In this document: positions 1 to 64,000 of the stretch, piece after piece
Layout of the letters: the number at the start of each line of letters is the position of its first letter
Position numbering within the stretch: the first letter of the stretch is position 1
From: a virus
Taxonomy: Duplodnaviria > Heunggongvirae > Uroviricota > Caudoviricetes
Strand: one strand, 5' to 3'
DNA length: 64,000 bases
Virus record (IMG/VR): IMGVR_UViG_2875697941_000001
Position numbers and translations under genes: made by a program
Notes under the pieces: model-generated
Database searches by the model: none
Seen by the model: only the letters and a program-made list of their open reading frames with translations
What the model was told of the DNA's origin: nothing

Positions 1-10045: not shown

Positions 10046-10861
10046 TTAGCCAAGGCGCTTACGGCGCAGTTTCATTGACTTTTTGCGGGCAAGTTTTGCC
10101 GCGCCGGTCTGGGCTTTTCGACGCGCTTTTTTCAGCGCCGATTTTTGAGCCGCAGTCAGACGTTTTTTACGCAGGCGTTTACGGATGAGTTTGATCTCAC
10201 CGTTACGAACAACCTTCTTAAATGCTTCAGTCAGCATTTCATCAGAAGTGCCAGCAACAACAAACGCCGCTTCCAGTTCGTCGCGGTCGTCGCTATCTAA
10301 ACCAGCGATAGAGGCACCAACATCAGCAGCTGCGTCGTCGTCTTCATCGTCAGCCAGTGCTTCGATCAGGTCATCATCTACACCGCATGCTGCGAGGAAG
10401 TCAGCAACATTTGCCCATGCTTCGTTATAGGCATCGTCCTGTTCTTCTGTAACTTCGGAGTCGTCGTCATCAGAGATACCAGCGATAGCCTGAACGAAAC
10501 CATCAAGGGAGTCGAAAGTCAGATCACCGCTATCAGCCCAGGAGAAAACGGCGTCGGCCGCATCACTCAACGCATTCTGCATAGCACTTCGATTTGCAGC
10601 TTCCAGAATCATCTGGTGCGCCTGTTCGACGGTCCATTCTTTACCGTCTTTCCCTTCCAGGATTTGCTCTGGAGCCGGGGCAGATGGAACGTTATCGTTA
10701 GTCTGTGCCGCCGGTTCCGGATTATTATTAATAACCGGATCTGTTGGCGGTTCGGCGCTTGCTCGGGCAGACTCCATCAGCTGCACAGGATCAGAGTTCA
10801 AAGCGAAACGGGACAGTCCATTCCCCAAAAATGCCCCGGATTGAAAAAAGTTTTTGCTCAT
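10046..10861 (-). CDS. acidic virion-associated protein with basic C-terminal tail
   Basis: 271 aa, strongly acidic body (DDDDSEVTEEQDD...) and Lys/Arg-rich C-terminus. Confidence 0.4.
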   Translation of the reverse strand: MSKNFFQSGAFLGNGLSRFALNSDPVQLMESARASAEPPTDPVINNNPEPAAQTNDNVPSAPAPEQILEGKDGKEWTVEQAHQMILEAANRSAMQNALSDAADAVFSWADSGDLTFDSLDGFVQAIAGISDDDDSEVTEEQDDAYNEAWANVADFLAACGVDDDLIEALADDEDDDAAADVGASIAGLDSDDRDELEAAFVVAGTSDEMLTEAFKKVVRNGEIKLIRKRLRKKRLTAAQKSALKKARRKAQTGAAKLARKKSMKLRRKRLG

Positions 10862-10870
10862 TGTATTCCC

Positions 10871-12460
10871 TTACTTAATAAGCAGCGGTACGCCCTGGAT
10901 ACGACGGGCTACGCCAGTCGGGCAGCAGGCCCAGACTACTTCCCATTTATCGAATTCCGCCTGCGTAACTTTCAGCACATACGGTTCTGTACCGTCAGCA
11001 TCGGGATCACGAGGAGCCACCAGAGCGCCGGAGGCGACAAAGCGATCTAAAAGTTTGGTCATCCCTTTAGTCAGGCCAGCCGCAGTAATACCGTCCGGGC
11101 TATGCTTCATCTGTCGGGCTAACTGGACAAAGAAACGGCTGATTGCATTCATCAGGGATGGGACGTGCTGGAAGTGCAGATAGTTATCCTGCGTGCAGCA
11201 AGTTAAAGCATCGTCGATGATCATCTGGCCAGAGGTGCCAACAGATACTTTATTGAGACGGCCCTTGACCATTGCTTCTTCGTCCGGGGTATCTTCCGGA
11301 TACAGCGGTTGAATTGACGCACGAGCAATGACGGCACGTTCTTCACCAGCCGGTGAGTAATGCCAACCGCCGACATCAGAGTTTTTCTTGACGCCACGAG
11401 CTTTCGCCGCATACGCCGCGCCAGACAGACCGAAGACCACACGGGATTGGGTCCATTTGTCTTTGCAGGAGAACGGGTAGTGATAGACAGAACAGCTTAC
11501 ATAATCGGTACCAAGTAAACCGGTACCCTCAACAGCTGTTAGTGCTTCTGCGTACCTTAATGTCGGTTTGACATCAAAGAAGCCATCAATCAGGCGATCT
11601 GCACAGATTTTACCTAATGCGGTGATAGCCGCATTGTCATAGCAGCCCAGGCCAAGAACAGCGGTGTACATGTACGGCGCATTGTTCAGCACTTTCACCG
11701 CACGCAGGTACGCAGCGGTTGAGATTTTCGACTGATCACCGTTGGTACCACCAGTGAACGCCAACGATTTTTTGTTTGTTACTTTCGCTGTAGAAATCAG
11801 ATCTTCATTAACAACCGCGCGCAGATATTTAGAACGAGCTTCCAGAGCCGTAGGCAGATAACACAAGCGGCCCATGTCATCTTTCGCTTCTTCCGCCAAA
11901 GACACAGTGTGTGTCTCCAGGGTCGTTACCACACCAAGCGAAGTCGTCTGGGTCAGTTTTAAGATGAAGCGTTCATTACTTGCGCTGTCCGCTGTTGCCG
12001 TTTCGATGGTTAACTCACGGGTAGGTGAAATACACGGATCACCATCATCAACGTAGATAGCAAAGGCTTCGCCACTATCAAGTTCAATTTCAGAACCGTA
12101 TGGCAACGCACTGTAAGCCGGTTCGCCTGATTCATCGAACATAATAATCGGGAACTTCGCATCATCCGGAACAGCGCGAACAACGTAACCAGACGTTTGC
12201 TGAATAGCTTCGTATACATGGCGAATTGGTTCGAACTGTGAGCCGGAAGACGGCTTCAGCGGTTCGCCGAGAACATCTTCGTAATTGGACTCAGTAACCG
12301 CAAGAACAGTAAACGGCTTGCCACGCGCAAATACGCCAATACCAGCCCACAAGCTGCTATTTAATGCAACACCGGTAGATAACGTCGCATCGGCATTGAT
12401 CGGGCTAACCGCGACGCCGGATGCATTACCTAATGACTGTTGAATTGAATATTGAGACAT
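10871..12460 (-). CDS. putative contractile tail sheath protein (P1 gp22 position)
   Basis: 529 aa (~58 kDa); position upstream of parB matches recalled P1 order 21-22-23-parB. Confidence 0.4.
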   Translation of the reverse strand: MSQYSIQQSLGNASGVAVSPINADATLSTGVALNSSLWAGIGVFARGKPFTVLAVTESNYEDVLGEPLKPSSGSQFEPIRHVYEAIQQTSGYVVRAVPDDAKFPIIMFDESGEPAYSALPYGSEIELDSGEAFAIYVDDGDPCISPTRELTIETATADSASNERFILKLTQTTSLGVVTTLETHTVSLAEEAKDDMGRLCYLPTALEARSKYLRAVVNEDLISTAKVTNKKSLAFTGGTNGDQSKISTAAYLRAVKVLNNAPYMYTAVLGLGCYDNAAITALGKICADRLIDGFFDVKPTLRYAEALTAVEGTGLLGTDYVSCSVYHYPFSCKDKWTQSRVVFGLSGAAYAAKARGVKKNSDVGGWHYSPAGEERAVIARASIQPLYPEDTPDEEAMVKGRLNKVSVGTSGQMIIDDALTCCTQDNYLHFQHVPSLMNAISRFFVQLARQMKHSPDGITAAGLTKGMTKLLDRFVASGALVAPRDPDADGTEPYVLKVTQAEFDKWEVVWACCPTGVARRIQGVPLLIK

Positions 12461-12520
12461 AACTTTCCCTGTTATGCGCCCCGCACGGGGGCGCTATGTT
12501 AAACGGAGAACTTCCCCTGA

Positions 12521-14225
12521 TTACTCAGAGTCACCGGCATCAATCGTGTCGCCGCTAATGAAGTTAAGCCCGCCTTTTTTGGCCATTGTCAGCGTTACAC
12601 GAGTGAAGTAATCAGCGCCGTTGCGTGGGTGCATATCGTTGATAGCCGAACCCCACAGCGTGGTACGGTTGACCAGCGCCGGAGTGGTCGGATGCTGGAA
12701 CGGGATGGCCGGGACAGCATCACCAGTCACGAAGCCTGCTTTACCCGGATTTTCATCACGGACGTAGCACAGCACATCCATCGAGCTGAACTGAATGTTC
12801 TCTGTCGTTAAGTTCTTACAAATACCAGCAGGTACTTCGTACACTTTCACGTTACCGAACAGGGTACCGATGTAGTGAACATACGGAGTCTGGATATAGT
12901 CTTCGGCTGGCTGGAAGAAATCCTTCGGCAACTGTTTGAAGAAAGATGCTGCATCAGCACCAGCAAACATCCCCATCGCACCAGAAGATTTAACGCGCTC
13001 AATAATGTCGCGATATACAGTCTGGAATTTGCCACGAATGATGGTTGCCCATACATCAAAGGACTGGTTAACCGGCAGAGCGATGTCAAAGGTGTCGGTC
13101 GCAAGAGTGCGCCAGATCATGATGCGAAGACGCAGCATATCCTGTTCATGAGACAGGTATTCCTTCAGGGTGCGGAACTGTAGGGAACCCAGGTCCAGAC
13201 CAAATTCACGCTGTGCTTCATACGCCGCCTGTACCGTGTGCTCAGCCGCGATAACGAACTGACTTGGGAACAGGGTGTATTTCTTCATTTCGTGGTTGAT
13301 CAGCGGGATCAGCTCAGGAGCGGCTTCAATATTGATTTCCGTCTCAATTGCGATCTCAGTGCCTTTATCCGGCGCTTTGGAGAACGACAGGGCAATCTGA
13401 CCAATGTTGTAGTTCAGAGAGCAGGTAACAGTGATTTGCTCACCAGCAGCATTAGTAAACGAGTGAAGTAGGCTGCCGGAACCGTTATCAACAACAGACT
13501 TAATACGGTTAACGTAGATGTTAGTGCGACCTTTTCGGATTGGTACATTCTGGCCTTCGAAGTCTTCCATCTTGAAGGTTGCGGTTTTGCTGGTGCCATC
13601 GGAGCTTGCCACCAGCACATAGCGGCGACGTAACTGGCTGTACACACCGACGGATTGCATGTCCAGAACATCACCAGCAGCATAAGAACCAAAAGATGAA
13701 CCTGCCACGTTAAAGACTTCATAGATGTCGGACTGGTCACGCGTAACCGGAATGAAGGTACACGCATCAGCGGTAGCTGCCCCCAACTGAACAGGCAGGA
13801 TCATCGCGAGGAATAAAGGCAGACGCATAACACCGTCAGAAACGCTCATCATCTCTGCTGCGACAGATTCCAGCATCGCTTTATTAGTGGCATCCATGCT
13901 ATTGCGGGTGGACTCAATCAGGCAGTTTTCCAGCGTCTGGTGGCAGGAGGCCAGAATTTCCGGACGCGGCATAGATTTATGTGCTGCGGCGTAGTCAGCC
14001 AGTGCACTTGCCCACGCTGTAGCGATTTGAGCGGTGGCATTATCAGAGATACCCACAAAAACCGGGTCTTTACGTGCAGCTTCAAGGATAGATGCGGCAC
14101 GCGCGGCATCATCTTTAATGAATTGGTTATCAGTACCGAACTGCGCAGTGCTTGCCCAGCCAAGCACAGCTTTAGAGCGTTTTGCGATATCTGCAATACG
14201 ATTCTGGTATTCGCGTAAGTTACTC
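12521..14225 (-). CDS. putative major head protein (P1 gp23 position)
   Basis: ~568 aa from TTG start with AGGAAG RBS; position adjacent to parS/parB. Confidence 0.4.
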
Positions 14226-14354
14226 AATTTACTCTTCCTTAAACACAAGGCACTTGTGTGAATCCCTTTTCGGAAGAGATTTTATTGAAAGTCACTTGTT
14301 GACTTTCTCGTGACAAGCAATTTTTTTATTTTTTTCGGGAGTAGGGGAGGAAGG

Positions 14355-14445
14355 TAAAATCCAAGGTGAAATCGTGGCGATTTCACCTTGAAATTTTAGA
14401 TAGATTTACTTTAAAAACAGTAGGTTAATAGTGAAATTTGAATGG
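14355..14445. promoter_or_regulatory. parS: parS partition site
   Basis: Clustered ParB boxes GTGAAAT/ATTTCAC (heptamer) and TGGCGA (hexamer) immediately downstream of parB. Confidence 0.55.
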
Positions 14446-14452
14446 CGAAAGT

Positions 14453-15454
14453 TTAAGGCTTCGGCTTTTTATCGAGGCTCTTTCTAAGGATATGCCCAAT
14501 CATCCTGTCGAGTTCTTCCTGTAACTCTTTTGAGAGTCGATTAAACTCATAAGAAAATGCACGGCCTTTCACGCGCTTCCTTGCAAAGCGATCCTTGTCC
14601 TCAAATTTCCATAATTCAGTAACTACGGACTTATCTTTAGAACCTTTATCCGTGAGTAGTGAGGCTTCCTTTGTTATCAAGCGCAGGATTTTATTTTTAA
14701 CTTCATCTTCGGCCATTTCTTCAATGGATAAGATGTCGTTTATTTCCGGGGATATGTTTTGAATAAGCTGATCAAACTCTAAATTCTTGTTCCCCATTTC
14801 GTCGCCAACAGCACAAAGCGTTTTGTAGTCCGAAAAGGTTAATTCCGACTGCACAGGGAAAAGGGCGACTAATTCTTCCGGAGCACTCGCTGCCTGGAGA
14901 GCACGCGTGACCTTCGCCTGAGACAGCCCTTCTTTGGCTGCAATATCCTTCTGACTCATCCCATCATTTTTCATTCGCATCAAACGCAGACCTATTTCTC
15001 GAATGCTGTGCTGCAATGCTGTCTGAACGTCTTTCGCTAAATTTTGCGCTTCCTGAACGCTGATCTCCTGGTCCGTGACTAAAACCCGCAACCCTACGTT
15101 CTCTAAGATGGCAGAAGCTCGACGCCGGGAACCATCCAAAATTTCAATTTTCCCTGTAGCCCGTCTAACACCTATTGCAGGGTAAAATTGCTGATGCTTA
15201 ATAGTGCTTCGGATACTTTTTAATGATTTTGGCGTAAGAGATGCCTGGTCACGCCCGTTGTTATGCTGATCAACAAAGGTATCGCTTTCTACCTGGTTCG
15301 GAGGTATTACCTCTTCAATAAATGTGGCCTGGCGACCAGTTGATAACTTGAATACCTGCTCGACTCGATCGCCAGAGGCTGAAGAACTATCAAATCCGCT
15401 TAATATTGAAGGATTAAGGGTTCGCCCAATTGTTGGTCTGTTTTTCTTTGACAT
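14453..15454 (-). CDS. parB: plasmid partition protein ParB
   Basis: 333 aa; sequence and length match recalled P1 ParB (MSKKNRPTIGRTLNPSILSG...). Confidence 0.85.
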   Translation of the reverse strand: MSKKNRPTIGRTLNPSILSGFDSSSASGDRVEQVFKLSTGRQATFIEEVIPPNQVESDTFVDQHNNGRDQASLTPKSLKSIRSTIKHQQFYPAIGVRRATGKIEILDGSRRRASAILENVGLRVLVTDQEISVQEAQNLAKDVQTALQHSIREIGLRLMRMKNDGMSQKDIAAKEGLSQAKVTRALQAASAPEELVALFPVQSELTFSDYKTLCAVGDEMGNKNLEFDQLIQNISPEINDILSIEEMAEDEVKNKILRLITKEASLLTDKGSKDKSVVTELWKFEDKDRFARKRVKGRAFSYEFNRLSKELQEELDRMIGHILRKSLDKKPKP

Positions 15455-15470
15455 GGGGGTTTCTTACTCC

Positions 15471-16667
15471 TCAGTTAGATCTGATAAATTCAATACGGTC
15501 AAAAACTGCTTTAGCAAAATCTTCCGCGGCAATTCGCGCGTTCTTCAATGCATCAGCACTACCAACATACGTTGCCGGGTTAGCTGAAATAACAGTGTCA
15601 AAAGACTCGCCACAGCGTTCAAAACCGTCAAGGCGAGGGAGGACGACATCGAGCATATCCCCACCGAACACTTCTTTAGCCAGGCTATGGCAATACTTAT
15701 GGTCTGCCTTGTTACTCAATTTGGACATAAAACCAATGTTAGTCGCAAGCTGGCACTCGCAGCCTTCATCCGAAATGAGTTTCACCAACTCAGGAAGGCG
15801 GGCAACGTATTTAAGCGATGAGTGGAAATCAACCGTTGCAGGCGGCAGAGGTGTAAACAGTATATTGGCCGAGGCCAAAGCATTTTTCAGGAAGGCGTCA
15901 AGGTGAGGACCACTATCAACGAGGATAAAGTCATAATCGCTCTTCAGCTTATCAATCACATTTTCTTTCAGGACAGCATGGATGTTCTGACCCGGTAGAT
16001 GCTCATTGCACAGCTCTCTCCAATCGGATGCAATAAAGGCATCGTCAATCGACGCAGGCATAACGTCAACCCCAGGTACAACAGAAGGAACAATAAACTC
16101 CTCTAACAGCTCTTCACGGCTTACATTCTGCAACATAGCCTGTGCAGATGTTGCGTTTACGATACCAATAGAGTGTTTATGGCTTAAAAACATCGTTGCT
16201 GAAGATTGCGGATCAAGGTCAATAACCAGAATCCTTAAATCCTCCATAAGAAGATGAGGGTGAGCACGCATTGCATGCGCCAGAGAAACCGTCGATACAG
16301 TTTTTGACACACCGCCTTTAAGATTGGAGATGAAAATCACATACGCTTCGCTGTAGCGATCCCGGTATTTTGGCACTCCGCGATGTTCATATATGTCAAT
16401 GATGTTCTGAATTGACATCGCATATTTCATTGAAGAGCCAGCAGGGCGTTTATCGAAAACATAACCCTTTTCTTCCATTTCACTTACGGCATAGTCAACG
16501 TTCGCTCGAGTCAGTAGAGGCAATTTTGCCAGTGCCGCTTTCGCATAGACCTGGTAAAACTCGTTCGCGTGTAGCTCATCCTTTTGCAACTGTACTTGTT
16601 CAGTCAGAACATTGAGCATTCTGTTTGCTCTTTGAGCAACCTTGTGAAGCTGGCTGGAATCACTCAT
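15471..16667 (-). CDS. parA: plasmid partition ATPase ParA
   Basis: 398 aa; Walker A KGGVSKT; N-terminus MSDSSQLHKVAQRANRMLN matches recalled P1 ParA. Confidence 0.9.
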   Translation of the reverse strand: MSDSSQLHKVAQRANRMLNVLTEQVQLQKDELHANEFYQVYAKAALAKLPLLTRANVDYAVSEMEEKGYVFDKRPAGSSMKYAMSIQNIIDIYEHRGVPKYRDRYSEAYVIFISNLKGGVSKTVSTVSLAHAMRAHPHLLMEDLRILVIDLDPQSSATMFLSHKHSIGIVNATSAQAMLQNVSREELLEEFIVPSVVPGVDVMPASIDDAFIASDWRELCNEHLPGQNIHAVLKENVIDKLKSDYDFILVDSGPHLDAFLKNALASANILFTPLPPATVDFHSSLKYVARLPELVKLISDEGCECQLATNIGFMSKLSNKADHKYCHSLAKEVFGGDMLDVVLPRLDGFERCGESFDTVISANPATYVGSADALKNARIAAEDFAKAVFDRIEFIRSN

Positions 16668-16805
16668 CGAAAGTCATCCTTTATGCTGTATTTTTGAATT
16701 TACTTAAAAATGCTGCATAAAATAATAATGTATGCACAGATGCTTGTACATAGCATTCTCTGCATGTTTGGTTCATTTTGCACGATTGAGAGTTACAAGG
16801 AGGAC

Positions 16806-16830
16806 ACAAAAAAGCCCCGTTCAGGGGCAT
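16806..16830 (-). terminator. rho-independent terminator
   Basis: Minus-strand hairpin GCCCCTGAACGGGGC followed by TTTTTT, immediately 3' of the 16836..17645 gene. Confidence 0.6.
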
Positions 16831-16835
16831 CAGTG

Positions 16836-17645
16836 TTATTTGCTAAGAGCAGCGAATAATCGTTCGAAATCGATAGTATCTATAGCACGCGTAAGCGCCG
16901 GAAGTTCAGCCTCAAAGTACCCGTGTCGATCGTAAAAGAAGGGACCGAAGAGCGAGGCATGTTGGATTCTACTTCGCCCCAGCCCGGACACACAGTTAAG
17001 CCCATTACCGGCTAAAAGGCTAAAAAACTTCTCTGGATTATCGTGGTAAAGCTGGGAATCAATGGTGGCGGTTAACTCTTCCATAGGGAAGCACACCCGC
17101 CTTGTCTCCCAGGGATATTTAGTCCGAAGCATAAACATTGCTTTCAGCAATTCACATTGAGCGCGGATCGCGTCCGGTTCATAGCCAGATATGGAGACAT
17201 AAGCCATGTCCCTCATTCCTGCGTCATCTTTGAAAGTCACGATAGAAGTAACATCCAGCTCTTTTTCGAAAGAGCGAGCAGCATCTACTGGACGCTGAAG
17301 TAAATCATTCGACTTAATGCGCTCGAGAATCCCTCCCCACATATCATTTAGATATTCGATATGAGCCAAAACCTTATCAAGACACTCTCGTGTAAACCAT
17401 TCAGTATGCCCGCCACCGGCGCTTTTCTCCCACGGCGCATTCCAGGGGAAAAAGGTTGCGTGTAAAGCCCGCTCAAGATTAACTATTGCCAATCGCGTAC
17501 CACGATAGACCCGTGAAAGCGCAAAATCGGGACTCACTTGTAGCCCTTTAAACCGTGCCAATGGACCACATGAAATGCCGATTTTAAAAGTATCTCCATT
17601 CTCCGGCACCAGAACGTAGAGGTAGTGTTGTTTCTCTTCTTGCAT
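16836..17645 (-). CDS. T5orf172/GIY-YIG-like domain protein
   Basis: 269 aa; N-terminus HYLYVLVPENGDTFKIGIS with downstream conserved R and E resembles GIY-YIG/T5orf172; inserted between incA iterons and parA promoter. Confidence 0.45.
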   Translation of the reverse strand: MQEEKQHYLYVLVPENGDTFKIGISCGPLARFKGLQVSPDFALSRVYRGTRLAIVNLERALHATFFPWNAPWEKSAGGGHTEWFTRECLDKVLAHIEYLNDMWGGILERIKSNDLLQRPVDAARSFEKELDVTSIVTFKDDAGMRDMAYVSISGYEPDAIRAQCELLKAMFMLRTKYPWETRRVCFPMEELTATIDSQLYHDNPEKFFSLLAGNGLNCVSGLGRSRIQHASLFGPFFYDRHGYFEAELPALTRAIDTIDFERLFAALSK

Positions 17646-17659
17646 ATCAATACCACTGC

Positions 17660-17950
17660 TTGATGAGAACCGCGCAAATGTTGACTATGCGCGAAAGTTA
17701 ATGTGAATAGTTGACTATGCGCGATGTGACTACAGTCAAAAGTTGACTGTAGTCGATTTAACTCCACCAAAGATCGACTATGTAAGATATTGTCGGGAGA
17801 AACGTTGACTATACGCGATGAAATGACCCTAAAAGCCATCTCAATAGCGACTTGCAGAATATTGACGCCAGCAAAAATCCACCAGCGTCAACGAATGTCG
17901 CCTATAGTCAACTTCTCGCTATCGCATATAGTCAATATTATGGATTGCGC
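17660..17950. repeat. iteron array downstream of repA (incA-like)
   Basis: About 9 copies of a TTGACTATGCGCGA-like unit in both orientations. Confidence 0.6.
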
Positions 17951-18822
17951 TTATGGATCTGGAAGCCGATTTTCCTGCCGTTTTTTATCTCTGAAAATTT
18001 AAGATATTCAATAGCTTCCAAATCTTTCATGGCTTTTCTGATAACGCTATTTTGCACGCTAACGGATGATTTGAGATTAAGCCTTGCTCTAAGGCGCTCA
18101 ATGCTGACAGGTGCCGGGTTGGCGGGTAGAGCCTCAAAGAATGTATACAGTACCTTGGCCGTCTCTTTGCGCCCGAGCTTATCCAGCATCTTCAGCTTCA
18201 GGATTCGCTTATAGTCAACATAGTAAAGTTCAGATAGCTGTTTCTGCGGCTGGATCTCGATAACATCAAGCTCGGTATTCAGGCTGCTATATGCCAACAA
18301 GTTGACGTTAATGTTATTGAGATGACCTTTTGCTGCCGGGAAGCGGAATTTGACAACTGTCTGCTGAATGCGTGTCAGAGAGTCATCAATACTTTTACGG
18401 AACGCCTTTGAAAGGCGCTTACGTGGATAGCCGCATCGATCGGCAAACTCGGAGAATGGCAGGGTGATTATGCCGTCATCATCAGGTGCGTAGTCAAACA
18501 ACGCGGAGGTTATGCCCACCCACACCTTAAAATCAGTATCCATATCCAGGCGTGGACCATGAATTTCAATTCCCTCATAGCCTTCCTGCTCAACAATTTT
18601 GAGGCTTGATAGTTCTTCGGTTGCGTTCGTTGTGTTTGTAGTAACTGACGATCCGCGACGTAGTGCCACATTGGTAGATTTTAAGGTTGGCACAAACACA
18701 CCTAAGCGCAACAAAGCGATGGGTTGTATAGTGCTATTGTTATTGGGTTTCAGGCTGTGGATTTCTCCTGTATTTCCTGCAACTTCTTCAACGCTAAGGA
18801 AGCCTTTATTTTCTTCCGGCAT
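17938..18822 (-). CDS. repA: iteron-binding replication initiator RepA
   Basis: ~294 aa from MPEENKG; flanked on both sides by iteron arrays; P1 incC-repA-incA architecture. Confidence 0.7.
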   Translation of the reverse strand: MPEENKGFLSVEEVAGNTGEIHSLKPNNNSTIQPIALLRLGVFVPTLKSTNVALRRGSSVTTNTTNATEELSSLKIVEQEGYEGIEIHGPRLDMDTDFKVWVGITSALFDYAPDDDGIITLPFSEFADRCGYPRKRLSKAFRKSIDDSLTRIQQTVVKFRFPAAKGHLNNINVNLLAYSSLNTELDVIEIQPQKQLSELYYVDYKRILKLKMLDKLGRKETAKVLYTFFEALPANPAPVSIERLRARLNLKSSVSVQNSVIRKAMKDLEAIEYLKFSEIKNGRKIGFQIHKRNP

Positions 18823-18884
18823 CGTGGTTTCTCCATATGTGGCGCGGCCTGGCGTCATCTGGATTGCAGTTATCAACAACTGTG

Positions 18885-19000
18885 AATAGTCAGGCTCTAA
18901 AATCGCGTACAGTCAATGTTTCTGTCGCGTATAGTCAACAATAAATCGCGTGCAGTCAACAATAAATCGTGCACAGTCAACATAAAATCGCGTATAGTCA
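18885..19000. repeat. five direct iterons upstream of repA (incC-like, origin)
   Basis: Five ~20 bp direct repeats AAATCGCGTATAGTCAAC. Confidence 0.65.
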
Positions 19001-19115
19001 ATGTTGATCCCATTTCAGGCCAGAAATGGCGCGGCTTACAGCGATCCGGGATCTTCTTTGGATCTTCCTAGGTTCTCTTTGGGATCTGTTTATTGGATCT
19101 ATGCTGTGGATAAGT
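19001..19115. promoter_or_regulatory. oriR-like region: GATC cluster and DnaA box
   Basis: Six GATC sites within ~100 bp and a perfect DnaA box TGTGGATAA at 19106-19114, next to the iterons. Confidence 0.5.
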
Positions 19116-19156
19116 TGAATAAACCGGCCAACAAAGCCGGTTGGAAGGAAGCCATA

Positions 19157-19549
19157 TTATTCTACGCTTTCGATGAGAAGACCATGTTCATAGCATTTAA
19201 GCTCATCGCCCTCGTACAGGAATTGGTATCCAATACCACCATCTTCATGGACATTAGGGAATAACTCATCACTTACCGAAGAACAAATCACACCAATGCA
19301 GCGATCAACGCCTTCTCGTTCTTCAGTGCTGAAAAAATCCTCTTCGGTAAGAACATGAGTACATTGCTCATCAGCATAGGTCGGAAATACATGCTCAATG
19401 CAATCCGGGTGTTTTAAACCAAGCTGATCGGCAAGCTCGAAAGCACGACGGTATTGTTCAGATCCTGGCTTGCCAACAGTGATTTGCTCAATTTTGTAGA
19501 TTGAAGTCGCTTTGTTGATAGTTTGCTTTACTGTTACTTTATCAGACAT
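19157..19549 (-). CDS. hypothetical protein (P1 upfA position)
   Basis: 130-aa ORF; context only. Confidence 0.35.
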   Translation of the reverse strand: MSDKVTVKQTINKATSIYKIEQITVGKPGSEQYRRAFELADQLGLKHPDCIEHVFPTYADEQCTHVLTEEDFFSTEEREGVDRCIGVICSSVSDELFPNVHEDGGIGYQFLYEGDELKCYEHGLLIESVE

Positions 19550-19560
19550 AAAAATCCCTT

Positions 19561-19812
19561 TTAGTTACCGCTAATAGCTCGGTTGTAATCATTAACGTTG
19601 CGATTCTTCCTGTTAATCCCCATCAGCATCGTTTCTGTATCGAGGATATACGCTGGCAGATCATCAAAATATTCACTGCTAAACTCTGGCATCCTACACA
19701 TAAATGCACTTTTGGGGGCAGGGTGGTTAACCTTTGTCGGCGTCGGCGTTAAATTCGCTGATCGACTCCCGGAGCAACCGCTGAGTGTCAGCAGGAATAC
19801 GCTGGCGAACAT
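19561..19812 (-). CDS. small lipoprotein, o-spanin-like
   Basis: Start at internal Met; lipobox LLTLSGCSG followed by Pro/Thr-rich TPTPTKVNHPAP; overlaps 3' end of upstream gene in another frame. Confidence 0.4.
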   Translation of the reverse strand: MFASVFLLTLSGCSGSRSANLTPTPTKVNHPAPKSAFMCRMPEFSSEYFDDLPAYILDTETMLMGINRKNRNVNDYNRAISGN

Positions 19813-20149
19813 TACCCGCCGCAACCAGTTGTTTCTGAACTTCAGCTTTTCGTTCCATTTGCCTGTCAGCATACTTGGCTTGTTCTGATTCATTTTTCAC
19901 TTCCTGGCTGTGAAAATGTTGCTCTGCTTTGTTCATCGTCTCAATGGTCTGGTTAAGATCCATTATTGACTTATCACGTTCCTTAACAGCCTGATCAAGA
20001 CTGCCAATTTTCTCTATGGCTTGCTTTAGCTGATGACGTTCCCATGCAAACCCAGCACCAACAAGTGCGCAAATCAGAACAAGAACACCAGTAGCAGCAA
20101 GTTTCTCCTTCAAAGACAAAGCTGTTTTTAACGTAGAAAAGAATGACAT
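19727..20149 (-). CDS. membrane-anchored coiled-coil periplasmic protein, i-spanin-like
   Basis: N-terminal TM helix (ATGVLVLICALVGAGFAW) then charged coiled-coil; overlaps lipoprotein gene like Rz/Rz1. Confidence 0.4.
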   Translation of the reverse strand: MSFFSTLKTALSLKEKLAATGVLVLICALVGAGFAWERHQLKQAIEKIGSLDQAVKERDKSIMDLNQTIETMNKAEQHFHSQEVKNESEQAKYADRQMERKAEVQKQLVAAGNVRQRIPADTQRLLRESISEFNADADKG

Positions 20150-20188
20150 GTCTTCCTCCTGAAGAAAAATTATCAATGAAGTCCTTTG

Positions 20189-31900: not shown

Positions 31901-32554
31901 GGCAGGCTACCCACCACCACCGAGGCCAGATACTGCGAGGTGGTTTTGCCCTTAATGGTGATGTCTTTTTCCGTCACCCAGCCACCATTACGCTGTATCT
32001 GAACCAGCAGGCGGACTTCCGACGGATTCCGGTCCCCCTTTGAGGTGGTTTCCACCAGTGCCTGCACACCGAAGGTAAAGCGCAGACGGTCGATGTTTGC
32101 CTTTTTCCGTCACCCAGCCACCATTACGCTGTATCTGAACCAGCAGGCGGACTTCCGACGGATTCCGGTCCCCCTTTGAGGTGGTTTCCACCAGTGCCTG
32201 CACACCGAAGGTAAAGCGCAGACGGTCGATGTTTGCCGACGTGATGGTCCGGGTAATCGGCGTGTCGTACTTCACTTCCGTACCCAGCACCGTCTCGGAG
32301 CCGGAGGATTCAAATCCCTCCGGCGGTGTCTGCTCCTGCTCACCGGCCCGGAACACCACCGTGACGCCGGAGATGTTGGTATTCCCCTCACTGTCCAGCA
32401 CTGGCGTACTGTTCAGCAGCACGCTTTTTAATCCATCCACCGGACCTTCAATCGGCCCTTCGCTGATGGCATCGATCACACTCAGCAACTGCGTGGACTT
32501 CAGGTTGTCCTTCGCTTCGCGCGGAGTATGCCCCTTACTGCTGCCTTTACCCAT
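28991..32554 (-). pseudogene. J: tail tip/host specificity protein J, disrupted
   Basis: Three co-linear ORFs match lambda J N-terminus, middle and C-terminus; broken by a 70-bp deletion near 31411-31440 and a 136-bp tandem duplication at 31966-32236. Confidence 0.8.
31966..32236. repeat. 136-bp perfect tandem duplication inside J
   Basis: Segment CTTTTTCCGTCACCCAGCCACC...GGTCGATGTTTGCC occurs twice head-to-tail. Confidence 0.7.
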
Positions 32555-32613
32555 TCCTCACGCTCCATAAACGACAAAACCGCCCGGAGGCGGTTTCACA
32601 TAAACGTTTTTCA

Positions 32614-33285
32614 TCAGCGACCAATCACCACAACCTGACCACCATCCCCTTCGTCTGCCGTGCTGATCTCCTGAGAAACCACGCGAGACCCCACGCGCAT
32701 TTCCCCGTACAGAACAGGCAGAACATTGCCCTGGGCAACCATGTTATCCAGTGAGGAGAAATAGGTGTTCTGCTTACCGTTATCCGTTGTCTGTGTACGG
32801 GGAGTTCTGGCTTTCGGTGCCAGCATCTGCGCCACACCACCGAGCACCATACTGGCACCGAGAGAAAACAGGATGCCGGTCATACCACCGGCCCCAATGG
32901 CTGCCCCCCATGCTGCAAGGGTGGCTCCGGCAGTAAAGAATGATCCGGCAATGGCGGCAGCCCCCAGAACAATCTGGAATACGCCCCCTGACTTGGCCCC
33001 GGCGACTCTGGGAACAATATGAATCACAGCGCCGTCAGGCAGAGTCTCATGTAACTGCGCCGTTAACCCGGACGTGCTGACGTCCCGCCCGGCAATCCGT
33101 ACCTGATACCAGCCGTCGCTCAGTTTCTGACGAAACGCCGGGAGCTGTGTGGCCAGTGCGCGGATGGCTTCAGCCCCCGTTTTCACACGAAGGTCGATGC
33201 GGCGGCCAAATCGTTGCAAATCCCCGTAAAGGCAGATGCGTGCCATTCCCGGTGACGCCAGAGGGAGTGTGTGCGTCGCTGCCAT
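32614..33285 (-). CDS. I: tail assembly protein I
   Basis: 223 aa; matches lambda I in length and position. Confidence 0.85.
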   Translation of the reverse strand: MAATHTLPLASPGMARICLYGDLQRFGRRIDLRVKTGAEAIRALATQLPAFRQKLSDGWYQVRIAGRDVSTSGLTAQLHETLPDGAVIHIVPRVAGAKSGGVFQIVLGAAAIAGSFFTAGATLAAWGAAIGAGGMTGILFSLGASMVLGGVAQMLAPKARTPRTQTTDNGKQNTYFSSLDNMVAQGNVLPVLYGEMRVGSRVVSQEISTADEGDGGQVVVIGR

Positions 33286-34068
33286 TTGTCGGTGTACCTC
33301 TCTCGTTTGCTCAGTTGTTCAGGAATATGGTGCAGCAGCTCGCTGTCACCACAGTAAATGGCGGCATGATTCGGCACCGATGAACCNNNNNNNNNNNNNN
33401 NNNNNNNGTCGCTGCCATTTGTCGGTGTACCTCTCTCGTTTGCTCAGTTGTTCAGGAATATGGTGCAGCAGCTCGCTGTCACCACAGTAAATGGCGGCAT
33501 GATTCGGCACCGATGAACCAAAACAGCACAGCAGCACATCGCCCGGTTGTGCTGATGACAACGGCACCTGATACAGCCCTGTGGCCTCCAGATTATCCAG
33601 ATAGAGATTCTGACCGTGACGCCACCAGTCATCCTCGCGATGAAAATCCGGCATCTCAATCCCCGCCAGATGGTAAGCATCCCGGAACAGCGTGTAACAG
33701 TCCGTCACCCCGTGCTCAAAGCGCCGCCCGGAAAGATGTGGCACACAGCGGAACTTGTGAATCGCCCCCCGGCAAACCAGCCACCACGGCAAATCACTCT
33801 GCACCTGCAGCCGCCGGTCGGTCTCACTCAGCCAGGGCAGACCACCGGGGTGGCTGTGGACCAGCGCCACAATCTCACCCTGCATCTCTGCCCGCAGCCA
33901 GTCCTCCGGCGACATCCGGAAATACGCCTCCGGCTCACCGGAGATATTCACGCAGGGAAAATATCTTTCCCCCTCCGGTGTTCTCACCACGAAGCCGCAC
34001 GACTCCGCTGGCGCACATCGCCGGGCGTGCGCCAGAATCGCTGATTCTGTCTCTGTCATGGGATTCAC
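33183..34068 (-). CDS. K: tail assembly protein K (NlpC/P60-like), interrupted by scaffold gap
   Basis: N-terminus MTETESAILAHARRCAPAESCGFVV; contains the 23-N gap and a duplicated flank. Confidence 0.75.
33387..33409. other. assembly gap (23 N) with unmerged ~110-bp overlap on both sides
   Basis: Run of N; sequence 33276-33386 is repeated at 33408-33518. Confidence 0.95.
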
Positions 34069-34763
34069 TGCGAAAGTTTGTTAATGGAAAGGAAGCCGCC
34101 AAAGTTGCCGACGTTATTGCGAAACTTACAGCCGCTCAGGCATTTGCTGCATTTATCCTTCGTGATATCGGACGTCGGCTGATCATATTCATCCGCGACC
34201 GCCGGACCGTGATAACCGCACTCATCACCGCGATAGGTCCAGGTGCAGGTGTTGGCCAGCATGATACGTCCCGGAAAAACGGCACCGTCCGTTTCCGTCG
34301 GCGTGGACAGTACAAAAGAGGCACTGACCGCGCTCAGTTCGCTGCACTGCTCGATGCGCCAGCGGCTGATCACCTCCTGCTCCGGATCGGCGTCACTGTT
34401 TCCGTTGACGAAGTTCACCGCATCCAGAAAACGGGCGTAAACCTTACGCCGGACCACCGTTCCGCCGACCAGACTCTGCATATCTTCCGCCATCCCGGTG
34501 ACCATACCGTACAGGTTAGAAACCGTCAGCGTGGGGCGCGTACTGGTGCCTTTGCCATTCAGTTCAAAACCGCTCCCCTGAATGGGATACGGCTGATACT
34601 GTCGCCCCTGCCAGGTGACCGGCTCACCTTTTTCGTTCTGCTCATTACAGAAAAAATAACGTTCTCCACCGACCTCTGTCAGGTCGATTTCCCAGAGCAC
34701 CACGCTGGCCGACTGCTCCGCACGGGTGCATTCATTCAGTGTTTCCTGCCGGATATCCTGCAT
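34065..34763 (-). CDS. L: minor tail protein L
   Basis: 232 aa; lambda L length and position. Confidence 0.85.
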   Translation of the reverse strand: MQDIRQETLNECTRAEQSASVVLWEIDLTEVGGERYFFCNEQNEKGEPVTWQGRQYQPYPIQGSGFELNGKGTSTRPTLTVSNLYGMVTGMAEDMQSLVGGTVVRRKVYARFLDAVNFVNGNSDADPEQEVISRWRIEQCSELSAVSASFVLSTPTETDGAVFPGRIMLANTCTWTYRGDECGYHGPAVADEYDQPTSDITKDKCSKCLSGCKFRNNVGNFGGFLSINKLSQ

Positions 34764-35092
34764 CAGTTCACCACCTGTTCAAACTCTGCGCTGAACTCAA
34801 CACGCAACATACTGACCCGCGACGACCATTTTGCGCAGGTCACCTTTATCTGCCGCCACTCATAAGGCGGCGTCCACAGAAAGGATTTCCAGCCCCCGTG
34901 CTCTTCCAGAAACGACTCCAGTACCGTGGCCTCCTCACGGGGGACAGAAAGCGTCACGCTGTACGTTTTCAGGTTGGCATTCAGCCCGGCAGGCGCTCGC
35001 TGAGAATAGCCATCACCAAAGCGCACCTTTCTTACAGAAGGGACCGAAGCCACATCCATACCGGGTTTCACTTTCCAGCGGAAGGTCTTCAT
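34763..35092 (-). CDS. M: minor tail protein M
   Basis: 109 aa; lambda M length and position. Confidence 0.85.
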   Translation of the reverse strand: MKTFRWKVKPGMDVASVPSVRKVRFGDGYSQRAPAGLNANLKTYSVTLSVPREEATVLESFLEEHGGWKSFLWTPPYEWRQIKVTCAKWSSRVSMLRVEFSAEFEQVVN

Positions 35093-37668
35093 CGTCCACC
35101 TCCGGAGAACAGGCCACCATCACGCATCTGTGTCTGAATTTCATCACGGGCACCCTTGCGGGCCATGTCATACACCGCCTTCAGAGCAGCCGGACCTATC
35201 TGACCGTTCGTGCCGTCGTTGTTAATCACCACATGGTTATTCTGCTCAAACGTCCCGGACGCCTGCGACCGGCTGTCTGCCATGCTGCCCGGTGTACCGA
35301 CATAACCGCCGGTGGCATAGCCGCGCATCAGCCGGTAAAGATTCCCCACGCCAATCCGGCTGGTTGCCTCCTTCGTGAAGACAAATTCACCACGGTGAAC
35401 AATCCCCGCTGGCTCATATTTGCCGCCGGTTCCCGTAAATCCTCCGGTTGCAAAATGGAATTTCGCCGCAGCGGCCTGAATGGCTGTACCGCCTGACGCG
35501 GATGCGCCGCCACCAACAGCCCCGCCAATGGCGCTGCCGATACTCCCGACAATCCCCACCATTGCCTGCTTAAGCAGAATTTCTGTCATCATGGACAGCA
35601 CGGAACGGGTGAAGCTGCGCCAGTTCTGCTCACTGCCGGTCAGCATCGCCGCCATATTCTGTGCAATACCATCAAAGGTCTGCGTGGCTGCACTTTTTAC
35701 CTGCGACATACTGTCCGTGGCGCTCTCTTCCCACTCACTCCAGCCGGACTTCAGGCCTGCCATCCAGCTCCCGCGAAGCTGGTCTTCAGCCGCCCAGGTC
35801 TTTTTCTGCTCTGACATGACGTTATTCAGCGCCAGCGGATTATCGCCATACTGTTCCTTCAGGCGCTGTTCCGTGGCTTCCCGTTCTGCCTGCCGGTCAG
35901 TCAGCCCCCGGCTTTTCGCATCAATGGCGGCCCGTTTTGCCCGTTGCTGCTGTGCGAATTTATCCGCCTGCTGCGCCAGCGCGTTCAGGCGCTCCTGATA
36001 CGTAACCTTGTCGCCAAGTGCAGCCAGCTGGCGTTTGTACTCCAGCGTCTCATCTTTATGCGCCAGCAGGGATTTCTCCTGTGCAGACAGCTGGCGACGT
36101 TGCGCCGCCTCCTCCAGTACCGCAAACTGGCTCTCCGCCTTCCACAAATCCCGGCGCTGCTGGCTGATTTTCTCATTTGCTCCGGCATGCTTCTCCAGCG
36201 TCCGGAGTTCAGCCTGAAGCGTCAGCAGGGCAGCATGAGCACTGTCTTCCTGACGATCGCCCGCAGACACCTTCACGCCGGACTGTTTCGGCTTTTTCAG
36301 CGTCGCTTCATAATCCTTTTTCGCCGCCGCCATCAGCGTGTTGTAATCCGCCTGCAGGATTTTCCCGTCTTTCAGTGCCTTGTTCAGTTCTTCCTGACGG
36401 GCGGTATATTTCTCCAGCGGCGTCTGCAGCCGTTCGTAAGCCTTCTGCGCCTCTTCGGTATATTTCAGCCGTGATGCCTCAGACTCGGCCCAGTCCTTTG
36501 CTGCCATCTCTCTGGCCTTTTCAAGATCGGCCTGCAACGTGGCGGCTGAAAGCCCAAGTTGCGCATTCGCTCTGTCCTCCCATGCTCCCCGGAGATTGGC
36601 AAGAAATGCTGAGGTTTTACCGCGCCGGTGGCTCCGGCTCTGATACCACTGCCATTTTTTGTCCGCCTCATCAAAAGCCTTTTCTGCTTTCTCCAGCATT
36701 CCCTGGGCAGTGTCCGGGCGACCAATATCCAGCACCGAATCCCACATGGATTTGAATGCCCGTGCTGTCCTGTCTGCCCAGGTCTCCAGCGTGCCCATGT
36801 TCTCTTTCAGGCGGCGGGTCTGGTCATCAAACCCTTTCGTTGCGGCCTCGTTCGCCGCCTGCAATGCCCCGGCTTCATCGCCGGAACGCTGCAACTGAGC
36901 AACATACGCAATCTGCTCCGCCGTCACGTTATGGAACTGACGTGCCATCGCTGTCAGTCCCGACGTCGGGTCTGTGGTCAGCTTCCCGAAGGCTTCAGCG
37001 ACCTTGTCCACCTCCACGCCGGATGCAGAGGAGAAACGCGCCACACTCTGGCTGATCGCCTCAAACTGCTCACCACCACGCACACCGGCATTCACCAGCG
37101 CCGTCAGTGACTCGCTGGTCTGGTTAAACGTCAGCCCTGCCGCCTGCCCGGCTCTGGACAGGACCAGCATACGATCTGCCGTCAGTCCCGCCTGATTGCC
37201 GGAAAGGACCAGCGTTTTGTTGAAATCGGACAGGGTTGAGTTGCCCTGATACCAGGCATACGCCAGCGCACCGGTCGCCACCGCCAGCGAGGTGGCCCCC
37301 ACCATCGGCAGGGTGATCGCACCGGCAAGCCCCCTGAACATGGGGATCATCCCGCCGAAGGAGTCCTTAACCTGACCCCCCTGTTGCAGCAGGATCAGCC
37401 ACGGGCTTTGCCCGCCTGCAAGCTGCGTGGCCACGTCGGTGAACTGTGCAGGCAGCATACGCATGGCGGCTTTATACTGCCCGACGGAAATCCCCGCTTT
37501 CTGTGCAGCCAGCGCCTGTCGGCTCAGCGACTGTTCAACGACTGCCGCTGTTTTTTTCGCATCAGTTTCCGTACCGGAAAAATGACGCCTGACTCTGGCC
37601 ATCTGCTCGTCAAATCTGGCCGCATCCAGACTTAAATCAACGACCAGATCGCCTACCGGTTCAGCCAT
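35089..37668 (-). CDS. H: tail tape measure protein H
   Basis: 859 aa, long helical Ala/Gln-rich protein with Gly-rich C-terminal region. Confidence 0.9.
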   Translation of the reverse strand: MAEPVGDLVVDLSLDAARFDEQMARVRRHFSGTETDAKKTAAVVEQSLSRQALAAQKAGISVGQYKAAMRMLPAQFTDVATQLAGGQSPWLILLQQGGQVKDSFGGMIPMFRGLAGAITLPMVGATSLAVATGALAYAWYQGNSTLSDFNKTLVLSGNQAGLTADRMLVLSRAGQAAGLTFNQTSESLTALVNAGVRGGEQFEAISQSVARFSSASGVEVDKVAEAFGKLTTDPTSGLTAMARQFHNVTAEQIAYVAQLQRSGDEAGALQAANEAATKGFDDQTRRLKENMGTLETWADRTARAFKSMWDSVLDIGRPDTAQGMLEKAEKAFDEADKKWQWYQSRSHRRGKTSAFLANLRGAWEDRANAQLGLSAATLQADLEKAREMAAKDWAESEASRLKYTEEAQKAYERLQTPLEKYTARQEELNKALKDGKILQADYNTLMAAAKKDYEATLKKPKQSGVKVSAGDRQEDSAHAALLTLQAELRTLEKHAGANEKISQQRRDLWKAESQFAVLEEAAQRRQLSAQEKSLLAHKDETLEYKRQLAALGDKVTYQERLNALAQQADKFAQQQRAKRAAIDAKSRGLTDRQAEREATEQRLKEQYGDNPLALNNVMSEQKKTWAAEDQLRGSWMAGLKSGWSEWEESATDSMSQVKSAATQTFDGIAQNMAAMLTGSEQNWRSFTRSVLSMMTEILLKQAMVGIVGSIGSAIGGAVGGGASASGGTAIQAAAAKFHFATGGFTGTGGKYEPAGIVHRGEFVFTKEATSRIGVGNLYRLMRGYATGGYVGTPGSMADSRSQASGTFEQNNHVVINNDGTNGQIGPAALKAVYDMARKGARDEIQTQMRDGGLFSGGGR

Positions 37669-38095
37669 ACCGGACTCCTCCTGCGATCCCTTCTGATACT
37701 GTCATCAGCATTACGTCATCCTCCGTCATGTCCGCCACATCCGGGGAAGCGGGGATAACTTCATTCCCGTCCGGGCCAAAGCGGACGCCTCCGGCAAGCC
37801 CTGCCGCTTTCTGCATCAGCACATCATCTTCAGGCTCTTCGTCAGCCTCACGCCGGTTCAGCAGACTGAAATCCAGCGGATGCATATCCGGATCGCTGAA
37901 AAACAGGCTGAGCACGGTGTACGTCAGCCCGGAAAAGTGCATATCCAGCAGAACATCATGAAAATAATGGGTACTGTAAAAGCGGTGCCAGTCGGCATAC
38001 TCCGTGGATGACATCCCGGCAAGCATGGCACGCCAGTCGGGTCGCCCCATCTCTCGCGCCAGTTTCAGGGCAAAACTCAGCTCACCATCGAACAC
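37661..38095 (-). CDS. T: tail assembly chaperone T segment (expressed as G-T fusion by -1 frameshift)
   Basis: ORF in -1 frame overlapping the 3' end of G, as in lambda. Confidence 0.7.
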   Translation of the reverse strand: MFDGELSFALKLAREMGRPDWRAMLAGMSSTEYADWHRFYSTHYFHDVLLDMHFSGLTYTVLSLFFSDPDMHPLDFSLLNRREADEEPEDDVLMQKAAGLAGGVRFGPDGNEVIPASPDVADMTEDDVMLMTVSEGIAGGVRYG

Positions 38096-38499
38096 TTTCC
38101 CGCAGAAACAGGCTCTGCAGGCCCGGCGTCCTCTGTCTGTTCAGGAGCATCATTCACCACAAACTCATACATACCGGACAGCCGGTACACCACGTTTTCA
38201 GCATGAGAAATTGCCTCCGTGGGCCAGGTGGTAAGCACTTCCTGCTCAATCTGTTTAACGGCTTCATTCATGGAAGGCAGCTTTGTCTTCTTCGGATGGT
38301 TATGCCACAGGGACATCGCCACCAGAAACGCGCCGGTTCTGATGGCGTCTTCCACAGTAAACTTCCGGTTGCTGTCTGACTCCGCCTGTTCTGCCTGCCG
38401 TTTCATCAGGGCGAGATGCTCAATTCGCTGCAGGGCTGACAGTTCAGAAAGCGTGACGGTCACACCGTTATGTTCAAATGATTCGGTTTTCAGGAACAT
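38077..38499 (-). CDS. G: tail assembly chaperone G
   Basis: 140 aa; lambda G length; precedes T. Confidence 0.85.
   Translation of the reverse strand: MFLKTESFEHNGVTVTLSELSALQRIEHLALMKRQAEQAESDSNRKFTVEDAIRTGAFLVAMSLWHNHPKKTKLPSMNEAVKQIEQEVLTTWPTEAISHAENVVYRLSGMYEFVVNDAPEQTEDAGPAEPVSAGKCSMVS
38095..38101 (-). promoter_or_regulatory. programmed -1 ribosomal frameshift slippery site
   Basis: GGGAAAG heptamer on the minus strand in the G/T overlap. Confidence 0.5.
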
Positions 38500-38514
38500 C
38501 GCTGACTCCCCGGA

Positions 38515-39255
38515 TTAACTGGCGGTGACGGTGATTTCTGCAACCGCAGCAAGTTCACCATTACCGGATACGACCGGAATGTTGACCTTGCCTGCAGCAA
38601 CACCTTTCACGGTGATGGTCATACCACTGACCGACACGGTGGCTTTTGTTTTATCCGCAGACACCGCACGGAAGCTCTTGTCGGTTGCGCCTTCCGGCTG
38701 GAATGCCACGGTCAGCGTGGTGCTCTGCCCTTTCACCACCGAGGTGCTGGCAGGCGTCACAGTCATGCCGGTTGTCGCCGTCACCGTGCTGCGATCTTCT
38801 GCCATCGACGGACGGCCCACGTTGGTGACTTTCACCGTGCGGGTGATCACTTCCTTCGCCGTCACCGCCTTACCGATACTGCTGACCCAGCCGCGGAACA
38901 CATCGACCGTGCCGTTCGGGAAGCGGATTTTATAGGCTCGGGTATCCCCTTCATTAAACCACGCCAGCAGCGCCTGCTGCCCCTGCTCTCCGGGCATCCA
39001 CGCCAGCGTGAAGCTGGTATCTCCGGCAGATTTCTGCCCCTGCCCGGTCGCAGTCCAGTCTGCATCTTCATCATCGAGATAGCTGTCGTCATAGGACTCA
39101 GCGGTCAGTTCGCCGGGCGTCAGGTCTTTAACTTTTGCCAGACGCGACCAGTCAACGTCTGAAAGCGGGTTCGCATAAGGGTCACCGTTCCCCTTATAAA
39201 CCCACAGGGTGGTCCCGGCCCCTTTCACCGGCATTACTGGATTTGGTACAGGCAT
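38515..39255 (-). CDS. V: major tail protein V
   Basis: Start at MPVPNP; C-terminal Ig-like region. Confidence 0.85.
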
Positions 39256-39262
39256 AGCGTCC

Positions 39263-39658
39263 TCACATTTCATAGGTAATGACATAAGTCAGATCGGCTG
39301 AACTCCACAGGCCCGCATCATCGTCGCGCCGGTAGTCATAGCCGCTGGCCACCATACTGGTGATCAAATCTGACAGTGCCGGGATATCACTCATCACCGG
39401 ATAAATCCGGGACTCCATCCACGCATCCAGCTCTGAATCCGGCACCTGAGCAGGCAGGAAAACTTCAATATGCAGCTCCGCCTGCCATGTATCGCTGTCC
39501 AGCTCTTCGCCCGTGTATTCAGCGCCGGTGAGATAAACGGCAACTGCCGGAAAATCCGCCTCATCAAAAACAGCGGGGCGACCATCAAAAAACGTCGCCC
39601 CGGTGTCATGCTTCTCCAGTGCATCCAGTACGGCTGCACGGAGTTCAGTATGTTTCAT
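39263..39658 (-). CDS. U: tail terminator protein U
   Basis: 131 aa; lambda U length and position. Confidence 0.85.
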
Positions 39659-40233
39659 CGCTTTATTACCATTCTCAGTTGATGCTGCAGCGCATAGCCC
39701 AGCTCTTTCGGAAGACGTTCACGCCGTATCCGTTCAATATTCTGTTTAAACGCCGTGGTCAGCGGCACCGCCATCGGGATTTTCACCACATCAATGGGGT
39801 AACGGTTTTTCCCGGCCACACGCTGCATGACATGCCAGCGGCCATTTTTCAGTTGCTGAATAAACGCGCCGGGAATACGACGGTTTCCCACCACAAGCAC
39901 GCTGCCGCCACCTTTCAGGGATGAACGCTGCCCCTTTTTACGACGTCTGCGGCGGGAAAGGACAACCCGCGCGTTACCCAGCTTGATTACGGGCAAATCC
40001 CCCCGGTTAACCCTGATTCTGGCCTGCGGATTTTTGACCGTGGCCCTTTTCAGCCTGGCCCTTTCCTTTACCAGTTTCCGGCGTACCTTTGTCTCACGGG
40101 CAACCTGTGACGCCGACTGCGATATCGCGGATGACGCAACGCGGTTAATGGCCATTGCGGCGGCACCAGGCACCGCCGTTTTGCTGATACGGCTGAGGTT
40201 TTCAACGGCCTGCTCAAGACCTTTTATGGCCAT
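39655..40233 (-). CDS. Z: tail completion protein Z
   Basis: 192 aa; lambda Z length and position. Confidence 0.85.
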   Translation of the reverse strand: MAIKGLEQAVENLSRISKTAVPGAAAMAINRVASSAISQSASQVARETKVRRKLVKERARLKRATVKNPQARIRVNRGDLPVIKLGNARVVLSRRRRRKKGQRSSLKGGGSVLVVGNRRIPGAFIQQLKNGRWHVMQRVAGKNRYPIDVVKIPMAVPLTTAFKQNIERIRRERLPKELGYALQHQLRMVIKR

Positions 40234-40244
40234 ACATCCCCCTT

Positions 40245-40598
40245 TCAGCGGCGACGGTTAACGGCAGGCGGCACGCCACGCCCAAGCCAGAGATGACAGC
40301 TTCCGCCATCATCCGGCGAAATCCGGTCCACCCAGAAGTTTTCCTCGCCGATGGTCAGTGTGTCTCCACGCCGCAGCTGCCGCACATCATCAGTCCGGAC
40401 AAACAGGGACGGGCTGGAGCCTTCAACGCGCACGCCCTGTCCGGCATAGCTGATATTTTCAGGGTCATCAAAAACACCACGTATCACAGCACCGGACAGC
40501 TCACCGGATGTCATGGTGGCTGACGTTCCCATGTACCCGCGTATCGTTTCATCGGCGCGGGCAATGGCAGCATCGAACAGGTTATCGGAATCAGCCAC
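40245..40598 (-). CDS. FII: head-tail joining protein FII
   Basis: 117 aa; lambda FII length and position. Confidence 0.8.
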   Translation of the reverse strand: MADSDNLFDAAIARADETIRGYMGTSATMTSGELSGAVIRGVFDDPENISYAGQGVRVEGSSPSLFVRTDDVRQLRRGDTLTIGEENFWVDRISPDDGGSCHLWLGRGVPPAVNRRR

Positions 40599-40609
40599 AG
40601 CGCCTCCCG

Positions 40610-41005
40610 TTATTGCATTCTGGCCAGGCCATGTTCTGTCATTTCGGCTGCCACACCGGCAGAGACACGAAACGCCGTTCCCGGCAGCACAAATGCCACA
40701 GGCTCATCCCGCGTGGCGTGAAGTGCATCAGTATGCAGCGTCACCAGTGCCACGACCGTGACCAGAGCAGCCGTATCAATCACGGTATCCGGCTGCGCTG
40801 ATACCACCTCATTTTCATGTCCGGTCAGCGCATTTTCCGGGCTGACAGATGTGTCCTGACCGGCAGCGTCATCCGTGTCATCAAGCTCCTCTTCCAGCTC
40901 TGCCACACGGAGCACCAGTTCTTCTTTCGTCCCCGTCAGGCTGACATCACGGTTCAGTTGCTCACCCAGCACCTGAAGACGGGCAATCAGTTCATCTTTC
41001 GTCAT
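40610..41005 (-). CDS. FI: DNA packaging protein FI
   Basis: ~131 aa from MTKDELIARLQ; acidic. Confidence 0.75.
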   Translation of the reverse strand: MTKDELIARLQVLGEQLNRDVSLTGTKEELVLRVAELEEELDDTDDAAGQDTSVSPENALTGHENEVVSAQPDTVIDTAALVTVVALVTLHTDALHATRDEPVAFVLPGTAFRVSAGVAAEMTEHGLARMQ

Positions 41006-41046
41006 GGACTCCTCCACAGAGAGAAAATGGCCCCGAAGGGCCATGA

Positions 41047-42072
41047 TTACGCCAGTTGTACGGACACGAACGCATCAGGATCAGCCAGCAGCATCAGCGG
41101 TGCTGACTGAATCATGGTGAACTCACGCGCCGGATCGCCGGTGGTCACCCAGTTTTTCGGGTAGCGGGCAGAGGCGTTAATACCTTCGCGCTGTGCGTCC
41201 GCATCCTGAATGCAGCCATAGGTGCGCAGACCGCGTGCCTGAGTGTTCCCCAGCACCATCGTGTTGTCCGGCAGGAAGTTCTTTTTGACGTCGTTTTCCA
41301 CGTACTGTCCGGAATACACGACGATCGCCGTATCGCCATACATCCCCTTATAGGACACCGCTTCGCCCAGGTCTTTTACCGCTGTCTCCAGCTCGGAATG
41401 AGAGCCGCGACGGGTATCCAGCTTCTCCTTGACGGCTTTGAAGGAACGGAACAGCGCCCAGCCTTTCGGATCAAACACGATGATATTCACCACGCCGCTG
41501 GCGTTCAGCGCATAGGCTTCGATATCGTCGGTCGGGTCATACGTGGACTTGTCACGCTTGCTCCACTCCGTACCACCGGACTGTGTGATGTTGTTCGCCG
41601 CACTGCGGCCCATATCCACCTCAACCGGATCGAAGGCTTCACCGGTCATGGTGTATTTGCCCTTAAGCACAGCAGAAACGGCCTGCATCTCTTCGACCTG
41701 AGCAATGGCCAGCTCTTCGTCTCGCATGTTCTGCAGGATGATGCGACGGCGGCGGTAAGCCGGGTCCGCCAGATTCTGCGGATCTTCATCCGGCAGGCGA
41801 CGCAGGGTCATCTGCGGATTCACCTCATGCTTGGGTTTGACATATCCCGGCGTAAATTCAGAGGTGGAGCCGCCACGGGAACGGATAACCTCACCGGAAA
41901 CAATCGGCGAAACGTACAGCGCCATGTTTACCAGTCCCGGAATTTGTGAGAGATAGACTTTCTCCGTGGTGAAGGGATAGCTCTCACGGAAAAAGAGACG
42001 CAGAAACAGCGGATCAAACTTAAATTTCTGCTCATTTGCCGCCAGCAGCTGGGCGGTTGTGTACATCGACAT
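41047..42072 (-). CDS. E: major capsid protein E
   Basis: Start MSMYTTAQLLAANEQKFKFDPLFLRLFF; near-identical to recalled lambda E. Confidence 0.9.
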   Translation of the reverse strand: MSMYTTAQLLAANEQKFKFDPLFLRLFFRESYPFTTEKVYLSQIPGLVNMALYVSPIVSGEVIRSRGGSTSEFTPGYVKPKHEVNPQMTLRRLPDEDPQNLADPAYRRRRIILQNMRDEELAIAQVEEMQAVSAVLKGKYTMTGEAFDPVEVDMGRSAANNITQSGGTEWSKRDKSTYDPTDDIEAYALNASGVVNIIVFDPKGWALFRSFKAVKEKLDTRRGSHSELETAVKDLGEAVSYKGMYGDTAIVVYSGQYVENDVKKNFLPDNTMVLGNTQARGLRTYGCIQDADAQREGINASARYPKNWVTTGDPAREFTMIQSAPLMLLADPDAFVSVQLA

Positions 42073-42127
42073 AAAAAAATCCCGTAAAAAAAGCCGCACA
42101 GGCGGCCTTTAGTGATGAAGGGTAAGG

Positions 42128-42460
42128 TTAAACGATGCTGATTGCCGTTCCGGCAAACGCGGTCCGTTTTTTCGTCTCGTCGCTGGCAGCCTCCGGCCAG
42201 AGCACATCCTCATAACGGAACGTGCCGGACTTGTAGAACGTCAGCGTGGTGCTGGTCTGGTCAGCATCAACCGCCAGAATGCCAACGGCAGTACCGTCGG
42301 TGGTGCCATCCCACGCAACCAGCTTACGGGTGGAGGTGTCCAGCATCAGCGGGGTCATTGCAGGCGCTTTCGCACTCAATCCGCCGGGCGCGGTTGCCGT
42401 ATGTGCCGGGTCACTGTTGCCCAGCGGCTGGTAATGGGTAAAGGTTTCTTTGCTCGTCAT
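42128..42460 (-). CDS. D: head decoration protein D
   Basis: [12 protein letters not shown]...; near-identical to recalled lambda D. Confidence 0.9.
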
Positions 42461-42469
42461 AAACATCCC

Positions 42470-43769
42470 TTACACTGGTGTGTTCAGCAAATCGTTAACG
42501 GCATCAGATGCCGGGTTACCTGCAGCCAGTGGTGCCGGTGCCCCCTGCATCAGACGATCCAGCGCAGTGTCACTGCGCGCCTGTGCACTCTGTGGTGCAG
42601 CTGCCAGAATGCGGCGGGCCGTTTCCACGGTCATACCGGGGGTTTCGGCCAGCACACGTGCCTGTTCTTCGCGTCCGTGAGCTTCCTCACAGTTGAGGAT
42701 CCCCATAATGCGGCTGTTTTCTGCCGCAACCGCAGCGGTGATCTGCGCGTTCACGTCCGGCTGCGCCGCGCTGGCGTTTTCGCCCTCCGTCGCTTGCACC
42801 ACGTCAGTAACGTCAGCCTGCGAAGCAGTGGCTGAAACAGTTGTTGATTGAGTCTCTTTGGTCATTCGCCCTCCTGAGAGACGGGATTTACGTGCATCCA
42901 GTGCATCACGCATAACAGTGATCGCATCGGTGCTGTTGACAAGTTCATCAGCCAGTCCGGCATCAATGGCCTCCTGACCGCTGTACACTGCAGCCTCGGT
43001 ATCCAGCACAGCCTGCACGGACAGGCCGGTATATGCCGACACCTTCTGCGCAAACATCCGGCGGGTTGCATCCATCCGGGACTGCAGTGTCTCCCGGACA
43101 TCACCCGGTAGATGGCTGTAGGGGTTGCCATCCACCTTATGGCTGCCGCTGTAAATCAGCGTGATTTCCACGCCCTGTTTCTCCAGCGCAGCACCGTAAT
43201 TACTGTGAGCCATCATGACGCCGATGGAGCCTGTCCGGGCGGTCTGCGTGACCAGACGTCGGGAGGCGGCGCTGGCAAGCAACTGACCTGCACTGCAGTT
43301 CATGTCGTTGGCCAGCGCCCATACCGGCTTTATGTCACGCACACGGGCGATGATGTCAGCGCAGTCAAATGCCCCTGCCACCATCCCGCCTGGCGTATCC
43401 ATATCGAGCAGAATGCCGTCCACCATCGGGTCGCTGGCAGCCTGTTGCAGACGGGCGATAATGCCGTTGTAACCGGTCATCCCCGAATACGGCTGCAGCG
43501 CTCGCGTCCGGCTGACCAGCGTGCCGGACACCGGCAGCACGGCGATGCCGTTCATGACCTGATAACTGCGGGCCTGTCGTGGTCCGTCATCATCACCGGA
43601 TAACGCCAGCGCCGCGGGTGCCTCTCCGGCAGTCAGGCTGTCGCCGGATACTGCATCCGTCAGGCGACTGATCCCAAGCTGGCCTGCAAGCGCACAAAAG
43701 AAAACCCGCGCATAGGCGGGTTCAAGCATCAGCGGCTCATTAAAGGCCATGCTGGCAATATGCGGGAGA

Positions 43770-43789
<20 letters not shown>
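42470..43789 (-). CDS. C: head maturation protease / scaffold C
   Basis: 439 aa from GTG (TAELRNLPHIASMAF); overlaps the 3' end of B. Confidence 0.85.
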
Positions 43790-47470
<3,681 letters not shown>

Positions 47471-47496
<26 letters not shown>

Positions 47497-48016
47497 TCAG
47501 CAACCCCGGTATCAGTTCATCCAGCGCGGCTGCTTTGTTCATGGCTTTGATGATATCCCGTTTCAGGAAATCAACATGTCGGTTTTCCAGTTCCGGAAAA
47601 CGCCGCTGCACCGACAGGGGGATCCCGTCGAGAATACTGGCAATTTCACCTGCGATCCGCGACAGCACGAAAGTACAGAATGCGGTTTCCACCACTTCAG
47701 CGGAGTCTCTGGCATTTTTCAGCTCCTGTGCGTCGGCCTGCGCACGCGTAAGTCGATGGCGTTCGTACTCAATAGTCCCTGGCTGGAGATCTGTCTCGCT
47801 GGCCTGCCGCAGTTCTTCAACTTCCCGGCACAGCTTTTCGTTCTCAATTTCAGCATCCCTTTCGGCATACCATCTTATAACGGCGGCAGAGTCATAAAGC
47901 ACCTCATTACCCTTGCCACCGCCTCGCAGAACGGGCATTCCCTGTTCCTGCCAGTTCTGAATGGTACGGATACTCGCACCGAAAATGTCAGCCAGCTGCT
48001 TTTTGTTGACTTCCAT
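47471..48016 (-). CDS. nu1: terminase small subunit Nu1
   Basis: 181 aa; MEVNKKQLADIFGASIRTIQNWQEQGMP matches lambda Nu1. Confidence 0.9.
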
Positions 48017-48193
48017 TGTTCATTCCACGGCCAAAAACAGAGAAAGGAAACGACAGAGGCCCAAAAGCTCGTTTTCAGCACCTGTCGTTTCCTTTCTTTT
48101 CAGGGGGTATTTTAAATAAAAACATTAAGTTACGACGAAGAAGAACGGAAATGCCTTAAACCGGAAAATTTTCATAAATAGCGAAAACCCGCG

Positions 48194-48205
48194 AGGTCGC
48201 CGCCC
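48194..48205 (-). other. cos: cosN cohesive-end site
   Basis: AGGTCGCCGCCC is the reverse complement of the lambda 12-nt cohesive end GGGCGGCGACCT; cosB lies between here and nu1. Confidence 0.75.
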
Positions 48206-48404
48206 CGTAACCTGTCGGATCGCCGGAAAGGACCCGAAAAATGATAATAATTATCATCTACATATCACAACGTGCATCTACGCCATCAAACCACGTCAAA
48301 TAATCAATTATGACGCAGGTATCGTATTAATTGATCTGCATCAACTTAACGTAAAAACAACTTCAGACAATACAAATCAGCGACACTGAATACGGGGCAA
48401 CCTC

Positions 48405-48599
48405 ATGTCAACTAAGAACAGAACCCGCAGAACAACAACCCGCAACATCCGCTTTCCTAACCAAATGATTGAACAAATTAACATCGCTCTTGAGCAAAAA
48501 GGGTCTGGGAATTTCTCAGCCTGGGTCATTGAAGCCTGCCGTCGGAGACTAACGTCAGAAAAGAGAGCATATACATCAATCCAAAGTGATGATGAATAA
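48405..48599 (+). CDS. small DNA-binding-like protein (YlcI/DUF3950-like)
   Basis: 64 aa, basic N-terminus; position between bor and nu1 as in DLP12. Confidence 0.45.
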   Translation: MSTKNRTRRTTTRNIRFPNQMIEQINIALEQKGSGNFSAWVIEACRRRLTSEKRAYTSIQSDDE

Positions 48600-48961
48600 A
48601 CATCCCGGTTTCTTCCACCATCGCACCGGAAAAGCGACTATGAGGGTAACCCTGCGTCTGTCAGCACAGTAAAACCCGGTGTGCATCGTTTTTGATTATT
48701 CCCGCACACTCACGCAGAAGGAATTCCCCGTCGGGCTACGGTCATGGTTAATGCGGGAATACGGCGACGATACAGCGCAGCTAAAAGGGTAATGGACAGA
48801 AAGAGCGGTTTATTTCATTCCACAGGATTCTGAGTGCCCCCAACTTCCTCCAATAGTCTGAGCGTACACCTATATAGTTTTAATTTTCATCAATCCATTT
48901 AACTATCGTTTAATTGTTGTCACATAGGATTCTGCCGTTTTTAACAATGCAGGATAATAAG

Positions 48962-49255
48962 ATGAAAAAAATGTTGTTTTCTGCCGCTCTGGCAATGCTT
49001 ATTACAGGATGTGCTCAACAGACGTTTACTGTTGGAAACAAACCGACAGCAGTAACACCAAAGGAAACCATCACCCATCACTTCTTCGTTTCGGGAATTG
49101 GACAGGAGAAAACTGTTGATGCAGCCAAAATTTGTGGCGGCGCAGAAAATGTTGTTAAAACAGAAACCCAGCAAACATTCGTAAATGGATTGCTCGGTTT
49201 TATTACTTTAGGCATTTATACTCCGCTGGAAGCGCGTGTGTATTGCTCACAATAA
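48962..49255 (+). CDS. bor: serum-resistance lipoprotein Bor
   Basis: 97 aa; MKKMLFSAALAMLITGCAQQTF...EARVYCSQ matches lambda Bor. Confidence 0.85.
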   Translation: MKKMLFSAALAMLITGCAQQTFTVGNKPTAVTPKETITHHFFVSGIGQEKTVDAAKICGGAENVVKTETQQTFVNGLLGFITLGIYTPLEARVYCSQ

Positions 49256-49286
49256 TTGCATGAGTTGCCCATCGATATGGGCAGCT

Positions 49287-49748
49287 CTATCTGCACTGCT
49301 CATTAATATACTTCTGGGTTCCTTCCAGTTGTTTTTGCATAGTGATCAGCCTCTCTCTGAGGGTGAAATAATCCCGTTCAGCGGTGTCTGCCAGTCGGGG
49401 GGAGGCTGCATTATCCACGCCGGAGGCGGTGGTGGCTTCACGCACTGACTGACAGACTGCTTTGATGTGCAACCGACGACGACCAGCGGCAACATCATCA
49501 CGCAGAGCATCATTTTCAGCTTTCGCATCAGCTAACTCCTTCGTGTATTTTGCATCGAGCGCAGCAACATCACGCTGACGCATCTGCATGTCAGTAATTG
49601 CCGCGTTCGCCAGCTTCAGTTCTCTGGCATTTTTGTCGCGCTGGGCTTTGTAGGTAATGGCGTTATCACGGTAATGATTAACAGCCCATGACAGGCAGAC
49701 GATGATGCAGATAACCAGAGCGGAGATAATCGCGGTTACTCTGTTCAT
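49287..49748 (-). CDS. Rz: i-spanin Rz
   Basis: 153 aa from [17 protein letters not shown]; matches lambda Rz. Confidence 0.85.
49346..49528 (-). CDS. Rz1: o-spanin lipoprotein Rz1 (embedded in Rz, +1 frame)
   Basis: 60 aa; lipobox VVVGCTS; proline-rich [15 protein letters not shown]. Confidence 0.75.
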
Positions 49749-50239
49749 TGCTGACCCCACAAACAGATTTCACGCTCAATCTCACGACGAGTCATGAGAC
49801 CTTTCCATTGCTTACCGCCAGCATATGTCCAGCGACGTAGCTGATCACATGCGCCTTTGATATCGCCCTGGTTTATTTTGCGAAGAAGCGTCGATGTTCT
49901 GAAATTGCCAGCACCCACGTTGTAAACGAATGAGTAAAGAGCGCCGCGCGTTGTTTCCGGTATATCGACTTCGATGTACGGGTTAATTTGTCTGGCGACA
50001 GTGGCAAGGTCTTTATTCAAGAGTGCTTTGCATTCTGCTTTGGTATACGTTTTACCGAGCATGATGTCTTTTCCTGTATGCCCGTGACATACAGTCCATA
50101 CACCAACAATATCTTTGTATGGTATGTAGCTGACACCTTCCAGACCATCGTTACCACTTGGGCCAGTGATTAACACTGATGCTATAGCAATTGCTCCGCC
50201 ACCAATAGCAGCAACGGCTTTTCGTAATGATGGAGGCAT
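49745..50239 (-). CDS. R: SAR endolysin (phage-21/P1-type lysozyme)
   Basis: 164 aa; N-terminal Gly/Ala-rich SAR helix ([19 protein letters not shown]); not the lambda R transglycosylase. Confidence 0.8.
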
Positions 50240-50454
50240 TATTCACCTCTCGCAGCCTTGCGCTTATCTTCTTTAATCTTGAAATAAAGGTTTGTCAGGT
50301 ACGTCAGCAGGCCAAATACCAGGCTACCCAGCACACCTATTGCTGCCCACTGTGAGGGCGTGACTTTATCGAGCAGCTGTAAAAACCAGTAACCGGCACT
50401 ACCTGCTGAGGTGCCATAGGCGACACCCGTTGTTAACTTATCCATGGATTTCAT
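50239..50454 (-). CDS. S: pinholin (phage-21 S-like)
   Basis: 71 aa from [23 protein letters not shown]; two TM segments, basic C-terminus. Confidence 0.75.
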
Positions 50455-51042
50455 AACCCCACCTCGCAGACAAAGCGGGTGTAAATTGAGGGAATACAAC
50501 GTATCGCAAAAAAGCAGAAACGTAACAGACTCGGAGTCAGTGAATAACTCAGGTATTGAGTTATCAGCTAATATCGAGACTCAAAAAATGGAAAAACCAG
50601 CTCGACGGCGGGTTTAAGCTGTGTGACGAAGTAACCACTCTTAACAGCATAACCAATTTTTTACGTACGTAAACCACTGAATGATATTTATGAGAATGCT
50701 ACCGAGTGTTCAAAACACCACCACAAATACATAAGAAAACCTCAACAAATAACCAATAAATAATTTCAGACGTTATTTTTAGTTGATTTAAATTAAACTG
50801 CTGAATTATAGAACCTCCATAAATAACAACCATTAATATAAATTAGCTAATAGGTTTATTTTTGTTCAAATAAGAGCCATAAATAGGTTTCGATAGAAAA
50901 AGTTCAGATAAAAATAGAGATCTACTTCACAAATTAAATGAGAAACTAAAACTTACATCTTGAAATAATCACATTGATTAGATGAATATTTATCGCGCAG
51001 TGACATCATTTTTTAATAATAGTTCAAAAAAAAGGGCTCACG

Positions 51043-52140
51043 ATGAAAAAATTAACAGTGGCAATTTCTGCTGTAGCTGCATCAGTACTGATGGCGATGT
51101 CTGCTCAGGCAGCTGAAATTTATAATAAAGACAGTAACAAGCTGGATCTGTACGGGAAAGTTAATGCCAAGCACTACTTCTCCTCTAATGATGCAGATGA
51201 TGGTGATACTACTTATGCCCGTCTTGGCTTCAAAGGTGAAACCCAAATCAACGATCAACTGACTGGTTTCGGTCAGTGGGAATATGAATTCAAAGGCAAC
51301 CGCGCTGAATCTCAAGGTTCCTCCAAAGACAAAACCCGTCTTGCATTTGCAGGCCTGAAATTCGGTGACTACGGCTCAATCGATTACGGCCGTAACTACG
51401 GTGTAGCATACGACATCGGTGCGTGGACTGACGTTCTGCCAGAATTCGGTGGCGATACCTGGACCCAAACAGATGTGTTCATGACTGGTCGCACCACTGG
51501 TGTTGCAACCTATCGTAACAACGACTTCTTTGGTCTGGTTGATGGTCTGAACTTTGCTGCTCAGTACCAAGGCAAAAACGATCGTAGCGATTTCGATAAC
51601 TACACTGAAGGTAACGGTGATGGCTTCGGTTTCTCTGCTACCTATGAATACGAAGGATTCGGTATCGGTGCAACTTATGCGAAATCTGATCGTACCGACA
51701 CTCAAGTTAATGCAGGGAAAGTTCTTCCTGAAGTATTTGCTTCCGGTAAAAATGCAGAAGTTTGGGCCGCAGGTCTGAAATATGACGCTAACAACATTTA
51801 CCTGGCCACTACCTATTCTGAAACCCAGAATATGACTGTATTTGCTGATCACTTCGTTGCTAATAAAGCCCAAAACTTCGAAGCTGTTGCACAATATCAG
51901 TTCGATTTCGGTCTGCGTCCGTCCGTTGCTTACCTGCAATCTAAAGGTAAGGATCTTGGAGTATGGGGCGATCAGGACTTAGTCAAATATGTTGATGTAG
52001 GTGCAACCTATTACTTCAACAAAAATATGTCTACTTTCGTTGATTACAAAATCAACCTGCTTGACAAAAATGACTTCACTAAAGCACTCGGTGTAAGCAC
52101 TGATGACATCGTTGCTGTAGGTCTGGTTTACCAGTTCTAA
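51043..52140 (+). CDS. phage-encoded outer membrane porin (Lc/NmpC-like)
   Basis: 365 aa; signal peptide; OmpC/F-like sequence ending GLVYQF; opposite strand between Q and lysis genes. Confidence 0.9.
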
Positions 52141-52329
52141 TCTGATTACGAAAAAGATATGTTGCGGGAGGCGTTGCCTCCCCAACATATAAGTGGCTCC
52201 CTCAAGCCACTTCCTTTAGAAGCACAACCTTGCTTCTAACTATATAAACCTTCTGTTATATATTACCCTTTATTTTTGGGGGCGTCTCAACGCCCCATTT
52301 TTAATAACTTTTAGTAAATAATTGGCATA

Positions 52330-52713
52330 TTAATTAGAGTTATTAACAACGATATCCATCTCTAACCGGATATCTAATGCCATTAACATCCCTTCAATTA
52401 TGCCCTCAGCCTTCTGTAACCTTTTCCCGATATAACCATCAGAGCAGCAATGCTTACCTGCCAGTGACATGAATGTCATACCGACTACATAATAATCTAC
52501 TAATAAATCATGCAAATCGCTGTTGTTCTTTTTCAGACGGGCCATGCACCCGCAAATGATCATCGCGTCATCGTCACAACATTGTGGGCGAGATTTTACT
52601 TTTGAAGGAATTAATCCCTTAAAACCGGCGGCAATGGACGACCAGGTCACATCTTCATGATTATTAGCCGCCCACGCTCCCCAACGCTCAAGAACCATCT
52701 GAATATCACGCAT
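52330..52713 (-). CDS. Q: late antiterminator Q (QuuD/phage-21-type)
   Basis: 127 aa from MRDIQMV; Cys-rich; upstream of hairpins and lysis genes. Confidence 0.6.
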
Positions 52714-52935
52714 CAACTTACTCCACAAAACTCAGACCAGAACGCCAATTACAAGCAAAAATCAACAAAACAGTATTAGTTGATTGTTATCTCTGACTTC
52801 ATACTCCTGCTCCTGTCAGTGTTTTGGCGTAATTCTTCAGTATTCGGTAATCGGTCAAAACAGAACCGGGGAAACGATATAAGCGCAGGCGCATCCAGCG
52901 GTGGCGAAGAAGTTCTGCCATATAAAACTCAAACA

Positions 52936-53298
52936 TCATTCATCTCCCTGTTCAGTGATGGTCAGTTCCAGCTTTCCACCTTTGACAACCGGCATCTTCA
53001 CAACGCGGTAATCAACGACCTGAGCATCATCCAGCCAGAAACCTGCTTTGGTGAGTGCGTCAAAAGCGGCCTTTTGTAGATTATCCAGGTCACGGCGACG
53101 GCGATCCGGCATGTGACACTCAATGCGGATTTTCACAGGCATAGCCAGGCCGATATCCAGCATTGCGTTTTTAATGATTCGGGCGACGTTTTCGCGGTAT
53201 GCCTGCCCCTCTGCGCTGATGTGCGTGCGCCCGCGATTATGGCGGTAATAGCGATTATTGCTCGGCGGCCAGGGTAATGTGATATTGTAGGTATTCAC
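52936..53298 (-). CDS. rusA: Holliday junction resolvase RusA
   Basis: 120 aa; matches recalled RusA family sequence. Confidence 0.85.
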
Positions 53299-53504
53299 GC
53301 CTTAATAACCCCCTCTTTCAGCCAGATAAACTGTGTTCTCGCCATACCTTCCAGCGCGCATTCTTTTGCATATGCAGCATCGACTTGCTTGGCATGCCCT
53401 TTACCGGCAATCTTCTGTATGCGCTAAACCTAGATAGAATCCACTCTGTGCACATTGAAGCCCGCTCTATGCTTCCTTTCAGGTATTGAAGGGATTGAGA
53501 TGGG

Positions 53505-53849
53505 CTAAGCATTATTGGCCTCCTGCATCAGGAGAAAGACAATCATGGCGGCGCGGAGAGGTCTGGTATCAAATATTGGGCTTACGCCTTTTGCATCCAC
53601 ACACCATTCAGTTAACTGGTCTAAGATAGAAATCCTGTATTTCTCAATAATCGGCCATGAAGCGCTCGGATCATTGCAGTAGTCAGGCAAATGATTTAAT
53701 GGCTCAAAAGTTGTATCAGCATTTCCGTAATACCATTTGTTGGTGTTATTCCCTGATGTTTCCGGTTTACTTGCCCAAAGGCCTTTAAAAATTATGTCTC
53801 CTACCATTCTGTTAATTTCAAAATCACTTAACTGTGAATAATCCATTGT
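53505..53849 (-). CDS. hypothetical nin-region protein
   Basis: ~114 aa from MTMDYSQ; start adjacent to ninE-like stop. Confidence 0.4.
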
Positions 53850-54025
53850 CATTTCCTCGCACGATATCTTAGCCACCGGATATCCCACAGGTGAGCTGTG
53901 TAATTGAAGGTTTTTACGTCAGATTCTTTTGGGATTGGCTTGCGTTTATTTCTGGAGCGTTTCGTTGGAAGGTATTTGCAGTTTTCGCAGATGATGTCGG
54001 TGAAACTTCGTCGCTGTCGCCTCAT
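53849..54025 (-). CDS. ninE: NinE-like small basic protein
   Basis: 58 aa from internal Met ([19 protein letters not shown]...); start overlaps methyltransferase stop. Confidence 0.5.
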
Positions 54026-54552
54026 GCCGCCCTCCTGACGCCCTGCCCGATCGCCATCAATGCCGCTTTGGATACGGTAGTAAACATCCGTCGAGGACTG
54101 ATGAACGGTCGCCAAATCAGCAGCATGGAGCCTTTGCTGTTTCCCTTCTTCTCCAGCCCTGTCGATGGTTCGATAAAATTAATCCGTCCATCAGTGATAA
54201 TGCGAACTTCGTCGACACTCTCCAGAGCCTTGCTGAACCATCCGACTGACATATCCTCTGGCACAAGCATAACTACCGTCTGTCGCTGTTGTATGCACTG
54301 CTCAGCAGCTTTTTCCACCCACGGCCTGATATTGCTGTACGGTGGGTTATTCCAGATTGCACCGTGGCTTACCCACTCAGAATTGAGCGCGTCGTCGGCC
54401 TCAGTTAGCCAGTGAGCACACAGAGCATTTTTGTCGCTCGCTGCCGAATCCAGCCAGAATCCAAACTCAATATCCAGTGCATCAAAAAGCCAAAGCGGCG
54501 TTTGCCAGCAGTCCTTGTCGTGTGCTGGCGTATTTGATTTGATAGTCATGCA
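54022..54552 (-). CDS. phage N6-adenine DNA methyltransferase (orphan)
   Basis: ~176 aa from MTIKSNT; NPPY catalytic motif; nin region, overlaps ninB stop. Confidence 0.8.
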
Positions 54553-54986
54553 GCCCGATCTCCCCATCTCGCTTTCCACTCCAGAGCCAGTCTCGCTTCG
54601 TCTGACCACTTAACGCCACGCTCTGTACCGAATGCCTGTATAAGCTCTAATAGCTCCGCAAATTCGCCTACACGCATCCTGCTGGTTGACTGGCCTATTA
54701 CCACAAAGCCATTCCCGGCAAGGTTAGGAACAACATCCTGCTGCTTTAATGCTGCGGTAAACACACACTTCCAGCTTTCTGCATCCAGCCAGCGACCATG
54801 CCATTCAACCTGACGAGAGACGTCACCTAAGCAGGCCCATAGCTTCCTGTTTTGGTCTAAGCTGCGGTTGCGTTCCTGAATGGTTACTACGATTGGTTTG
54901 GTTGGGTCTGGAAGGATTTGCTGTACTGCGTGAATAGCGTTTTGCTGATGTGCTGGAGATCGAATTTCAAAGGTTAGTTTTTTCAT
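54546..54986 (-). CDS. ninB: recombination protein NinB
   Basis: 146 aa from MKKLTFEIRSPAHQQNAIHAVQQIL; matches lambda NinB. Confidence 0.85.
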   Translation of the reverse strand: MKKLTFEIRSPAHQQNAIHAVQQILPDPTKPIVVTIQERNRSLDQNRKLWACLGDVSRQVEWHGRWLDAESWKCVFTAALKQQDVVPNLAGNGFVVIGQSTSRMRVGEFAELLELIQAFGTERGVKWSDEARLALEWKARWGDRAA

Positions 54987-55059
54987 GACTTCCCTCTCCC
55001 CCAAATAAAAAGGCCTGCGATTACCAGCAGGCCTGTTATTAGCTCAGTAATGTAGATGG

Positions 55060-55350
55060 TCATCTTTTAACTCCATATACCGCCAATACCCGTTTCATCG
55101 CGGCACTCTGGCGACACTCCTTAAAAATCAGGTTCGTGCTCATCTTTCCTTCCCGTTCTTCCCTGGTAGCAAACCGGTAATACACCGTTCGCCAGACCTT
55201 ACCTTCGATAACCAGAAGACCTGCCCGTGCCATTTTAGCCGCGGCCTGATTTATGCTGGTTACTGTTGCGCCTGTTAGCGCGGCAACGTCCGGCGCACAG
55301 AAGCTATTATGCGTCCCCAGGTAATGAATAATTGCCTCTTTGCCCTTCAT
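55060..55350 (-). CDS. ren: Ren
   Basis: 96 aa; near-identical to recalled lambda Ren. Confidence 0.8.
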   Translation of the reverse strand: MKGKEAIIHYLGTHNSFCAPDVAALTGATVTSINQAAAKMARAGLLVIEGKVWRTVYYRFATREEREGKMSTNLIFKECRQSAAMKRVLAVYGVKR

Positions 55351-56048
55351 ACACTTGCTCCTTTCAGTCCGAACTTAGCTTTAATTTCTGCGATCTTCGC
55401 CAGAGCCTGTGCACGATTTAGAGGTCTACCGCCCATAACAGGAAGTTGTTTTACTGGTTCAGGTATCGTCTCACCACGGTTAATTCGCGCTGTCATACAG
55501 GTCAGTTCATCGGCAGCCTTGCGCCGTAATTCCGCATCAGTAAGCGCATTGGCCCGCATGTTCTGATACAGGTTGGTAACCAGCCAGTAGTGCGCGTTTG
55601 ATTTCCACGGATAAGACTCCGCATCCGGATACAGGCCTCGCTTCCGGCAATACTCGTAAACCATATCAACCAGCTCGCTGACGTTTGGCAGTCCGGCGAT
55701 AACGGATGCTTCTTCCCGGCACCATGCAACAAACTGCCCGGGTGATGGCAGAAATGGTCGATTCTGCCGACGGGCTACGCGCATTCCTGCGTTAACCTGT
55801 TCCATCGTGGTGATCCCGTTTTCCCGAAAAGCCAGAACCCACTGGCGACGGATTTCGTTCAGTTCGTTCTGGTCACGGTTAGCCAGACTCGCCGGGAAAG
55901 TTGCCAGTAACTGGCTGAACACACCGTTGATGATCTGCGCTACCTGCTGTACCTGCGGCTTTTCGTCGTACTGTTCCGGCATGTTGTTGGCGATCCGACG
56001 CATCTGCTCACGGTCAAAGTCAACCATCTGTGCGGCGATGTTTTTCAT
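55347..56048 (-). CDS. P: replication protein P (DnaB helicase loader)
   Basis: 233 aa; lambda P length and sequence. Confidence 0.9.
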   Translation of the reverse strand: MKNIAAQMVDFDREQMRRIANNMPEQYDEKPQVQQVAQIINGVFSQLLATFPASLANRDQNELNEIRRQWVLAFRENGITTMEQVNAGMRVARRQNRPFLPSPGQFVAWCREEASVIAGLPNVSELVDMVYEYCRKRGLYPDAESYPWKSNAHYWLVTNLYQNMRANALTDAELRRKAADELTCMTARINRGETIPEPVKQLPVMGGRPLNRAQALAKIAEIKAKFGLKGASV

Positions 56049-56944
56049 AGATCCACCCCGTAAATCCAGTCTGTGTTTGTCAGGTCGAGTTTTGGTTTGC
56101 TGGCTGTCACGACTGCCTGTTGCTTGTTACGGTTGATTTCGAGCTGGGTCCACTTGTCGCGGAGTTTGGCCGGGCTAAGCACGTTACCGGACCAGAAGTT
56201 GTCCTGGCATGCCCAGCGGAACAGTACACACATGTCGCGATGGTTACGTCCGTCACGTTCACGCATCAGGCGGATATCGTTAGCCCACCCAGCAAAATTC
56301 GGTTTTCTGGCTGATGGTGCGATAGTCTTCACCATGTCAAACATCCACTCTGCGGCGGTCAGGTCTTCTGCTGTCCCCCACTTGCTGCCGCTCTGAATTG
56401 CAGCATCCGGTTTCACCACAGAAAGGTCGTTTTCTGGCTGGTCAGAGGATTCGCCAGAATTCTCTGACGAATAATCTTTTCTTTTTTCTTTTGTAATAGT
56501 GTCTTTTGTGTCCCCCTGTTTTGAGGGATAGCAATCCCCCAATTTGAGGGATGTTTTATCCCTCGTTTTAGGGGATTTTCCCTCGTTTTGAGGGATACAC
56601 CATTCTGAGATGTTTTTATTTGGTCCAAACATGCCGCCTTGCTGCTTGATAATATTCATTCTGACGAGTTCTAACTTGGCTTCATTGCACCGTTTGACGG
56701 GTAACTTTGTAATCTCGCTAAGTTGAGAATCGGTGATTCTGTCCATTGGTTTATTCCACCCATAGGTTTTACGCAGAATGGCAAGCAGCACTTTAAACTG
56801 TCGCTTGGTCAGATCTGCGCCCGAATAAGCCTCAAGCAGCATATTTGATAGTCTGGCGTAACCATCATCGAGATCTGCCACATTACGCTCCTGTCCGGCA
56901 AAGTTACCTCTGCCGAAGTTGAGTATTTTTGCTGTGTTTGTCAT
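56045..56944 (-). CDS. O: replication initiator O
   Basis: 299 aa; contains ori iterons inside the coding region. Confidence 0.9.
   Translation of the reverse strand: MTNTAKILNFGRGNFAGQERNVADLDDGYARLSNMLLEAYSGADLTKRQFKVLLAILRKTYGWNKPMDRITDSQLSEITKLPVKRCNEAKLELVRMNIIKQQGGMFGPNKNISEWCIPQNEGKSPKTRDKTSLKLGDCYPSKQGDTKDTITKEKRKDYSSENSGESSDQPENDLSVVKPDAAIQSGSKWGTAEDLTAAEWMFDMVKTIAPSARKPNFAGWANDIRLMRERDGRNHRDMCVLFRWACQDNFWSGNVLSPAKLRDKWTQLEINRNKQQAVVTASKPKLDLTNTDWIYGVDL
56511..56596. repeat. ori-lambda iterons (four ~19 bp O-binding repeats) with adjacent AT-rich tract
   Basis: Four copies of TCCCTCGTTTTGAGGGAT-like inverted-repeat units. Confidence 0.8.
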
Positions 56945-56976
56945 AATGACTCCTGTTGATAGATCCAGTAATGACC

Positions 56977-57273
56977 TCAGAACTCCATCTGGATTTGTTC
57001 AGAACGCTCGGTTGCCGCCGGGCGTTTTTTATTGGTGATTTCATCAAGCGCATACTTAAAAGCTCTGCTAATCGGACTGAGGTCTGATGCCATGCCAAAA
57101 GCACACAAGACCGAAGCTATAAACCTCCAGTCTGTTCTGCTTATCTTCGATTCATGACAGCCAATCATCTTTGCCAGACCGCGCTGAGTAAGCGTTGACA
57201 GGTTGATAAGTAAATCTGTTTCTGCGCGATCAACGTCGCGCTGTGATAGTTTGCTGTAATTTGTTTGTTCCAT
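56977..57273 (-). CDS. cII: transcriptional activator CII
   Basis: 98 aa; C-terminus ...TNKKRPAATERSEQIQMEF matches lambda CII, N-terminus diverged. Confidence 0.8.
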   Translation of the reverse strand: MEQTNYSKLSQRDVDRAETDLLINLSTLTQRGLAKMIGCHESKISRTDWRFIASVLCAFGMASDLSPISRAFKYALDEITNKKRPAATERSEQIQMEF

Positions 57274-57414
57274 TTCTTAAGATTTCCAATAGTGAATAGT
57301 TAGTTGAAAGGTATGCGTGGAAACGCATATGGCCTTAGTTGGTCAGATATCTTGGGGCTCGCTTTTCAGCGACGTAGGACGAATGTCCGTTGTTACAAAG
57401 AGCGGCTCCGCTTA

Positions 57415-57630
57415 TTAAGCGGCTTTGTGCTCCGGCGGGAACACGTCATCAAGACTTACTTTTGCGCCTAACTTGTTTAGACACGCAACAAGAGCACGGC
57501 ATGTTTTAAGGTCTGGGAAGCGACGACCAGATTCCCAATGTCCGATAGCTCCCTGTGTGCATCCAACTGCCTTAGCAAGTGTTGTTTGAGAGATATTCAG
57601 TGACTCTCGATATTTTCGTAGGTTGCTCAT
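57415..57630 (-). CDS. cro: Cro-like HTH repressor
   Basis: 72 aa from MSNLRKYRESLNISQTTLAKAVGC; GGAGGG RBS; divergent from cI. Confidence 0.7.
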   Translation of the reverse strand: MSNLRKYRESLNISQTTLAKAVGCTQGAIGHWESGRRFPDLKTCRALVACLNKLGAKVSLDDVFPPEHKAA

Positions 57631-57639
57631 ATGCCCTCC

Positions 57640-57744
57640 ATAGTAACCATGAAGAAAAAAATACAATATGTACTTTTTTAATGCAAGCAAAAATACACAT
57701 TGTGCATGGATGGTTGCAATACAGAGCGTAATAATAAGGACATG
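57640..57744. promoter_or_regulatory. OR region: candidate operators and divergent pR/pRM
   Basis: Near-palindromic TACAATATGTA (57662-57672) and TACACATTGTG between cro and cI. Confidence 0.45.
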
Positions 57745-58401
57745 AAAATGAAATGGTATGAACTGGCTAGATCCAGAATGAAAGAGCTCGGCATAACTCA
57801 AGAGAAGTTAGCCGAAGAGCTAGGTATGACGCAGGGTGGAATTGGACACTGGTTGCGCGGATCTCGTCATCCATCTCTTAGTGATATTGGTGTGGTGTTT
57901 AAATACCTTGGTATTGATAACATATCATTCAACCACGACGGGACATTTTCACCTGTTGGCGAATACTCATCGGCCCCAGTTAAAAAACAATATGAGTACC
58001 CTGTTTTTTCTCATGTTCAGGCTGGGATGTTCTCTCCAGAACTCAGAACCTTTACCAAAGGCGATGCGGAGAGATTGGTAAGCACAACCAAAAAAGCCAG
58101 TGACTCTGCATTCTGGCTTGAGGTTGAAGGTAACTCGATGACCGCCCCAACAGGTTCCAAACCTAGTTTTCCTGACGGGATGTTAATTCTGGTTGACCCT
58201 GAGCAGGCTGTTGAGCCAGGTGATTTCTGCATAGCCAGACTTGGTGGTGATGAGTTTACCTTCAAGAAACTGATCAGGGATAGCGGTCAGGTGTTTCTAC
58301 AGCCACTAAACCCGCAATATCCAATGATCCCATGCAATGAGAGTTGTTCCGTTGTGGGGAAAGTTATCGCCAGCCAGTGGCCAGAAGAGACGTTTGGGTA
58401 A
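57745..58401 (+). CDS. cI: CI-type prophage repressor (HTH plus S24 LexA-like peptidase)
   Basis: 218 aa; N-terminal HTH ([20 protein letters not shown]); C-terminal Ser/Lys dyad context (GNSM, FKKL). Confidence 0.8.
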
Positions 58402-58573
58402 TTTCTCTGTTTGTTTTTTAAGCTATCAATCTCTGGCTTGTGGATAAGTTGGAAGGTATTCGCTGCTAATGTATTGACATTTACAAAATATAGGTATTTT
58501 GGGGTTGTCTAAAATTACCTATAGGGTAAACTTCACTTAAGCTCCTACATGAGAGCTTCTGAGGAGAGATAAA

Positions 58574-58870
58574 ATGAAAACCTTACGTTGCATGGCCTAC
58601 CAGCAGAACGGCGTTTACGTAGCTGCATGTTTAGACCTGTCATTGGCAGCGCAAGCAGATACTATGAAAGAAGCTGTAAACAAACTGGATGAGCAGATTA
58701 AAGATTTTTTCACTGAAGCGCTATCAGAGCCGGAATATGCAAAACAACTACTAAGTCGGAAAGCACCTTTATCTATGTGGCTTAAGTATTGGGTAATTGC
58801 ATTTCAGGTTTTTGTCAGAAAACGAGGTGAAGCAAAACTCTTTGCTGAGCCTTGTGATGCTCATGCTTAG
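58574..58870 (+). CDS. HicB-like (UPF0150-like) putative antitoxin
   Basis: 98 aa; N-terminus YQQNGVYVAACLDLSLAAQADTMKEAVNKLDEQIKDFF resembles HicB N-domain; no obvious DNA-binding domain. Confidence 0.45.
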   Translation: MKTLRCMAYQQNGVYVAACLDLSLAAQADTMKEAVNKLDEQIKDFFTEALSEPEYAKQLLSRKAPLSMWLKYWVIAFQVFVRKRGEAKLFAEPCDAHA

Positions 58871-58881
58871 GGTTACATTAC

Positions 58882-59166
58882 ATGTTCTTGAAAAAGCTTA
58901 CTCCTTTGAAATACGACGAGGTAATCAGGGGACTTAAGAAAATGGGGTTTGAAATGAAACCTAAAACAGGAACCTCTCACGAACAGTGGGTTCTCAAGAA
59001 CAGTAAAGGAAAATGGGTGGTTACAGTTGATAAGCATCACGCCCCATTCTCCAGAGATTTAATAAAATCCATGGCTAAGCAAGCTGGACTGAAAGCTCGT
59101 CACTTTCATGCGTTATGCAGAGGTGACGCAACGCTTGAGGATATAGGATTCCAAATCATTAGCTAA
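58882..59166 (+). CDS. HicA/YcfA-like putative mRNA-interferase toxin
   Basis: 94 aa; GTSH ... VTVDKHHAPFSRDLIKSMAKQAGL fits the HicA pattern; 11 nt after the HicB-like gene. Confidence 0.55.
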   Translation: MFLKKLTPLKYDEVIRGLKKMGFEMKPKTGTSHEQWVLKNSKGKWVVTVDKHHAPFSRDLIKSMAKQAGLKARHFHALCRGDATLEDIGFQIIS

Positions 59167-59195
59167 AACCCGGCCTCAGCGCCGGGTTTTCTTTG
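59165..59195 (+). terminator. rho-independent terminator
   Basis: Hairpin CCCGGCCTCAGCGCCGGG followed by TTTTCTTT immediately after the hicA-like stop. Confidence 0.6.
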
Positions 59196-59379
59196 CCTCA
59201 CGCCCCCACCTAAAGACACATAACCAAATGTATTTATTGAAAAATAAATAGATACAACTCACTAAACCACGCAATTCTGATCTCTCCTTACATCGCCGAG
59301 GCAATACACCCACGCTAAAAAACAACACTATTAAATACAAAGTGTTATAAAAAATCACCCCATTTTAGAACAAATCGTA

Positions 59380-59408
59380 TTGACCAAATAAAGTACATAT
59401 CGTACTAT
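59380..59408 (+). promoter_or_regulatory. candidate pL promoter with overlapping operator
   Basis: TTGACC-N17-TACTAT; spacer contains TACATATCGTA, reverse-complement match (10/11) to the OR site. Confidence 0.4.
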
Positions 59409-59454
59409 TTAACCGTCAGCAGGACGCTGGAAGCCAAACGGAACAGACTGGCAG

Positions 59455-59482
59455 GCTCTTTAAACAACGTCGAACTCTCGAC
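59455..59482 (+). promoter_or_regulatory. candidate nutL (boxA-like plus boxB-like hairpin)
   Basis: GCTCTTTAAACAA followed by hairpin GTCGAACTCTCGAC, upstream of the N-like gene. Confidence 0.35.
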
Positions 59483-59598
59483 TACGTGGCTGAAAAGCCA
59501 GATCACCCAACCACATGAGCTGTGGGATGCAATGCCGAAGCAACCGTCTCAGGAGGAGCTTCGAGATTGCATCGCCAAAGTTTATTCGGGAGGAATCT

Positions 59599-59871
59599 AT
59601 GTCCAGAAAAACAGAATTTAAAGGCACCGCAGCTTCTCGCCGTAGAGCTCGTCGCGCAAATCTGCAAAGTCAGAAGGCGATCAGCTCCGACAAGCTACAC
59701 AGGCCAACCCCTTCACGAGTGGTCTTGCAATGCAAGCGCAAACCAGCAATGAGAGCAGAAGTAATAACACTGACAACGCTGACCAGAAAATATGAAGGCT
59801 CAACTTGTCTTCCAAACGTAGCTCTTTACGCGGCAGGCTACCGGAAATCCAAACAACTGACAGCAAGATGA
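59599..59871 (+). CDS. N: N-like transcription antiterminator
   Basis: ~90 aa from MSRKTEF; arginine-rich motif GTAASRRRARRANLQSQ resembles phage-21 N; C-terminus divergent. Confidence 0.5.
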   Translation: MSRKTEFKGTAASRRRARRANLQSQKAISSDKLHRPTPSRVVLQCKRKPAMRAEVITLTTLTRKYEGSTCLPNVALYAAGYRKSKQLTAR

Positions 59872-60155
59872 CTTGTGTTGGTCGCCAGAAAATGAAATTA
59901 GGCAGCAAACCACTTATTTGAGGTGAGATATGGAAGAAGAATTTGAAGAGTTCGAAGATCATCCTCAGGATGTGATGGAACAATACCAGGACTATCCGTA
60001 TGACTACGACTATTGATAAGAATCAATGGTGTAGACAATACGAACGACGACAATGATTGCCAGAGAACTTGGTAAACAGAACTACAAGGCTGCCTGATGG
60101 TGGCCTTTATTTTTGTCCGTAAATAATTTCATGCTTATTACAATCAAGGTGATAT

Positions 60156-60605
60156 ATGGAAGAACAAGCAAACAAGATTCTCGTAGAACTACTGCAAAAA
60201 GCCAGTAATGGAATAGACGCGGCTGTTTCATTTAGCCAGGCACAGATTCCTGATGTTGTTCATCAGTTGCTGCTATGGAATATGGTTGACAGTCTGATTA
60301 AAACATTAATGGCCATTCTAACAATCCCACTGGTTTTCTGGTTTATGAAGAAGCAGTGCCAAAGAGTTGAGACAGGTAAAATCGGTGATGAAGGATATTC
60401 ATGGGAGAAAGGAAATCCCAAATACAGGCCGACAATGGTTTGGGATAGCAAAGGTGATATTAATCTTCTTATCATGCCATTGGTTGGAGTTTTGACTCTG
60501 TGGGGGATTTTTATTATTGGTGTAGTAACCAATATGACTTGGTTAAAAATTTGGCTGGCCCCAAAGCTTTACCTTATCGAATATGCAGCATCATTGGTTA
60601 AGTAA
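60156..60605 (+). CDS. inner-membrane protein of unknown function
   Basis: 149 aa; two predicted TM helices; AT-rich; between N and cIII. Confidence 0.45.
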   Translation: MEEQANKILVELLQKASNGIDAAVSFSQAQIPDVVHQLLLWNMVDSLIKTLMAILTIPLVFWFMKKQCQRVETGKIGDEGYSWEKGNPKYRPTMVWDSKGDINLLIMPLVGVLTLWGIFIIGVVTNMTWLKIWLAPKLYLIEYAASLVK

Positions 60606-60800
60606 TTTCAGGCCGCATAGTCGGCCTTTATTTTTGGCATAAACAACAGAATAAACACTGCACTGTGTATTCATTCCAACGAGTGAATACACGGAGCAAT
60701 GTCGCTCGTAACTAAACAGGAGCCGACTTGTTCTGATTATTGGAAATCTTCTTTGCCCTCCAGTGTGAAGGCGATTTTTTATCTATGAGGATATGAATAG

Positions 60801-61169
60801 ATGTCAAACATCAAAAAATACATCATTGATTACGACTGGAAAGCATCAATAGAAATTGAAATCGACCATGACGTAATGACAGAGGAAAAACTTCACCAGA
60901 TTAATAATTTCTGGTCAGACTCTGAATACCGACTCAATAAACACGGCTCTTTATTAAATGCTGTATTAATCATGCTGGCGCAACATGCTCTGCTTATAGC
61001 AATTTCGAAAGACTTAAATGCATATGGTGTTGTTTGTGAGTTCGACTGGGATGATGGAAATGGTCAGGAAGGATGGCCTCCAATGGATGGTAGTGAAGGA
61101 ATAAGAATTACCGATATCGATACATCAGGAATATTTGATTCAGATGATATGACTATCAAGGCCGCCTGA
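60801..61169 (+). CDS. hypothetical acidic protein
   Basis: 122 aa; AT-rich; same operon context. Confidence 0.45.
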   Translation: MSNIKKYIIDYDWKASIEIEIDHDVMTEEKLHQINNFWSDSEYRLNKHGSLLNAVLIMLAQHALLIAISKDLNAYGVVCEFDWDDGNGQEGWPPMDGSEGIRITDIDTSGIFDSDDMTIKAA

Positions 61170-61241
61170 GTGCGGTTTTACCGCATACCAATAACGCTTC
61201 ACTCGAGGCGTTTTTCGTTATGTATAAATAAGGAGCACACC

Positions 61242-61406
61242 ATGCAATATGCCATTGCAGGGTGGCCTGTTGCTGGCTGCCCTTCCGAATCTTTACTTGA
61301 ACGAATCACCCGTAAATTACGTGACGGATGGAAACGCCTTATCGACATGCTTAATCAGCCAGGAGTCCCAAAGAATGGATCAAACACTTATGGCTATCCA
61401 GACTAA
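61242..61406 (+). CDS. cIII: CIII (FtsH inhibitor)
   Basis: 54 aa MQYAIAGWPVAGCPSESLLERITRKLRDGWKRL...; matches lambda CIII. Confidence 0.8.
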   Translation: MQYAIAGWPVAGCPSESLLERITRKLRDGWKRLIDMLNQPGVPKNGSNTYGYPD

Positions 61407-61518
61407 ATTCACTATCGCCACTTTTATTGGCGATGAAAAGATGTTTCGTGAAGCCGTCGACGCTTATAAAAAATGGATATTAATACTGAAACTGAGATCA
61501 AGCAAAAGCATTCACTAA
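61375..61518 (+). CDS. kil: host-killing protein Kil
   Basis: 47 aa [47 protein letters not shown]; matches lambda Kil. Confidence 0.75.
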
Positions 61519-61591
61519 CCCCTTTCCTGTTTTCCTAATCAGCCCGGCATTTCGCGGGCGATATTTTCACAGCTATTTCAGGAGTTCAGCC

Positions 61592-61888
61592 ATGAACGCT
61601 TATTACATTCAGGATCGTCTTGAGGCTCAGAGCTGGGCGCGTCACTACCAGCAGATCGCCCGTGAAGAGAAAGAGGCAGAACTGGCAGACGACATGGAAA
61701 AAGGCCTGCCCCAGCACCTGTTTGAATCACTCTGCATCGATCATTTACAACGCCACGGGGCCAGTAAAAAAGCCATTACCCGTGCGTTTGATGACGATGT
61801 TGAGTTTCAGGAGCGCATGGCAGAACACATCCGGTACATGGTTGAAACCATTGCTCACCACCAGGTTGATATTGATTCAGAGGTATAA
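61592..61888 (+). CDS. gam: RecBCD inhibitor Gam (short form)
   Basis: 98 aa [21 protein letters not shown]...; matches lambda Gam. Confidence 0.9.
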
Positions 61889-61893
61889 AACGG

Positions 61894-62679
61894 ATGAGTA
61901 CAGCACTCGCAACGCTGGCTGGGAAGCTGGCTGAACGTGTCGGCATGGATTCTGTCGACCCACAGGAACTGATCACCACTCTTCGCCAGACGGCATTTAA
62001 AGGTGATGCCAGCGATGCGCAGTTCATCGCATTGTTGATCGTCGCCAACCAGTACGGCCTTAATCCGTGGACGAAAGAAATTTACGCCTTCCCTGACAAG
62101 CAGAACGGCATCGTTCCGGTGGTGGGCGTTGATGGCTGGTCCCGTATCATCAATGAAAACCAGCAATTTGATGGCATGGACTTTGAGCAGGACAATGAAT
62201 CATGTACATGCCGGATTTACCGCAAGGACCGTAATCATCCGATCTGCGTTACCGAGTGGATGGATGAATGCCGCCGCGAACCATTCAAAACTCGCGAAGG
62301 CAGAGAAATCACGGGGCCGTGGCAGTCGCATCCCAAACGGATGTTACGGCATAAAGCTATGATTCAGTGTGCCCGTCTCGCCTTCGGATTTGCTGGTATC
62401 TATGACAAGGATGAAGCCGAGCGCATTGTCGAAAATACCGCATACACTGCAGAACGTCAGCCGGAACGCGACATCACTCCGGTTAACGATGAAACCATGC
62501 AGGAGATTAACACTCTGCTGATCGCCCTGGATAAAACATGGGATGACGACTTATTGCCGCTCTGTTCCCAGATATTTCGCCGCGACATTCGCGCATCGTC
62601 AGAACTGACACAGGCCGAAGCAGTGAAAGCTCTTGGATTCCTGAAACAGAAAGCCACTGAGCAGAAGGTGGCAGCATGA
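61894..62679 (+). CDS. bet: single-strand annealing protein Bet (Red-beta)
   Basis: 261 aa; essentially identical to recalled lambda Bet. Confidence 0.95.
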
Positions 62680-63356
62680 TACCGGACATTATCCTGCAGC
62701 GTACCGGGATCGACGTGAGAGCTGTCGAACAGGGGGATGATGCATGGCACAAATTACGGCTCGGCGTCATCACCGCTTCAGAAGTTCACAACGTGATAGC
62801 AAAGCCCCGCTCAGGAAAGAAGTGGCCTGACATGAAAATGTCCTACTTCCACACCCTGCTGGCTGAGGTTTGCACCGGTGTGGCTCCGGAAGTTAATGCT
62901 AAGGCGCTGGCCTGGGGAAAACAGTACGAGAACGACGCCAGAACCCTGTTTGAATTCACTTCCGGCGTGAATATTACTGAATCCCCGATCATCTATCGCG
63001 ACGAAAGTATGCGCACCGCCTGCTCTCCCGATGGTTTATGCAGTGACGGCAACGGCCTGGAACTGAAATGCCCGTTTACCTCCCGGGATTTCATGAAATT
63101 CCGGCTCGGTGGTTTCGAGGCAATAAAATCGGCTTACATGGCCCAGGTGCAGTACAGCATGTGGGTGACGCGAAAAGATGCCTGGTACTTTGCCAACTAT
63201 GACCCGCGTATGAAGCGTGAAGGCCTGCATTATGTCGTGGTTGAGCGGGATGAAAAGTACATGGCGAGTTTTGACGAGATGGTGCCGGAGTTCATCGAAA
63301 AAATGGACGAGGCACTGGCTGAAATTGGTTTTGTATTTGGGGAGCAATGGCGATGA
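62676..63356 (+). CDS. exo: lambda exonuclease Exo (Red-alpha)
   Basis: 226 aa; essentially identical to recalled lambda Exo. Confidence 0.95.
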
Positions 63357-63535
63357 AGCATCCTCACGATAATATCCGGGTAGGTGCGATCACTTTCGTC
63401 TACTCCGTTACAAAGCGAGGCTGGGTATTTCCCGGCCTTTCTGTTATCAGAAATCCCCTGAAAGCACAGCGGCTGGCTGAGGAGATAAATAATAAACGGG
63501 GGGCTGTATGCACAAAGCATCTCCTGTTGAGTTAA
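63347..63535 (+). CDS. small early-left ORF (lambda orf60a-like)
   Basis: 62-aa ORF overlapping exo stop; position after exo. Confidence 0.45.
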
Positions 63536-63699
63536 GAACGTGTATCGAGATGGCACATAGCCTCGCTCAAATTGGAGTCAGGTTTGTGCCAATACCAGTA
63601 GAAACAGACGAAGAATTTCATACGTTAGCCGCATCCCTTTCACAAAAGCTGGAAATGATGGTGGCGAAAGCAGAAGCAGATGAGAGAGACCAGGTATGA
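63508..63699 (+). CDS. small early-left ORF (lambda orf63-like)
   Basis: 63-aa ORF; same context. Confidence 0.45.
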   Translation: MHKASPVELRTCIEMAHSLAQIGVRFVPIPVETDEEFHTLAASLSQKLEMMVAKAEADERDQV

Positions 63700-63777
63700 C
63701 AACCACTGAATGCATTTTTCTGGCAGCGGGCTTCATATTCTGTGTGCTTATGCTTGCCGACATGGGACTTGTTCAAT

Positions 63778-63991
63778 GACACCTCAGCAAGAAAACGCCC
63801 TTCGCAGCATTGCCCGTCAGGCTAACTCTGAAATCAAAAAAGCCAGACAGCAGTTTCCGGATAAAAACGTCGATGACATTTGCCGTAGCGTACTGAAGAA
63901 GCACCGCGAAACGGTAACGCTGATGGGATTCACACCGACTCATTTAAGTCTGGCGATCGGCATGTTAAACGGCGTCTTTAAGGAGCGATGA
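63778..63991 (+). CDS. small early-left ORF (lambda orf61-like)
   Basis: ~70 aa from MTPQQENALRSIARQ. Confidence 0.4.
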
Positions 63992-64000
63992 ACATGAAAA

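Follow-up and report, generated by a model that had tools for sequence, protein, structure and literature searches.

A predicted GIY-YIG nuclease gene in the exchangeable replicon cassette of P1-like phage-plasmids

Phage-plasmids of the P1-like group with a p0111-type replicon carry, between the control iterons of that replicon and the promoter of the par operon, a stand-alone gene (ORF269) for a two-domain protein with a T5orf172/GIY-YIG catalytic domain. Computational analysis established its fold, catalytic signature, cassette position, synteny in four cassette types, hypervariability and dispensability. As judged by comparing sequences, ORF269 is an old resident of an exchangeable replicon module and not a recent homing insertion. 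Of the roles considered, one in conflicts among elements that are related or share a host cell is the most likely; replication and partition do without the nuclease. P1 is the textbook model of iteron-controlled plasmid replication and partition.

The gene has been recorded before: PGAP annotates its product as ‘GIY-YIG nuclease family protein’, and there is an earlier mention of it as an unknown gene of the p0111 region. No paper listed in our literature search brings GIY-YIG nucleases together with P1-like phage-plasmids. What appears to be new is its place as a conserved yet hypervariable component of an exchangeable replicon cassette with at least four types; the prediction of an initiator-like winged helix, the data on dispensability and the parallel with the phage nuclease Odn appear new as well.

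The window, meaning the whole stretch of 64,000 nucleotides that was analysed, is a p0111-type P1-like phage-plasmid, p0111 being a replicon type described in PMC9603915. The phages RCS47, SJ46 and JL22 are 99% identical to it over the replicon/par region, and its positions 1-24846 are 100% identical to Escherichia coli plasmid pYLMB49b (NZ_CP073955.1). PLSDB types pYLMB49b as IncHI1B (MOB-suite), and the sole initiator in the 42 kb inspected is a p0111-type RepA; the dmt region of this plasmid is broken by ISVsa5 just beyond the end of its alignment with the window. At 2219-3594 the window has non-homologous DNA in place of the P1 simABC superimmunity region, encoding on the minus strand a secreted coiled-coil protein (2247-2786, 179 aa; annotated as DUF5384 in pYLMB49b) and a glycine-zipper lipoprotein (2790-3311, 173 aa).

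Table 1. Features of the replicon cassette and the adjoining par operon in the window
Feature	Coordinates	Strand	Basis or remark
parB	14453-15454	-	protein 100% identical to P1 ParB
parA	15471-16667	-	protein 99.7% identical to P1 ParA
P1 par promoter (Ppar)	16722..16750	-	P1 homology begins ~20 nt upstream of the -35 hexamer
Replicon-specificity cassette, p0111 type	16770..19018	-	blastn against P1; replaces P1 nt 61316-62806
Intrinsic terminator of the nuclease gene	16805..16828	-	G+C-rich hairpin, then T-run; fold z-score -3.1
ORF269, stand-alone two-domain nuclease gene, 269 codons	16836..17645	-	ATG start; stop codon 16836-16838
C-terminal hypervariable domain, aa 105-269	16839..17333	-	without sequence relatives; predicted winged helix
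N-terminal T5orf172/GIY-YIG catalytic domain, aa 1-104	17334..17645	-	Pfam match, invariant residues
incA-like control iterons	17680..17936	.	six copies of TCGCGYATAGTCAAC (15-bp core), four of one orientation, two inverted
repA, p0111 type, 294 aa from ATG 18822	17938..18822	-	weak Rep3_N/Rep3_C matches; start as in RCS47 annotation
Five origin iterons, incC equivalent	18903..19002	.	21-bp spacing; abut retained P1 DnaA-box/GATC part of oriR

The cassette is read on the minus strand, from origin iterons through repA and the control iterons to the nuclease gene and its terminator (Table 1). The first-pass annotation had put the gene between incA-like iterons and the par promoter, which is correct; its interval of 16806-17660 simply takes in the terminator. 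It had also credited the gene with a terminator of its own, and a hairpin with a T-run is indeed found at 16828-16805. This terminator shields Ppar from transcription arriving from upstream. The gap between the last control iteron and the ATG of ORF269 is 34 nt.

The iteron core of the window is TCGCGTATAGTCAAC, unlike the IncY type of P1 with its 19-bp iterons. The 64-kb window has 12 iteron matches, where 1.2 would be expected by chance, and every one of them lies inside 17680-19002. A single iteron-like site, 18205-18219 (TCGCTTATAGTCAAC, one mismatch), lies within the repA coding sequence, apart from both arrays. The program-made list opens the repA reading frame at TTG 18879 (17938-18879, 313 aa); comparison with a related locus (L003, below), P1 and RCS47 supports a start at ATG 18822, giving 294 aa.

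Comparison with P1 changes the picture of an insertion into a repA-incA-par layout that the first-pass annotation had drawn, since the whole replicon differs. By blastn, P1 homology stands at 99.4% identity in one flank (14000-16769) and 97.4% in the other (19019-20500); between them nothing can be aligned to P1 except 59 nt inside repA. Here 2249 bp of the window replace 1491 bp of P1, namely the incC iterons, repA, incA and spacer that make up the IncY cassette. P1 sequence is kept in the DnaA-box/GATC half of oriR and in Ppar, so the exchanged unit is exactly the replicon specificity part plus the nuclease gene and its terminator. The two replicons are laid out alike, with origin iterons, then repA, then control iterons; they also share the DnaA-box/GATC part of oriR and have identical par genes. 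They differ in RepA (42% identity), in iteron sequence, and in the extra nuclease gene and terminator ahead of Ppar.

No direct repeat flanks ORF269, which answers in the negative the target-site duplication that the first-pass annotation had raised, and neither tblastn nor blastn-short found a remnant of the gene in the incA-Ppar spacer of P1; a target-site duplication or discrete insertion was rejected on these grounds. Foreign composition was rejected too, the GC content of ORF269 being the same as that of the neighbouring genes.

The p0111 cassette was found in 404 PLSDB plasmids and the protein in 401, each at 90% identity or more; no p0111 cassette without the nuclease gene was found among the 404. 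No gene occupies this position in IncY plasmids, of which 218 PLSDB records hold at least 80% of the P1 cassette region in one piece, and in the P7-type par plasmid inspected parA follows directly after incA. The statement that the gene is missing from the P1 layout therefore holds, and extends to P7-type IncY plasmids. As to a presence/absence polymorphism, the gene is absent from IncY P1/P7 types, but the difference spans the full 2.25-kb cassette, which leaves no clean empty site to compare; three other cassette types, one of them with P1-type iterons, carry orthologues. IncY plasmids with parA and parB of P7 size (401 and 321 aa; NZ_CP122909.1, 2180-4645) lose P1 homology exactly at incA iteron 1. 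Such a par swap at the edge of the iteron array (compare window position 16770) indicates that the incA/par junction is a general module boundary.

A phmmer search of 1.84 billion representative proteins returned only three full-length relatives of ORF269, all in P1-like elements: P0004 (44% identity), P0010 (28%) and P0011 (25-30%). About 75 further proteins are related in the N-terminal domain only. All three full-length relatives are encoded between a repA with iterons and the parA of other P1-like elements; the loci are L003, the Salmonella enterica loci L078 and L079, and L080 (Cronobacter sakazakii). L003 has the iteron type of the window and a RepA 83% identical, L078 combines iterons of P1 type with a RepA that shares 83% identity with that of P1, and L080 has a third iteron type, with a hairpin and T-run likewise 3′ of its nuclease orthologue. 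No other cassette type was found in PLSDB or among GenBank phages, which hold the p0111 version only. Genome and metagenome scans gave the same version or N-domain-only relatives, besides a 78-kb contig (L077) whose protein is 28% identical to P0010.

The backbones of L078 and L003 share 97-98% nucleotide identity, and their cassettes are swapped with the same boundaries as between the window and P1. Exchange of the cassette as one piece is thus seen in two backbones independently. From the window to L003 the divergence of the cassette (~71% nt) equals that of the backbone, which points to long co-residence rather than recent transfer or frequent homing. The P1-like and p0111-like replicon types are each present in two backbones that are only ~70% identical, RepA being 83% identical within a type across backbones; such a pattern suggests that the polymorphism of replicon type is old and has been maintained.

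These results bear on the proposal that a homing endonuclease recently inserted itself into the replication/partition control region of P1. Presence versus absence relative to P1, membership of the GIY-YIG family and a free-standing gene with its own terminator would all suit it. The flanks, however, are not of P1 type, with repA and iterons entirely different; there is no flanking direct repeat, GC anomaly or P1 remnant; and orthologues only 25-44% identical occupy the same site, a sign of ancient residence. We consider a recent insertion highly improbable. The non-P1 replicon, the lack of repeat, remnant or compositional anomaly, and the diverged orthologues at the same position together argue that ORF269 has long resided in its cassette.

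The first-pass annotation recognized a stand-alone T5orf172/GIY-YIG gene of 269 aa, and its reading is upheld by the open reading frame and by a Pfam match to T5orf172 (PF10544) at residues 8-85, whose score of 26.8 bits exceeds the gathering score of 20. ORF269 also matches the endonuclease family phrog_681 (1e-9), while the full-length protein corresponds to PHROG 2876, a family without assigned function in PHROG. The N-terminal domain has the alpha/beta fold of GIY-YIG nucleases. Residues Y10, K21, G23, R31, E58, E82 and W83 are invariant in an alignment of 69 homologues, and the catalytic signature positions are unaltered in all 67 population alleles. The domain thereby shows the conserved signature of its clan, with Tyr in strand 1, K/Y-I-G in strand 2, Arg in helix 1 and acidic residues. 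SLX1/UvrC-type GIY-YIG nucleases are cellular repair enzymes; unlike them, ORF269 has no RING or UvrC partner domain and no sequence-level membership of that group.

The remainder of the protein had been left unassigned, rightly: its ~165 residues match no known sequence family. Searches of the C-terminal domain against Pfam and PDB sequences, and a profile search of 5.8 billion proteins, gave no match outside its own family. An hhalign comparison with a RepA profile gave a probability of 0.2%, and there is no match to Rep, RepA_N or DUF6945, whereas Odn itself does match DUF6945. Pfam finds no CapR, DUF723 or DUF4397 Zn-finger module in it either. On the hhalign, PDB sequence, Pfam and profile searches a RepA-derived DNA-binding domain was rejected at the sequence level. 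When viral models were searched with Foldseek, the domain matched best a plasmid replication initiator of COG5527 (E 2.5e-3), and its fold matches include several origin/oriT binders, iteron initiators and plasmid Reps, with moderate scores. A winged helix is predicted for the domain; as to an initiator-like character, the models are only suggestive.

The nuclease gene evolves much faster than its neighbours. Across the split between the window and L003, RepA keeps 83% and ParA 89% identity against 44% for the nuclease, whose N-terminal domain keeps 64% and C-terminal domain 32%; between cassette types the C-terminal domains are 15-23% identical. In a population sample of 67 gap-free copies, the nuclease gene has a pN/pS of 0.31, compared with 0.023 for repA, 0.004 for parA and 0.054 for parB. 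Premature stops occur in eight of the 67 nuclease copies (12%), at three independent codons (W68*, S112* and Q228*), leaving 59 intact; the population copies of repA, parA and parB have none. Nonsense alleles Q228* or S112* are found on three full-size P1-like elements with intact repA and parA, one of which is Salmonella phage SJ46 (L039; the others are L012 and L020). A database cluster (P0003; 229 member sequences) holds 168-aa products starting at M102, which suggests that forms of the nuclease without the N-terminal part are common.

Taken together, these population and divergence data indicate a real gene that is still constrained, dispensable for maintenance and repeatedly lost. Its dispensability follows from its absence from IncY P1/P7, the nonsense alleles and the raised pN/pS. 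The same features (12% nonsense alleles, raised pN/pS, absence from IncY elements) could describe a decaying passenger gene with no current function. Against decay, pN/pS does not come near 1, most alleles (59 of 67) are intact, and fold, length and catalytic residues have been retained over ~70-75% sequence divergence in four lineages, so that we hold a functionless passenger to be quite improbable.

In all four cassette types the ATG of the nuclease gene lies 20-34 nt past the last control iteron and is preceded by a weak Shine-Dalgarno sequence. No convincing sigma-70 promoter of its own was found, nor any C1 operator or P1 late promoter within 16600-19100; a strong promoter of its own, a C1 operator and a P1 late promoter near the gene were accordingly rejected as candidates. 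With the ATG just past the iterons and no such control, transcription would have to cross the RepA-bound array or start within it. Most likely the transcript arises by read-through from the RepA-autoregulated repA promoter. In that case expression of the nuclease would occur mainly at times of RepA shortage, such as entry into a new cell.

We weighed whether ORF269 is cargo for anti-phage defence or superinfection exclusion, attacking unrelated phages or causing abortive infection, with the cassette site merely a convenient module junction. The absence of C1 or late-promoter control, which would probably allow expression in the plasmid state, agrees with this, as do quick divergence and frequent loss, both typical of defence genes. 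Distant N-domain relatives have surroundings of an accessory or defence-like kind, namely Mrr_cat/WYL/Ymh islands, regions with toxin-antitoxin genes, and a mobilisable plasmid. These relatives are not tied to replicons and so carry little information on the ORF269 locus. PADLOC, however, matched no family to ORF269 or its relative P0004, and NCBIfam gave no defence match either; the gene stands single, with no sensor partner; and the full-length family was found only at one iteron-adjoining slot in four cassette types, which is unexpected for generic defence. A defence role seems unlikely to us.

The constancy of that slot could instead reflect a domesticated accessory factor of the replicon, whose winged helix would bind the control iterons, Ppar or RepA and, with or without nicking, modulate copy number or handcuffing or couple replication to partition. 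The position right after the last control iteron is invariant in four cassette types, the nuclease gene moves together with repA and iterons, the fold of the C-terminal domain resembles Rep WH1 domains, and the T5orf172-related CapR works as a repressor (PMC10448857). Yet the window and L003 have the same iterons and RepA proteins 83% identical while their C-terminal domains are only 32% identical, which argues against an intrinsic role in replication control. IncY P1 and P7 function without the gene, elements of full size such as phage SJ46 bear nonsense alleles of it, and the catalytic signature is fully kept. We regard an accessory factor as distinctly improbable.

The closest experimentally studied parallels to ORF269 are the T5orf172 nucleases of the ICP1/PLE system. 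In Odn (ICP1 gp88) an initiator-like DNA-binding domain directs cutting of the iterons/origin of a rival (PMC8263062). In an alignment of the two proteins E58 of ORF269 pairs with Odn E180 and E82 with Odn E202; the Odn substitution E180A was designed to abolish catalysis (PMC8263062). Compared with Odn and the Odn-like T5orf172 nucleases of coliphages Inny, Muut and Mt1B1_P17 (PMC8263062, PMC10448857), ORF269 likewise has a T5orf172 domain with the same conserved residues; the domain is fused to a predicted winged helix whose likeness to initiator DNA-binding domains is suggestive only. As with Odn, the setting would be an arms race over modular replicons (initiator plus iterons), and inactivated alleles are frequent. 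The order of the domains in ORF269 is reversed, its C-terminal domain has no sequence similarity to Rep proteins or RepA_N/DUF6945, and it is encoded in a plasmid replicon cassette whereas Odn is encoded in a lytic phage.

Free-standing homing genes offer a second comparison. Those of the T5orf172 group are located at genetic-exchange boundaries and are frequently frameshifted, and most have Zn-finger DNA-binding modules (PMC10448857). Like the homing genes of ICP1 and the Seg genes of T4, ORF269 is a stand-alone intergenic gene beside essential genes at an exchange boundary, with a weak ribosome-binding site and a patchy or degenerating distribution. Unlike them it has no CapR, DUF723 or DUF4397 Zn fingers and has been kept at one locus through deep divergence.

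The combination of a catalytic module with a hypervariable winged helix, the link to the replicon, dispensability and the parallels with Odn and homing genes lead us to favour, tentatively, a DNA-guided nuclease aimed at rival elements. The GIY-YIG T5orf172 module would provide catalysis and the fast-evolving winged helix would bind DNA and supply target recognition, so that the nuclease would cut the DNA of a rival lacking the cassette or of another invading element. The rival would then be eliminated, as by Odn, or recombinational repair would copy the nuclease gene and the linked replicon cassette, as in homing. Several observations weigh against a role in conflict: the swap boundaries are those of any homologous recombination and do not prove nuclease-driven exchange, the match between cassette and backbone divergence fits vertical residence better than frequent homing, simple relaxed constraint would account equally well for a pN/pS of 0.31 and the nonsense alleles, and ORF269 shows no C-domain sequence similarity to Rep proteins and no Zn-finger modules. 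The swap boundaries, the lack of Rep similarity and of Zn fingers, and the stable residence at one locus also speak against placing ORF269 within the families of Odn or of the homing genes. A more specific form of the rival-directed nuclease is doubtful, namely a replicon-linked incompatibility weapon whose winged helix, being Rep-like, would direct cleavage to iterons or control regions of competing P1-like replicon types; on a meeting of two phage-plasmids in one cell the rival would be destroyed or converted, which would drive and maintain the IncY/p0111 polymorphism in two diverged backbones.

P1-like phage-plasmids matter as carriers of resistance genes of the ESBL and mcr kinds; about half of those from E. 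coli have the p0111 cassette (PMC9603915). If the nuclease acts on rival replicons or other invaders, it would supply a molecular mechanism for competition between phage-plasmids and for the exchange of modules among them. It would help to explain the coexistence of two replicon types, and would extend the principle of Odn, a nuclease joined to an initiator-like DNA binder, from conflicts between phage and satellite to conflicts between plasmids. Even if ORF269 is only a dispensable selfish gene, the limits of the cassette that it marks show which specificity part of oriR can be exchanged.

Follow-up and report, generated by a model that had tools for sequence, protein, structure and literature searches.

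The window analyzed here is a stretch of 64,000 nucleotides of caudoviral DNA (IMG/VR record IMGVR_UViG_2875697941_000001), and it contains the immunity region of a lambdoid prophage in the map orientation opposite to that of the usual lambda map. A cro-like gene (57415-57630) is on the minus strand, while the remaining elements of the region are all on the plus strand. The repressor gene is of the cI type (57742-58401; PGAP places its start at 57706) and encodes a protein with HTH_3 (Pfam PF01381) and Peptidase_S24 (PF00717) domains. After a spacer of 172 nt from the cI stop codon, two small genes follow, ORF1 (58574-58870, 98 aa) and ORF2 (58882-59166, 94 aa), with a gap of 11 nt between them. 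The Shine-Dalgarno sequence of ORF1, read off the sequence, is GAGGAG (58561-58566), and its GGAG is invariant in alignment A5. Farther downstream are a pL-like promoter, TTGACC-17-TACTAT (59380-59408), at a place where a promoter and operators are annotated in the homologous region of Stx2 phage II, and the gene for the N antiterminator (59599-59871; PF25694 N_peptide, E 5.5e-32). The open reading frames, their coordinates and strand, and the cI-to-pL context all agree with the first-pass annotation, which had also recognized correctly that the pair occupies the place of rexAB in the lambda map. The pair had been described there as AT-rich as well; the GC content of the cassette (0.40-0.41) is indeed below that of its flanks (0.43-0.48), but the difference is mild.

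The pair ends in an intrinsic terminator at 59165-59197, in which a hairpin (59165-59190) with a 10-bp stem and a 6-nt loop is followed by a U-tract. Folding gave a dG of -16.3 kcal/mol with a z of -2.7, and the same element is annotated as a terminator in the VT2-Sakai record AP000422.1, so that the earlier description of a strong terminator at the end of the module is borne out. A pattern scan did not pick up the 59165-59190 hairpin, and an Rfam search over 58300-59500 gave no match.

ORF2 encodes a HicA-family protein with a dsRBD-like fold and a conserved histidine. It matches the Pfam profile PF07927 (HicA_toxin) with 42.3 bits, above the gathering score of 27 bits, and residues 12-70 cover profile positions 2-58 of 58. 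It also matches PHROG 353, annotated as "toxin", whereas NCBIfam gave no match. A structure model based on 30 homologs (pLDDT 81) has an alpha-beta-beta-beta-alpha core and a short third helix. The histidine, His33 in the motif GTSHEQW, is invariant across these 30 homologs and aligns with the histidine of the GSNH motif in HicA of E. coli K-12. In published HicA work, the histidine at this position, after a Gly-x-x motif, is the catalytic residue. ORF2 is described here as the gene of a predicted RNase toxin, hicA. Cys79 is nearly invariant among family members. The HicA identity proposed from the sequence is supported by profile, fold, and conserved histidine, but the C-terminal extension of about 30 aa proposed with it was overstated. 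The helix at residues 72-80 is part of the HicA fold: the end of 1WHZ aligns with it, and other Class 2 HicAs have it as well. Just residues 81-94 (about 14) are extra. This tail is disordered (pLDDT about 50), variable, and missing from more distant relatives.

ORF1 was compared with the HicB-type families PF15919, PF05534, and PF08972. PF15919, which had been suggested for checking the HicB assignment, did not match, and the only signal was a match to DUF1902 (PF08972) with 16.4 bits (E 0.01), below the cut-off of 22 bits. Searches of NCBIfam and of PDB sequences with ORF1 gave nothing, a profile of 42 members of its family found no HicB among PDB sequences, and PHROG 12841, to which ORF1 does match, has no annotated function. 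A structure model (32 sequences, pLDDT 79.8, pTM 0.66) shows one domain, in which three strands are followed by a long helix, then by two shorter ones and a last strand. Comparison of this fold recovered the partial RNase-H-like beta-beta-beta-alpha-beta N-domain of HicB, which the sequence searches did not. Neither Pfam nor the model contains an RHH or HTH domain, and all 98 aa form the single domain. The predicted structure and the gene context together support the view that ORF1 is the HicB N-domain fold alone, in line with the first-pass description of a HicB-like protein that lacks a DNA-binding domain; we refer to it as the hicB-like antitoxin gene. A possible membrane helix at residues 66-81 was rejected because the segment contains Lys71 and is itself charged and variable in the family.

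ORF1 belongs to a large family. When 1.84 billion representatives were searched with a profile, 1465 clusters (at 50% identity) reached E<=1e-3, and 561 reached E<=1e-10. Almost all of these have lengths of about 95-135 aa and match end to end. The members have the conserved motif RC...C.DL.LAAQ, in which Cys6 and Cys19 are nearly invariant, and a consensus motif RKAP, within which Arg62 and Pro65 (R..P) are invariant. When 42 sampled members were compared with Pfam at E<=0.01, DUF1902 touched four and PHD_like six. This populous subfamily of small HicBs is essentially uncovered by Pfam, which constitutes a gap in annotation. The names given by PGAP/RefSeq are "DUF1902 domain-containing protein" for ORF1 and "type II toxin-antitoxin system HicA family toxin" for ORF2.

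The two genes occur as a unit. A relative of ORF1 is directly followed by a HicA gene on the same strand at 33 of 39 loci in a scan of reference genomes and at 48 of 51 IMG/VR loci, and the hosts of the paired loci include Enterobacterales, Pasteurellaceae, Neisseria, Xanthomonadales, and Methylococcales. Four Pseudomonas phages with deposited records have the same arrangement. In the record of phage YMC11/02/R656, hicA lacks an annotation, and the record of Medea1 has a spurious 187-aa minus-strand ORF annotated over the HicB-like and HicA genes. Between the window genes and their relatives, dN is 0.08-0.30 and dS is saturated, with a dN/dS of 0.04 where it can be computed. Because dN is far below the saturated dS and the adjacency is conserved, these comparisons indicate that both ORFs are real genes that are kept together under purifying selection. 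With regard to molecular identity and toxin-antitoxin mechanism, we consider the pair to be a compact type II toxin-antitoxin cassette, an antitoxin-first hicBA without a DNA-binding domain, with a probability of about 0.8. The gene order had been reported as reversed relative to hicAB; the antitoxin does come first, but this is less unusual than was suggested, as it is the order of the recognized Class 2 hicBA (PMC10865869).

Comparison with related phages indicates how the cassette is placed. The cI gene is 98-99.6% identical in DNA sequence to those of Stx phages and phage 2B8. Across the region, the identity with Stx2 phage II and phage 2B8 is 97-99.6% up to the cI stop codon (58401) and again from 59167; the stop codon of ORF2 is at 59164-59166, and homology to the Stx phages returns immediately after it. 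The 765 bp in between stand in place of other cargo within otherwise near-identical immunity regions. The left boundary is the 3' end of cI, CAGTGGCCAGAAGAGACGTTTGGGTAA (58373-58401, plus strand), which is found as a scar sequence in other phages, and the right boundary is the terminator. These alignments place the ends of the cassette exactly at the cI stop codon and the terminator and identify it as exchangeable cargo of a cI-to-N hotspot. In Stx2 phage II, the cargo at this place is a 173-aa hypothetical protein (ORF c63, L004 967-1488) without a family match. In phage 2B8, it is an NYN-domain protein (L005 676-1533) with weak matches to PADLOC HEC-09 and NYN, a putative further RNase. E. 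coli genomes with the same frame (H127-H135) have BRO-family or hypothetical genes in the slot. The slot between cI, the terminator, and pL is a cargo hotspot worth mining.

In E. coli, the cassette was found in 20 of 5426 complete genomes, O55:H7 and sorbitol-fermenting O157 strains among them. All copies are at least 99.7% identical, and low-stringency blastn found no diverged E. coli copies besides these. In the prophage of the O55:H7 strain CB9615 (L001), the annotation gives bet and ral, which follow N, as pseudogenes with frameshifts, and this copy of the prophage may be defective; the bet ORF of the window (61894-62679) is intact. The whole cI-cro-pL frame is common to 17 of the 20 genomes. 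Two of the remaining three, L3Cip3 (L053) and PigCaeca_1 (L054), have a different Cro, operator region, and N-terminal domain of the repressor, together with the same C-terminal domain of the repressor and the same cassette, and their homology to the window begins at 57991, inside cI. This pattern points to recombination at a domain boundary that has made a hybrid repressor. At the related IMG/VR locus L058, this N-terminal domain is lambda-cI-like by eye.

The linkage of the pair to repressor genes extends beyond E. coli. In all 20 cassette-bearing E. coli genomes, the pair follows an HTH+S24 repressor gene, and relatives at 82-100% identity are located directly after such a gene at every one of 18 IMG/VR and 4 JGI loci. 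The repressors upstream of these close relatives fall into 12 clusters at 90% identity, and PF00717 is present in all ten that were tested. In the Pseudomonas phage Medea1 (MW862109.1; L003 3629-4192), the pair is also directly after cI on the plus strand and encodes a HicB-like protein of 106 aa and a HicA of 80 aa.

The junctions at other loci retain traces of transfer. The last 27 nt or so of the window-type cI, stop codon included (CAGTGGCC..GAGACGTTTGG..), are found again in L060-L066, where they are non-coding, follow the stop codon of an unrelated S24 repressor gene, and directly precede the hicB homolog. From these alignments, we infer that the remnant is a recombination scar of cassette transfer between immunity regions; the leftover end of the donor's cI would show how such cassettes move from one immunity region to another. 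An analogous sequence, ...CAGTGGCCTGAGGATATCTTTGAGTAG, is coding in L067, L069, and L071 and non-coding in L070 and L072.

More distant relatives (<=75% identity) are found elsewhere in prophages, such as before the tape-measure gene in the tail operon of a Klebsiella siphovirus, after Bro-N-type genes, and after the gene of a protein that by eye is P2 gpD-like. At four loci in MAGs of Methylococcales and other proteobacteria (L029-L031, L033), the pair is 22 nt downstream of a gene for a protein of about 260-310 aa with hydrophobic N-terminal segments by eye, and conserved ORFs of 364 aa and 609 aa are downstream of the pair. The context of these four loci may be a defence island.

Two routes of expression are suggested by the spacer between cI and ORF1. 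It contains no terminator, and read-through from the cI transcript is therefore likely. In addition, a candidate promoter is located at 58505-58532 (plus strand), with a -35 hexamer TTGTCT (58505-58510), a 16-nt spacer, and a -10 hexamer TAAACT (58527-58532). It has 8 of 12 consensus matches, which is under the threshold of the scan tool. Among ten diverged 5' regions compared, the hexamers TTG(N3) and TAnACT are conserved at a distance of 16-18 nt, also in the copies inside the Klebsiella tail operon. This suggests that the cassette has a weak conserved promoter of its own, TTGTCT-16-TAAACT, which was preferred over a perfect TTGACA at 58474-58479 because it is conserved in all contexts. The TTGACA was rejected as the main promoter, as there is no acceptable -10 hexamer at 16-18 nt (a TATTTT is at 14-16 nt). 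All three diverged upstream variants found in the repressor-linked clade keep it, as TTGACA or TTGACT, in surroundings that are not kept, and it might serve as a binding site or as a second promoter. An inverted repeat at 58489-58523, with 12-nt arms TATAGGTATTTT and AAATTACCTATA, folds with a dG of -15.5 kcal/mol (z -4.0; none of 200 shuffles was as good). It was dropped as an operator or attenuator, because it lacks a U-tract and a closely related cassette of the L061 type does not preserve its left arm. By eye, the repeats of the spacer have no resemblance to the GTAC-type operators at pR and pL.

Downstream of the candidate promoter, the leader contains a hairpin, AAGCUC-N8-GAGCUU (58539-58558, plus strand), directly 5' of the ribosome-binding site. 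In the alignment, 79.7% of the cells are paired in this hairpin, compared with 29-49% when the partner is slid. Compensatory changes are found at two of the four core pairs (CG to UA in three sequences and CG to AU in four); these come from a few related lineages, and covariation thus gives modest support to the conservation of the hairpin. RNAalifold predicted the same hairpin and, outside it, a helix in which CUUC (58531-34) pairs with the GGAG of the ribosome-binding site; this outer helix never varies among the sequences compared. As CUUC could pair with this GGAG, the efficiency of translation may differ between transcripts that read through from cI and those that start at the promoter of the cassette.

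Based on these elements, a mechanism may be proposed. In the lysogen, hicBA would be transcribed by read-through of the cI (pRM) transcript and from its own weak promoter. HicB would be translated from a strong Shine-Dalgarno sequence, and HicA from a weak one located 11 nt after the hicB stop codon, and an excess of antitoxin would be expected from this difference. By analogy with solved HicAB complexes, HicB would bind HicA 1:1 and cover the active site around His33. If synthesis stopped because an infecting phage shut off the host or because the prophage was lost, the antitoxin would disappear, and the freed HicA would cleave mRNA independently of ribosomes, leading to growth arrest.

The benefit that such a module brings may be of several kinds. 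A role in abortive infection or exclusion is plausible by analogy of map position, and we put it forward tentatively, at somewhat less than an even chance. The cI-to-pL position is common to rexAB and bstA, and the cI-N region is a known hotspot of mosaic diversity whose cargo includes these proven abortive-infection systems (PMC8585504). There is also a general proposal that HicA toxins act in phage defence (PMC10865869). Other observations speak against such a role. No family of PADLOC-DB 2.0.0 matched ORF1 or ORF2, no HicAB system with demonstrated anti-phage activity was found in the literature, and the pair is rare in E. coli, as noted above. HicAB2 of the P. putida P1 prophage is a working toxin-antitoxin pair that has no effect on defence or prophage stability (PMC12894663), and for the HicAB gp90/91 of the Adephagia prophage, a review (PMC11594946) reports no target phage and no defence phenotype. 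Moreover, with its expression tied to the repressor transcript, a toxin-antitoxin pair would also be set off whenever its own prophage is induced, a cost that the defence model has to account for.

Type II toxin-antitoxin pairs on mobile elements classically act in addiction. The cassette would then stabilize the prophage in the population, as cells cured by excision without replication would stop making the labile HicB and be arrested by the remaining HicA, and defence would not be its selected function. The cassette travels with the repressor gene, a region that each maintained lysogen must keep and express, and other HicAB systems provide parallels: an IncI2-plasmid HicAB acts as an addiction module (PMC11878559), a Paracoccus prophage HicAB stabilizes plasmids, and addiction is proposed for Adephagia gp90/91 (PMC11594946). 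We nevertheless regard addiction as somewhat unlikely, given that P. putida P1 HicAB2 does not affect prophage stability, that rexAB and bstA share the slot, and that for distant relatives in tail operons or beside Bro-N genes a linkage to maintenance is less obvious.

Alternatively, the pair may be a selfish cassette that is hard to lose and recombines easily, or a modulator of lysis or induction, in either case without protection against other phages. The cI 3' remnants in foreign immunity regions, as products of repeated illegitimate or homology-driven transfer, and the low frequency in E. coli (20/5426) would fit this possibility. A modulator could draw on the dependence on the repressor transcript, which could free the toxin on induction, and hokW-sokW of the O157 prophage Sp5 is reported to facilitate phage release (PMC8621323). 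This alternative is improbable in view of the strong purifying selection on both proteins over a wide divergence, the large family (561 clusters at the stricter threshold), and the conserved promoter and leader of the cassette itself. That the pair is not a functional toxin-antitoxin system at all, with ORF1 an unrelated small protein or the pair a decayed remnant, could appeal to the lack of a significant sequence-family match for ORF1 and to the shortened hicA call (213 nt) in one E. coli copy (PigCaeca_1), but is highly improbable.

Returning to defence, a more specific form of this reading is that the repressor-linked clade is a genuine abortive-infection module expressed in the lysogen, with a function like that of rexAB and bstA, and that its expression is set by co-transcription with cI, the weak promoter, and a leader able to sequester the ribosome-binding site rather than by autorepression through the antitoxin. 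This combination is unlikely as a whole, but it would have consequences. Anti-phage activity would be demonstrated for a system of the HicA family for the first time, and it would become clear how Class 1 and Class 2 HicAB modules without a DNA-binding domain are regulated. These two classes are described in PMC10865869 as the most prevalent, as not analyzed experimentally, and as posing an open question of regulation, although Horesh et al. 2020 had by then already shown neutralization for the Klebsiella pair 52P/31H. For the expression of HicBs of this kind, the comparative data provide a testable answer, namely repressor co-transcription, a constitutive promoter belonging to the cassette, and a leader with secondary structure. 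Defence of the lysogen by the pair, if real, would also provide the missing experimental case for the proposal of HicA-mediated phage defence. A lambda-type E. coli prophage is a genetically easy setting, with isogenic relatives that carry other cargo in the slot. If the pair does not defend, it would be one more prophage toxin-antitoxin pair, and the annotation gap would be the main practical point.

Among known systems, lambda rexAB and BTP1 bstA are the counterparts by position. Like the window pair, they are directly downstream of the repressor gene and co-oriented with it, with a terminator before pL. However, they have no sequence or fold relationship to the pair, and neither ORF had a match of the RexAB type (a RexA-like sensor or a RexB-like membrane protein) in Pfam or PADLOC. 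RexAB consists of a sensor and a membrane effector and BstA is a single DNA-binding abortive-infection protein, whereas the window pair is a predicted RNase toxin with a protein antitoxin. Defence has been shown for RexAB and BstA, whereas for the window pair it is a proposal. The canonical HicAB systems (E. coli K-12 HicAB, Y. pestis HicA3B3, B. pseudomallei HicAB, and S. pneumoniae HicBA) share the toxin fold, the conserved histidine, and the N-domain fold of the antitoxin with the pair, but the window HicB has no DNA-binding domain, and autoregulation by DNA binding is therefore not expected. The pair also departs from canonical (Class 3/4) HicAB in having no C-terminal RHH or HTH domain on ORF1 and in its antitoxin-first order.

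A parallel in arrangement is the 52P/31H pair of Klebsiella pneumoniae, in which a DUF1902 antitoxin (52P) neutralized the toxic HicA 31H in E. coli (Horesh et al. 2020, NAR 48:4357, PMC7192599). There too, a DUF1902-type antitoxin is upstream with HicA just downstream, and that antitoxin, like some relatives of the window pair, also occurs beside a Bro-N gene. The homology is remote: hhalign assigned a probability of 84% to the antitoxins, over 29 columns, and of 50% to the toxins. The 52P and 31H proteins are also shorter (85 and 65 aa).

The best correspondence is with Class 2 hicBA (Gerdes 2024, mBio 15:e03293-23), in which the antitoxin comes first, HicB is small (63-103 codons) and free of a DNA-binding domain, HicA has a single domain, and the genes are closely linked. 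The window pair has hicB upstream with 98 codons and no DNA-binding domain, its HicA likewise has a single domain, and its genes are 11 nt apart. DUF1902-type proteins are noted as probable HicBs in the Class 2 paper (PMC10865869), and the accessions of the window pair were not found in the portion of the Gerdes 2024 tables available. The pair belongs to an already catalogued type, and only parts of the present results go beyond existing annotation, namely the mobility of the cassette, the linkage to repressors, and the conserved promoter and leader. Within Class 2, the subfamily of the window pair is distinguished by a HicB that escapes Pfam and has a two-helix insertion with the RKAP motif, and the close clade of the window pair by its tie to prophage repressor genes.
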